Of a stretch of DNA of 64,000 nucleotides, positions 1-64,000 are shown piece by piece. Source of the stretch: Mobula hypostoma (Eukaryota); contig NC_086101.1 in NCBI RefSeq assembly GCF_963921235.1, positions 130,696,001-130,760,000 on the forward strand. The letters run 5' to 3'. The translations under genes and the position numbers were made by a program. The notes beneath the pieces are model-generated. The model saw nothing but the letters and a program-made list of their open reading frames with translations. It was not told the DNA's origin and ran no database searches. Numbering within the stretch: the first letter of the stretch is position 1; every line of letters begins with the position of its first letter.

Positions 1-534
1 TTGTGCACGGGTGCCATCTTGACCGGAAACTGATTCAGGTTTTTGATCAAAGTACAGAAAAAAAACTGAAGCTAATTGAGAAATCTTTCTGCTGCAACCC
101 CCTTTCCATGGCTTCTGCTATTTGAGAGCCTCTGTTCAAGATGGCACTGGATTGACTATATTCTGCAAACTGTGCATCAGAATTAGATGTCTGGTGAACT
201 CTGCACTCTGAAAGATCCTGGGATTTCAGTATTAGTCTTAGAAGAAAGAAAGAGGATAATGAGAAACTTACTGATGGAATATATTCTGTGTGATTTGTTA
301 CTGTAAATTTGCCCTACCTCACATGTGTGCTAGGAGATTCAATGGAGAGTTGATTGGTGTGTAAGAATGAATAGTTTACAGAATTAAAAATATTGGGGAT
401 GGGTCAAATGTGCCAAATACTCTTCTCCCAGGACATGTGAAAAGTGAATCATTGAATAGCTTTGCAAAAGGGACAATTAAGTAGTAGTTTCCTTCTCTGT
501 GGCATTACTCTGTGATTACTTTAGTTCAGTAGTT

Positions 535-1500
535 CAATAGTTTCATTTAATATCAGAGAAATGTATACAATATATATCCTGAAACTCTTGTTCTTTGCAG
601 ATGTCCACAAAAATCAGAAGAGTTCCCCAAAGAATGAGTGACAGTAAAAAAAAATAATGATGGAACCCTAAAGCCCCCTACTTCCCTCCAAGTACAAGCA
701 GCAGCAAAGCAACAACCCCTTCCCAATTTATTCAGCATAAAAAAAAGCATCAACACCCTTCTCTCACCAAGTACACAATTGCAAAGCCCCCAATAAAGAC
801 CATGATCTGCAGTACAACAAGAACTAATCGTTCATCTGACAATTCTTCATACCACAGGCTCTCTTTCTCCCGAATGAAGAGAAAAAGAGATGTCCCCTTT
901 CACAGTGAGGGGAGACATAACAAAACAAATTGCTGATTTACGGTGTTAACCTTTATAGTGCTGCTTTTTTTTTTAAACTTTCAGACCCAAGAATCGGCAA
1001 CAAACTCTTTCCCACCAGTCAGAGCACGCGATTCACAGAGTAGACAGCCTCCGACAGCTTACATTGAGTTTAGAAAAGTAGTGGGCTATGGGTAACCTGA
1101 GGTAATTTCTAAAGTCAGGACCTGTTTGGCACAGCATTGTGGGCTGAAGGTATTGTGCTGGAGGTTTTCTGTTTCTATCCACTGATCCGGATGTTCCACT
1201 TTCTCCCACGATGCTTCAGTTGGAGTCACTGGCAATAAATTAGCTTATCCACAAAGCCACAAAACCTTGAATCATGAAGGTATGCTCATCTTCTAGGTCA
1301 TGTCTTTGGGATGTCATGAACCCCCAAGAACAGGTCCCACCGCTGCTAAGAGCTGAAGTCTGAGTGTAATCCCAGGTTAGAGTCTTCAACAGAACCCCAT
1401 CCATACTGAAAAGAAAAAAGAGACATCAAAGGTAGAAATTAAACTGTTTCCACAGATAAACTCAAAGGAGTCACCACTGGGTGCCAACGCAACTCCACCT
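535..1500 (-). mobile_element. Non-autonomous non-LTR element (same family as 15648-16512), with a short CR1 3' fragment inserted at ~1060-1177
   Basis: Reverse complement resembles 15648-16512, both the 3' end (...gtatacatt..ctgatatta...) and a decayed AAGATGGCGCC-like head near 1480-1498; no ORF. Confidence 0.55.
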
Positions 1501-3766
1501 TTACCGTATCATATCAAAATTACCTCACCTTTCCCATCTCAAAGAAAGCCAAACCTTAAATAAAACTTAATTTTTATTGTTCAGTTTTTGCTTTTACATT
1601 ATCAAATCAGGATCTCCCAATGGATGAATTTTACCTTGTTCTCCTCCTTTCCCCATGGAGTTGGGGAATGCACAGTGCAAGTATTATCAACCCTTTATGA
1701 TTGTTTTGCAGCTTCCAGGAATTGAAGGTTACAGAAGAAAAAAGGCATTTGGAGTGTCAAAAATAATGTTTATTTACATTAGTTATGGGCTGTGAAAATA
1801 CTGGACATCAGAAAAATACAGTGAAGGCTAGAGAGTTTGTTTGAGTAGTGTCAGAAATCATCCTATCAGATAGCAAAAACTTTATTGTTATTCCAGTCTG
1901 CCTTGAACGACAGCACTTTGGCATGGGTGCAGGGCAGTTAGAGGAGAAAAGTCGTTTGACAATATTTCCAGGAATAGATCCAACTATAGTTGACAACCCC
2001 AATCTATTCTGTAAGTTCCTATAATTTTGCACCATATATTTTCTTTGCTCTCTTTTGAAGGTTTTACTTTACTCCAGCTCAACTATAGTTACTTAGAATA
2101 CATGTACTCCGCCGCAGAAATTGATTGTCCCTTAGTGCCTAGTCTTGGTTAAAGACTGTAAACTGCACCTGCTTGGCCTTTATATCTGTGATAATTGTAC
2201 TGATTCACTGCTGTTTGAGGCATAAATGCTTTATATTTATTACTGCATTCAAGCTGCCACAGGTACTTGGATCTCAGCAAAGCAATAAAGAAAAAATATA
2301 CACAATATTATTAAAAAAGCAATGTTCTAGTAATGCATTGTATTAGCATGTCAATTTAACAACACCATAGTATTCCCTACGTTACAAAAAAACATTCTGG
2401 GCAGATGCATTTAACACTAGCAGAAGAAAACCCCTGTGTAACAGAGATACTCATTCCTGCTAATGAGTAATACATAGTGCACTAGTGGAGGCCAGGTGAT
2501 CTGCTGGAGTTACGATAGGAAGAGCCTACAGAATTGCTTCCTCCTATCTCTACCAGAGTTTAATGGAGGGAAGCATTCCACATCCTCATAACAGATGTCA
2601 GTGCAAGACGTCCAGCACTGAAGCAATCCATTTCGGTAATTGGATTAGGGAGTTATTCATAAATGTGTAATGACCTGTTCTGGTGTAAGACAGCATTGTG
2701 GGATCTCTCAACTGATTACTGGTGAACTGTGATTTAACAAGCTTCTCATATAATTTGTCTCATCCTCAGGGAGTCAATTGCAGTCAATGCCTCCCTCTCT
2801 GTGCTGGGAGATGAGGTTGTTGACATCCTTCTTAAACAGGCTTCCCTTAAACTTCCTCACCACCTTGCACCTCCTAGACCAGCTGCTCTTCAGGCTGAGC
2901 CATATAACCTCTCTGTTTCTTTGTCTCAGCCTGCTCTCTCTGTATCAGCACCTGATACCCTGCAGTGCACGACACAGCACAATAGATTCCCTGTCCCTGC
3001 TGAATGTACACAGCATTGTGCTCCTGGACTGAAACTGGTAATGGAGTCTGATCTATGGGAGACCAAAGGCATTCTCTACTGGTGTCCTTGCTTTTGCACT
3101 GTGCTTCACTATACCTCAGTTCAGCTGCTGTATTTAGAAAACACATTCGTACTGAGGACCAGGAATGTAGAAGGCTGCCTTAAACCCTAACATATTCCTT
3201 GTTCTCCAAGCAGTGGTGCCTGTTGAAAGTGTCAAACTTGTGTTTAATAAGCTGCATCCTTTAGCTTCCTGACTGTCCTAATTGATCTTGTATAAGACTT
3301 TCTTACTCCAACAAATATATGCATAACATAAACAGGAAGAAGTAGAGCATGGACTTCTGGTGCTGAATAATAGCAATGGAAATCTGAGCAAGTGCCCTTT
3401 GTTGCCGCTAATGAACAAAGCAGTGTAGTGCTGTTACAAGTGAATCAGCTAACTTAGCATCAAGCTAGAATCAATCTTGGAACATTCCTGTTTCCAATCC
3501 TTATCCATTCACTTTCCACTTCTCCTCAATTTATGTGAACTCTGTCTTGCAGGACATCTTCAATCTCTGTGGCAATCAGAGGTTCCCATTTGCTTCAAAG
3601 TGGGTGACAATCTTTCAAGGGCCCAAGAAGAGCAAGATGAGCTGCCTTAATGACCATCACCTACTGTGTTGAAGTGCTTTGAGAGGTTGGTCAAGGCTAG
3701 AATCAACTCCTGCCTAAGGAATGATGGCCCGTGAGTTTGTGAATCAGTGAGGCTGGATCTCAAGAC

Positions 3767-4005
3767 TGTTATGTTTTGTAACTCCAAAACATAAAACTAA
3801 TTGAAAGAAAACATGGAGCGAGGAATGCATGTCTTAGTTTCACTTTTACTTTAGTGAGCCACGTGCATATGGTGTGCTATAATGACATATGCCATTCATG
3901 TGATTTTACTTATAACCTATAATTGTGTAAACAACAAAGAATGCTTCATCAAACAATATATTTACAATATTGCTCAAATAATACTGATATATTAATTACA
4001 CAATA
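3767..4005 (-). repeat. 3' LTR of Gypsy element
   Basis: 239 bp, similar to 6916-7138 plus 7717-7739, adjacent to the PPT. Confidence 0.85.
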
Positions 4006-4059
4006 CTCCTTCCCTGCTTTCAACTCAATATAGAATGCATCTCTCTCTCTTATAGAGAA

Positions 4060-6700
4060 TAGAAAGGTTTCCCTTTTGACCATCTCTGCCATAATAGGGA
4101 GACTTTCAATTTGCTTTAAGGAGAACTCATCAAGAGTGGTATCTTTTTATAAAAGTTTCAGGTATTTCATTTTCCAAGGGTAAACAGGACAATCCATCAG
4201 CATTTCCATGATTATTTGTCCTCTTGAATTCAATCTTGTAATTATGTCCTCCAGGAAATAAAGCCCATCTCTGCATTTGTGCTGCTGCTGTTGGTGAAAC
4301 ACCCTTCTGTGGAATGAGAATGGACACTAGAGGCTGATGAACAGTAACGAGGGTAAGTTCTGTCCCATACAAGTGCTGTTTGAAATGCTGTACACCTCAA
4401 ACCAGACTCAAGGCCTCTATGTCAATCCCTGCATAATTTTTCTCTGTAGCGATGCGGGAACTTGATGCAAAGGCATCAAGGTGTTCACTTCTATCGCACA
4501 TAACATGTGGCATGACTGCACCTATACCATAAGACAAGGCATCACAGGCAAGCTTCACTGGACAATGTGGACGGGAATGTGTGAGTGCAGTGTCTGACGT
4601 TACCATTTCCTTTACCTTTTGGAAAGCCACCTCACATTGCTTTGTCCATTGCCATTTCTTCCTGATCTGTAGCAATGAATTCCAGGGGAGGAGCACAGTA
4701 GCCAAGTTTGGCAGGAACCTGTTATAGTAATTGACAAATCCTAAAATGGACACCAACAGTGACATGTCCTTTGACCTTGGGGCATCCACCACTGCTTGAA
4801 CTTTCTCAGCACTTGTGTAGAACTTGTGTGTTGATGGTGTGACAATAGTAAATGATGCTTGGTTTAAATAATTCACACTTGTTGCATCATGCTTTGAGCC
4901 CATTATCTTCTAATCTCAAACACTTTGAGATTTTGGAGATGCTCTTTGTAATCCTTATTGGTAACAATGATGTCATCCAGAGAACACTGAGTGTCTGGGC
5001 AGACTGCAGCACCTGGACCATGGCTTTCTGTCGGAGTGCAGGTGCAAATGCTACACCAAAATTAAGCCTATTATAGCGATAAAGCCTCTTGTGAGTTTTT
5101 ATGGTGAGAAACACTTTGCACTCTTTTTCCACCTCCATTTGCAGGCAGGTCTCAACTCAGTACCCTTTGGTAAAGTGTTTTCCTCTGGGCATAAGGCATT
5201 GATGTACTTTCAGTACTGATTTGATAGTGACCTTAAAATCACCACCGATCCTGACAGACCCATTCTCTTTAGCTACTGGGACCACTGTGTTGTCTATGGG
5301 TTCCACTCAACCTTGGAAATAATTCCTTTAGCCTGCATGTCATCTAACTCACTGGCTACCTTATCACAGATGGTATAAGGATCGGAATAGGTGTTATAAA
5401 ACTTGAGTGCAGCATTTTCATTCAACGTCACTTTACCCTTAATATGTTTGAGTTTTCCAATGCCATCCTTGGACACTGCTGTGGCATCATCCAGTGCCAT
5501 TGTTAATTTGCTTTCAGTTCACTCTATTACAGAGGATGTGACGTGAAGATGGTAGGTGGATCTTCAACCAATCACATCCTCACAATGATGACCATCCTGT
5601 GTCTACCATATACAAGCCCAATATGACTTGTTGGTCGTTGTACTTCACTGTTATTGATGTCATTCCTTCTGGAATCATCTTTTCTCCAATATAAGTTCTT
5701 AGTTAGATATTTACAGGCCTCAGTTCAGTGTCTTTGAAATGACATTCAAGCTCATTTTGTTGAATGACTGAAACAGTTGAGCCAGTGTCCAATTCCATTT
5801 TAATTAATTTGCCTTTTACTTCTGGTGTAAGGTATTTTGTTTGACTATTACTGGTTTTCATATTGTAAATCTCAAGGCTACCTAGTCCTATATCACTCTC
5901 ATCATTGTCAGATTATTCATCATCAACATTCAGATTAGCATTCTTTTTGAAACTGCAACTTGACTTTTTACCTTTTTTCTTCCCTGTGCAGTCAATTATT
6001 TTGTCTCCCTGACATGTTCTTTGTATGTGTACTATTTTATTGCATTTTCTGCAAATTTCATCTTTAAATCTGCATTGTTCTGCTGTATGTGAGCCCTGCA
6101 ATGTCAACAGAATTTGCTCAGCCAGGGAGGACTCCATCTAAGCATTGCAGTTTTGTTCACACTTATTTTCATTCCCAACACAATTGCATCTCTGTCTGTG
6201 GTTTCCATTGATAAATTTATTTCAACCGCTCTTTTAAATGTAAGTTATGCTTCAGTTAGGAGCTGTTTTGAATTCTTTCTTGTAAGGTTTCTCAATCCAA
6301 ACAATCTCTCAGAGCATCTTTAAGCCCATCACTGAACTGACAATGTTCAGAGAACTTCTTTAATTCAGCTACATAGACTGAAATAGATTCCCCTTCCTTC
6401 TGATTCCGCATATGAAACCTAAAGTGTTCCGCTTCAATGACAACGGTTTTGGTTCTAAATATTCCTGCATTACTTTCACAATATCAGCAAGGCTCATTTC
6501 AGCTGGTTTGGATGGAATAGTCAAACTTCTAATCAAACTATATGCTCTTTTGCCCAGTACACTTGGCAAAACTAGCACTCAATTCTCATTGGCTATTTCA
6601 TTTGCTTCAAACTACTGCTCAGTTCCTCAATATCCACAATACTGCTTTATATCCTGTTAGCTGTTATGTCATCGAACATGTCTATCTTCCTGATATTAGC
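4060..6700 (-). pseudogene. gag-protease-RT-RNase H remnant
   Basis: ORF fragments 6369-6578 (gag N), 5913-6137 (zinc knuckle), 5294-5500 and 4887-5138 (RT), 4397-4903 and 4130-4372 (RT connection, RNase H); many stops and frameshifts. Confidence 0.85.
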
Positions 6701-7138
6701 CAGTTATTTCTGCTTTTTTAAAAAAGCATGATTATTTTGAACTGGTACTCATTGTATATGAACATTTTTATTTTGTCCATTTTCTGCCTTTTTTTAATTC
6801 AGGTGTCTTTGTCCTTTTCTGAAGAAGCACATGCTGTGATTTGTTTTACTTGAGCTTCTAGCTGCACTTCAATAGGTAGGTGGTCATTTTGGGTTTGTTT
6901 AAAACTTGTCACCACTGATATGTTCTGTAACTCCAAAACATAAAACTAGTTGAAAGAAAACACGGAGCCAGGAATGCTTCTCTTAGTTTCATTTTTACTT
7001 TAGCAAGAGACACGCGTATGACATGGTGATGTAATAATGTATGCCATTTATGCACTTCTACATATACCCAGTAATGAATTATGTAAACAATAAGGAACAC
7101 TTAATGAGACAATATACTTACAATATTAGTCAAATATT

Positions 7139-7709
7139 CTGATTTGCTGGAGGCAGACGTGAGACCAGAGGAACATCTGGTGAAACTTCTCAAATGCCTG
7201 CCACTGCTACTGTGTGATCCGAAATCTCCGGAGGGTAAGGTCCCGAATCCTTGGCTTTGCCTGTTGCTTGGCGACTGGGGCCGGGGTTGAAGCGCTTGGC
7301 AGAGATGGTGATTGGTGTCGGAGGGCTGGTTAGAGGCTCTAAGTTTCTGGACGGACTCAGTCGAACTGTGGTCGGGTGCTTCCAGGATGCTGTGTTGGCA
7401 AGTTTGCGGCGCTGGAAGCTCATGGCAGGGAGAGTTTCGTCCTTCTGCCATCTGTGTGAGATGTTGGGGCTATCAGGACTTTAAGACTTTTTTTTACCCT
7501 GCCCATGGTCTGCTCTTATCAAATTACGGTATTACTTTGCACTGTTGAAGCTATATGTTACAATTATGTGGTTTTTGTCAGTTTTAGTCTTGGTCTGTCT
7601 TGTGTTTCTGTGATATTATACCGGAGGAACTTTGTATAATTTTTTAATGCATACATTTCTAAATGACAATAAACGATGTCTGAGTGTCCTCATAATCTAA
7701 ATCTAATCT
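7139..7709 (+). mobile_element. 5'-truncated non-autonomous Rex1-tailed element inserted in the Gypsy 5' LTR
   Basis: 7-bp TSD aaatatt (7132-7138/7710-7716); ends taaatgacaataaa...(taatc)n; homologous to 43014-44208. Confidence 0.8.
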
Positions 7710-7739
7710 AAATATTACTGAAATAGTAAATAAACATCA

Positions 7740-8218
7740 GAGGCCTTGTAGTCATTTCTGGGTTTGGAGTTCGAGGTCTGGTGTTTGGTGATTGGTAGGT
7801 CCTGTGATTGACAGCAAGGATTGAAGCATGTGGGCCAAATTGGAAGTCTGGAAGTTGAGGCTCATTGGCCAGATCCTCAGGTCTATGGATCTCCAAGTTT
7901 GTGGTAGTCAAATGACAATGTCTGTGCCTGAATCCTGGTCTGCTGGAGGCTGAAGAATATGGACTGTCTTGGTGGACTGTGTATGTGTGGGTGGGAGGGA
8001 GGAACAGGGGCTTGTTTTACTGTTGTTTTGTTGCTTGTCGTGCTGTTTTATTTTTCTCTGCTGAGCATTGTGAGCATGATGTGTTGGCACTGGAATGTGT
8101 GTCGACACTTGCAGGCTGCACTCAGTACCCTTCTGGGTGTGTTGGTTGCTAATGCAAATGATGAATTACACCGTACGTTTCAAGGCACACATGATAAATA
8201 AACTTGAATCTTGAATCT
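7740..8218 (+). mobile_element. Non-autonomous LINE-tailed repeat, probable target of the Gypsy insertion
   Basis: Ends aataaa(cttgaat)n; similar-looking sequence lies left of 3767. Confidence 0.45.
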
Positions 8219-9688
8219 TTATGCATTGTATGTTTTTTCTTATTCATTTGTTAATCATTCTATTAATGTCCCACTCATATACTGTTCATCCCTACAGCTT
8301 TCGGGAACAATTTCTGAATGTTCACCCTCTGGATGAAGCCATTTCTCCTGAGTTCCCTTACAGTGTTGTTGCTGCTTATTAATGAAACTGCCTTTACATT
8401 CTCCCACAAGTAGGAACTCATGCTACAAGGGTCCAATGAATTTGTTCTTTGGGGATAATGGATGAGTGTTACTGGCAGTGATACATTCACACTCACTTGA
8501 TGCAAGCAAATATCTCTTCACTTTATCTGCATCTAGTTGGATAAGCCCTTATAGTTTTAAGAAGCTGCATCAGATCACATCTTGGTTATTCCTTCTTGGA
8601 GAGATGCAGAGTTGGTAAAGTTACTTCCTCACAGTCTGAGAGGTATGGGTTCACTCCTGACCTTGAGTGGTAAAGTTACTGTCTCAGTCTGAAAGGCCTG
8701 GGTTCACTCCTGATCCTCATTTGTAAAGTTACTGTCTGAGAGGCCTGAATTCACTCCTGACTTTGAGGAGTAAATTCAGGCCTCTCAGATAGCAACTTTA
8801 CCAGGCCTGGTAAAGGCCTGGGTTCACTCCTGAACTTGAGTGGTAAAACTACTGTTTCACAGTATGACAGATAGAGGTTCTTGAGTGCTATCCCTATCAA
8901 GTTAGCATGCTCTCAATATGAATGCTTCAGTTTCGTCCTGCATTCCAAACACATGCAGGTTGGTAAGTAAACTGGCTACTGTAAGTTGCCCCTAGTATGT
9001 AGGTTAAGTGGTAGAATCTTGTGGGCGGGAATTGAATTGACTTTATTGCTTACATCCTACTAATGCATGAGTAAAAATCTTTACGTTACGTCTTGTTACA
9101 TACCTCATGGATATCTTGTGTTTGTTTTATAAGGATGATGTAACGGTCTTGCGGAGGTCACATGATGTAATTTTCCCGCCGATGTGAGGTCACGTGATAA
9201 CCTGTTCTCACCAGGTATATAAGGGTAGACCCCTGGTGACGCAGTTAGTTTTCAGTTTAAATCGTCAGTGAGATACTCCACTATGCTGCATATTTGCCTT
9301 ATGATGCAGTTTAATCTTAAAACGGAGTTTTCCTATCTATTGTAAGGTACAGAAGTGTTGGGCCGGCAGTTTCACCAATAGCTGCCAGATTTGTTGATGT
9401 ACCTTTTCAGTAGTATTGGACAGTGAAGACGGGAACCTGAAAGAGTCGTTTGGCAGTTTTGGAGAGGATCGACAATTATTGAACTCATTCAAGAAAGTGA
9501 TCTGCATGAGATAACCTATGCTAAAGCGGTAAAGGTTGTGCAGTATCTAGTCTATTCTACAGGGAAAAAAAGTCAGTGCCTTTAAAGTCGCAAACAACAG
9601 GAATTCTGCAGATGCTGGAAATTCAAGCAACACACATCAAAGTTGCTGGTGAACACAGCAGGCCAGGCAGCATCTCTATGAAGAGGTA

Positions 9689-9726
9689 CAGTTGACGTTT
9701 CGGGCCGAGACCCTTCGTCAGGACTA
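9689..9726 (-). ncRNA. Minimal type I hammerhead ribozyme in Penelope pLTR
   Basis: UAGUC-CUGACGA-AGGGUCUCGGCCC-GAAAC-GUC-AACUG; core intact, one stem I mismatch. Confidence 0.75.
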
Positions 9727-10911
9727 ACTGAAGGAAGAGCTAGTAAGAGATTTGAAAGTGGGAGGGGGAGGGGGAGATCCAAAATGATAGGAGAAGACAG
9801 GAGGGGGAGGGAAGGAGCCAAGAGTTGGACAGGTGATTGGCAAAGGGGATATGAGAGGATCATGGGACAGGATGTCTGGGGAGAAAGACAAAGGGGGGGG
9901 GAACCCAGAGGATGGGCAAGGGGTATAGTCAGAGGGACAGAGGGAGAAAAAGAGAGAGAGTGTATAAAAATAAATAACGGATGGGGTACGAGGGGGAGGT
10001 GGGGCATTAGCAGAAGTTAGAGAAGTCGATGTTCATGCCATCAGGTTGGAGGCTACCCAGACGGAATATAAGGTGTTGTTCCTCCAACCTGAGTGTGGCT
10101 TCATCTTTACAGTAGAGGAGGCTGTGGATAGACATGTCAGAATGGGAATGGGATGTGGAATTAAAATGCGTAGTCACTGGGAGATCCTGCTTTCTCTGGT
10201 GGACAGAGCATAGATGTTCAGCAAAGTGGTCTCCCAGTCTGCGTCGGGTCTCGCCAATATATTCAAGGCCACATAGGGAGCACCGGACGCAGTATATCAC
10301 CCCAGCTGACTCACAGGTGAAGTGTCGCCTCACCTGGAAGGACTGTCTGGGGCCCTGAATGGTGGTAAGGGAGGAAGTGTAAGGGCATGTGTAGCACTTG
10401 TTCCGCTTACAAGGATAAGTGCCAGGAGGGAGATCAGTGCGGAGGGATGGGGGGACGAATGGACAAGGGAATCACGTAGGAAGCGATCCCTGTGGAAAGC
10501 AGAGTGGGGGAGGGAAAGATGTGCTTAGTGGTGGGATCCCGTTGGAGGTGGCGGAAGTTACGGAGAATATGTTGGACCCGGAGGCTGGTGGGGTTGTAGG
10601 TAAGGACCAGGGGAACCCTATTCTTAGTGGGGTGGTGGAAGGATGGAGTGAGAGCAGATGTACGTGAAATGGGGGAGATGTGTTTGAGAGCAGAGTTGAT
10701 AGTGGAGGAAGGGAAGCCCCTTTCTTTAAAAAAGTAGGACATCTCCCTCGTCCTGGAATGAAAAGCCTCGTCCTGAGAGCAGATGCGGCGGAGATGGAGG
10801 GATTGCGAGAAGGGGATGGCATTTTTGCAAGAGACAGGGTGAGAAGAGGAATAGTCCAGATAGCCCCCTCCCCCTCCCACTTTCAAATCTCTTACTAACT
10901 CTTCCTTCATT

Positions 10912-10949
10912 TAGTCCTGACAAAAGGTCTCGGCCTGAAACGTCGACTG
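10912..10949 (+). ncRNA. Minimal hammerhead in inverted pLTR, core mutated
   Basis: UAGUC-CUGACAA-AAGGUCUCGGCCU-GAAAC-GUC-GACUG; G-to-A change in CUGANGA. Confidence 0.6.
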
Positions 10950-13397
10950 TACCTCTTCCTAGAGATGCTGCCTGGCCTGCTGCGTTCACCAGCAACTTTG
11001 ATGTGCAATGCCTTTAAAGTGTTTTATTTCTGTCATTGTGAATCCTGCGGACAAGGAAGGTTCCAGCTGGGATCGACAGTAATTTTAAGTCCTTGAGGGA
11101 TTCTTTACTTCAGGAAAGTCTCTCCTAATTGACTGTATAAATCTCTTGGATTTTCAAATTTACCATTCTAAGAACTGTGTTCTAATTTACCACTTTAAGA
11201 CTGTGTTCGCATTTACCACTTTAAGAACTAGTACTGCATTTGGCGGTTTGTTAAATGGCCACATAGCAGTTTACTTCCGGTTAAGGTTTTCGTTTTTTTT
11301 ATCTTTTTACTCATTTTGAGCAGAGTTTAATAAATGTTTATTTGTTTATAAAACCTGACTCATCTCTATATTCATTGTTGCTGGTCACGTGACAGTCTCC
11401 ATTCAAATGTGCAATTATAGTAAATTATAATAAATATTATCTACAACAGGATAGTCTATATAACATAGAAATACAGTTGTGTCACCATGAATTAAGCAGT
11501 ATGATGGCCTGGTGGAAGAAGCTGTCCTGCACCCTTTTGGTCCTGCCTTTTATGTTGCGGTACCTTGCCCAGACGGTAGCAGTGGAACAGTTTGTGCTTG
11601 GGGTGATTCAGGTCTCCAATGATCCTTCGTGTCCTTTTTACACACTTGTCTTTGTAAATGTCCTGAATAGTGGGAAATTCACATCTACAGATGCGCTGTG
11701 CTGTCTGCACCACTCTCTGCAGAGTCCTGTGATTGAGGGAAGTACAATCCCCATACTAGGCAGTGATGCAGCCAGTCATGATGCTCTCAATTGTGCCCCT
11801 ATGGAAAGTTCTTAGGATATGGGGACCCATACCAAACTACTTCAATCATCTGAGGTGAATGAGGTGAGAGAGGTGCTGTTGTGCCTTTTTCACCACACAG
11901 CTGGTATGTACAGGCCACATGAAATCCTTGGTGATGTTTATGCTGAGGAATTTAAAGCTGTTTACCCTCTCAACCCCAGATCCATTGATGTCAATAGGGG
12001 TTAGTCTGTCTCCATTCATCCTGTAGTCCCCAACCAGCTCCTTTGTTCTTGTGACATTGAGGGAGAGGTTATTTTCTTGACACCACTGTGTCAGGGTGAT
12101 GACTTCCTCTCTGTAGGCTAGCTCATTATTGTTTGAGATTAGGCCATTAATGTAGTGTCTTCAGGAAATTATGTGAGTTTTTGAAAAAAATGGATAAATG
12201 TAGGATTAGTATACTATAAGTAGTTGCTTCAAGGATACTATGGATTGGATGGGCCAAAGTACCTGTTTCTATGCTCTTCCATGATCCTGTCTTGTAATCT
12301 GGAGCCCAAAACACTATTCCAATTGTGACCATCTCAGGTCTCTGTAAGTTATACATAATTTCCATTCATTTTAATTTACTACTTGAAGTTTAACTCTCTC
12401 TGGCATCCATTAAAAGTTTGGAATGTAGAGCACTCCTTTGAAGTTTCCAGCAAATTGATGAGACATTAATTTAATGCATTTAAATTCATGCTTGTATCCA
12501 ACAGCTTCCTGGCCTGCATGAGCTCAGTTACATCTCTGCCTGGTACATATCTCTGATGAGCAGTCAGGGGAATTACAGAGGATGTTGTAAAAAAGATGTA
12601 GCGAGCAAAATATTAAGAACAGACAATTAATCCCATTGCAATGAAAATAAAATTTGCTGTATTGGAAGTCTGTTGCTTTAATCAGCTTTTAAGTTAGACA
12701 AGAGTGAGTTTATAGCTTCCTCTGAAATGCCAGTGTATATCAACATTTAAATAAAGGTCAGTTCAAGGTTAGACCTTATCTGCATATGGTGCCCATCCAT
12801 TATTAACAGTGGGTCATTCTCACACTAAGAGCGACAATGTGCGCTGTCAGCATGAGGAATGAAAAGGTTACCGCTGAAAAGAAAGCAGAGCTGACATTTC
12901 AGTTTTTAACATAAGTCTTGGCTAAAGGAATGCTGACTGCCAGAACTATTGGCTGGGAGCTCAGTGCCTCTGAACTGTTTTTCATCTCGTAAACTCTTTT
13001 TTTTATCAAACAAAAGAGTTTTCCATCAGTGATGCTGTGTGATATATGCTTCTGTGCACTGCAGCAGTCCCTGGTGCATTTTCTACGTGTCATTGCTTTA
13101 CCCTTCTACTTAAATGGATTGACACATCTAAGACTTCTGATAAGGAAAGAATGTGAATGGAAATGTGACAGATCATGAAAGTCCTTATTTCTGTCTAGAA
13201 AACCAGCCAGCCTCCTCCTGCTCACTGATAACGGCCTCTCATGTCTTTCCATCATTTCTACTGACCCCTCTACTTCCTTTGTGTTTTCAGACTGGTTTGT
13301 GTGCTACTCAGTCCTGGAGGAATTGGAATCTATTTTAACCAAGTGTTGGGTGCAATGAGCCAACTTTGGTTCACGCATCCAAAATCTAAATCCTTAA

Positions 13398-13650
13398 GTG
13401 CAGCAGAGTAGCGTTGTGGTTGGTGTAATGTTAGTGCAGCACCAGTGACTCCAGGTCAGTTCCACTGCTGCCTCTAAGGAGTTTGTATGCTCTCCCCATG
13501 ACTATGTGCATTTCCTACAGGTGCTCCAGTTTACTCCCACGTGCCATAGATGTACGGGTTAGCAGCTTATTTGGTGCCATGGATGCAATTGGACGTCACG
13601 GGCTCATTGAGACGGGAAGGTCTCTTTCTGTGCTGTATCTCTAAATAAAT
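13398..13650 (+). mobile_element. HE1-like tRNA-derived SINE
   Basis: Core ggagtttgtatgctctccccatgact...gtgctccagtttactcccac; tail gtgctgtatctctaaataaa. Confidence 0.75.
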
Positions 13651-14163
13651 TTAAAAAAAGACGGTCAAGTCTCATCTCATCTTGTCAAGCTCATTTTATT
13701 GCACAAGCACAGTGAGGTGCAGGTAGAATTAAAAGCTTGCTTGCAGCAACATCACAGGCATGTAGGCTCAGGCAACACACAGAATATAAATTATGCAGAA
13801 ATTGCACTAATATGTCAGGGAAAAGACAAAACAAGACATTAGTGGAAAAAGAAACACAACTGATAGAGTGTCCTTTCTCAGTCACTACCTCAAGCTGAAG
13901 CAGACAAGTCCTAGGTCTACCATTCCATTCAATCCATCTTTTTTTGCAAAAAAGTGTCTCACTCAGAATAAACATAGACAATGAATATTCTTTCAGATAG
14001 CAATAAACATCTATAGGTAGATCTCATAATAAAGTGTGCAGTCCATGGCAGGGAGTTGGTATGCTTCTCCCTGAACAGTAAAGTTCAAGGAGATTAAGTC
14101 ATGACTAATAGAAACAGAACTAAAGAATAAGACCAGTCCCTGATTTTTTTGTAATTTATAGAG

Positions 14164-14246
14164 CAGGGGTTCCCAACCTGGGGTCCATAGACCCCTTGTT
14201 TAGTGCTATTTGTCTATGATATTAAAAAAAAAGTTGGAAAACCCTG
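14164..14246. mobile_element. hAT-Charlie MITE (83 bp)
   Basis: TIRs CAGGGGTTCCCAAC / GTTGGAAAACCCTG; degenerate 8-bp TSD ttatagag/ctatataa. Confidence 0.75.
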
Positions 14247-14280
14247 CTATATAAAACCTTTCCCCAACATTTTTTTCCAT

Positions 14281-14880
14281 CTTCAACTGTGCAAACTTCA
14301 ATTAATAGGTTGGCAGCAGGGAATAGTAATAACCATTGTTCATTGACCTTGGCAATGATCATGGCACCATTGCATCTGAGACTAACGGTCTTGGGTTCAA
14401 GGTTCATTCCTGGAACTTGAGCACTTAATCCAGGTTAATATTCTAATATAGCACTGATGCAGTCCAAGGCACTACTATTTCAGAGATACAAGCAGAGGCT
14501 CTATCAGTCCTTTATCTGAGTGTAAATTTTTTTCAGGTCACCAGAAAAGGAAAGAAAAAAATACTGCTGCTTAAGATGGTGCTTTGTATGAACTGGAATG
14601 TCTTGGTTCCTGCAGCAAATTATACATAATTGAAGTATAGCCACAGTTATGATACAGGAAATGCCGCAAGCACAAGACATACAGTGACATTTCACAAACA
14701 GCAATAATCCATTGATGGATGTGGACATGTATAGGCCAGGACACCAAGAAGAGCTCCACTACTCTGTCATAAACATTAGTCTCAGATAAAATGCTGCCAT
14801 GGCCATTGCCAAGGTCAATGAACAATGGTTATTACTATTCTCTGCTGCTAACCTATTAATTTAAGTTGGCACAGTTGAAG
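14281..14880. repeat. 105-bp inverted duplication flanking a rearranged Deu/SacSINE-like SINE
   Basis: 14281-14385 vs reverse complement of 14776-14880: 96/105 identical by eye; 390-bp spacer. Confidence 0.9.
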
Positions 14881-15647
14881 TTGAAGTTAGACCCCAGATT
14901 GGGAACTCTTGTTCTATAGATTCCAATAAAATCAAGAACACGCCTTATTCCTTAGTTCTCTTTCTATTAGTCATGGTTTAATCTTGAGCTTTACTGTTAA
15001 GGGAGATGCATGCCAACTTCCTGCCATAGATCCACACACTTCATTCTGAAGTTTATCTATGGCTGCTGTACTGCTCTCTGAAAGAATATTCATTGTATAT
15101 GTTTTTCTGGTCTTTAGCAGGCAATAACTGGACCTCAAAGTCCACCAACTACTTTTGATGCAGACCTGCAAGATTAGACAGCAAAAAGGAAGTTATTGCT
15201 AATTATTTTACTTTCATGTTTTTAAATAGCTGTGTTTCATGTTAACAATTTTTCTTATTTTAAATTGTTTCATTTTTTATTCTAAATAATATCGTCATTT
15301 TTCAAATATTTTCAATATTGATAGATTTTCAATAGCCTTAACATAATGTCAACTTATTAATATTATAATATTTTCATTTTAGAATAAAAAAACACACATC
15401 AATTGCTTCCTGATGCAAAGAAATTCACATTTTCTGATATTGCACAAACATCCACTTATGCACTGTGGCCAAGCTAATCTGATCACTGGCTGAAAATAAC
15501 CCATCCATAAATCTATTAAACTTTTGTGACAGTGTGTTTTAATTTGGCATTCATCACACAATTCTGTTGAGCTCCCAAAGTACATCTTTGCCCACACTTA
15601 AAGCTGTTATTGTGAACTGATCTTGTCAAAAAAAATGAAGAATTTAG

Positions 15648-16512
15648 TGGAGCTAAAGATGGCGCCAGAGGGCAACTTCTCCCAGCTCGTCTGTGGAACA
15701 GTTTAAATTATTCTTCTTTCTAATGCCTCTTATTTCCTTTTCAAGGTGGCTGAGGTCCGGTCAGAGTCCATGATCTACAGTTGCACTCAAACTGCAGTTC
15801 TTCACAGTGGTGAGTTCCAGTTCTCGGAGTTCACCGATTGGACACACTTTGGTATCTCCAGTAGCAGCCTGGAAGACAGATGCTTTTGGAGTGAGGCCTA
15901 GCACAGCCCTGTGGACCTGATTTCTCACCGGTGTCACCAACTGAAGCATCGTGGGAGATCAGAACATTGAGACAGCAGGTGCGGCTGTTGGAGGCCTCTG
16001 CACTTGGGCAACGACTCTCTCTCTCTCAATGGTGAATGAGAGTTTGCTGACAATTCTCAAACTGGGGAAACACAAACCAAAATCAGTGCTACAGACTGTA
16101 GCATTGAAACAGGGAGCTTTTCATCTCTCCTCTCGCTGTAAAAGGAGTGATATCTCTCTCTCCCTTGTTAGTGAGAGAAGGAGACAAGGATGTTGAACTG
16201 TTGGGATGGAAAGTGGTTTTTGATAGACTGTTGATCGTGTTCTCTCTTTGGGGGCTTTGTTGTTCCTTGTATGGTGGGTGGTGGGGGAGCTGATGCTTCC
16301 TGCTGGATTAAGAGGGGAAGAGAGAAGGGGTAAGTGTTGATGCTTTTGCTACTGCTTGTGTTTGGGGGAGGGAGTGGCTTCGGGGTTCTTATGCTTTACC
16401 TGTCCTTCATCCTTGTGGTTTTTCTTCTGTTTTGAGGATGTTAGTGGAGAGTAAGAATTTCAGGTTGTGTATTGTATACATTCACTGATATTATATAGAA
16501 CCATTGAACCAT
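15648..16512 (+). mobile_element. Non-autonomous element with AAGATGGCGCC head and (aaccattg)n tail
   Basis: Starts ggagctaaagatggcgcc, ends gaaccattgaaccatt; related pieces at 535-1500(-) and ~39485-40020. Confidence 0.6.
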
Positions 16513-17534
16513 TTCTGGTGATGTTTCTATGATGAACAGAATTCTTTGGGTAAGGAGTACTGAATTTTGAGTCTGTAACATAGAGCATAGAATAGGACAG
16601 CACAGCACAGGAACAGGCCCTTCAGCCCAAAATGTTGTACTGAACCAATTCAATTAGTAATCAATTGGCTAACTAAACTATATTTCTTCTGCCTACACAA
16701 CGTCCATATCTTTCCATTTGCTCACATTCATGTGCCTATCCAAGTGTCTCGTAAAAGTCTGTAATGATTTTAACTCCACCCACCACCCCAGGCAGCGCAT
16801 TCCAGACACCCGCTACTCTCTTTGTATAAAAACTGCCCTTCACATTTCCTTTGAAATTATCCTCTCTCACCTCTGGTTTTAGGTATTTCAACCCTTGGGA
16901 AAAGATATTCTCTATATACTCTATCTATGCCTTTCATAATCTTATAAACCCCCTTAGAACTCCCCTCAGCCTCCACTGTTCCAGAGAAATCAACACAAAT
17001 GTATCCAGCCTCTCGTCACAGCAAGTGCCCTCTAATCAAAGCAACATCCTGGTAAAACTCTTCTGCACCCTCTCCAAAGCCTTAACATCCTTCCTTTAAT
17101 GGGGTAACCAGAACTGTATGCAGTGTTCCAGATGTGGTCTAACTAGAGGTTAATAAAGCTGCAAAATAACTTCCTGACTTTTGAACTCAATACCCTGACT
17201 AATAAAGACAAGTATGTCATATGCCTTTTAACCACCCTATCAAATTGTGTAGTCACTTTCGAGGAGTGATGAACATGGACCCCAAGATCCCTCTGTTCAT
17301 CAACACTATTAAGGATCTTGCCTTTAAACGTTCACTGTCTTTTCATTTTCCACGTTAAACATTATCTGCCATTATTCTTCCATATCTGCAGCTGATCTCT
17401 ATCCTGTTGTATTCTTTTCCAGTCTTCTATGCTATCCACAGCACCCCCTATCTTTGTATCATCTGCAGACTTACGATCCCACTCATCCACTCTTTCATCC
17501 AGAGCATTTATATACATCACTAACAGTAGAGGAC

Positions 17535-18510
17535 AGAATCAGATTACTACCACCAGCATGTGACGCGAAATCTGTTAACTTAGCAGCAATACCAGACAGT
17601 GATTCAGCCAGTCAGAATGCTCTCCGCTTTACATCCATAGAAGTTTTTGAGTATATTTGTTGACATACTAAATCTTTTCAAACTCCTAATGAAGCATAGA
17701 CACTGTCTTGCTTTATTTATAACTGCATTGATATATTGAGATCAGGTTAGAAGATCTTGACACCCAGGAACTTGAAACTGCTCACTCTTTCCACTTCTGA
17801 TCCCTCTATGAGGATTGGTATGTGTTCCTTTGTCTTACCCTTCCTGAAGTCCACAATCAGCTCTTTTGTCTTACTGACATTGAGTGTCAGGTTGTTGCTG
17901 TGGTACCACTCCACTAGTTGGCATATTTCACTCCCGTACGCCCTCTCGTCACCATCTGAGATTCTACCAACAATGGTTATATTGTTAGCAAATTTATAGA
18001 TGGTATTTGAGCTATGCCTAGCCACACAGGCATGGGTATATAGAGGGTAGAGCAGTGGGCTAAGCACACACCTCTGAGGTGCAGCTGTGTTGATCATCAG
18101 CGAGGAGGAGTTGTTATCACCAATGCGCACAGATCGTGGTATTCTGGTTCAGAAGTCGAGGATCCAATTGCAGAGGGAGGTACAGAGGCCCAGGTTCTGC
18201 AACTTCTCAATCAGGATTGTGGGAATGATGGTGTTTGATGCTGAGCTATAATCGATGAACAGCATCCTGCCATAGGTGTTTGTATTGTCCAGGTAGTCTA
18301 AGGCCATGTGAAGAGCCATTGAGATTGCATCTGCCATTGACCTATTGTGGCGATAGGCAAATTGCAATGGGTCCAGGTCCTTGCTGAGGCAGGAGTTCAG
18401 TCTAGTCATGACCAACCTCTCAGAGTATTTTGTCACTGTCGATGTGAGTCCTACCAGGCGATAGTCATTAAGGCAGCTCATATTATTGTTCTTAGGCACT
18501 GGTATAATTG
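17535..18510 (-). mobile_element. Rex1/Babar LINE RT fragment, internally deleted
   Basis: [39 protein letters not shown]. Confidence 0.85.
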
Positions 18511-18700
18511 TTCCCAGTACAGATCCCTGTTGAGCACCACTAATTACAGATCTCCAGCTAGAATAAGTCCCTTCGACCTCTACCCTCTATCTTCTAGGGG
18601 TATGCCAGTTTTGAATCCAAATGGATAACTCACCATGGATCCCATGCATCTTAATCTTCTGGATGAGCCTCCCAAGAGGGACTTTGTCAAATATCTTACT

Positions 18701-19270
18701 GGAGGAGGCCCTCCATCGTGTCAACCATGGATGTTGTATCCTAACTGTTGATATGCAAGCCAGTGCAGTATGATATGGTGAGCAATCTGTTTCCCACGCA
18801 ACAGGCGCCCCATCTCCATGCGGCTTGTGAATCCAAAGGATCAGCAGAAACTATAACAGTTTGGCACCATAGCAGCATAGCAGGAGTTGCCAGCCAACAT
18901 TGAACTTAGGACTGCCTAAGGACCATCTCTGGACTTCTCTTCAGGGTTTACTCCTGAAGCCTTCCCCATGAGTGGGTATAGCTACAAGGCAGCAGAGGTT
19001 TGAGATCAGAGATTCCTTCTCCTAGATGAGCTGCCAAAAACAGCCAATGAGCCCCATCTTTGCAAAGCAACTGGTTTTAAGGTAGCAGTAGCTTACACTT
19101 TCCCTTCATCCGTCAGTAGAAATGGTTCAGCCGGGCTTAGCAGCTAAGCCATACGTAAAGCCCAGGAGCTTGCCCTGGTTGTCAGAGGCTATTTAAAATG
19201 CATGCATTGGGAGCATTAATATTGTGGGAGCTCCTTCCCACTAACAATCCCAGATATGACAACCTTAAGG
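18701..19270 (-). mobile_element. Non-autonomous RTE-like element (~570 bp)
   Basis: Interrupts CR1 with TSD-like aatatcttact/aatgcttact; RTE 5'UTR-like segment ggcagctcatctaggagaagg...ctcaaacctc; no ORF. Confidence 0.65.
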
Positions 19271-19489
19271 AATGCTTACTAAAATCCACGTATACAACAT
19301 ACACAACTTTAGTAACAAAGATGCACTTGCAACATTTTGGGACCAGGATATTTTTTAAACCTTGCTTGCAAATTTGTAGAAGACAGCATTCCCATTCACC
19401 TTTATTCCATATAAAATTATTCAATAGGTAGCTATGAGTTTTATAATCCCAACACCACAGAAGCCATTACATTAACTCTGGAGTATACA

Positions 19490-20598
19490 GATACTTTATA
19501 CTTTATACTTTATTGTCACCAAACAATTGATACTAGAGTGTACAATCATCACAGTGATATTTGATTCTGCGCTTCCCGCTCCCTGGATTACAAATATTAA
19601 ATATTAAAAGTATTAAAAATAGTAAAAATTAGTAAATATTAAACATTTAAATAATAAATCATAAATAGAAATTAGAAAAATGGAAAGTAAGGTAGTGCAA
19701 AAAAACCGAGAGGCAGGTCCGGAAATTTGGAGGGTACAGCCCAGATCTGGGTCAGGATCCGTTCAGCAGTCTGATCACAGTTGGAAAGAAGCTGTTCCCA
19801 AATCTGGCCATATGAGTCTTCAAGCTCCTGAGCCTTGTCCTGGAGGGAAGAGGGACAAAAAGTGTGTTGGCTGGGTCGGTCGTGTCCTTGATTATCCTGG
19901 CAGCACTGCTCCGACAGCGTGCGGTGTAAAGTGAGTCCAAGGACGGAAGATTGGTTTGTGTGATGTGCTGCACCGTGTTCATGATCTTCTGCAGCTTCTT
20001 TCTGTCTTGGACAGGACAACTTCCATGCCAGGTTGTGATGCACCCCAGAAGAATGCTTTCTATGGTGCATCTATAAAAATTAGCAAGGGTTTTAGGGGAT
20101 AGGCCAAATTTCTTTAGTTTTCTCAGGAAGTAAAGGCGCTGGTGGGCCTCGTTGGCAATGAACTCTGTTTGGTTGGACCACGTCAAGTCATTTGTGATAT
20201 TGATTCTCAGGAATTTAAAGCTTTTGACCTGTTCCACTTGCACACCACCGATGTAAATTGGGTCGTGCGGTCCACTACTCCTTCTGAAGTCAACAACCAA
20301 TTCCTTTGTCTTGCTGACGTTGAGGGATAGGTTATTGTCTTCGCACCATGCCACCAGGTTCTAATTTCCTCTCTGTACTCAAACTCATCATTACCCGAGA
20401 TACGGCCTACAATTGTGTCATTAGCAAACTTATATATTGGGTTTGATGGAAACTTGGCTACACAATCATGGGTGTACAGTGAGTACAGCAGGGGGCTGAG
20501 TACACAGCCTTGTGGGGCACCGGTGCTCAGAGTTATTGTAGAGGAGAGCTTGTCCCCTATCTTTACAGCCTGCGTCCTGTCTGTGAGGAAGTTGAAGA
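19490..20598 (-). mobile_element. Rex1/Babar LINE 3' fragment, well preserved
   Basis: TGAPQGCVLSPLLYSLYT, 200-aa C-terminal ORF 19752-20354, (tacttta)n tail. Confidence 0.9.
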
Positions 20599-21794
20599 TG
20601 TTTAGATTTCTGCTATGCAGTTGACAATTAGTAGAGTTGACGTTTTTCAGTACAGGCATTTGATTCACAAAACTGCTTCATGCTCCAGCAATGAGTGTAC
20701 CACTGCCTGTCCTTTTGGAGCACACTGTACCAATACACCCATTATGCTCTTTACTCAGCCTTTCCATTTATAAAATTTTGCTTACAGTAATATTTTTGAG
20801 ATGCAATACCCTGGTTTAGGACTATGCTTTATTTTATTAATACAATTATGCTGTGGGATTTAATGATTTTGCAGATCTCCTGAAAATGCAAGTCTATATA
20901 AAAAAAATTCCTTTTATTACATTATACAATTGAGTATTTCATTCTTGCTGCTTAAAATAAAATTTCAGTTGATTAGCAAGTTAGGCTTGTTGAATTAGCC
21001 AATAAGACTTGTCTTGATTTGACCAGTAAGATGCCCAAGAAAAGCATGGGTAGCCATTTTTTAAAGGGAGCACAGGATTGTTTCAGGAAAGAAGGAGAAT
21101 GGATGTGGACAATAAACGTATCAGAAGAACGTTCATGAAACACTCACAGAACCAAATTTGGAAGGACAGATACAGATGTCAGAAAATTCTCATGGTCTCA
21201 CAGAGAATATGCAGATAAGTTTCAGCTAGCATACGACATTAGAGGAAGCTTGATGTCCTGTTCCTTGGACCTTGTGTGTGTGTATATATATATATGATGG
21301 GCCTCTGCTTATTTTGTTTGTTACAGCTTAAAATATTTAAATCTAAGTTTATACTGGTGTGAGCTGAATTATTGCTTCTTGATGAATGGTGAATTTGCAT
21401 GTGTGTGTCAGTAGTTATACAGTTAATAGTCTTATTTTTCCCTTAGAAGAGCTTTCAAACTGTTATGTTTTTGTGATTACCTGAATCATATCCATCCTAG
21501 ACCTGTTTATTTACTGGTAATGGCCTGTTCATCCTTATTACCATGCATTGTGAAGCTATGTTGCTTTCAGGTTGTATTCACAGTAATAGCTAACTCATTA
21601 GGAGCCAACAAAAGGACATTGAGAAATTATCATGCGTTCTACTGGTTAGTAACCACTCCTGAACTGCACAAATTAAAGATTTGGCCATCATTGTCTCCTA
21701 TTTCCTAGAGATATGACATCCTACTAGCCTAAAAATAAAGACAAAATGATTCTTCCACTAATGCTAATGTTGTAGTGAGGTTTCCTGGGACATA

Positions 21795-21880
21795 TCAAGT
21801 CAGGTCAAGTCAAATCAAATTTATTTATAAAGCACATTTAAAAACAACCCATGTTGACCAAAGTGCTGTACAAACCATAA
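21795..21880 (-). mobile_element. L2-type LINE 3' end
   Basis: (tcaag)n tail plus atttatttataaagcacatttaaaaacaac...gaccaaagtgctgtaca. Confidence 0.55.
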
Positions 21881-22201
21881 CGGGTAGCTAAAATCACAAA
21901 TACAAGAAACACAGATATAAACAACAAGGCACACAGCCAAAAAACAGCCACATGCATATATGCACCATTTTATCTTCATACCTAGCCTGGCATGTATTTA
22001 TCTAGTGCAAAGGAAAACTGAAGCTTTAAGGTTGGTTGGTTGCTTTACATTGGAAGTTTAATAAGTTCTTCGGGCTTGTGTGGGGCACCAGAGAGCACTG
22101 TGCTCCAAAGATTTTTAAAGCACCTGAATGGGTTAATTGTTGTTTAACGACAGTCCTTAGTTGTTTAGTGTTCCTTGTTTTTTCTTGAATAATTTGCTCT
22201 T

Positions 22202-22462
22202 TGTAATGCGATTCCCTGGTGCTTTCTGTTGGGGCTTGTTAAATTTACTTTGATTGGCTCAGGGATTCTGTGTTAGGTAGATGCCTGATTAGTGCTAATC
22301 GCAGGGTCCTAGTTTTGAGAATATAACTTCTCGAGGTGTAGCTCGGCTGAGCCGCTGATGTTGTTTGGAATTATTATGAATAAACTCTCATCGCCGTCTC
22401 TACATACGAGTCTGTCATTCCTCTGCACTTGGGTTCCAATATTGCCAACTCACATAGTGACA
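22202..22462 (+). mobile_element. LTR-like fragment
   Basis: aataaa followed by tctgcacttgggttcc...gtgaca, a typical fish Gypsy LTR 3' end; no TSD found. Confidence 0.35.
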
Positions 22463-22486
22463 GAAAGACTGTTACATGTTTATATC

Positions 22487-23510
22487 TTATAACAGGCTGC
22501 ATCAGGTTGTGTGTAGAACCCAGGTATGTGGGCACCAAGTACCACTATGTGCCCAGGTTCTACCTGTTGCCCTGGCTACAAAGGATGGGTCTGGCCCCAC
22601 TCCCGCGCAACGCCCCAGTCAGCTGGTCGTTGCTGGCATACCTGTCCTACGTAGAAAAGTTCTTCCAGGAGAACACCTTTGACCACAGGGCCATCAGGCA
22701 GTGGTCGGCATGGAATGTCCTGCTGGCATTGCAAGAGAAGGACGTCATGGACACAGTGGGGTGGTTCCCTGAGCAGACCGTCCAGTTCATCTGGCCAAAT
22801 GCCTCATCGCCAGATCTCACCAACAGGCACCAAGACCTCGCCTGGCTGGTGGTGAGAGGGGACCTCCCAGTCAGAGCCCTCCTGTACGCCCGGAACGTCG
22901 TCTCCGCACCCCACTGCCCTCGGGAGGACTGCAGCGAGGAGGAGTCTGTGACCCACCTCTTCGCACACTGTCAGTTCGCAAAGAAGGTGTGGAGGAGGAT
23001 GGACGGGCTAGTGTCACGTTTCATCCCCAGCAGCTGCGTAACAGAGGACTCTCTGATCTATGGGCTGTTCCCAGGGACGCACACGGAGACAAACATCCGA
23101 TGCTGCTGGCAGATCATCAACTCGGTGAAAGACGCTCTTTGGTCGGCCCGAAACTTGATGATCTACCAGCACATGGAGATGTCCGTGGGAGAATGCTGCC
23201 GACTGGCACATTCTCGGCTGCAGGAGTACGTGCTGAGGGACGCACTGAAACTCGGTGCAGCCACTGCAAGGGCCCGGTGGGGAAGGACCACGGTACAGAT
23301 TTCTCCACCTGCGGGAGTGGGAGGGGTCGGGTGGCGGGGAGTATGCCCATCAACAATGATGTGGTAAGGTGAACAACTGGAGTGCCACGTGGGTGGCCAT
23401 AAATATGGATATGTACTGATTTTAATGGAAACGTATGTAAAGGATGGAAAGTTATTGAATGGTTTATTGTATATATTTATTTTTGAATAAAGTATATTTT
23501 GATATTTAAA
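22487..23510 (+). mobile_element. Tx1-clade L1 LINE 3' end (ORF2 C-terminus with zf-RVT)
   Basis: Open frame to 23367 with CPREDCSEEESVTHLFAHC; CpG-rich; aataaa and A-rich tail; paralogue of ~62600-63585. Confidence 0.9.
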
Positions 23511-25899
23511 CAAACATTATTTGTACCATGTGTACAGTTCAAAGGCTGGCATAGATAAAAGTTGCATTAATTTGAGTCCAACTTGTGAGTGATACTCAGC
23601 TTCACAGAGCAGTTTAGCAGAACTCAAAGAATTCCTGCATTGGCAAAGAGGATGAGATATCCAAAAATTCCAATCTGTAGAAAGTAAGTCCATTGAATTT
23701 GCAACTTTATCATAGCACGGCAAAACAGAAGGCATTGCTGAATACTAAAATTGGATTAGCAAATAGAAAAGGAAGCTCATGCCAAGATGAGAGGAGACTG
23801 GGGGATGCTGGATTTCTCAGTCCTTATTGCAAAATCTTATATAAATTGAAACCTCAACATCTTATATAAAATGAAGCCTTTGTTCTTACATTATAATATA
23901 ACAGAAGGAACAGGAGAAAATGTCAAATGCTGTAATACAGTAATATGGGAGCCTGAGAAACATTCTTCTGTACCAGTTGGGTCGGTTAGCTATTTCGTAC
24001 CAGTTAATACGACAGTTCTGCAAAGTACTGTATAATGAGCATTTCCTTTGATAAAATTATTGAAATGTTACAGAGTCACAATGAACATCAATGCATGTGA
24101 AGGCACCAATGGTGTGTTCTTTGTCTACTTGGTCACATGAGTAGAAATTCATTTTAGTGAGAAACCAAGCTGCACAAAATCAAGTATAAAGCATGCCCTC
24201 TTGCTAAGGGAGAACAACACTTTGCAAATATTACAGACTAGCTGCAACAATGTCTTTTCCATAACTGTTGCGCTATTGATGATGACATGGGAGAAGATCA
24301 CAAGCTTCCAGCTCTTCCCCTCATGATGTACTGTGAAAATGGTAGATTATGAGTCATAAAGCTTGCAGCTTTGAGGGGCAGTGAGGGAATTAGAAGAGGA
24401 AGAAACAAAGCTGGCAATTAGGAAGGAATTTGATGCGACACGCCATGTGAAGTGTGCCAGTGAATACCTTCACAGCAGGTTAGTTCAAATACAGGGGAAA
24501 AGTTGAAATTGAACATGTAAGTTCATACATTGGAACTGCACCACACTGATCATGAAGTTAAGGTGTGTAGAAGTTGCTGATTGTTGAGAAGGAGACTTAG
24601 GAAAAGAAATGTATATCAAGCAGATTAGGGTAAGGAAACTGAGAAAAACAACCCAGTTAGAAGATGTCAAGACAGAGAACTTTTACAAGCATATGATTAT
24701 ATGCAAGAGAGCTTTCTGAAAAGTTGCCACAACTATAAAATAGTGCCCACTGCCTCAAAACCCCATATGACAGAATTTTCGTCTTTGAAACCAAAGTGTC
24801 AGAATTAAAGCTGTAAGTTATTACCGAAACAGGGCTAACAAGATAAATTGTCAGATTGGGTTTTAAGTAGTGAAGATGCTGTAATAAAACTAAAGCAAAC
24901 TCCTTCTGAGAAAAGAAAAGAAATTGAGAATCTACAGAGTGGCATGTCAACTTGTTATAGAAATTACAGGAAACACGGCAGAAAAATATTACTTTGGAAG
25001 AGAAGCCTTCACTCCAGAACGAGAGTGAGCAGGCTATGACGTATCATCATTTAGAGCTGGAAATTTAACAAAGAAAAGTGACTGGGCTCAGGAAATGTAA
25101 GAACAGCCATTCAGCTCAATTGTGAGAAAGACAAAATGTTTCAGATGAGTTTTCAATGACATTATCCAGTACCAGAGCAAGTCACTGCTTCAGAGGAAGA
25201 GCTTAAATAGAGACCCCAGAAGGTGAAAATATAATGATAGAAAAAGAATTGCTCAAAATTATTAATGCTACTTGATTAATTAATAGAAAACTAATGGAGG
25301 CAATCTGCAAGGAAGACAATCCAGGAAGGCACTGCAGAACATTTCTTAAGAATCCTCCATGCGAGATGATCTAGGTTAACTTCACAGAAATCTTCAAAGA
25401 CACTGCAGGTATTAGGAGTTCTATCTCTTGAGTTGGCAAAAATATTGAGTGTTACAATGTTGAATTGAAGAAGAAAGTATCTAAAGAAGGACTTTTGAGA
25501 TGGAACCCAGGCACTGCATTTAGGAGATTCAGTCCATATTTGTCCATTGCAGAAAGTATACTGGAGGACAGAAAAGCAGATAGGATTCAAAGGTGGTTAT
25601 TAGTGAAAAAGGTGGCAAGTTTCAAGTTAAAGTTTATTGGCTTGCAACCATACAAATGTATATAGCTCAACAAAACATTATTTTTCTAGGGCCAAGGTAC
25701 AAAACACAGCATATATAGTCACAGACAGCATATACAATCAAACACAAGCAAACATTAAATGACAGTGTCACTGAACTGATTTGGGCAATATGCAAACTGG
25801 TAGAGGTCCAATGTCATGGGATGGCTGGATTGAATGTAGTTCATGACCAGATGCTTGAAACATTTCATTATTGCTGAGGTCAGTGCCATGGGATGTAGT

Positions 25900-28115
25900 C
25901 CTGTGAGCCTCCGAGGAAAGCCACTGCTACAACCTGCAACCTGGTCATCTCTGACTGAGGCTGAGGTATGCAGATGTTTCCAATGAGTGAACAGTCACAA
26001 GGCTGTGGGACCGGATGATATCTCAGGGCGAATAATCAAAATATGCGCAGCACAACTGGTAGGTGTGTTTACAGACATTTTTAATCTCTCCTTCTCCAAG
26101 TGTAGAGTGCCCTCCTGCTTCAAATCATCCACCATTGTCCCTGTACCAATAAAGAACAAGATAACATGTCTGAATGACTGATGTCCTGTTGCACTCACCT
26201 CAATAATAAGCAAATTCTTTGAGAGGCTGGTGAAAGACTATGTCTGCAGCATGCTACCACCCACACTGGACCCCTACAATTCACCTACAGACACAACCGA
26301 TTGACAGACGACACAATAGCCACTGCTCTACATAGCGTCTTTACACATCTGGAGAAGAGGGATGCTTATGTGAGAATGCTGTTCATGGACTACAGTTCAG
26401 TATTCATCACCATAATTCCCCCTACAGGCTCAACAGCAAAGTTAAGAGACCTCAGCCTTGACCCTGCCTTGTGCAGCTGGATCCTGGACTTTTTGTCAGA
26501 TCGCTGGCAGGTCGTAAGAGTGGGTTCCCTCACCTCCACCCCTCTGACTCTCAACACAGGAGCCCCACAGGGCTGTGTACTAAGTCACCTCCTTTACTCC
26601 CTGTATACCCATGACTCTGTCACCACCCACAGTTCTCAACTGCTAATTAAATTTGCAGACAACACTACATTGATTAGCTTAATCTCAAACAATAATGAGG
26701 TGGCCTACAGGGAAGAAGTCAGTGGTGTCAAGAAAACAACCTCTCCCTCAATGTTGCGAAAACAAAGGAGCTGGTTGTGGATTACAAGGGTAATGGAGAC
26801 AGTCTAAGCCCTATTGACATCATTGGATCTGGGGTTGAGAGGGTAAACAGCTTTAAGTTCCTCAGCATCCACATCACTGAGGACCTCACATGTTCTGTAC
26901 ACACTAGCTGTGTGGTGAAGAAGGCACAACAGCGCCTCTTTCATCTCAGACCGCTGAGGAAGTTTGGTATGGGCCTCCAAATCCTAAGTACTTTCTACAG
27001 GGTACAACTGAGAGCATCCTGACTGGATGCATTCATATACTGACCAACATATCGATGTAGTTATAAAGAAGGCAAAACAGCGGCTATATTTTATTACTTT
27101 ATTAGGAGTTTGAAGAGCTTTGGCATTTCAACAAATACACTCAAAAACTTCTATAGTTGTACCATGGAGAGCATTCTGACAGGCTGCATCACTGTCTGGT
27201 ATGGAGGGGCTTCTGCACAGGACCGAAAGAAGCTGCAGAAGGTTGTAAATCTAGTCAGTTCGATCTTGGGTACTAGCCTTCAAAGTACCCAGGACATCTT
27301 TACGGAGCGGAGTCTCAGAAAGGCAGCAGCCATTATTAAGGACCTCCAGCACCTAGGCATGCCCTTTTCTCATTGGTGCCCGTCAGGTTGGAGGTACAGA
27401 AGCCTGAAGGCACACACAGTGATTCAGGAACAGCTTCTTACCATCTGCTATCTGATTCCTAAATGGACATTGAATCTTTGGACACTACCTCAGTTTTTTA
27501 AAAAAATATATAGTATTTCTGTTTTTGCACGTTTTAAAAAAAATCTATTCAATATATGTAATTGATTTACTTGCTGATTTATTATTTTTTTTGCTAGATT
27601 ATGTATTGCATTGAACTGCTGCTGCTAAGTTAACAAATTTCATGTCACATGCTGGTGATAATAAACCTGATTCTGATTCTGCATCACTGCCTGATATGAG
27701 AACTGTACTTCCCTTAATTGCAGGATTCTGCAGAGAGTGGTGTGGACAGCCCAGCACATCTGTGGTTGTGAACTTCCCATCATTCAGCACATTTACAAAG
27801 ACAGGTATGAAAAAAGGGCCCAAAGGATCATTGGGGACCCAAGTCACCCCAACCACAATCTATTCCAGTTGCTACCATCTAGGAAATGGTACCGTAGCAT
27901 AAAAGCCGGAACCAACAGGCTCCGGGACAGCTTCTTCCACCAGGCCATCAGACTGATTAACTCACACTGATTTGAGTGTATTTCTGTGTTACATTGACTG
28001 TTCTATTTATTATAAATTACTATGATTGCACATTTAGACGGAGACATAATGTAACTCTTTTTACTACTCATGTATGTGAAGGATGTAAGAAATAAGTCAA
28101 TTCAATTCATTTCAA
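25900..28115 (+). mobile_element. Rex1/Babar LINE (RT to 3' tail)
   Basis: [26 protein letters not shown]; (caatt)n tail. Confidence 0.88.
27033..27679 (+). mobile_element. Second Rex1 subfamily 3' fragment nested in Rex1
   Basis: TSD tgcat (27028-32/27680-84); (ctgatt)n tail. Confidence 0.8.
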
Positions 28116-28129
28116 TTAATTGAAACAGA

Positions 28130-29000
28130 ATACATTCAGGTCTATGGGAATTGGAATGATGATGGTGGCTTTGAAGTCTGCAGGGATGGTGGTCTGATCC
28201 AGGGAGATGTTGAAGATGTTAGTGAGAATATCTGCTGGCTGTGCTGCATTGTCTCTGAGCACACAGCCACGTATGTTGTCAGGCCTTGCAGCTTTGTACG
28301 GGTTAAGCCCAGCCTGGGTCCTCCTTGCATCAGCTGTGGCCGGGAGGGGGTGGAGGGGAGCTTTTCTCACCACATTTACTGTATTGAAATATACATAGAT
28401 GATACTCAAGCTGTCAGGAAGAGAGGTGTCACTGTCACACGGAGGGTGGTCTTATAGTCCATTATGACCTGAATGCCTTGCCACATGCACCGTATATCTC
28501 TGGTGTTACAGAAGTAGCTGTAGATTTTGTTTGCAGTCCCATTTTGCCTTCCTGATGGCATGGAAAAGCATGGTTCTTGCTGAGCTGAGTGCTACCTTAT
28601 TCCCCCAAACTGAAGGCAGCATCTGGTTATTTCAGCAGTGCCCGGATCTCTGCTGCAGGCCATGGCTCTGACTGGCCGGAATGGAGATGGGTTTGATGAC
28701 AGTAGTATCTCTGATGCATTTGCCATGTATTCTGCGTATTCATCAATGTTGATACGAAGACCTCCCTGAACACGTTCCAGTCAGCGTGTTGAAAACAGTC
28801 CTATAACGCTCAGTTGGCTCCTTCTGGCCAAACTCCAATTTCCTTGCCAACTAGTTTGACGTGTTTTAGCAGCAGTCCTCATGCAGCGACTATCATAACG
28901 GATATGTGATCAGAGTATCCGGGCTGGGGGCGGGGGGCAACCTTGTATGCCCCACTAACGTTGGTGTAAACTATGTCCAATGTGTTCTCTTCTTTGGTAT
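28130..29000 (-). mobile_element. Rex1-type LINE fragment (endonuclease end to RT start)
   Basis: NPYKAARPDNI, LTNIFNISL, FKATIIIPIP. Confidence 0.75.
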
Positions 29001-29634
29001 CGAAGCTTTGTTTTACTCAGATATTCCCTCAAGTGTGGATATGATATATCATTGACTACTGCACTGGCAGAGGTGACACAAAGTTGGGGGTTTTCTGGTG
29101 CAGGGACAGCAAATAAAAGCTTGAGTGGTATACACTGGATGAATAATTACTTGCCACTAACCTTGTGAAGGAGCAGTGCAAGAGTGATATGGATTCCCTG
29201 TATGGGTGTAGTTAAAGCCTCAGGTGAAATCATGAATATGTTCAATAGGAGAAAGGAGGGAATGGCTGGTGAAAAACAGCATTCTAGACCCAATAAGGAC
29301 TCCCGAAATGGATCCAGTGCTGGAAACAGTCACATGGACATAGTACCAATCAGGACATACATGTTAAAGGAAGACAGTGACAAAACATGATGAAAACAAG
29401 AGATGAACAGAAGGAAATGAGCGAAGTTTGCAGAGAACGTGGACTCTTAACATTCAAATTTTCAACAATCTGGTGATTGTTTTGTGAAGCACTCTCAACA
29501 GACAACTCTCCGGCCAAGGAGGAAACAGTGTGCATATCTTAGACCAAACAATTTTTGAAAATCAGATCTGGGAGAGAACAGGATCCAAGCCATGGAGGGT
29601 CATGATTGCTGGGCAATATTAGCTAATTTATTTA

Positions 29635-30341
29635 TGTAGCCCCCCTCGCAAGCCTTAGGGTTGCTCAGCTCGCTGTCGTCTAGGGAAACAGCCCTCAGCC
29701 CCGCCAAACTGGGTAATTAAGTTTGTGTGGATGCTGTGTGATGTACCCCACCCCACCAAATGACAGACAATACACCAGATACGATTAAATAAATTACAGT
29801 TTATAGATATTACTGGAACTATATAATTAATAGAGCTAAAATATAAAAGGAAAATAAAAGGTGCCACACTTATCAAAGTTCGTGCACAACAGTTGAAGCT
29901 CTAGTAACGATCCTCTCTTCACCATTCGATCCCTTCTGACCACCTCGACCTGCCGCCTGGGACCAACCACGGTGGTCAACCAGACGCTCCACACTAGTCT
30001 GTCTCTGTCTCCTCTCCTCGCCGAAGACCCTGGACCTCGGACTCCTGCTCAGGGTCCAACCCCGTTAGCCAGCTCACGGCACCTTGTCCATTCTCTCTCT
30101 CTCCATCACGCCTTCAGCCCAAAAACCCGTGCATCACAATAACTTACAGACACACTGGAAAGAATAACATCTATCCCAATTGGTTCTTTTTCTCTCTTAT
30201 CAATAATATAACCCAAACAAGCTGCTAGCGAGAGAACTTTCTCAGCAGTTAACATAACAAGGAATTCATTTGAATCAGAACACAACAAAGAAGCCATTTT
30301 AATAAGCCTAAGCAGTAACATAAAAGAAGAAACCCCTTACA
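29635..30341 (-). mobile_element. Solo LTR (707 bp)
   Basis: TGTAG...TTACA termini, exact 4-bp TSD ttta, inserted in a SINE tail; orientation inferred. Confidence 0.85.
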
Positions 30342-30600
30342 TTTAGATATACAATACCTTAACTGGATCTTCTGGCCCAGCAAGCCTGCATGGCTCAATT
30401 ACACCCATGTGACCAATTAACATACTAACCCTTTGGAATCAGAAGGAAACCAGAGCACCCAAATGAAACCCACACAGTTATGGAGAGAATGTAAAAAAAA
30501 ACTTCTTACAGACAGCAGTAGAGTTGAACCCAGGTCACTGGTGCTGGATTAACGTTACAATAACCTCTACACTAGTACACCGACCAACTATGCTATTGTG
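30342..30600 (-). mobile_element. HE1-like SINE
   Basis: ggaaaccagagcacc...gaaacccacacagttatggagagaatgt is the reverse complement of the SINE core. Confidence 0.7.
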
Positions 30601-33324
30601 TCAACCCAGTTTCCTTGCAATATAGTTTGTACCATATTGGTGATTGAAAATTACCTAAAAGGTAAAGACTGTACTGACATGTAGCTATAAGTGGTGATTT
30701 CACTGGTAATCAGCACCAGAGACCAGTTCAGAAGGATGGAGAATACTCATTTACAAACAATATGTAATTAATTATTAATTATGAATATGTAATAATGGTA
30801 TTAATTATGTAAGTTCCACCTTTATTTAAATGTGCAATGATTGTAAATAGGCTGGAGGATGTTGGTTTCCGTTCTTCTACCAATTAGCCCCAAAGGTAAT
30901 TGCACAGGTTAACTGGAATGAAAAATGGCTCAGCTAATATCTGTACTCAATACTGTACAAAGCTCCTGGCATCTTCCACACCGCAGGAATGCATGAAAAT
31001 CAGGAATTTATCTTAAGACAAACAAGAATCTATAGATGTTAGAAATTGAAAGAAAATCCCATAACGTTGAAAAGCCTTGGCAGGTCAGGCAGATCCTTTT
31101 TGGATTAAAATGGATTAGTGTTTCAGTTTGTTGGCCTTCCACCAGAATAAACTAGCTGAAACATCAGTTGAAAACGAAATGCTGAAAGTACCAGAAACTC
31201 AAAAGAGCAGCAGTAAATGCTGAAGGTAGTCAGCTGGTCGGGAAATGACTATGGGAAAAAATCAGAGATATCACTTCAGTTGATCGACTTTTGTCAGAAC
31301 TCAAATACTGGAGTATTAATGTTATTTCTCTCTCCAAAGAACAAGCATTTTGTTGTTTTTTTTAAAATTCTGTGACTTATATTTTTTCATTTGCCCCATG
31401 TCAATTTTACCTTGCACCATTCTCTCTCTGATTACTGAATCACCTCTGCCTACTGCCCAGTCACTCACCTTATCCTGTGTTTTTTCCGTTACTTCATCCT
31501 GCTCCAAATCCAAACACTTTCTTCTTTTCTCTCTGCCACTGTACTGAATAAATGCTGTTAACCTTCACAGATTCCAGCAATGAAGTAAGGCAATCTAAGT
31601 TAAAGTAAGTTTTGTACTTGTATAGTGCCTTTCGAATCCTCAGGACATTCCAATAAAGTTTTACTGTCCATGATATACCATGCTTTTCAACTGCAAATGT
31701 TTTTTTAGTCATCAATTTAGACAGCACAGAAACTGGACTTCTGACCGACTTTGCCCATGTTGACCATTGGCTGCTTAATTTATGATCATTTGCTAACCAC
31801 CATTTTGTCTGGAGTCTTCCATAGCATGTTTGTTTAATTGCCGCCGTAGTGTGAGAATCTCCACCACCCATCTGATAGATGGTTCCAGATTGCAACCACC
31901 AACTGGAAGAAAAAAACAAAGTACTTCTTTTAGGTCTCCTCTAAACCTCTTATTCTTATCCTAAAACTATATATTTAAAAAAAATCATCTTCATTGGCTG
32001 CTTGACCAGTTGAGCAATTCCAACATTCTTTATAATTAGGGTTCCTAACTGCCTGCATTAGAATGGAATGCATATCCCTCAGGATCTCACAGACTCAGTT
32101 TGCAATTATCCCATAAAACATTAAAAATGTTACCTGATGATATTTAGCTACTTTGCACCTTGCAACACAGACTAGATGCCAGAAGAAAACACTCTTGTTG
32201 AGGGCTTGTTAGTGGTTATTCACGGATGTTTACTAACAGGTCAGGAAAAAATCTTCTATAATGAAAAGCAAACACTTTCTGCTTGCTGGTCCTGGATTTA
32301 GGCATCTAACATTAGGTCAGGAGTAAAACCATCAACTGAACAATGGAACACTTTTCAGTTAGAGATCCAATCCCCGCCTTAGGACATAAACCCTTCCTCA
32401 TGAGAAGATACACAATTGTTATTTGTGGCTTGCCCTTGTTTCAGCAACAGAAACTGAGGAAACTGTGGTAACATCTATGGATGGAGAAACAGTTAATGTT
32501 CCAGGCTGTTAACTGCGTGGCAATTTCAAAATGGGGGAAAAAATAATTGTGACCTGAATTTGTTGGAATTTGTTACGATTTGAGAGTTTTCATTTTCCAC
32601 ATCGAAAGACGAGTTGCTGATCTTTGGAGTTGCATTGAGGTTTGGGAAATAAATTTTCAGTAAGTTTTTCGGCAACGTGTTTCATCAGATACTTATTCAT
32701 GAATTCTGCAGAAGCATCATTATACCAGAAATACCTAAGCTGATTGAATTGGATCAATGAAACAGACAGAGATAACTACAAACTATTTTACTTGTGTTCT
32801 TTCCATCACAATAGAATTCATTAGCTTCCTGATGCAGGGGTTTGACTCTAAACATTGTCAGTTCCTTTCCTCACACATATACTGTTCAACCTGTTGATTC
32901 CTCCCGCTGGCTGTTTGTTGCAATGGAAGTTGTAAGTTAGATTGAACAATTATTGCCTACACACTTGTAGTATCAAAATGAAATGTTAAGCCAGGTAATT
33001 GTACCAATCCCTTGTTGCAATAAATGCTTGTAGTGTAAAACTCTGGTGACCTGACATCCACAGGGCCGTGCTGATTCCAGACTGGCAGATTATTTCGACT
33101 ATTGGAAATTAGTCCTATCAACATACTTTCAGGTTACAATTTTTAGATATTACACACTAGTGTAAGAAGTGTTAGCTGAGAACCTAGTTAATATAAAAGG
33201 GAGCACAGGAGCCAGGGCCCCAGTTGCCTCATTAAGACTTCTTGGGAACAGTCCATTGAAAAAAAGTTCTCTGTTACACAGCTGCTGGGGAAGAAGCTCA
33301 AGAAGAATCTTTGCATTATTTTAC

Positions 33325-33650
33325 AGGAAGTCATAAACATGAGAAAGTCTGCAGATCTAAAGCAACACACACAAAATGCTGGAGGAATTCAGCATGTCAG
33401 GCAGTATCTATGATAATGAACAAACAGTCAACATTTTGGGCCGAGACGCTTCCTCAGGACTGGAAAGGAAGGGCGAAGATCCCAGAATAAAAAGGTGTGG
33501 GAGGAGAAGAAGGTTAGTCCAAAGGTAGTAGATGAAGCCAGGTGGATAGGAAAGGGAAAGGGCTGGGGTGGAAAGAATCTGATAGGAGAGGAGAGCAGAC
33601 CACAGGAGCAAGGAAAGAAGGAGGGGACCCAGGGGAAGGAGAGAGGAGCC
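33325..33650 (-). mobile_element. Penelope pseudo-LTR fragment with decayed hammerhead
   Basis: Minus strand cagtc-ctgagga-agcgtctcggccc-aaaat-gtt-gactg at ~33424-33461. Confidence 0.7.
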
Positions 33651-33892
33651 TGCAGATCTTCTTTGCAAAAACACTGCACAAAGAGGTGGCTGATGATCTC
33701 ATCTGCATCGTGGCCATCTTAATGGCAGCATGCTTTCAAACTGAGATTCAACCATCCAGGAAAGGTCTGATGGGAAGGGACTCACATATCGCCAGCCAAG
33801 AGAGATTTTAGTGCTTTTGGGTGAATACTGGTGAAGAGGCATTCTATCAAATGGCTCTGATGCTCTTTTCTGGGGAAACAATGTTATTGTTT

Positions 33893-34174
33893 GTGTGGCG
33901 CGTGGCCAAGTGGTTAGGGCGTTGGACTAGCAATCTGAAGGTCGTGGGTTCGAGCCTCGGCCAAGGCACCATTCGTATCCTTGAGCAAGGCACTTAACCA
34001 CACAATACTCCAGTCTACCCAGATGAGAATGTGTACCAGCAAAAATGCTGGGGGTCAACCTTGCGATAGACTGGCGTCCTATTGGGGGGGGGAGGGGGAG
34101 TCTTGTACTCTCAGTCGCTTCACGCCACGGAAACCGGCATAAGCACTGGCCTGATGGGCCACAAGACAGACTTT
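33893..34174 (+). mobile_element. tRNA-derived SINE with Nin/Meta-like central domain
   Basis: A box TGGCCAAGTGG, B box GGTTCGAGCC, tccttgagcaaggcacttaac; 13-bp TSD aatgttattgttt/aacgtcattgttt. Confidence 0.85.
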
Positions 34175-34491
34175 AACGTCATTGTTTCATCATATCTTTC
34201 TGTAGGGCTAGCAGGACATTCCGTTCCCATTCAACGTTCTGTAGCTGAGAAGTTGCATAAAAGGCAAGAGGGGTGATGTTCGGGGTCTGGGACTCATTGT
34301 TCAGAAAGATAATAGAAGCAGACACCCTCAGCACATTTAAAAAGTAGCCATGGAGTTCTACAGCATGGAAACAGGCCCTTTGCTTTATTCTAGAGCTTAA
34401 TTCTAGCTTTTGATCAATTTCTCACTCTTGCCCAGATCTTTATGGATCTTCTGCTTGGATGTGTACTCGACGAGCTGTGTCCCGCAGGACA

Positions 34492-34546
34492 ACATACCCA
34501 ATCCTAAAGGTGACATACCAATCCTAAAGGTGACATACCAATCCTA
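34492..34546. repeat. 20-bp tandem repeat, ~2.7 copies
   Basis: Unit atcctaaaggtgacatacca. Confidence 0.9.
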
Positions 34547-34741
34547 TATAGTCCTTCCCCAGATGACGTGGATAGAAGTGACGAAAAGACCTCCTACATC
34601 ATGATTATTTTGATTTCTATGCCCTTTATTTATACCTTTTATGAAATGGTACCTTTATTAGTATCATTCATCCTCGGACCTGCCCTCACCTGTGAGATCG
34701 TAAGGAAATCTGATGAAGGAACGAAGCAACATTCCCTCTTT

Positions 34742-35650
34742 TACATTTCCTGCCCCGCCAATTTCTGCCTTCCGCAGGGATCGCTCCCTACGCGACTCCC
34801 TTGTTGTTCATCCCTTCCCACTGATCTCCCTCTTGGCACTTATCCTTGAAAATGAAACACCTGCCCCAACTCCTCCTCCCTCACTACAATTCAGGGCCCA
34901 AACAGTCCTTCCAGGTGAGGTGGCACTTCAGCTGGGTGTCTGTTGGGGTCATGCTGTGTTCAATGCTCCCGGTGTGGCTTCCTGTTTATCGGTGAGACCC
35001 GACATAGATTGAGAAACTGCTTCACCAAGCAGTTTTGTCCTCCAGATAAAGCGAGATCTCCCAGTGGCCACCCATTTTAATTCTACTTCCTATTTCCATT
35101 CCAACATGTCAGTCCATGGCCTCCTCTGCTGACGCATTGAGGCCACACTCAGGTTGGAGGAGCTAGACCTTGTATTCCGTCTGGGTAGCCTCCAACCTGA
35201 TGGCATGAACATCAATTTCTTGTACTTCTGGTAATGGCAACCTCCTCCCTCACAATTCCCCATTCCCAAGTCCTTCTCCCACCTTATCTCCTTGCCTGCT
35301 CATCGCCTCCCTCTGGTGCCCCTTCCCCTTCTCTTTCTTCCATAGCCTTCTATCTTCTCCTAGCTGATTCCCTGCTCTCCAGCCCTTTATTTCTTTCACT
35401 AATCAACTTTCTAGCTTTTTACTTCACACCACCACCCCCCTCCAGTTTCACCTATCACCTAATACTTTGTATTTATTTCTCTCCTCCCCTTCCTTCTTAC
35501 TCTGACTCCTCATATTTTTTTCTGATGAAGAGCTTCAACCCGAAACATTGACTGTTAACTCTTTCTCATAGATGCTACCTGGCCTGTTGAGTTCATCTAG
35601 CATTTTGTGTGTGTTGCTTGGTTTTCCAGGATCTGCAGATTTTCTCTTGA
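34742..35650 (+). mobile_element. Older Penelope 3' fragment with pLTR
   Basis: SAFRRDRSLRDSLV and decayed GIY-YIG; ctgatga...gaaacatt hammerhead remnant ~35522-35555. Confidence 0.8.
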
Positions 35651-36227
35651 ATGAATTAACATTTCCATCTGCATGTGAGAATGGACTATGAGAACAGCTG
35701 AGAGGACTATAGGGGTCTTCTTACCATCCATCGGGGGCATTTATCAGGAGCTTTGTGTACACAGGGCCCTTAGAATTATCAAGGATCCCATCTGTCCATC
35801 CAGCATCCCCTTCGACATTCTGTCATCAGGGCGGAGACTCTGATGCATAAAATCAAGAACAGTCAGGATGGGAAACTCTACCCTGCAATATTTAATTTAC
35901 GCATTTTGTTTATTTATGCGTAATTCATTTGTAGGTTTTATTTTTTTCTTTTCTAAGTTATTGTGTGTTACACCCTGCTCCAGAGAAACATTGTCACATT
36001 TGATGCTAAGTTATTAACTATATAACGTGTTTATAGCTAAATGACAATAGACTTGGTTTGACTTGAAATGTTTCCTTTTGCAAGCTCTTTGACTAGAATG
36101 TCTAAACTGATCTCTAAGATTGGTTTCATTTCAGCCTTCCAGAGGGCACAGTATTAACTTCCATACCGGAACAGTCAAAAATAAATATTGTTCAATAAAA
36201 AGAGGAATTAACAACACTTTGAATTTA

Positions 36228-37510
36228 AGCCTACTGACTCTCACAGCTATCTGGATTATTCCTCTTTTCACCCTGTCTCTTGCAAAAACGCCATCCCCTT
36301 CTCGCAATTCCTCCGTCTCCGCCGCATCTGCTCTCAGGATGAGGTTTTTCATTCTAGGACGACGGAGATGTCTTCCTTTTTTAAAGGAAGGGGCTTCTCT
36401 TCCTCCACTATCAACTCTGCTCTTAAACGCATCTCCCCCATTTCACGTACATCTGCTCTCACTCCATCCTCCCACCACCCCACTAGGAATAGGGTTCCCC
36501 TGGTCCTCACCTACCACCCCACCAGCCTCCGGGTCCAACATATTATTCTCCGTAACTTCCGCCACCTCCAACGGGATCCCACCACTAAGCACATCTTTCC
36601 CTCCCCCCCTCTCTCTGCATTCCGCAGGGATCGCTCCCTACGCAACTCCCTTGTCCATTCGTTCCCCCCCCCCATCCCTCCCCACTGATCTCCCTACTGG
36701 CACTTATCCGTGTAAGCGGAACAAGTGCTACACATGCCCTTACACTTCCTCCCTTACCACCATTCAGGGCCCTAAACAGTCCTTCCAGGTGAGGCAACAC
36801 TTCACCTGTGAGTCGACTGGGGTGATATACTGTGTCCGGTGCTCCCGATGTGGCCTTTCATATATTGGCGAGACCCGACGCAGACTGGGAGACCGTTTTG
36901 CTGAACATCTACGCTCTGTCCGCCAGAGAAAGCAGGATCTCCCAGTGGCCACACATTTTAATTCCACATCCCATTCCCATTCTGACATGTCTATCCACGG
37001 CCTCCTCTACTGTAAAGATGAAGCCACACTCAGGTTGGAGGAACAACACCTTATATTCTGTCTGGGTAGCCTCCAACCTGATGGCATGAACATCGACTTC
37101 TCTAACTTCCGCTAAGGCCCCACCTCCCCCTCGTACCCCATCTGTTACTTATTTTTATGCACACATTCTTTCTCTCACTCTCCTTTTTCTCCCTCTGTCC
37201 CTCTGAATATACCTCTTGCCCATCCTCTGAGTCCCGTCCCCCCCCCCCGTCTTTCTTCCCGGACCTCCTGTCCCATGATCCTCTCGTATCCCCTTTTGCC
37301 TATCACCTGTCCAGCTCTTGGCTCTATCCCTCCCCCTCCTGTCTTCTCCTATCATTTTGCATCTCCCCCTCCCCCTCCAGCTTTCAAATCCCCTACTCAC
37401 TCTTCCTTCAGTTAGTCCTGACGAAGGGTCTCGGCCTGAAACGTTGACTGCACCTCTTCCTACAGATGCTGCCTGGCCTGCTGCGTTCACCAGCAACTTT
37501 GATGTGTGTT
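36228..37510 (+). mobile_element. Penelope-like element, 5'-truncated
   Basis: RT thumb, CxxC and GIY-YIG (GVIYCVRCSRCGLSYIGETRRRLGDRFAEH) ending 37115; exact 12-bp TSD actttgaattta. Confidence 0.92.
37413..37450 (+). ncRNA. Minimal type I hammerhead ribozyme, intact
   Basis: UAGUC-CUGACGA-AGGGUCUCGGCCU-GAAAC-GUU-GACUG; stem I fully paired. Confidence 0.8.
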
Positions 37511-38172
37511 ACTTTGAATTTATAGTGGATTACATGTTCAAATGACTAAAGTTGCATAAAAAGTTAGTGGGATGAGTGACAAGGCTTGGTCATATAATAA
37601 GTTTTCTGAGGGGTCTGAAGGGAGGAGAGTGCTAAGCAGCTGTAGAGGTTTAAGAAGGCAATTTCAGAGCTCAGGATTTGGCAGCTTAAAGCACAGGTGA
37701 TGATGGTGAAAAGAACAAAATTCAGCGATGCAAAAGGAAGCTATGACTGGAGAAGTACAGAAAGGGCTGCAGAGCTGCCAGGATTACAGAGATAAGGACA
37801 AGGAGGGATTTGAGAACAAGGCTGAGAACTTCAGATTTAACTCAGTTTTATTTCAGTTTGTCCTTTTTTGATCCTTTAATTATCTTGCAAACCATTTGGC
37901 TTAATTCTACCTTCACAGTTTGCTGATACTGACTAGCTGCTACTCTCATGTTTCAAATCTATGTACATGTAGTTCTCTAGAACGTAGTCACATATGTTTT
38001 CAAGAAACCTTATGTTATATAATGTGTCCATACAAAACAAATTACAGTTGTCTTCAAAGCACTATTTTCAGTAGGTTATTGTAATTGGCTATAACCAATG
38101 TGGCCAATGTAATGCAAATAGAATTGCCTAATCCACCAGTGGAATTCTAACCAATTGACATTATAGACACGG

Positions 38173-38205
38173 GCACGCGTGCGCGCGCGCGCACACACAC
38201 TCACA

Positions 38206-38249
<44 letters not shown>
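38173..38249. repeat. (GC)n(AC)n microsatellite
   Basis: Near-continuous alternating purine-pyrimidine tract. Confidence 0.95.
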
Positions 38250-38251
<2 letters not shown>

Positions 38252-39009
38252 TATACCAAAACCTGTAAGCATTGTAGATAATTTAACTGATATTTTACTC
38301 ATTGAAGCAAACTGTAGGTGCTTTCTTCACAAGCTAGAGAGCACAGGCTTCTTTTTCTCATTCTTAAACCTTTGTTACTAAAGTAAACTTATGTAAATCT
38401 TGGAGATACTGAGTCTCGATAAAGGGACTTGGCCCAAAACGTTGACTCTTTATTCCTTTCCATAGATGCTGTCTTACCTTTTGAGTTCCCTCATCATTTT
38501 GTGTGTGTGCTACTTTGTTGTTAAGAATTACTTACCTGAACATTGTGACTGCAGATTCCTCTGGTTTATATTCTGTCAATTCAGGTATAGAGTATGCTTA
38601 AGCTTTTACTGTCCTTTCGGAAAAACATTCTGCTTTGTATGGGCAGTTTCCTAGAGCATCAGCCCGCTCTGTTGTAATTGCTCCACAATAGTGGCTGCAT
38701 GTTACACTCTGAAATGTAGTTTCATGGAAGTCAACAGAAGTGCAGTCGGGAAGGGAAATGGATTGTGCTGCCTTTACAACTCTATTTATTTGTTGCCACT
38801 GACCAAGGATGACTATATAGACATAGAGGTGCTTCAAGATGGTTTTCAATATCATCCTGAGTTATTTTCAGGCCAGGTTACTTGTAGTCAGTATGTGTCA
38901 CTCAATTATTATTGCTCCTGAACAGCACAATATATTAATCAGTGGAAAATATTCATATCTTATCCATCTATTAGATAAATACCAAATCAAAAGATTTGGG
39001 TTTGCAATT

Positions 39010-40520
39010 ACTCATTAAACACCCGAATAATCATATTGTCAAATTTGCTGAATATACAGCTGTGGAGGGGCTCATTAACAACAATGATGAGATTGCCTAC
39101 AGAGAGGAGGTGGAAGTGCTTGAGGACTGGTGACAGGCAAATAACCTCTTCCTCAATGTCAACAAGACAAAGGAGATGGTTATCGAATTCAGGAGAATTC
39201 ACACCCCTATTTACATAGGCAGCATGGCAGTGGAAATTGCAAGCAGTTTCAAACTTCTGGGAGCGCACATCTCGCACAACCTCTCATGGTCCCAAACCAC
39301 ATTCTACAAATCAGGAAAGCTCACTTTCTGAGGAGATTGAAGAGAGCTGAGGAGATTGAAGAGAGCTGGACTATACATATCTATACTAACGTCATTCTAC
39401 AGGTGCATAGTAAAGAGTATAGTTACGTGCTGTGTCACTGCATAGTGCGGAAAATACACTGCAGTGGGCAGGGAGGGTCTACAGTCAGTGCTTTTGCTAC
39501 TGCAAGAAGAGAGGGAGAGGGTCAATGCTTCTATACAGGATATTAAAAGGAATAGATAGAGTGGATAGCCAGCGCCTCTTCCCCAGGGCAGCACTGCTCA
39601 ATACAAGAGGACATGGCTTTAAGGTAAGGGGTGGGAAGTTCAAGGGGGATATTAGAGGGAGGTTTTTTACTCAGAGAGCGGTTGATGCGTGGAATGCACT
39701 GCCTGAGTCAGTGGTGGAAGCAGATAAACTAGTGAAATTTAAGAGGCTGTTAGACAGGTATATGGAGGAATTTAAGGTGGGGAGTTATATGGGAGGTAGG
39801 GTTTACGGGTCAGCACAACATTGTGGGCCGAAGGGTCTGTACTGTGCTGTACTATTCTATGTTCTATGTTCTGCTGAGTGTTGTGTGTGGGAGGGGAGTG
39901 CAGCTTTGGGGTTTTGATCTTTCTGTCATTCATTCTTTGTTTCGTGGCTGTCTGCTAAGAGTAAGAATTTCAGGTGTAAGCTATACGCCATTCTCCGATA
40001 TTAAATTGAACCATTTGAACAGCAGGTAGTCAAAACTGCCCAACATATCACCGGCATCAGCCTACCAGCCATCAAGGATATATATGCAGAAAGGTGCTTG
40101 AACCGAGCCAGTAGCCAGTGGCATTATAAAGGATTCCACCCACCATGCTCATGGATTGTTTATCCCATTTGCATCAGGGAGGAGGCTACATAGCATCCAT
40201 GCCAGGACCACTAGACTCAAAAGTAGCTATTTTTCCCAAACAGTAACACTGGTCAACACCTCCACCCACCAACCCACCCACTCCCCCCACCACTATTTTA
40301 TCATTTCCTGTCAGTCACCCTATGTACAAACACTCTTGTGCCTAGCATCACTTTATAGAGAGACTTTCAATGTATATAAGCTGTCTTATGTATTTATATT
40401 TACTTTTTTTTCTTACTGTGATCTTTACCTGTTTTTGTTCTGCATTGGATCCGGAACAACAATTATTTCATCCTCCTTTGCACTTGTGTTTGGAAATGAC
40501 ATTCATCAGTCTTGTCAACT
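39010..40520 (+). mobile_element. Rex1 3' fragment with nested non-autonomous piece (~39485-40020) and CR1 3' end (39518-39872)
   Basis: Rex1 LNVNKTKEM motif; CR1 TRGHGFKVRG...FFTQRAVDAWNALP and (ttctatg)n tail. Confidence 0.75.
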
Positions 40521-41483
40521 TGTCAAAAGAGAACGAAGCAGGAGCACGCTGACCCTGGTTAATGGTGTTATTCAATAAGATCATTTTGAATCATTTACCT
40601 GAGCACAACTTTCCTGCATTAACCCCATAGTCCTTGATTCCATTAATAATTGAAAGGTATCATTCTCTAAAGAAAACAGTGATCCTTGGAATGCCTTACA
40701 CAAACTCAAGATGTCCTTAAGTGCTTCACAGTCAAGTATGTATAGTATTGAGGGAAACAGTGTTTTCAAGGTGCAGAGAGCAAAGTCTGCAATGAGAAAT
40801 ATGATATTGACTTGATAATCCCCTTTTTGTTGAGCCAAGGTCGCTCATTTTCACCTAGTCATTGGGAAGAACTTCAAATAATGCTTAATGATATTAAATT
40901 TTGATACTAATGCTACATTTTGGGCTTGCATCTGGAGTGGCATCCTGTTTCAGAGATGTAGGAGGACTTTTACAATTTTTTTGGCTGCCTCCTCTAATTT
41001 TCCTGGTGTGTTTGGTATCCCCTGAAAAGCCTAAACTAATTGGACTGAGAATTTTAATCATGCTCGTCTACTAGCAAATTTTAAATTAAAAAGAAAAAAC
41101 ATGCTTTTCTGGTCTGAAATTTTACAATCAATTGTGTCAAATTCTATGCAATGCTCATATTGGTTAATGCCAACTCAGGCCTCAGGTGTCATAACTCTTG
41201 TAGAGTTTGACACTGGAGTTCAGAGGACACCATTAAAGCTGCAATGAGTAGCAGAGAGTTCTCCTCAGCGTCAGATGATGTTGAATTGGAATCATTAAAT
41301 AAATGAACAGCAAGAACTGCCATCCAGGAGATTTCACATCCCAGCTGGGAGTGTGAGAAAGAGGGTGGGGGGGGTGAAAGAGTGGGCTGAGAGGTAGAAC
41401 AGGTGAGAGAGAGAAAGAATCAAATAGCCTATCCACAGGGCTGTGGAACTTTGGAACCCCAAAGGTGAGCTCGTCTTCTAGGC

Positions 41484-41943
41484 CAGTGGTCCCCATCCAC
41501 CGGGCTGCAAAGCATGTGCTACAGGGCCGCGAGGAAACGGTATAATTTGGCGATATGGAATATGAGTCAGCTGCACCTTTCCTCATTCCCTGTCATGCAC
41601 TGTTGAACTTGAACGCACGCGAGGTCATCAGTGACCCAAGACGTGCAAAGGAATGGGTCTGTGACCCTGTTGTAAATGTCCCTGGTGAATCAACCATATC
41701 AGCACAGAAAAAAAGGTCAACTCCTTGAGCTTGCAAATGCTGGTGGGCTGAAAAATATGTTTGACATAACATCTCTGCTGGCATTCTGGATCATAGTCAA
41801 GGCTGAATATCCTGAGATAGCCATGAAAGCACTGAAAACATTTCTTCCATTTCCAACATCATATCGCTGTGAAGCGGAGTTTTCTGCAATGAATGCAATG
41901 AAAACTAAATTGTGGAATAGACTGGACATGAGGAACCCCCTTA
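41484..41943 (+). mobile_element. hAT Charlie/Buster-type transposon remnant (left TIR plus C-terminal dimerisation domain)
   Basis: ttctaggc target then CAGTGGTCCCCA TIR; FWIIVKAEYPEIAMKALKTFLPFPTSYRCEAEFSAM; right end missing. Confidence 0.85.
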
Positions 41944-43499
41944 TGGGGTGGCTCAGAAGAGTAGGGAAAGGAAGAGGGTGGCAGCAGTGATAGGGGACTC
42001 TATAGTTAGGGGGTCAGACAGGCGATTCTGTGGACGCAGGAAAGAAGCATGGATGGTAGTTTGCCTTCCAGGTGCCAGGGTCTGGGATGTTTCTGATTGT
42101 GTCCACAATATCCTGAAGTGGGAAGGAGAACAGCCAGAGGTCATGGTACATATTGGTACCAACAACACAGGCAGGAAAAGGGAGGAGGTCCTGAAAGCAG
42201 ACTACAGGAAGTTAGGAAGGAAGTTGAGAAGCAGAACCACAAAGGTAGTAATCTCGGGATTACTGCCTGTGCCACGTGACAGTGAGTATAGGAATAGAGT
42301 GAGGTGGAGGATAGATGTGTGGCTGAGGGATTGGAGCAGGGGGATGGGATTCAGAATTCTGGATCATTGGGACCTCTTTTGGGGCGGGAATAACCTGTAC
42401 AAAAAGGACGGGTTGCACTTGAATCCCAGGGGACCAATATCCTAGGGGTCAGGTTTGCTAAGGCTATTGAGGAGAGTTTAAGCGAGGATTGCTGGGGAAC
42501 TGAACTGAAGAGACAGAGGAAGAAGCAGTTGGCTCTTAAGTCAAGAAAGCTTGGAGACGATGTGAGAGGGAGAATAGGTAGGTGATAGAGAAGGGATGCG
42601 CTCAGACCGATGGTTTGAGAGAGATGTGTCTATTTTAATGCAAGGAGTATTATGAACAAAGCAAATGAGCTTAGAGCGTGGATCAGTACTTCGAGCTATG
42701 ATGTTGTGGCCATTACAGAGACTTGGATGGCTCAGGGGCAGGAATAGTTACTTTGTGTGCCAGGCTTTAGATATTTCAGAAAGGATAGAGAGGGAGGCAA
42801 AAGAAGCGGGAGCATGGCACTGTTGATCGGAGATCATGTAACGGCTGCAGAAAAGGAGGAAGTTATGGAGGAGTTGTCTACGGAGTTTCTGTGGGTGGAA
42901 GTTAGGAATAGGAAGGGGTATATAACATTGCTGGGTGTTTTTTATAGATCACCCAATAGTAACAGGGACATCAAGGAGCAGATAGAGAGACAGATTCTGG
43001 AAAGGTGTAATAAAAGGTGGGAGGAGAAGACGGCAGTGCACCGCGAGTGCGCAGCTCTCCGGTGAAAAATGATGTCGTATCTGTTAAATAGGGGCCGTGG
43101 ACAATTCTGATTTGATGGAGAATGGACGTGAAAGCACAGAGGAACATCTGGAAAAATTTCTGAAACGCCCGTCCACTGCTGTCGTTACTGTGTGGTCGGG
43201 AATCTTTCAGAGAATAGGCCTCAAAATCCCCAGCCTTGCCTGCTTTTGGCGACCGAGAAGGAGGTCGAATCATTCAGCAGAGATGCCGCTCAGTACTCGG
43301 TGTCGGAGAGCTGATCAGAGCTTGAAGTTTTCGGATGACTCAGAGTCGAATTGTGGTCAGCATGGCAGGGAGAGTTTTTCTTTCTTTTCCCGTCTGCGTG
43401 AGATGAGGGACATTTGAGAAATTTTGAACTTTACTGTGCTTACGGACTTGCTTCATCAAGTTATGGTATTGTTACACTGTTTGTAACTATATGTATAAT

Positions 43500-44062
43500 A
43501 GGAAGTATGGGGTGTCAGGGAGGGGTACCACCTCTGGTGGGAGAACATGTCGCGTCCTTTTCAAAGCGGTTAGTCCACCTTTGGTCCCCACCTGGCACTC
43601 AGCTCTCACCTGTGGCTCCCCGTAGCTGTTTGCATGCGACAGCGGCCACACCCCGGGCAACGGCTTCGACAAGCCGGCTAAACCAGGTGAGGGTAGCCGA
43701 CGGGTCTCAAACCCTCGGTGAGATAGGGAGTTGTCTATCCCAGCATGTGAAGCCAGACTCCGGCCGATGGAGCGGACGAGACCAATGGAAGGTCCAACAG
43801 TCAAGAAGGCGGTCTCTGCAAGCGTCGTGGAACGTGTAGAGCAGGACAAGACACAGAAGACATCCTGGTCATCCACTGCGCCTAGTCCCATCTCCAGCCG
43901 TCTAGACTCTGTCTTGCCACTGGATCCAGATGGGAATTGGGAAGAGAGAGTGAGGCTGACGCTGCGCAACTCTCCCTCACTTAAATCCAAATCATGCGCT
44001 AGTCTCGACACCATCATTATGGTGTCGAGGTCCTCATCGACGTCAATGATGGACGAACATAG
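43500..44062 (+). mobile_element. Non-autonomous RTE-like element with 5' HDV-like ribozyme
   Basis: Absent from homologue 7139-7709; TSD-like atatgtataat/atatgattaat; CpG-rich; no transposon ORF. Confidence 0.75.
43509..43694 (+). ncRNA. HDV-like self-cleaving ribozyme
   Basis: P1 GGGGUGU/ACACCCC; P2 GCUCUCACCUG/CAGGUGAGGGU; P3 GGC/GCC; L3 UCCCCGU; GG-GCAA; P4 CGGCUU/AAGCCG; J4/2 GCUAA. Confidence 0.85.
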
Positions 44063-45971
44063 ATATGATTAATTATGTGGTTTTGTCAGTTTTTTCAGTC
44101 TTGGTTTGTCCTGTGTTTTGTGATATCACACCGGAGGAAATAATGTATCATTTCTTAATGCATGTATTACTAAATGACAATAAAAGGGGACTACGTGTCT
44201 TCATAATCTAATAACAGGGTTGTTGTGGTAGGAGATTTTAATTTCCCAAATATTGATTGGCATGTCTCTAGAGCGAGGGGTTTAGATGGGGTAGAGTTTG
44301 TTAGGTGTGTTCAAGAAAGTTTCTTGACACAATATGTAGATAATTCTTCAAGAGGAGAGGCTGTACTTGATCTGGTATTGGGAAATGAACCTGGTCAGGT
44401 GTCAGATCTCCCAGTGGAAGAGCATTTTGGAGATAGTGATCATAATTCTACCTCCTTTACCATAGCATTGGAGAGGGATAGGAACAGACAAGTTAGGAAA
44501 GTGTTTAATTGGAATAAGGGGAGATATGAGGCTATCAGGCAAGAATTTGGAAGCATAAATTGGGAACAGATGTTCTCAAGGAAAAGTACAGAAGAGATGT
44601 GGCAAATGTTCAGGGGATATTTGCGTGGAGTTCTGCATAGGTACTGTACGTTCCAATGAGACAGGGAAAGGATGGTAGAGTACAAAGGATGGTGTACAAA
44701 GGCTGTTGTAAATCTAATCAAGAAGAAAAGAGGAGCTTACCAAAGGTTCAAAAAACTAGGTAATGAGAGAGATCTAGAAGATTATAAGGCTAGCAAGAAG
44801 GAGCTCAAAAAAGAAAATAGGAGAGCCAGAAGGGGCCATGAGAAGGCCATGGCAAACAGGATTAAGGAAAATCCCAAGGCATTCTACGAGTATGTGAAGA
44901 GCAAGAGGATAAGATGTGACATAATAGGACCAATCAAGTGTGACAATGGAAAAGTGTGTATGGATCCAGAGGAGATAGCAGATGTATTTAATGAGTACTT
45001 TGCTTCAGTATTCACTACAGAAAAGGATCTTGGCGATTGTAGGGATGACTTGCAGTGGACTGAAAAGCTTGAGCATGTAGATATTAAGAAAGAGGATGTA
45101 CTGGAACTTCTGGAAAGCATCAAGTTGGATAAGTCACTGGGACCAGATGAGATGTGCCCCAGGTTACTGTGGGAGGTGAGGGAAGAGATTGCTGAGCCTC
45201 TGGCAATGATCTTTGCATCATCAGTGGGGAAGGGGAGGTTCTGGAAAATTGGAGGATTGTGGATGTTTTTCCATTATTCAAGAAAGGGAGTAGAGATAGC
45301 GCAGGAAATTATAGACCAGTGCGTCTTACTTCAGTGGTTGGTCAGCATGGCTTTGTGAAAGGCAAGTCGTGCCTTACAAGCCTGATTGAATTTTTTGAGG
45401 ATGTGACTGAACACATTGATGAAGGTAGAGCAGTAGATGTAGTGTATATGGATTTCAGCAAGGCAACTGATAAGGTACCCCATGAAAGGCTTACTGAGAA
45501 AGTAAGGAGGCATGGGATCTGAGGGGATATTACTTTGTGGATCCAGAAATGGCTTGCCCACAGAAGGCAAAGTGTGGTTGTAAATGGGTTGTATTCCGCA
45601 TGGAGGTCAGTGACCAGTGGTGTGCCTCAGGTATCTGTTCTGGGACCCAAACTCTTTTTGATTTTTATAAGTGACCTGGATGAAGATGTGGAGGGATGGG
45701 TTAGTAAATTTGCTGATGACACAAAGGTTGGAGGTGTTGGGGATAGTAGCATTTAATGTGAGAGGCACACTTTTTATGCAGAGATTAAGGGTGCCTGGAA
45801 TGTGCACCTGGGGTGGTTGTAGGGGAAGATACATGAGGGACTTTTAAGAGAGGCTTGGATAGGCACCTGAATGTGTGGAAAATGGAGGGATATGGACATT
45901 GTGTAGGCATAAGGGATTAATTTAGTGGACATTTGATTATTATTTATTTGGTTCAGCACAACATTGTGGAC

Positions 45972-46172
45972 TGTGGTGATATCAGGTGCAATGATGTGCC
46001 AGTAGATGATTGGACAGAGCACTGAGCATGCGCGGGGCTTGCCGGTATGTTCCAGCACATGGCGTGATTAAGACGTGTTTGTTTATTACTGTAAATAAAA
46101 GTTCTCTAATTCTTCCAGAATATGATTCTTTACTGTTAACCCATGGTACGCTAAAATAGAAGAAGTACAACA
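45972..46172 (+). repeat. 5' LTR
   Basis: TG...CA; 13 differences in 201 bp from the 3' LTR by eye. Confidence 0.95.
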
Positions 46173-46187
46173 TGGTGTCAGGAGTGG
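46173..46187 (+). promoter_or_regulatory. Primer binding site, tRNA-Leu
   Basis: TGGTGTCAGGAGTGG, complementary to the 3' end of vertebrate tRNA-Leu(CAG) (CCACUCCUGACACCA). Confidence 0.9.
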
Positions 46188-46276
46188 TTCTGGAACAATA
46201 ATACGGGAGAATCGAGAATCAAGAATTGAAGATAATCAAAAAAAAGAGGAATAAATTTCGAACTGCAAACGGTAAT

Positions 46277-47106
46277 ATGGAAGGTTTACTACCGCCACCA
46301 AAACTTCAGCTGACTGGGAACATAGAGGAGAATTGGAGGATCTTCGAGCAACAGTTTGAACTGTACTTATCGGCAATCGATTATGAAGAGAAATGAAAAA
46401 AAACAAAGCTGCACTTTTGCTCCATGTAATCAGAAATGACGCAGTAGAGGTATACAATAATTTTGTCTTTGAAGATGGAGATAATTTCAATTTGAAGTCA
46501 ATAATGGACAGATTTGAAGTATTTTGTACACCTAAGTGTAATGTAACGTCTGAACGAAATAAATTCTTCACATGTGAGCAAAGAGCTATTGAAACAATTC
46601 ATCAGTATGTTACTGAATTAAGAAAGCATAGTAGAACATGCGAGTTTGGATTGCTCACGGATTCTCTGATTAAAGATAAGAATAGTTTGTGGCATTCGTG
46701 ATAATGCTCTAAGAGAAAGGCTGTTGAAAGAGCAAGATTTAAATTTTGAAAAAGCTTTCGCACTCTACGAAGCTTCTGAGACTGTGAAGTTGCATGCTGA
46801 AGAGCTTTTTGTTGAAAACTGCAATGTAACCACTGTAAAAAAAGCGCGAATATATCAAGAAATATAATATTACGTCGACAAAACCGATGGTGAGCAAGAT
46901 GGCATTTGAAAACATAGTCATGTGATCGCTGTGCGCGGGAACACCATCCTAATCAGTGTTTCACATATGGCAAAATTTGCTACAACTGTGGTAAGATTAA
47001 TCATTTTTCATGCTGCTGTAGAAATAGAAAGAAGGAAAATAAAATGAAACAAGTAAATGCAGTGATTGAAGATGAACGAGAGGAATTTTATATAGATGCT
47101 CTTTGT
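46277..47106 (+). pseudogene. gag (capsid plus two zinc knuckles), frameshifted
   Basis: MEGLLPPPKLQLTGNIEENWRIFEQQFELYL...ERNKFF...YVTELR...CEFG...CDRCAREH...CYNCGKINHFSCCC. Confidence 0.9.
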
Positions 47107-47303
47107 GCAAATGCTGACATGGAGAGTATAAAAGCAGTAACTGCAGTGTCTGAGACGACCAAACAGGAGGCAATTGATGATGTGAAAAAGCAGTGGCAGG
47201 AAGAGACTGCTTCAATGCAAGCGATAATGAGTCGCTGAGAGAATATGAGATTCAGTTTAATCACCGTCTAGAGCAAGAACGCTCACAGCGGGCACAGTAT
47301 AAG
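47107..47303 (+). pseudogene. RABEP1: Captured fragment of Rabaptin-5 N-terminal coiled coil
   Basis: ADMESIKAVTAVSETTKQEAIDDVKKQWQEETASMQAIM / SLREYEIQFNHRLEQERSQRAQYK vs recalled human AEMENIKAIATVSENTKQEAIDEVKRQWREEVASLQAVM / TVRDYEHQFHLRLEQERTQWAQYR. Confidence 0.88.
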
Positions 47304-47469
47304 CAAGAAGTGAAAGCACATAATGGAATTGAGAAGTTTTATTGAAATGATGAAGTCTCAGCATAAAAAAGAGATTACATAGTTAATGAATAAGTTAGAT
47401 GAAGAAAAGAAGATTAGTACTTCATTAAAAATAGAAGTGAAAGGATTTAGGAAAGATCTAGTCCAAACA
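47304..47469 (+). pseudogene. SH3KBP1: Captured C-terminal coiled coil of CIN85/CD2AP family
   Basis: ELRSFIEMMKSQHKKEIT*LMNKLDEEKKISTSLKIEVKGFRKDL vs recalled human CIN85 [45 protein letters not shown]; CD2AP origin not excluded. Confidence 0.75.
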
Positions 47470-47919
47470 GAAGCAGGGAAACAGATTGCTGAGGAGGATA
47501 GCGTGAACTGCTTACCTGAAATTCCAGATTCTAACCTGGAGACATGTGAGAGTGTACCAAAAAGTTTAATTGAGATACATAAAGAAAAGCTTAAAGTAGG
47601 AAAGAAGAAGAAAAAGAAGAAGCAGAAGAAGAGTATGGCTCAGACAGCGATGAGCCAACTTCAGAGTTTCCGTTAGCTGATTTGTTTATTGGTTAATGTT
47701 GTTATTTGTTTTTTTTAAGGGAAAGAAAATGTGATTCTTCAGAGATTCATTTAACTGATACAGATGAGACAAAACATGTAAATAATAACAAGGAAACACA
47801 AGATATGTGTGTACCACTTAGGAGGTCTACTTGTGTTCATAAACCCACAGAGAGACTGATTGAGACTTGTTGAATTATGTCTTTGCTTTGATTAATGTTG
47901 TTATTTATTTTTTCTTTTT

Positions 47920-47932
47920 AAGGAAGGGAAGA
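47920..47932 (+). promoter_or_regulatory. Polypurine tract
   Basis: aaggaagggaaga immediately before the 3' LTR. Confidence 0.9.
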
Positions 47933-48133
47933 TGTGGTGATATCAGGTGCAATGATGTGACAGTACATGATTGGACAGAGCACTGAGCATGTGTGGGGCT
48001 TGCCAGTATGTCCCAGCACATGGCGTGATTAAGAAGTGTTTGTTTATTACTGTAAATAAAAGTTGTCTAATTCTTCCAGAATATGATTCTTTACTGTTAA
48101 CCCATGGTACGTTCAAATAGAAGAAATTTAACA
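47933..48133 (+). repeat. 3' LTR
   Basis: Direct repeat of 45972-46172. Confidence 0.95.
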
Positions 48134-50428
48134 GTAGATCAAAAGGCTTGTTCCTGTCCAGTACTGTTCTATGTTCTATGCTCTACTTTATCTTGGCTTT
48201 ATGACTCCATGAACTTCCTATTGAATGTGATTCCTCACAACTCAAAGATTATCTATGGTGGCATTAGATCAACAGCTTTCTTTACATTTAACCATGTGAT
48301 TTGGTCCAATTAGTGTTGTTATCCACATTAACCATCATTACAAATATATTTATAATTTCAAATCATTCGTCTGTACACTGGGTCTACTGACAAATGATGA
48401 TAGCAAGCTGACACCCAGTTCGTCAAACATAAAATAAATGGATTTCCAGCCATCAACCCTTGCAGAGCTCACTGCTTCATCTGCACAACCAATTAAATCT
48501 GGGGAAGCCCACAGAAATTCAAGGAGCTATATTTTGAAAATCACATGCAGAGAGACAGTAAAACTGCATGACTTAGTGTCCTCCACAGTACACAATTAGT
48601 CGATTCTGTTGCTGATCAGTATCTTAGCTTGCACATTATTCTTTAATTCTGAAATTTTCAAGCTTGCAGAAAAATATAGGGTATCTGTTTGAAATGGTTT
48701 TACTCTTTGAGATAATCAAAGGAAAGACCAGGCAATGGTTTAAACTGTCCAAGCAATTGATTTTATGAACATTATAAAGTACAAGAAATTTTATTGCTGA
48801 AAGAATTAATTCGAAGTGCACCTTAAATTTCACAAGAGTAATTATTTAGTGTCAGGAGACCAGAGGTTCATAATCCATTAGGAATATAAATGATATTCCT
48901 CTAGACTCCCTCTGAACACTCATGGACATTCAGTGTTTTTTTTCACTTTAGAAGAGCTGGTCTTGCTGAATAAGATCAAGTTTATCTGCTAAATGATGTT
49001 GCTTGTTGTGGATCTCAAAGAAAGATGCTGACAAATATCTCTCAGTCCTTGTGCAACTAACTTGTCTTCTCTGTAATACTTGTTCTTGGGTTCATTTAAA
49101 ATGTATTATGGTATTTCAGTCACTGATGTCATCTGTCAGGTTTTGCTACCAAACATGTCAATTGCCAACAATGAACTAATTTTTAATATTTAACATGGTG
49201 GGAGATGAAGCCGATATGTCAGTTGTGGCTTAATTGTTAGGGTACCGAGGAATGTACTTTTTTTCTGGTGAGAAGTAAATTCAAGAATCTGCCTGCTCTC
49301 TGAAATGGATATAAAAGATTTAGTGGTACGAGTACAAAGAAGAACAGTTAGTTATCCCTGGTGTTTTGGCCAATAAACCACTTCAAATAAGCACATGTTG
49401 GAAATAGGACATTTTAAAATGGAATGCCTCACTACTTGAAGTCGGCGTTGCGTTCAGAAGGTTGTAATGTGCCTTGTGGGAAGAGGAGGCACTCTTTCCC
49501 AAGGCTGCATTTAGCCTCATGAGTTCTGTAGAACGGCTAAAAGCAGAGAAGTCAGGATGAGAAAGGGGCAGAAAATTAAAATGATCAATGAGGGCTAAGT
49601 ACAACTACTGCAGCAAGTACTCAGGTCAGGTAGTCTTCATGGAGAAATAAACTGAGTGTTTCAGGTTATCAGAACCTGTCATCTATTAGAGCGGTTAACT
49701 CTAATTTCTTCTCCAAGATGCTGTCTGACCTGCTGAGTAGTTTCACTATTTTTTATTTTTAAGTCAGATCTGCAGCCTCTTTAGTATTTAGCCTTTTGAT
49801 TAAACTGGCAGGCAACTGGAAAGTCAAAGACACACCTGTGTGGAACTTTTCTATGCTTGGTGCACATGATGTGGTCTCCTCTTCATTACAGAAACCACAC
49901 AAAGATTGGGTTACAGCTTTGTAGGAAATCTCCTGGAACATTTGCAACTTTGCCCTATTCAGATGAGTGTCATCAAATGAAAGGTTGACTCTTTTTCTCT
50001 CTCTACAGAGGCTATCTGACCTGCTGAGTATTTCAGGAATTTCTGGTTTTTATTCTGTTAATAAGAATATTTCAAAATTTTTTCATTATTTACATGTTTA
50101 AAGAAACATAAGGGATTACATCACACACTGTTCGAGACTTCATGTTTGATAAGATATAATTTTAGTGTAACTGATAAGGGAAAAAATCTAACCACTATGT
50201 TCTTAGTGTTGGATCTATTGCCTCCTGTGTAACATATTTCTCTCTCTCTCATAGAAACTGAGTTCTTTGTATACTCCTGATTTGTTTCTCATCAAATATA
50301 AATTGCACCCTTGTATTTAATCTCTATGGCTCAATTTTGCATGTGTTCACTTTACCTTTTTCTACCATGAGCCTGGAACATTTCTTTCTCTAGATAGGAT
50401 GAAGCAAAGGGTGCAATAACGGAACTGT

Positions 50429-51324
50429 TGTAGTGTATGTGATTTGTAACCAATGAATGAATGTTAGTCAGGTCAAATGACAACTTAACCATTTCTGAGT
50501 TTGTAGCATGTGAGGTCTGTAGAGTAAACGCTGTAAGTCTGTTAGTGACTAAATAGATAGATAGATATACTCTATTGATCCCGAGGGAAATTGGGTTTCG
50601 TTACAGCTGTATCAACCAAGAATAGAGCATAAATATAGCAATACAAAAACCACAAACAATCAAACAACAAAATGCAAACTATGCCAGATAGAAATAAGTC
50701 CAGGACCAGCCTATTGGCTAAATGCCTATTAGTGAGTAAACTGAGAATGTCTGTCAAATGATGGATTGATGGATCCATTCAGAACTCAGGCTTATTGCTT
50801 ATATGTAAACATTAATGCACTTTGTAAGCCCAAGGAATGTTTTGTGTTCAAACGCTGGGGGACTTATGAATGGGGAGTGATCATTAAAATGCCTAATTGA
50901 TTTAAGAGGGTATGCTGAATGCTGTGTTAGTGAACACACAATGTGGAAATAAATAGGCTGTATTCACGGTATGAGATCAAAAGATCAAAGAGCTTGTCTG
51001 TCCCTGTGCTTGTGAAATTTTGTATGTATCTGTGTTTTGAGGTTTCCTTTGAACTTCAACCAGAACCAGGATTCAATCAGTGCCTGGGATCAAGGGGTGA
51101 TTCCACAAGGGAATTGGAAATCGGAGTTCTCCTGACGACGACAACTGAGGGTTGAAGGAATCTTAAACCCAGAAACCCTAGTGACTTGCTATGTAGTATT
51201 TTGCTTATTTATTTGTGCTGTCTGTTTTTATAACAATAAATTAGGGTTAAGTTACTTTGTTGTGCTTGTATGCTTACCGCTATATCTCACGAGTAGTTGG
51301 ATGTGATTAACCCACTGCATTACA
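50429..51324 (+). mobile_element. Solo LTR with Rex1 tail inserted at 50554-50723
   Basis: TGTAGTG...CATTACA termini, exact 5-bp TSD actgt, aataaa ~51235; insert flanked by imperfect 17-bp TSD. Confidence 0.8.
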
Positions 51325-52429
51325 ACTGTGGCTTCAGTAGTTTGCCAAAGAGAGATCAGGTTCCATTGGAAAGGCAGCAAAATAGCATCCACTGCACATT
51401 AGAATGGCAGAGGAAGCATCTGATTGACAATCAAACTGGAAGGGATATCTTAAAACATCTCATTTCATGGAGTCATGAGTCCACTTTAGGACTACTCACA
51501 AATGAATGTTGTTTGGAAGCCTTAAAAGAGAATGCAAAGATGGAAATCAGATCGTCACATTATGATCAATTGCCCAATCCATCCCCACAAGGAAGGACTG
51601 CAGGAGCAGGACTCTCAGAATACAGAATGATACATCCATAGAAACTAAGCAAGTAACTACTTCAGGATGAAGTAGTTCCCATTCTCCATTCTGCCCAACC
51701 TGTGGAATTTCTTAATACCTTGACTGACTGCATAGAATGGATTTGTTCAGATATATAACTGAATCTGTTTTGAAATTTGCTTCATGTCTGAGGTTTGATG
51801 GTAGCAATCTGCAAGTCCTCAATGATAAGCCAAGATCTTTGTATGTATAGACTATTTCACACTGAGAGTTGAGACCAAAGCACTGTTGGTAATCTTAGAT
51901 GCTGAGAACAGCTAATATAGCACATATTATTGATACATGAATGACTCTCATCAGTTCTATGGATACCTGGAGTTTTGTTAAACCAACTCAGTCTTGTGAA
52001 CTCCTGTTATTAGATGCATGAATGAAGTTGATGAAATGAAATCAAAGTTATGCTTTGATTTGAAGTCATTTGATCTCTTTTCTGAGACCATGGAGTGCAC
52101 TGGGTTGATGCTTCACTGAATTCTGCAAGAATACTGAAGTTTTTACTTCAGCACTTGAGAGAATATCAAACTTTAAATAAATAGAGTTTGCTCCTTTTGA
52201 AAGAGTTTGTAAAAGGAATGGGCAACAACTTGTAGATGTAAAAGACAGGGCTATTGTCCGTTAAGGATCATAAATGTTGGCTAACGTTGGAGAATATATC
52301 ATGTCTGACAGAAACAGTCTAGGAAAGATTATGGGGTACATAATAGAACTTTTAAAATACATGTGTTTGAGTGAACAAAATACGGTAAATAAAGTTGGTG
52401 TGCTACGGTTTGAGAGAACATACGGTTTG

Positions 52430-53220
52430 AGTTAACATACAGGAGTGAGATAGAATTCTTAGTTGGGGGCTGCAACGACAACCTCTCACGCAACACCAAT
52501 AAAACTGAAGAGCTCATTACTGACTTTAACAAAGGGAAGGAGGGCAAACGTGTGCCAGTCTACATACATTAGGAGATTGGCAGTGGAGTCAACAGCTTTA
52601 AATTCTTGGGCATGAATATATTGGATGACCTGTCCTGGGCTGAGCACCCTAATTGCAATCACGAGGAAGGCATGGCAGCATCTTTACTTTCTTAGAAGGC
52701 TAAAGAGGTTTGACATGTCACCGAACACTGTAACAAACTTCTCCAGATCTCCAGATACACTGTTGAAAGTATCCTGATTGGTTGCTTATGGTCTAGTACA
52801 GCACTTTGAATGCATAGAAATGCAAGACACTGCAGAGAGTAGTGGGTTCAGCCCCATACATCATGGGAACATCAATCCCCAACATTGATAGCATCTACAA
52901 GAGGCGCCGCCTCAGGAGGGCAGCATCCGTCATCAAAGATATCCACTCTGCAGGCTATGCCATCTTTTCATTGCTACCATCAGGCAGGAGGCACAGCAGC
53001 TGAAAGTCCTGCACTGCCAGGTTCACGAAAAGCTACTTCCCTTCAATCATTCCGTTCGTAGACCAACCAGCACAAAGCTAATCACTTCCTCAATGTAACA
53101 AAACAATGACCACTTTGATTACTTAACACTACAATGGACTTGTGTTCTATCTTGGGAAATCATGTATGATTAATGTTTACACATAAAAACTGTTTTAGTT
53201 GTGTATCAGTTATAATGAAC
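52430..53220 (+). mobile_element. Old Rex1 3' fragment
   Basis: Decayed NTNKTEELITDF, FKFLG, YFLRRLKRF motifs. Confidence 0.75.
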
Positions 53221-55959
53221 CTGATTCCAAATCTGACATGCTGCCCAGCCCTCTGATCACGGCCGTGTCTGCTCGATCCTTGGAGACTAGGAGTGGAACC
53301 CCCTGGACTAGAAGGTAAGTGGTTGCTTTAGTTCAGACCAGAAAGTCTTGTAGTGGATAATCTGGACTGGAAGGTACACTAAATGATACCTTCTGGCTGA
53401 CATGGAAGCCTGCTCCTCAGCTGTGTGGCTAAGATCAAGTGTAATACCATAGCAGATCTGAGGATGGTGAGAGAGGACAGAAGGACGAACTCATCATGAT
53501 CAAGGGTCTGGTAACAGTGTAACACGCTGATGTAGAGGTGGATCCTCATGCTGACTGGGGGAAATGAATCTGACATCCTTATCCACCAATTGGTGCCTAA
53601 TTAGAATGGTGGCATCTACTAGAGGATCTGGAATCGGAAGCATTTCCCGGGTGGCAGTGACGGAAGCTCCTTCACCAGGGACCACTTCATTCAGAAGGTC
53701 CTGTTCGACTGCTGCAATTACTACATTCAAGGCTTTTTTATCATAACCTTTGAGTACATGGTGAGATCGCAGAATTCCTGCAAGATACTTCACTCAGGGG
53801 GTCATCAGAGTGTGGAATGAGCTACCAGCAGCAGTGGTGCATGTGAGCTTGATTTCAACATTTAAGAGAAGTTTCGACAGGTATTGTACGTGAATGATAG
53901 GGTAACAGAGGGATAGACGATGGGAGTAGGCAGTTTAAATGTTTTTGACATAGACTAATTTCTGTGCTGTACTTCTTTGACTCGAAGATATTCGAGAGAA
54001 GTGGAACAAGGTGCCACAGTTGCAGCTGAAGGCACAGACTCTCTTCACCATCTCCACCCAGATGGAGAGTGTGATTACAGTACGCATGTTCACCCACGTG
54101 CTTGTTGTGGACATCCTCGCCTTCCTTGTCCATTATGTCGCGGGAACAGGAAACTATGTGGACATCAAAGATACGTTTGGGATCTGGAGAAGCAAATGCT
54201 AGGTGAAGGTCAAGTTGAGGGTGGAATCGGATGGCTCCCTCATTCACCCTCTGCCAATCTTCACCATCGGAGGTAACTGAAGTTAAGTGGTAGATACCAG
54301 TTATCCCAGACTGTGCCGTAATGGCACCAAGTCTGTTCATGCGGCAGCTCAATGCAGTACAGTCATCTGCAAGAACAGCAAGCAGGACGGCCACCAGACA
54401 GGGGACCATCAGGAAAGCAAATGCTGCAAACTTTGTGGAGAGATAAGCCACCTCTACAAAGCCTGTCCTAAGCATGTTGGCTGCTACGCACAGGTGATAA
54501 GCGGTTTGGGGGGGGTAGTCACCAATAATGCTCAGGCAAATGCTAACATGCTTACCACCAGTGCAGAAGCCATGGCCAAAACTGAAACACAAACTGTGAC
54601 TGAGGAAAGGCTGACCTTGAGCAGGAAGAACAGGAAGGCAGCATACAGATAACAGCAACTTTTCCTGTTTGGAGGATGCAGCAAGTGCGTGAAACCTACG
54701 ACACTGAGAGAAGAAGCACCGAACAGCCAAGGAAAAAGTGGAAAGGAGTCAAAAGGTAATTACAAATGGGGAAGAAATGCTGCTGACGAAACCAGGGGGA
54801 GCGCAGAGGCCATAAGCCCCGAGCTTTGAGAGACCACGAGCAGCACAAAGACTGTCGACCCCCAGCTCCTGGAGACCGGGAGCAGACCAGCATCCGGCAC
54901 AAGACAGCTCAGAGAAGTGACGGGCGCAGATTGATCTGAGCAGGATGTTGAGGGAAGAGCAGTGACCAACCTCCTCCCAGAAACACTATCAGCATTGTCG
55001 TACGTGGGAAATGGATCATGTTCAGTACCTGAGTCCACAAACAGTGTGACAGTTGATCAAGCCTATGGGCAATATGGCTCAGACTGAGTGACCTGGATAA
55101 GATCTGTGACTAAAGATCTCAATCATGGACATTAAGCTGGAATCTTTGAATGCACATAGTGTGAAGAGAATCGTGTGATGTGTCAACACCTTACAATACC
55201 CCTATTTGCCCTATTTGATTTTCATGTTCACTGGTGGGAAACAACCAAGGAGAATTTCAAGAGGATCTTTATCAACAACGGGGTTCAGAAAGTAAAGCAG
55301 GAACAGAGGAACTGTGTAAACTTCAGACAAAGATGCAGCAACTTTTCCTTCTGCAAACGAAGGAGGTGGATGTGAGGGAGAAGTTATGAGAGGTGAAATG
55401 CCGGAAAGCCCAGCTGTTCGCTACCAAATTCTCCAAGATCATCTTTGATCCAGGGTCCATAAGGTGGAATAGGATGAAAAGTGCTCACTTTTCTTCTTTC
55501 AAAAGGTTCGTGGGGGATCTCTGTGATCCAGACAGACACTTGGAGGACCTGCAGATCCTTCTATGCCAGTCTGTATGACCAGAAGGTCACAGACACCACG
55601 GCCTCCCAGAACATCAGAAGTATTAGGAAAAACAGCAAGTGAGAGAGTCTAGACCAGCCACTGAACCTGGGGGAACTGACTGGCTCCATCTGTTCCTCAG
55701 ACTCGAATAAAACCCCCGGAAGTATGGCTTACCAGCTGAGTTGTACTTGGCTCTGAGAGACTGGATGAATCCAGACCAGCTGGTTGCGTACATCACTATG
55801 TATATCATGGTTCAAACCTATGCACTACCTGACAGGAAGATCTCTGACAACCTTGTGCTGCTCAGGGATACCACTGCCTACGTACAGGACAGGGGGGTTG
55901 AATACCTGACTGGTCAGCTTGGACCAGGAGATAACCTTCAACAGGATGTCACACACACA

Positions 55960-58240
55960 CGCTAATGCCTTCACAATTGTTTTGGGGGATTTTAACCAGG
56001 CCAGTCTGAAAGAAAATCACTGAACAATTATCATCAACAAACCACTTGCATTACCCAGAGGAAACAACACACTGGGCCATTGTTACACCACCATCAAGAA
56101 TGCCTACCGTGATATTCCATGACCTCACTTTGGGAAGTCTGATCAACTGACTGTACTTCTACTCTCCGAGTATAGGCAGAGATTGAAGACTGCAGCACCA
56201 GAAATGAGGACTAAGAAGGTATGGACAAAGAAAGCACAGGAGTGCTTACAGGACTGCGTTGAGTCGATGGTCTGGACCGTATTCAGGGATTCATCTTCGA
56301 ATCTGGATGAGTATGCTGCAGTTGTTACCAACTTCATTAATACCTGTGTGGATGAGTGTGTGCTCACAAAGACTTGTTGTATTTTCCCAAAGCAAAAGAC
56401 ATGGATGAACCAGGAGGTGTGTGAAGGCTAGATCTGTGGCATTCAAGTTGGGTGACCCAGGTCTGTACCAGAAAACCAGGTATGACCTGTAGAGGGCTAT
56501 TTCAAGGGTGAAGAGACAATTTTGAATGAGGTTGGAGGCAACATCGAATGTACGACAACTCTGACAGGTTGTGTAAGACATTACTTCCTACAAAGTGAAA
56601 CCCAATAGCATGAATAGCAGCGATGCTTCGTTACCAGATGAACTCACTGCTTTCTATGCCCGTTTTGAAAGGGAGAATATAACTAAGCTGTTAAAGACCC
56701 TGCTGCACCTGATGACCCTGTGATCTCTGTCTCAGAGGCTGATGATAGGCTGTCTTTAAAGAGGGTGAACTCTCGCAAGGCAAAGGCTCTGATGGAGTAC
56801 TTGGTAAGTCTCTGAAAACTTGTGCCAACCATGTGGCGGGAGTATTCAAGGACATCTTCAACCTCTCACTGCAACGGGTGGAAGTTCCCACTTGCTTCAA
56901 AAAGGCAACAATTATACCAGTGCCTAAGAAGAATAATGTGAGCTACCTTAATGACTACCGCCCAATAGCACTCACATCTACAGTGATGAAATGCTATGAG
57001 AGGTTGGTCATGACTGGACTGAATTCCTACCTTAGCAAAGACCTGGACTCATTGCAATTTGCCTGTTGACACAATAGGTCAATGGCAGATGCAATCTCAA
57101 TGGCTCTCCACATGGCTTTAGACCACCTGGACAATACAAATACCTATGTCAGGATGCTGTTTATTGACTATAGCTCAGCATTTAACACCATCATTCCCAC
57201 GGTCATGATTGATAAGTTACAGAACCTGGGCCTCTGTACCTCCCTCTGCAAGTAGATCCTCGATTTCCTAAGCGGAAGACCACAATCTGTGCGGATTGGT
57301 GATAATATCTCCTCCTCACTGACTATCAGCGGTGTGTACTCAGCCCACTGCTCTACACCCTCTATACCCATGACTGTGTGGCTAGGCATAGCTCAAATAC
57401 CATCTATAAATTGCTGATGATACAACCATTGTTGGTAGAATCTCAGATGGAGAAGAGAAAGTACCAGCTAGAGGAGTGGTGTCTCAGCAATAACCTGGCA
57501 CTCAACATCGGTAAGACGAAAGAGCTGATTGTGGACTTCAGGAAGGGTAAGACGAAGGAACACATACCAATCTTCATAGAGGGATCAGAAGTGGAGAGAG
57601 TGAGCAGTTTCAGGTTCCTGGGTGTCAAGATCGCTGAAGAGCTAACCTGGTCTCAACATATCAATGCAGCTATTAAGAAGGTAAAATAGCGTTTATACTT
57701 CATTAGGAGTTTGAAGAGATCTGGTATGTCAACAAGAACACTCAAAAACATCTATAGATGTACTGTAGAGAGCATTCTGACAGGCTGCATCACTGTCTGG
57801 TGTTGGGGGGCTACTGCATAGGACTGAAAGAAGTTGTAGAAGGTCATAAATTCAGTTCGCTCCATCTTGGGCACCAGCCTACAAAGTACCCAGGACATCA
57901 TCAAGGAGCAATGTCTCAGAAAGGCAGCATCCATTATTAAGGACCTCCAGCACCCAGGATATGCCCGTTTCTCACTGTTATCATCAGGTAGGAGGTACAG
58001 AAGCCTGAAGGCACACACTCAGCCATTCAGGAACAGCTTCTTCCCCTCTGCCATCTGATTCCTAAATGGACACTGAACCCATGAACACTACCTCAATTTT
58101 TAAAAATATATTATTTCTGTTTTTGCATGATTTTTAGTCTATTCAATATACAAATACTGAAATTGATTGATTGATTGATTGATTTATGTATTGCATTGAA
58201 CTGCTACTGCGAAGTTAACAAATTTTACGACACATGCCCA
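55960..58240 (+). mobile_element. Rex1/Babar LINE, long decayed copy
   Basis: GDFNQ endonuclease end, [12 protein letters not shown]-terminal domain and 3' UTR. Confidence 0.88.
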
Positions 58241-58258
58241 TGAGAACATAAGAGGGGA

Positions 58259-61200
58259 TAGACAATAGACAATAGACAATAGGTGCAGGAGTAGGCCATT
58301 CACCCATTTGAGCCAGCACCACCATTCATAGTCATAGTCATGGTCATACTTTATTGATCCCGGGGCAAATTGGTTTTTGTTACAGTTGCACCATAAATAA
58401 TAAATGGTAATAGAACCATAAATAGTTAAATAGTAATATGTAAATAAGCTCAGGACCAGCCTATTGGCTCAGGGTGTCTGACCCTCCGAGGGAGGAGTTA
58501 TAAAGTTTGATGGCCACAGGCAGGAATGACTTCCTATGACGCTCTGTGCTACATCTCAGAGGAATGAGTCTCTGGCTGAATGTACTCCTGTGCCCACCCA
58601 GTACATTATGTAGTGGATGGGAGACATTGACCAAGATGGCATGCAATTTAGACAGCATCCTCTTTTCAGACACCACCGTGAGAGAGTCCAGTTCCATCCC
58701 CACAACATCACTGGCCTGACGAATGAGTTTGTTGAGTCTGTTGGTGTCTGCTACCCTCAGCCTGCTGCCCCAGCACACAACAGCAAATATGATAGCACTG
58801 ACCACCACAAACTCGTAGAACATCCTCAGCATCATCCGGCAGACGTTAAAGGACCTCAGTCTCCTCAGGAAATAGAGATGGCTCTGACCCTTCTCGTAGA
58901 CAGCCTCAGTGTTCTTTGACCAGTCCAGTTTATTGTCAATTCGTATCCCCAGGTATTTGTAATCCTCCACCATGTCCACACTGACCCCCTGGATGGAAAC
59001 AGGGGTCACTGGTACCTTAGCTCTCCTCAGGTCTACCACCAGCTCCTTAGTCTTTTTCACATTAAGCTGCAGATAATTCTGCTCACATCATGTGACAAAG
59101 TTTTCTATCGTAGCCCTGTACTCTGCCTCATCCCCCTTGCTGATGCATCCAACTATGGCAGAGCCATCCAAAAACTTCTGAAGATGACAAGACTCTGTGC
59201 AGTAGTTGAAGTCTGAGGTGTAAATGGTGAAGAGAAAGGGAGACAAGACAGTCCCCTGTGGAGCCCCAGTGCTGCTGATCACTCTGTCAGACACACAGTG
59301 TTGCAAGCACACGTACTGTGATCTGCCAGTCAGGTAATCAAGAATCCATGATACCAGGGAAGCATCCACCTGCATCGCTGTCAGCTTCTCCCCCAGCACA
59401 GCAGGGCGGATGGTGTTGAATGCACTGGAGAAGTCAAAAAACATAACCCTCACAGTGCTTGCTGGCTTGTCCAGGTGGGCGTAGACACGGTTCAGCAGGT
59501 AGACGATGGCATCCTCAACTCCTAGTCGGGGCTGGTAGGTGAACTGGAGGGGATCTAAGTGTGGCCTGACCATAGGCTGGAGCAGCTCCAGAACAAGTCT
59601 CTCCAGGATCACACTGTGATCATGGCTGATCATCCACAATCAGTACCCTTCTCCTGCCTTCTCCCCATATCCCTTCACTCCGCTATCTTTAAGAGCTCTA
59701 TCTAACTCTTTCTTGAAAGAATCCAGAGAATTGGCCTCCACTGCCTTCTGAGGCAGAGCATTCCACAGAACCACAACCCTCTGTGTGAAAATGTTTTTCC
59801 TCAACTCCATTCTAAATTGTCTACCCCTTATTCTTAAACTGTGTCCTCTGGTTCTGGACTCCCCCAACATTGGGAACATGTTTCCTGCCTCTAGTATGTC
59901 CAATCCCTTAATAATCTTGTATGTTTCAATCAGATCCCCTCTCATCCATCTAAATTCCGGTGTATACAACCCCAGTTGCTCCAATCTTTCAACATATGAC
60001 AGTCCCGCCATCCCGGGAATTAACTTCATGAACCTACGCTGCACTCCCTCAATAGCTAGAATGTCCTTCCTCAAATTTGGAGACCAAAACTGTAAACAAT
60101 TCTCCAGGTGTGGTCTCACCAGGGCCCTGTACAACTGCAGAAGGACCTCTTTGCTCCTATACTCAACTCCCCTTGTTATTAAGGCCAACATGCCATTAGC
60201 TTTCTTCACTACCTGCTGTACCTGCATGCTTACTTTCAGTGACTGATGAACAAGGACACCTAGATCTCATTGTACTTCCACTTTTCCTAACTTGACACCA
60301 TTCAGATAGTAATCTGCCTTCCTGTTCTTGCCACCAAAGTGGATAATCTCACATTTATCCGCATTAAACTGCATCTGCCATGCATCTGCCCACTCACCCA
60401 ACCTGTCCAAGTCACCCTGCATTCTCATAACATCCTCCTCACATTTCACACTGCCACCCAGCTTTGTGTCATCTGCAAATTTGCTAATGTTACTTTTAAT
60501 CCCTTCATCTAAATCATTAATGTATATTGTAAATAGCTGCGGTCCCAGCACTGAGCCTTGCCTGCCTAGTCACTGCCTGCCATTCTGAAAAGGACCCATA
60601 AATCCATACCCTTTGTTTCCTGTCTGCCAACCAATTTTCTATCCATGTCAGTACCCTATCCCCAATACCATTTGCTCTAATTTTGCACACTAACCTTCTA
60701 TGTGGGACCTTATCAAAGGCTTTCTGAAAGTCCAGGTACACTACATCCACTGGCTTTCCCACGTCCATTTTCATAGTTATATTCTCAAAAAATTCCAGAA
60801 GATTAGTCAAGCATCATTTCCCCTTCGTAAATCCATGCTGACTCAGACCTATCCTGCCACTGCTATCCAAATATGCTGCTATTTCATCTTTTATAATTGA
60901 TTCCAGCATCTTCCCCACCACTGATGTCAGACTAACTGGTCTATAATTGCCTGTTTTCTCTCTCCCTCCTTTCTTAAAAAGTGGGATAACATTAGCTACC
61001 CTCCAATCCGCAGGAACCGATCCTGTATCTATAGAACATTGGAAAATTATTACCAATGCGTCCACAATTTCTAGAGCCACCTCCTTAAGTACCCTGGGAT
61101 GCAGACCATCAGGCCCTGGGGATTTATCAGCCTTCAGTCCCATCAGTTTACCCAACACCATTTTGTGCCTGATGCGAATTTCCTTCAGTTCCTCTGTTAC

Positions 61201-62070
61201 CGTAGATCCGCTGGCCAATATTACATCTGGGAGATTGTTTGTGTCTTCCCTAATGAAGACAGATCCAAAGTACCTGTTCAGCCTGTTTTCAAGGGCCCAA
61301 CTTTGGTCCTAAATGATTTTTTCCTCTTCACATACCTAAAGAAGCTTTTACTATCCTCCTTTATATTCTTGGCTAGCTTACCTTCATACCTCATCTTTTC
61401 CCCCTGTATTGCCTTTTTAGTTATCTTCTGTTGCTCCTTAAAAGTCTCCCAATCCTCTGGCTTCGCACTCATCCTTGCTATGTTATACTTCCTCTCTTTT
61501 ATTTTTATACTGTCCTTGACTTCCCTTGTCATCTACGGTCGTCCCTTACTCCCCTTAGAATCTTTCTTCCTCTTTGGAATGAACTGATCCTGCACCTTCT
61601 GTATTATCCCAGAAATACCTGCCATTGTTCCACTGTCATCCCTGCTCAGGTATCTTTCCAGACAACTTTGGCCAGCTCCTCCCTCATGGGTCCATAGTCC
61701 CCTTTGTTCAACTGTAATACTGACACTTCCGATCTTCCCTTCTCTCTCTCAAATTGTAGATTAAAACTTATCATATTATGGTCACTACCTCCTAATGGCT
61801 CCTTTACCTCGAGTTCCCTTATCAAATCTGGCTCATTACCCAACACTAAATCCAGAATTGCCTTCTCCCTGGTAGGCTCTAATACAAACTGCTCTAAGAA
61901 TCCATCTCTGAGGCATTCCACGAACTCCCTTTCTTGGAGTCCAGTACCAACCTGATTTTCCCCAGTCTACCTGCGTGTTGAAATCCCCCATAACAACCAT
62001 AGAATTACCTTTGCGACATGCCAATTTTAGCTCTTGATTTAACTTGCACCCTATATCCAGGCTACTGTTT
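58259..62070 (-). mobile_element. CR1 (HER1-like) LINE, EN to 3' tail
   Basis: GDFN, SDHN, KSPGPDG, NYRPVSLTS, YLDFQKAFDKVPH, FADD, C-terminal ORF 59640-60227; (atagaca)n tail. Confidence 0.93.
58328..59615 (-). mobile_element. Rex1 3' fragment nested in the CR1 3' UTR
   Basis: DPLQFTYQ, FFDFSSAFNTI, GAPQGTVLSP; (tagtca)n tail. Confidence 0.9.
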
Positions 62071-64000
62071 GTGATGTGTCTGGACAGTGGAGAGACCCAA
62101 CAGAAAACATCCCTGACCATGGATGACATCTCCATCTTCTGCTTGGATCAGATGTCAGTTCCCAGATTGATTATTAGCTGCGACCATTTTGAGTTGGCGT
62201 TAGGGGCCAGGCTTAATTGCACGAACAGCGAGGCTGTGGTTTTCAGTAACTTTCCCAACCGCTCCAGTGTCTCCTTCACCATCAGGTCCAATTACGTGAA
62301 AGTGATGAGGTTTGGTTCAGAGGCATGCAACTGAAATAGCTGTAATGGACTGAAGAGGAAATTGGAGCTAACTCTGGGGAGGTTGATCCCTATCAATAAC
62401 AGGGAAGAACTTGTCATCGGGTGAGAGGTGCTCTCAGGGCTGCTGTATGGTGTAGGTGTGGTCCTACCCCCAGTCCTTCTGCTTGGAATCACCTGAGCTG
62501 AATTCCGGTTCATCTGTTGATCCAAGGAAGAGTGGGTCAGATAGGTCACAATGCACAAGACCCTGGACAATGGGGGTAAAAGTACCCAATGTCACCCTCA
62601 CCCTAATGCCCACCTCTGTGTGGAATCTAAATTTGTGGGCACCAACTACCACAATGTGCTGAGGTTCTATCTGTCTCCGGGTGCTGTGAAGAATGGGTTT
62701 GTCCCCATTGCTGTGCAATGTCCTAGTCAGCTGGACATGGCCACACTACTTGTCCTTCATAGAAAAGTTGTTCTGGGCGAACACCTTTGATCACAAATCC
62801 ACCAGGCAGTGGTCAGCATGGAGCAGGTGAAAAACTCGCTGGACACAATGGGGTGGTTCCCTGAACAAACTGTCTGAGCTATCTGGCAGAATGTCTCATT
62901 ACCAGACCTCACTCACAAACACCAAGACCTTGCCTGGCTGGCGGGGAGAGGGACCCTCCCAGTCAGATGCTTCCTGGATGTCCAGAGCTTCGCTCCCACC
63001 ATGCACTGCCCACAGGATGATTATAGAGGGAAAGAGATGGTAGCTCACCTCTTTGTGGACTGAAGGTTTGCAAAGAAGGCCTGGAGAAAGGTGCAAGAGC
63101 CTGTGTCGTGCATCATCTCGGGGACTCTTTGATCTTCAGGCTATTCCCAGGGATACACACAAAGATAAACATCAGGTGTTGCTGGTAGATCATCAGCTTG
63201 GTGAAACATGCCCTTTGGTCTGCCCGAAACTTGTTGGAATGCAAGCACATCAGGATATCTCTGGAGGATGAGCTGGGTGGCACTTTGTGGACTGCAGGAG
63301 AACGTGCTGAGGGATGCATTGAAGCCTGGTGCCGTCATCACAAGGGCTCATTGAGGAAGAACCACAGTGTAAGGTTCTTCAGCTTCTGGAGAGGGAGGCA
63401 CTGGGTTGGAGGAGGAAGCCACCCAATTCAAATAAGATTCCACCCCAGAGTGGCAGTGGTACAATGGATGTGTAGGAATGTAATAGAACAGTACTCAAAC
63501 CTTTGACTTTGAATGAAAAGAATGAAAAGGCATTTTGCAGTTTATTCTTGTAAATATTTTAATTATGAAGACAGTTCATTTTTTGTTTGCAAGACCTGGA
63601 ATGGGCTCAAATGGCCTATAAGAAAAGTTGCTGCTCCCATCTAGGTCTCAAAGTCCTGAAGTGCAGTGGACTGCCCCAGCAGAAGAATGGGGTGTCTAGG
63701 ATAGCCTTGGCATCAGGACGTGGCCACAGTATTCTCTTGGGTTTAGCTTCCGATCCAGAGCAACCGCAGCACTGGGCTTTGGCATTGGATGCCACTTCAA
63801 ATTGGACATTCACTATGATTGGGACTTGTCCTCTGCTGCCTCCGTGAATCAGCCTCAAGTCGAGTTGGAACTTGACCCTTGCTCCTGCTGGTTGGGTATT
63901 TTCTCCAGTGGGTCCTCAGCGCCGGGTCTCTGTGTTGGGTACTCTAATGAGGACAGGGAGTCAGGGTGCAATCGCGAGGACTCTGTTGGGTTGGCTCTTC

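Follow-up and report, generated by a model that had tools for sequence, protein, structure and literature searches.

The window, by which we mean the whole 64,000-nucleotide stretch of Mobula hypostoma DNA analysed here, contains a Ty3/Gypsy element that spans 45972-48133 (2162 nt), is bounded by two LTRs and lacks the PR/RT/RNase H/integrase core. Its features are the following:

45972..46172, + strand: 5′ LTR (TG...CA), 201 nt, a direct repeat of 47933-48133 with 93.5% identity
46173..46187, + strand: primer-binding site complementing the 3′ end of tRNA-Leu(CAG), for which this genome has matching genes
46277..47106, + strand: Ty3/Gypsy gag, capsid-like part and zinc knuckles, the ORF broken by stops and frameshifts
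47042..47345, + strand: near-identical tract of about 300 nt, with 3 differences from the copy at G000:C12:128.06 Mb, flanks differing by about 9-10%
47107..47315, + strand: rabep1 cargo, the 3′ part of a 204-nt exon spliced to the 5′ part of the next exon, with a 4-nt deletion at about 47229
47305..47455, + strand: cargo from the C-terminal coiled coil of sh3kbp1 (CIN85), three spliced exons that meet at 47366/7 and near 47430
47456..47469, + strand: short remnant of the integrase C-terminal tail
47470..47653, + strand: cargo from slu7, three spliced exons that meet at 47490/1 and about 47574
47654..47932, + strand: integrase-tail and 3′ UTR sequence, partly duplicated, with a first polypurine tract/LTR start near 47715-47735
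47920-47932, + strand: polypurine tract before the 3′ LTR
47933..48133, + strand: 3′ LTR, direct repeat of the 5′ LTR

The TG...CA LTRs, the tRNA primer-binding site and the polypurine tract are hallmarks of Ty3/Gypsy elements. The gag is 86% identical to that of two RT-bearing copies (L189/L195), and its zf-CCHC and PNMA matches are weak and below the cut-off. The cargo region holds five exon-exon junctions from three host genes in 550 nt. Stops and frameshifts are found in gag and in all three cargos, and this copy of what is a non-autonomous Ty3/Gypsy LTR retrotransposon is dead. Its target duplication has decayed, with four of the six bases of a 6-nt duplication kept. It seems to have inserted into the 3′ end of a LINE that we take to be CR1-like (45500-45971 and 48134-48180), the flanks of which rejoin. 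Elsewhere in the window, 9625-10864 and 36246-37514 form an inverted repeat pair of about 1.2 kb, 91-94% complementary, whose arms lie 25 kb from each other and probably are young copies of a single repeat, and a short array of four units of roughly 53 nt lies at 8629-8854. On three small contigs (G000:C116, C186 and C192), repeated matches to the tRNA-Leu(CAG) 3′ motif suggest tRNA gene arrays.

A preliminary description of this DNA had recognised a RABEP1-derived cargo and proposed its capture from spliced RNA. The translation of 47107-47229 matches Rabaptin (Pfam PF03528, E 6.6e-16), the sole family matched by that peptide, and among unrelated coiled coils nothing comparable was found, the best PDB match having an E value of 0.2. 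With an X at the break, the peptide is identical to a mammal-like RABEP1 (P0073, not a human record) at 42/64 residues, agreeing with the roughly 42/63 that the preliminary description had given for the human protein, to an electric-ray RABEP1 at 56/64 and to this genome's own rabep1 at 59/64. The host gene was located on G000:C71 through Pfam searches, and 200 kb of that contig was compared with the window. Positions 47107-47230 match C71 53174469-53174346 (94%) and 47229-47315 match 53165280-53165194 (92%). These host exons, which we take to be numbers 3 and 4 by human numbering, are 204 and 161 nt long with canonical AG/GT boundaries, and the 9.06-kb intron between them is missing from the cargo; the rabep1 piece therefore derives from spliced mRNA. 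The same abutment of exon matches is seen in the window and in 59/59 locus rows, some loci being listed twice. Mapping the exon boundaries on the species' own locus thus bears out the earlier proposal: the segment covers two exons and not one, and the host boundary falls after the Lys of MK|E, near K122/E123, where it had been placed.

The small deletion that the same description had noted at this junction is real, with a length of 4 nt, but as a mark of capture it is ruled out, being carried by only 2 of 68 unique copies. The other carrier (L090/L002, at G000:C12:128.06 Mb) lies on the opposite strand, 2.7 Mb from the window copy. The two share a tract of about 300 nt that is 99% identical, deletion included, and are about 90% alike outside it, so that the deletion is a late lesion that was probably spread by gene conversion. 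Judging from this pattern, the tract at 47042-47345 is a likely product of non-allelic gene conversion between old copies.

RABEP1 was correctly named, but it is only the first of three captured genes. Host sh3kbp1 exons lie on C18, and two of their junctions are spanned by the window cargo, which has a 2-nt deletion close to its start; three are spanned in a sister family, a copy of which has a longer SH3KBP1 cargo with 95% identity to a named ray SH3KBP1. Host slu7 lies on C21, and the window's slu7 cargo covers two exon junctions. The RABEP1 and SH3KBP1 cargos differ from their host genes by about 5%, almost without near-fixed differences, whereas the SLU7 cargo differs by about 10%, with 11 near-fixed differences. 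This extra divergence may mean that SLU7 was captured earlier, that the region evolves faster or that the donor was foreign. Among the matches classified, no SLU7-only or less diverged SLU7 family was evident, the best non-host slu7 matches being 88-93%, and no further cargo genes were seen among the best 30 integrase-tail loci (two of them with RABEP1) or the best 30 gag loci.

When joins are compared with real parent copies, each contains a short word exactly common to both partners, the length of which varies with the parent's own mutations: 6 nt at pol>RABEP1, 8 nt at RABEP1>IN, 7 nt at SH3KBP1>IN, 4 nt at each SLU7 end, 4 nt at RABEP1>SH3KBP1, 7 nt at SH3KBP1>RABEP1, 4 nt at gag>RABEP1, 6 nt at PR>RABEP1 and, by eye in a copy shifted by one base, about 8 nt at pol>SH3KBP1. 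The long RABEP1 cargo begins 1 nt inside its exon, at the 6-nt microhomology with pol. For the 5′ join we therefore rule out that an element transcript was spliced to the acceptor of the rabep1 exon, no donor site being involved. In single-cargo forms, the whole region between a point just ahead of RT and the integrase tail has given way to the host piece. The cargo thus replaces internal ORFs instead of interrupting them, the RT/RNase H/integrase core being missing between the joins, and both LTRs are kept.

This arrangement bears on a DNA-level or LINE route, in which a LINE-made processed pseudogene would have entered an already integrated Gypsy element by insertion or recombination. Such a pseudogene would likewise have no introns, and the window is rich in LINE-like repeats (of families that we name presumptively). 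However, the replacement of pol alone largely refutes this route; the fragments are internal coding pieces whose ends show no poly(A), LINE hallmarks or target-site duplication, microhomology is present at every join, and no freestanding retrocopy was found among the loci examined. We consider it very improbable. With high confidence, we conclude that the enzyme core was replaced by pieces of spliced rabep1, sh3kbp1 and slu7 mRNA, likely via RT template switching.

The element belongs to a large family, for which our copy counts are lower bounds drawn from best-matching, not random, loci. A Rabaptin profile search of the genome gave 264 candidates, 88 of which were scored; two were the host exons, leaving 86 RABEP1-bearing copies. 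An SH3KBP1-specific 65-mer yielded 234 candidates and a slu7 exon query 87, with 40 scored in each case, and at least 150 RT-bearing relatives were scored. Relatives match the Pfam families of RT, RNase H and integrase and bear the labels K02A2.6-like or Gypsy; the parent order is gag-PR-RT-RNase H-IN, and the window element is colinear with RT-bearing copies of this genome. Among 87 unique cargo loci, a sample biased towards best matches, 3 are RABEP1-only, 19 SH3KBP1-only, 33 two-gene and 32 three-gene forms. A cargo-free gag query returned 30 loci, of which 27 have the window's gag>RABEP1 join, two break off earlier and one is of the RT type. Dispersed copies share joins, pointing to further rounds of retroposition, and 5-nt target duplications are visible by eye at L097 and L098; every copy whose translation was read has stops or frameshifts. 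The sites that the family has reached number at least in the dozens and probably in the hundreds. Rare independent joins were also observed (L101/L065 at G000:C80:23.148 Mb, L099, L224 and L123), comprising another RABEP1>SH3KBP1 switch, other RABEP1 5′ truncations and an apparently longer 5′ SH3KBP1 piece.

Intermediate forms survive alongside the window's. In the RABEP1-only and SH3KBP1-only families pol is replaced at nearly the same ends, a further form has SH3KBP1 nested inside RABEP1, and the window's form has, in addition, lost the stretch between gag and RABEP1 and gained SLU7 within the integrase tail. Subfamilies with about 70-75% identity to the window element contain the single-cargo copies, whereas copies with two or three genes fall in the window's own subfamily (85-90% identical), which indicates that cargo moved between subfamilies. 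A sequence of events can be proposed. Reverse transcriptase in the particle would switch templates at short shared words and so capture a piece of host mRNA. RABEP1 and SH3KBP1 would have been captured separately first, as their nesting suggests, and co-packaged single-cargo elements could then have recombined into stacked chimeras. After the RABEP1/SH3KBP1 switch, deletions may have extended back to PR and then to gag; SLU7 would have entered the integrase tail, and helper elements would have copied the chimeras in trans to many sites. Three-gene copies have a gag composed of mosaic blocks, as would fit frequent co-packaging.

In the 33 of 54 three-gene copies that have both LTRs, the median identity of the pair is 91.3% (range 79-95%), and the LTR pairs of RT-bearing copies fall in the same range. 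The RABEP1 cargo differs from the host gene by a mean of 5.2%, with a single near-fixed synonymous difference, which places its capture shortly before amplification. The family's joins recur in predicted proteins that bear the labels Hemitrygon akajei (P0005, P0021) and Hypanus sabinus (P0054), and contigs from four organisms in four studies, from runs presumed to be RNA, bridge chimeric joins and attest presence only (X8 records 28 and 29; X5 records 14 and 15; X1 record 7; X6 record 21). Residues missing from the sawfish protein are common to the SH3KBP1 cargo and the proteins labelled Mobula and Hemitrygon; the cargo is without Hemitrygon's private changes and has a Glu codon where the genome's own gene has Asp. 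From these comparisons we infer that capture probably took place on the stingray stem, after the sawfish split, horizontal transfer being a possible alternative. Shared joins can serve as presence/absence markers for ray phylogeny. In two stingrays the chimeras are annotated as genes, one of them called 'rab GTPase-binding effector protein 1-like', and chimeric elements account for such spurious 'RABEP1-like' gene models in ray annotations.

The reading frame of the chimeras was then compared with that of gag-pol, in copies matching both anchors only (for example 19/31 and 12/33), one scored line covering two joins. At all 13 multi-copy joins the commonest form is in frame. At gag>RABEP1, 17 of 19 scored copies are in frame (31 copies in all), and at RABEP1>SH3KBP1, 33 of 33 (64 copies). 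Five SH3KBP1-only copies (4/12 of those scored at this join) share the loss of 1 nt immediately ahead of SH3KBP1>IN, which breaks the frame late in the ORF. A frameshift in gag common to the three-gene copies was also considered and is ruled out, the site being an A-run of variable length.

The same captures could have been joined in frame by mutational bias only, followed by neutral or small-size-driven spread. Among words shared by pol and the coding pieces of the three host genes, the in-frame share exceeds one third and rises with length (0.39 for 4-mers, 0.41-0.44 for 6-mers and 0.46-0.51 for 8-mers); joins often lie at look-alike codons, and the cargo shows no clear constraint. However, 13/13 in frame is improbable even at 0.51 each, 0.51^13 or about 1.6e-4 being the upper chance figure if the joins were independent, which the 13 are not fully, and pure internal deletions, with a null of about 0.40, are in frame as well. 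We regard bias acting alone as a possible but doubtful account.

Selection on the proteins themselves was evaluated by the nonsynonymous (N) and synonymous (S) changes in the three-gene copies (n=54). In the cargo, variants shared by 15-80% of copies number 9 N:4 S, compared with 268:46 for singletons (p 0.12), so that no clear constraint on its amino acids is seen, with low power. In the capsid part of gag, shared variants are 23 N:25 S and singletons 251:58 (p about 2e-6 to 3e-6); two-gene copies are without this signal (5 N:4 S, p 0.23). Alleles of the gag mosaic occur in more distant RT-bearing copies too, and the synonymous excess was thus possibly imported by recombination. Purifying selection on gag in cis is for this reason not accepted, even with the signal present.

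A useful Gag-cargo fusion, in which the RABEP1/CIN85 coiled coils aid capsid multimerisation or trafficking and basic SLU7 aids RNA binding or nuclear entry, might be read from two independent coiled-coil captures at nearly the same site after gag-PR, from a ratio of stacked to RABEP1-only forms of 65:3 among sampled loci (a biased sample), and from the richness of capsid-region shared variants in synonymous changes. Against this, shared plus near-fixed cargo changes in the three-gene copies are mostly nonsynonymous (18 N:8 S), the A+G-rich codons of coiled coils give microhomology to A+G-rich pol without selection, and the gag signal is confounded by recombination. Such a benefit appears improbable to us. 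A broader version also seems unlikely, if a little less so: a serial exon-stacking lineage of helper-dependent LTR elements, selected to keep one long Gag frame, in which every successful capture or deletion joined host coiled coils to Gag in frame, and whose translated Gag-RABEP1-CIN85-SLU7 products aided particle assembly, or at least did not disturb it, in genomes of the stingray lineage; if true, translated Gag-host fusions would be a germline counterpart of gag-onc transducing retroviruses.

The absence of clear cargo constraint, together with a gag signal possibly imported, favours a filter on translated RNA over a useful fusion protein. On balance we lean towards the view that a filter favoured the spread of variants with an open gag frame. 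The filter would act through translated RNA being more stable or better packaged, and the host peptides themselves look like passengers. In yeast Ty1, according to the part of that work available to us, translating and packaged RNA come from one pool and Gag is without cis-preference (PMC3945221), which makes a frame filter plausible, yet does not demonstrate it for the ray family. The in-frame bias opens a testable question, namely whether the RNA of a non-autonomous LTR element must be translated through in order to spread.

Several known systems resemble this family in part. In oncogene-transducing retroviruses, a spliced host mRNA takes the place of pol and continues the gag frame, and a helper is needed. 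Unlike these, the ray family has no env, was amplified only in the germline, gives no evidence of a phenotype and shows no evident selection on its cargo. TR-GAG elements of plants are gag-only and non-autonomous, with an LTR-gag-LTR structure of about 2.2 kb that is without RT and integrase; in contrast, ray gag continues into host cargo, and cis selection on it is not established. By the properties examined, the element is at once an LTR-mediated retrocopy and a non-autonomous Ty3/Gypsy element, and is not a functional retrogene, which would have an intact expressed ORF under purifying selection, whereas the cargo variants here are near neutral.

A literature search of open-access main texts found no paper on this family, on LTR gene capture in rays or sharks, or on the frame question, and the word 'shark' has 0 occurrences in the main text of Tan 2016 (PMC5131818). 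In the LTR-mediated retrocopies of that study, as described in the part of its text available to us, partial spliced mRNA likewise replaces part of an internal ORF, the elements retain their two LTRs, some chimeras combine several genes and the products are non-autonomous (PMC5131818). Microsimilarity at its switch points has a median of 6 bp, compared with 4-8 nt in the ray family, and frame was measured there relative to the parental protein, here relative to gag-pol. The same text describes the Drosophila cases as young and at few sites, 18 for nine retrocopies (PMC5131818), whereas at least 86 copies were scored in the ray family, which probably has hundreds, and in which, unlike those cases, cargo was exchanged between subfamilies only 70-75% alike and intermediates survive.

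Maize Bs1 is, as far as the available part of its description goes, the closest three-gene case, likewise an LTR element, whose hybrid ORF combines segments from three host genes (PMC13317346). Bs1 is reportedly transcribed, translated and possibly functional (PMC13317346), whereas the ray family belongs to a vertebrate, is decayed in all copies read and has a cargo without clear constraint. The mechanism is thus already known, and it is the scale and stacking in the ray family that are unusual. Published animal cases, in the portions of that literature available, are mostly single- or few-copy; in the ray, parent, single-, double- and triple-cargo forms coexist in high copy, so that exon shuffling by template switching can be traced stepwise.
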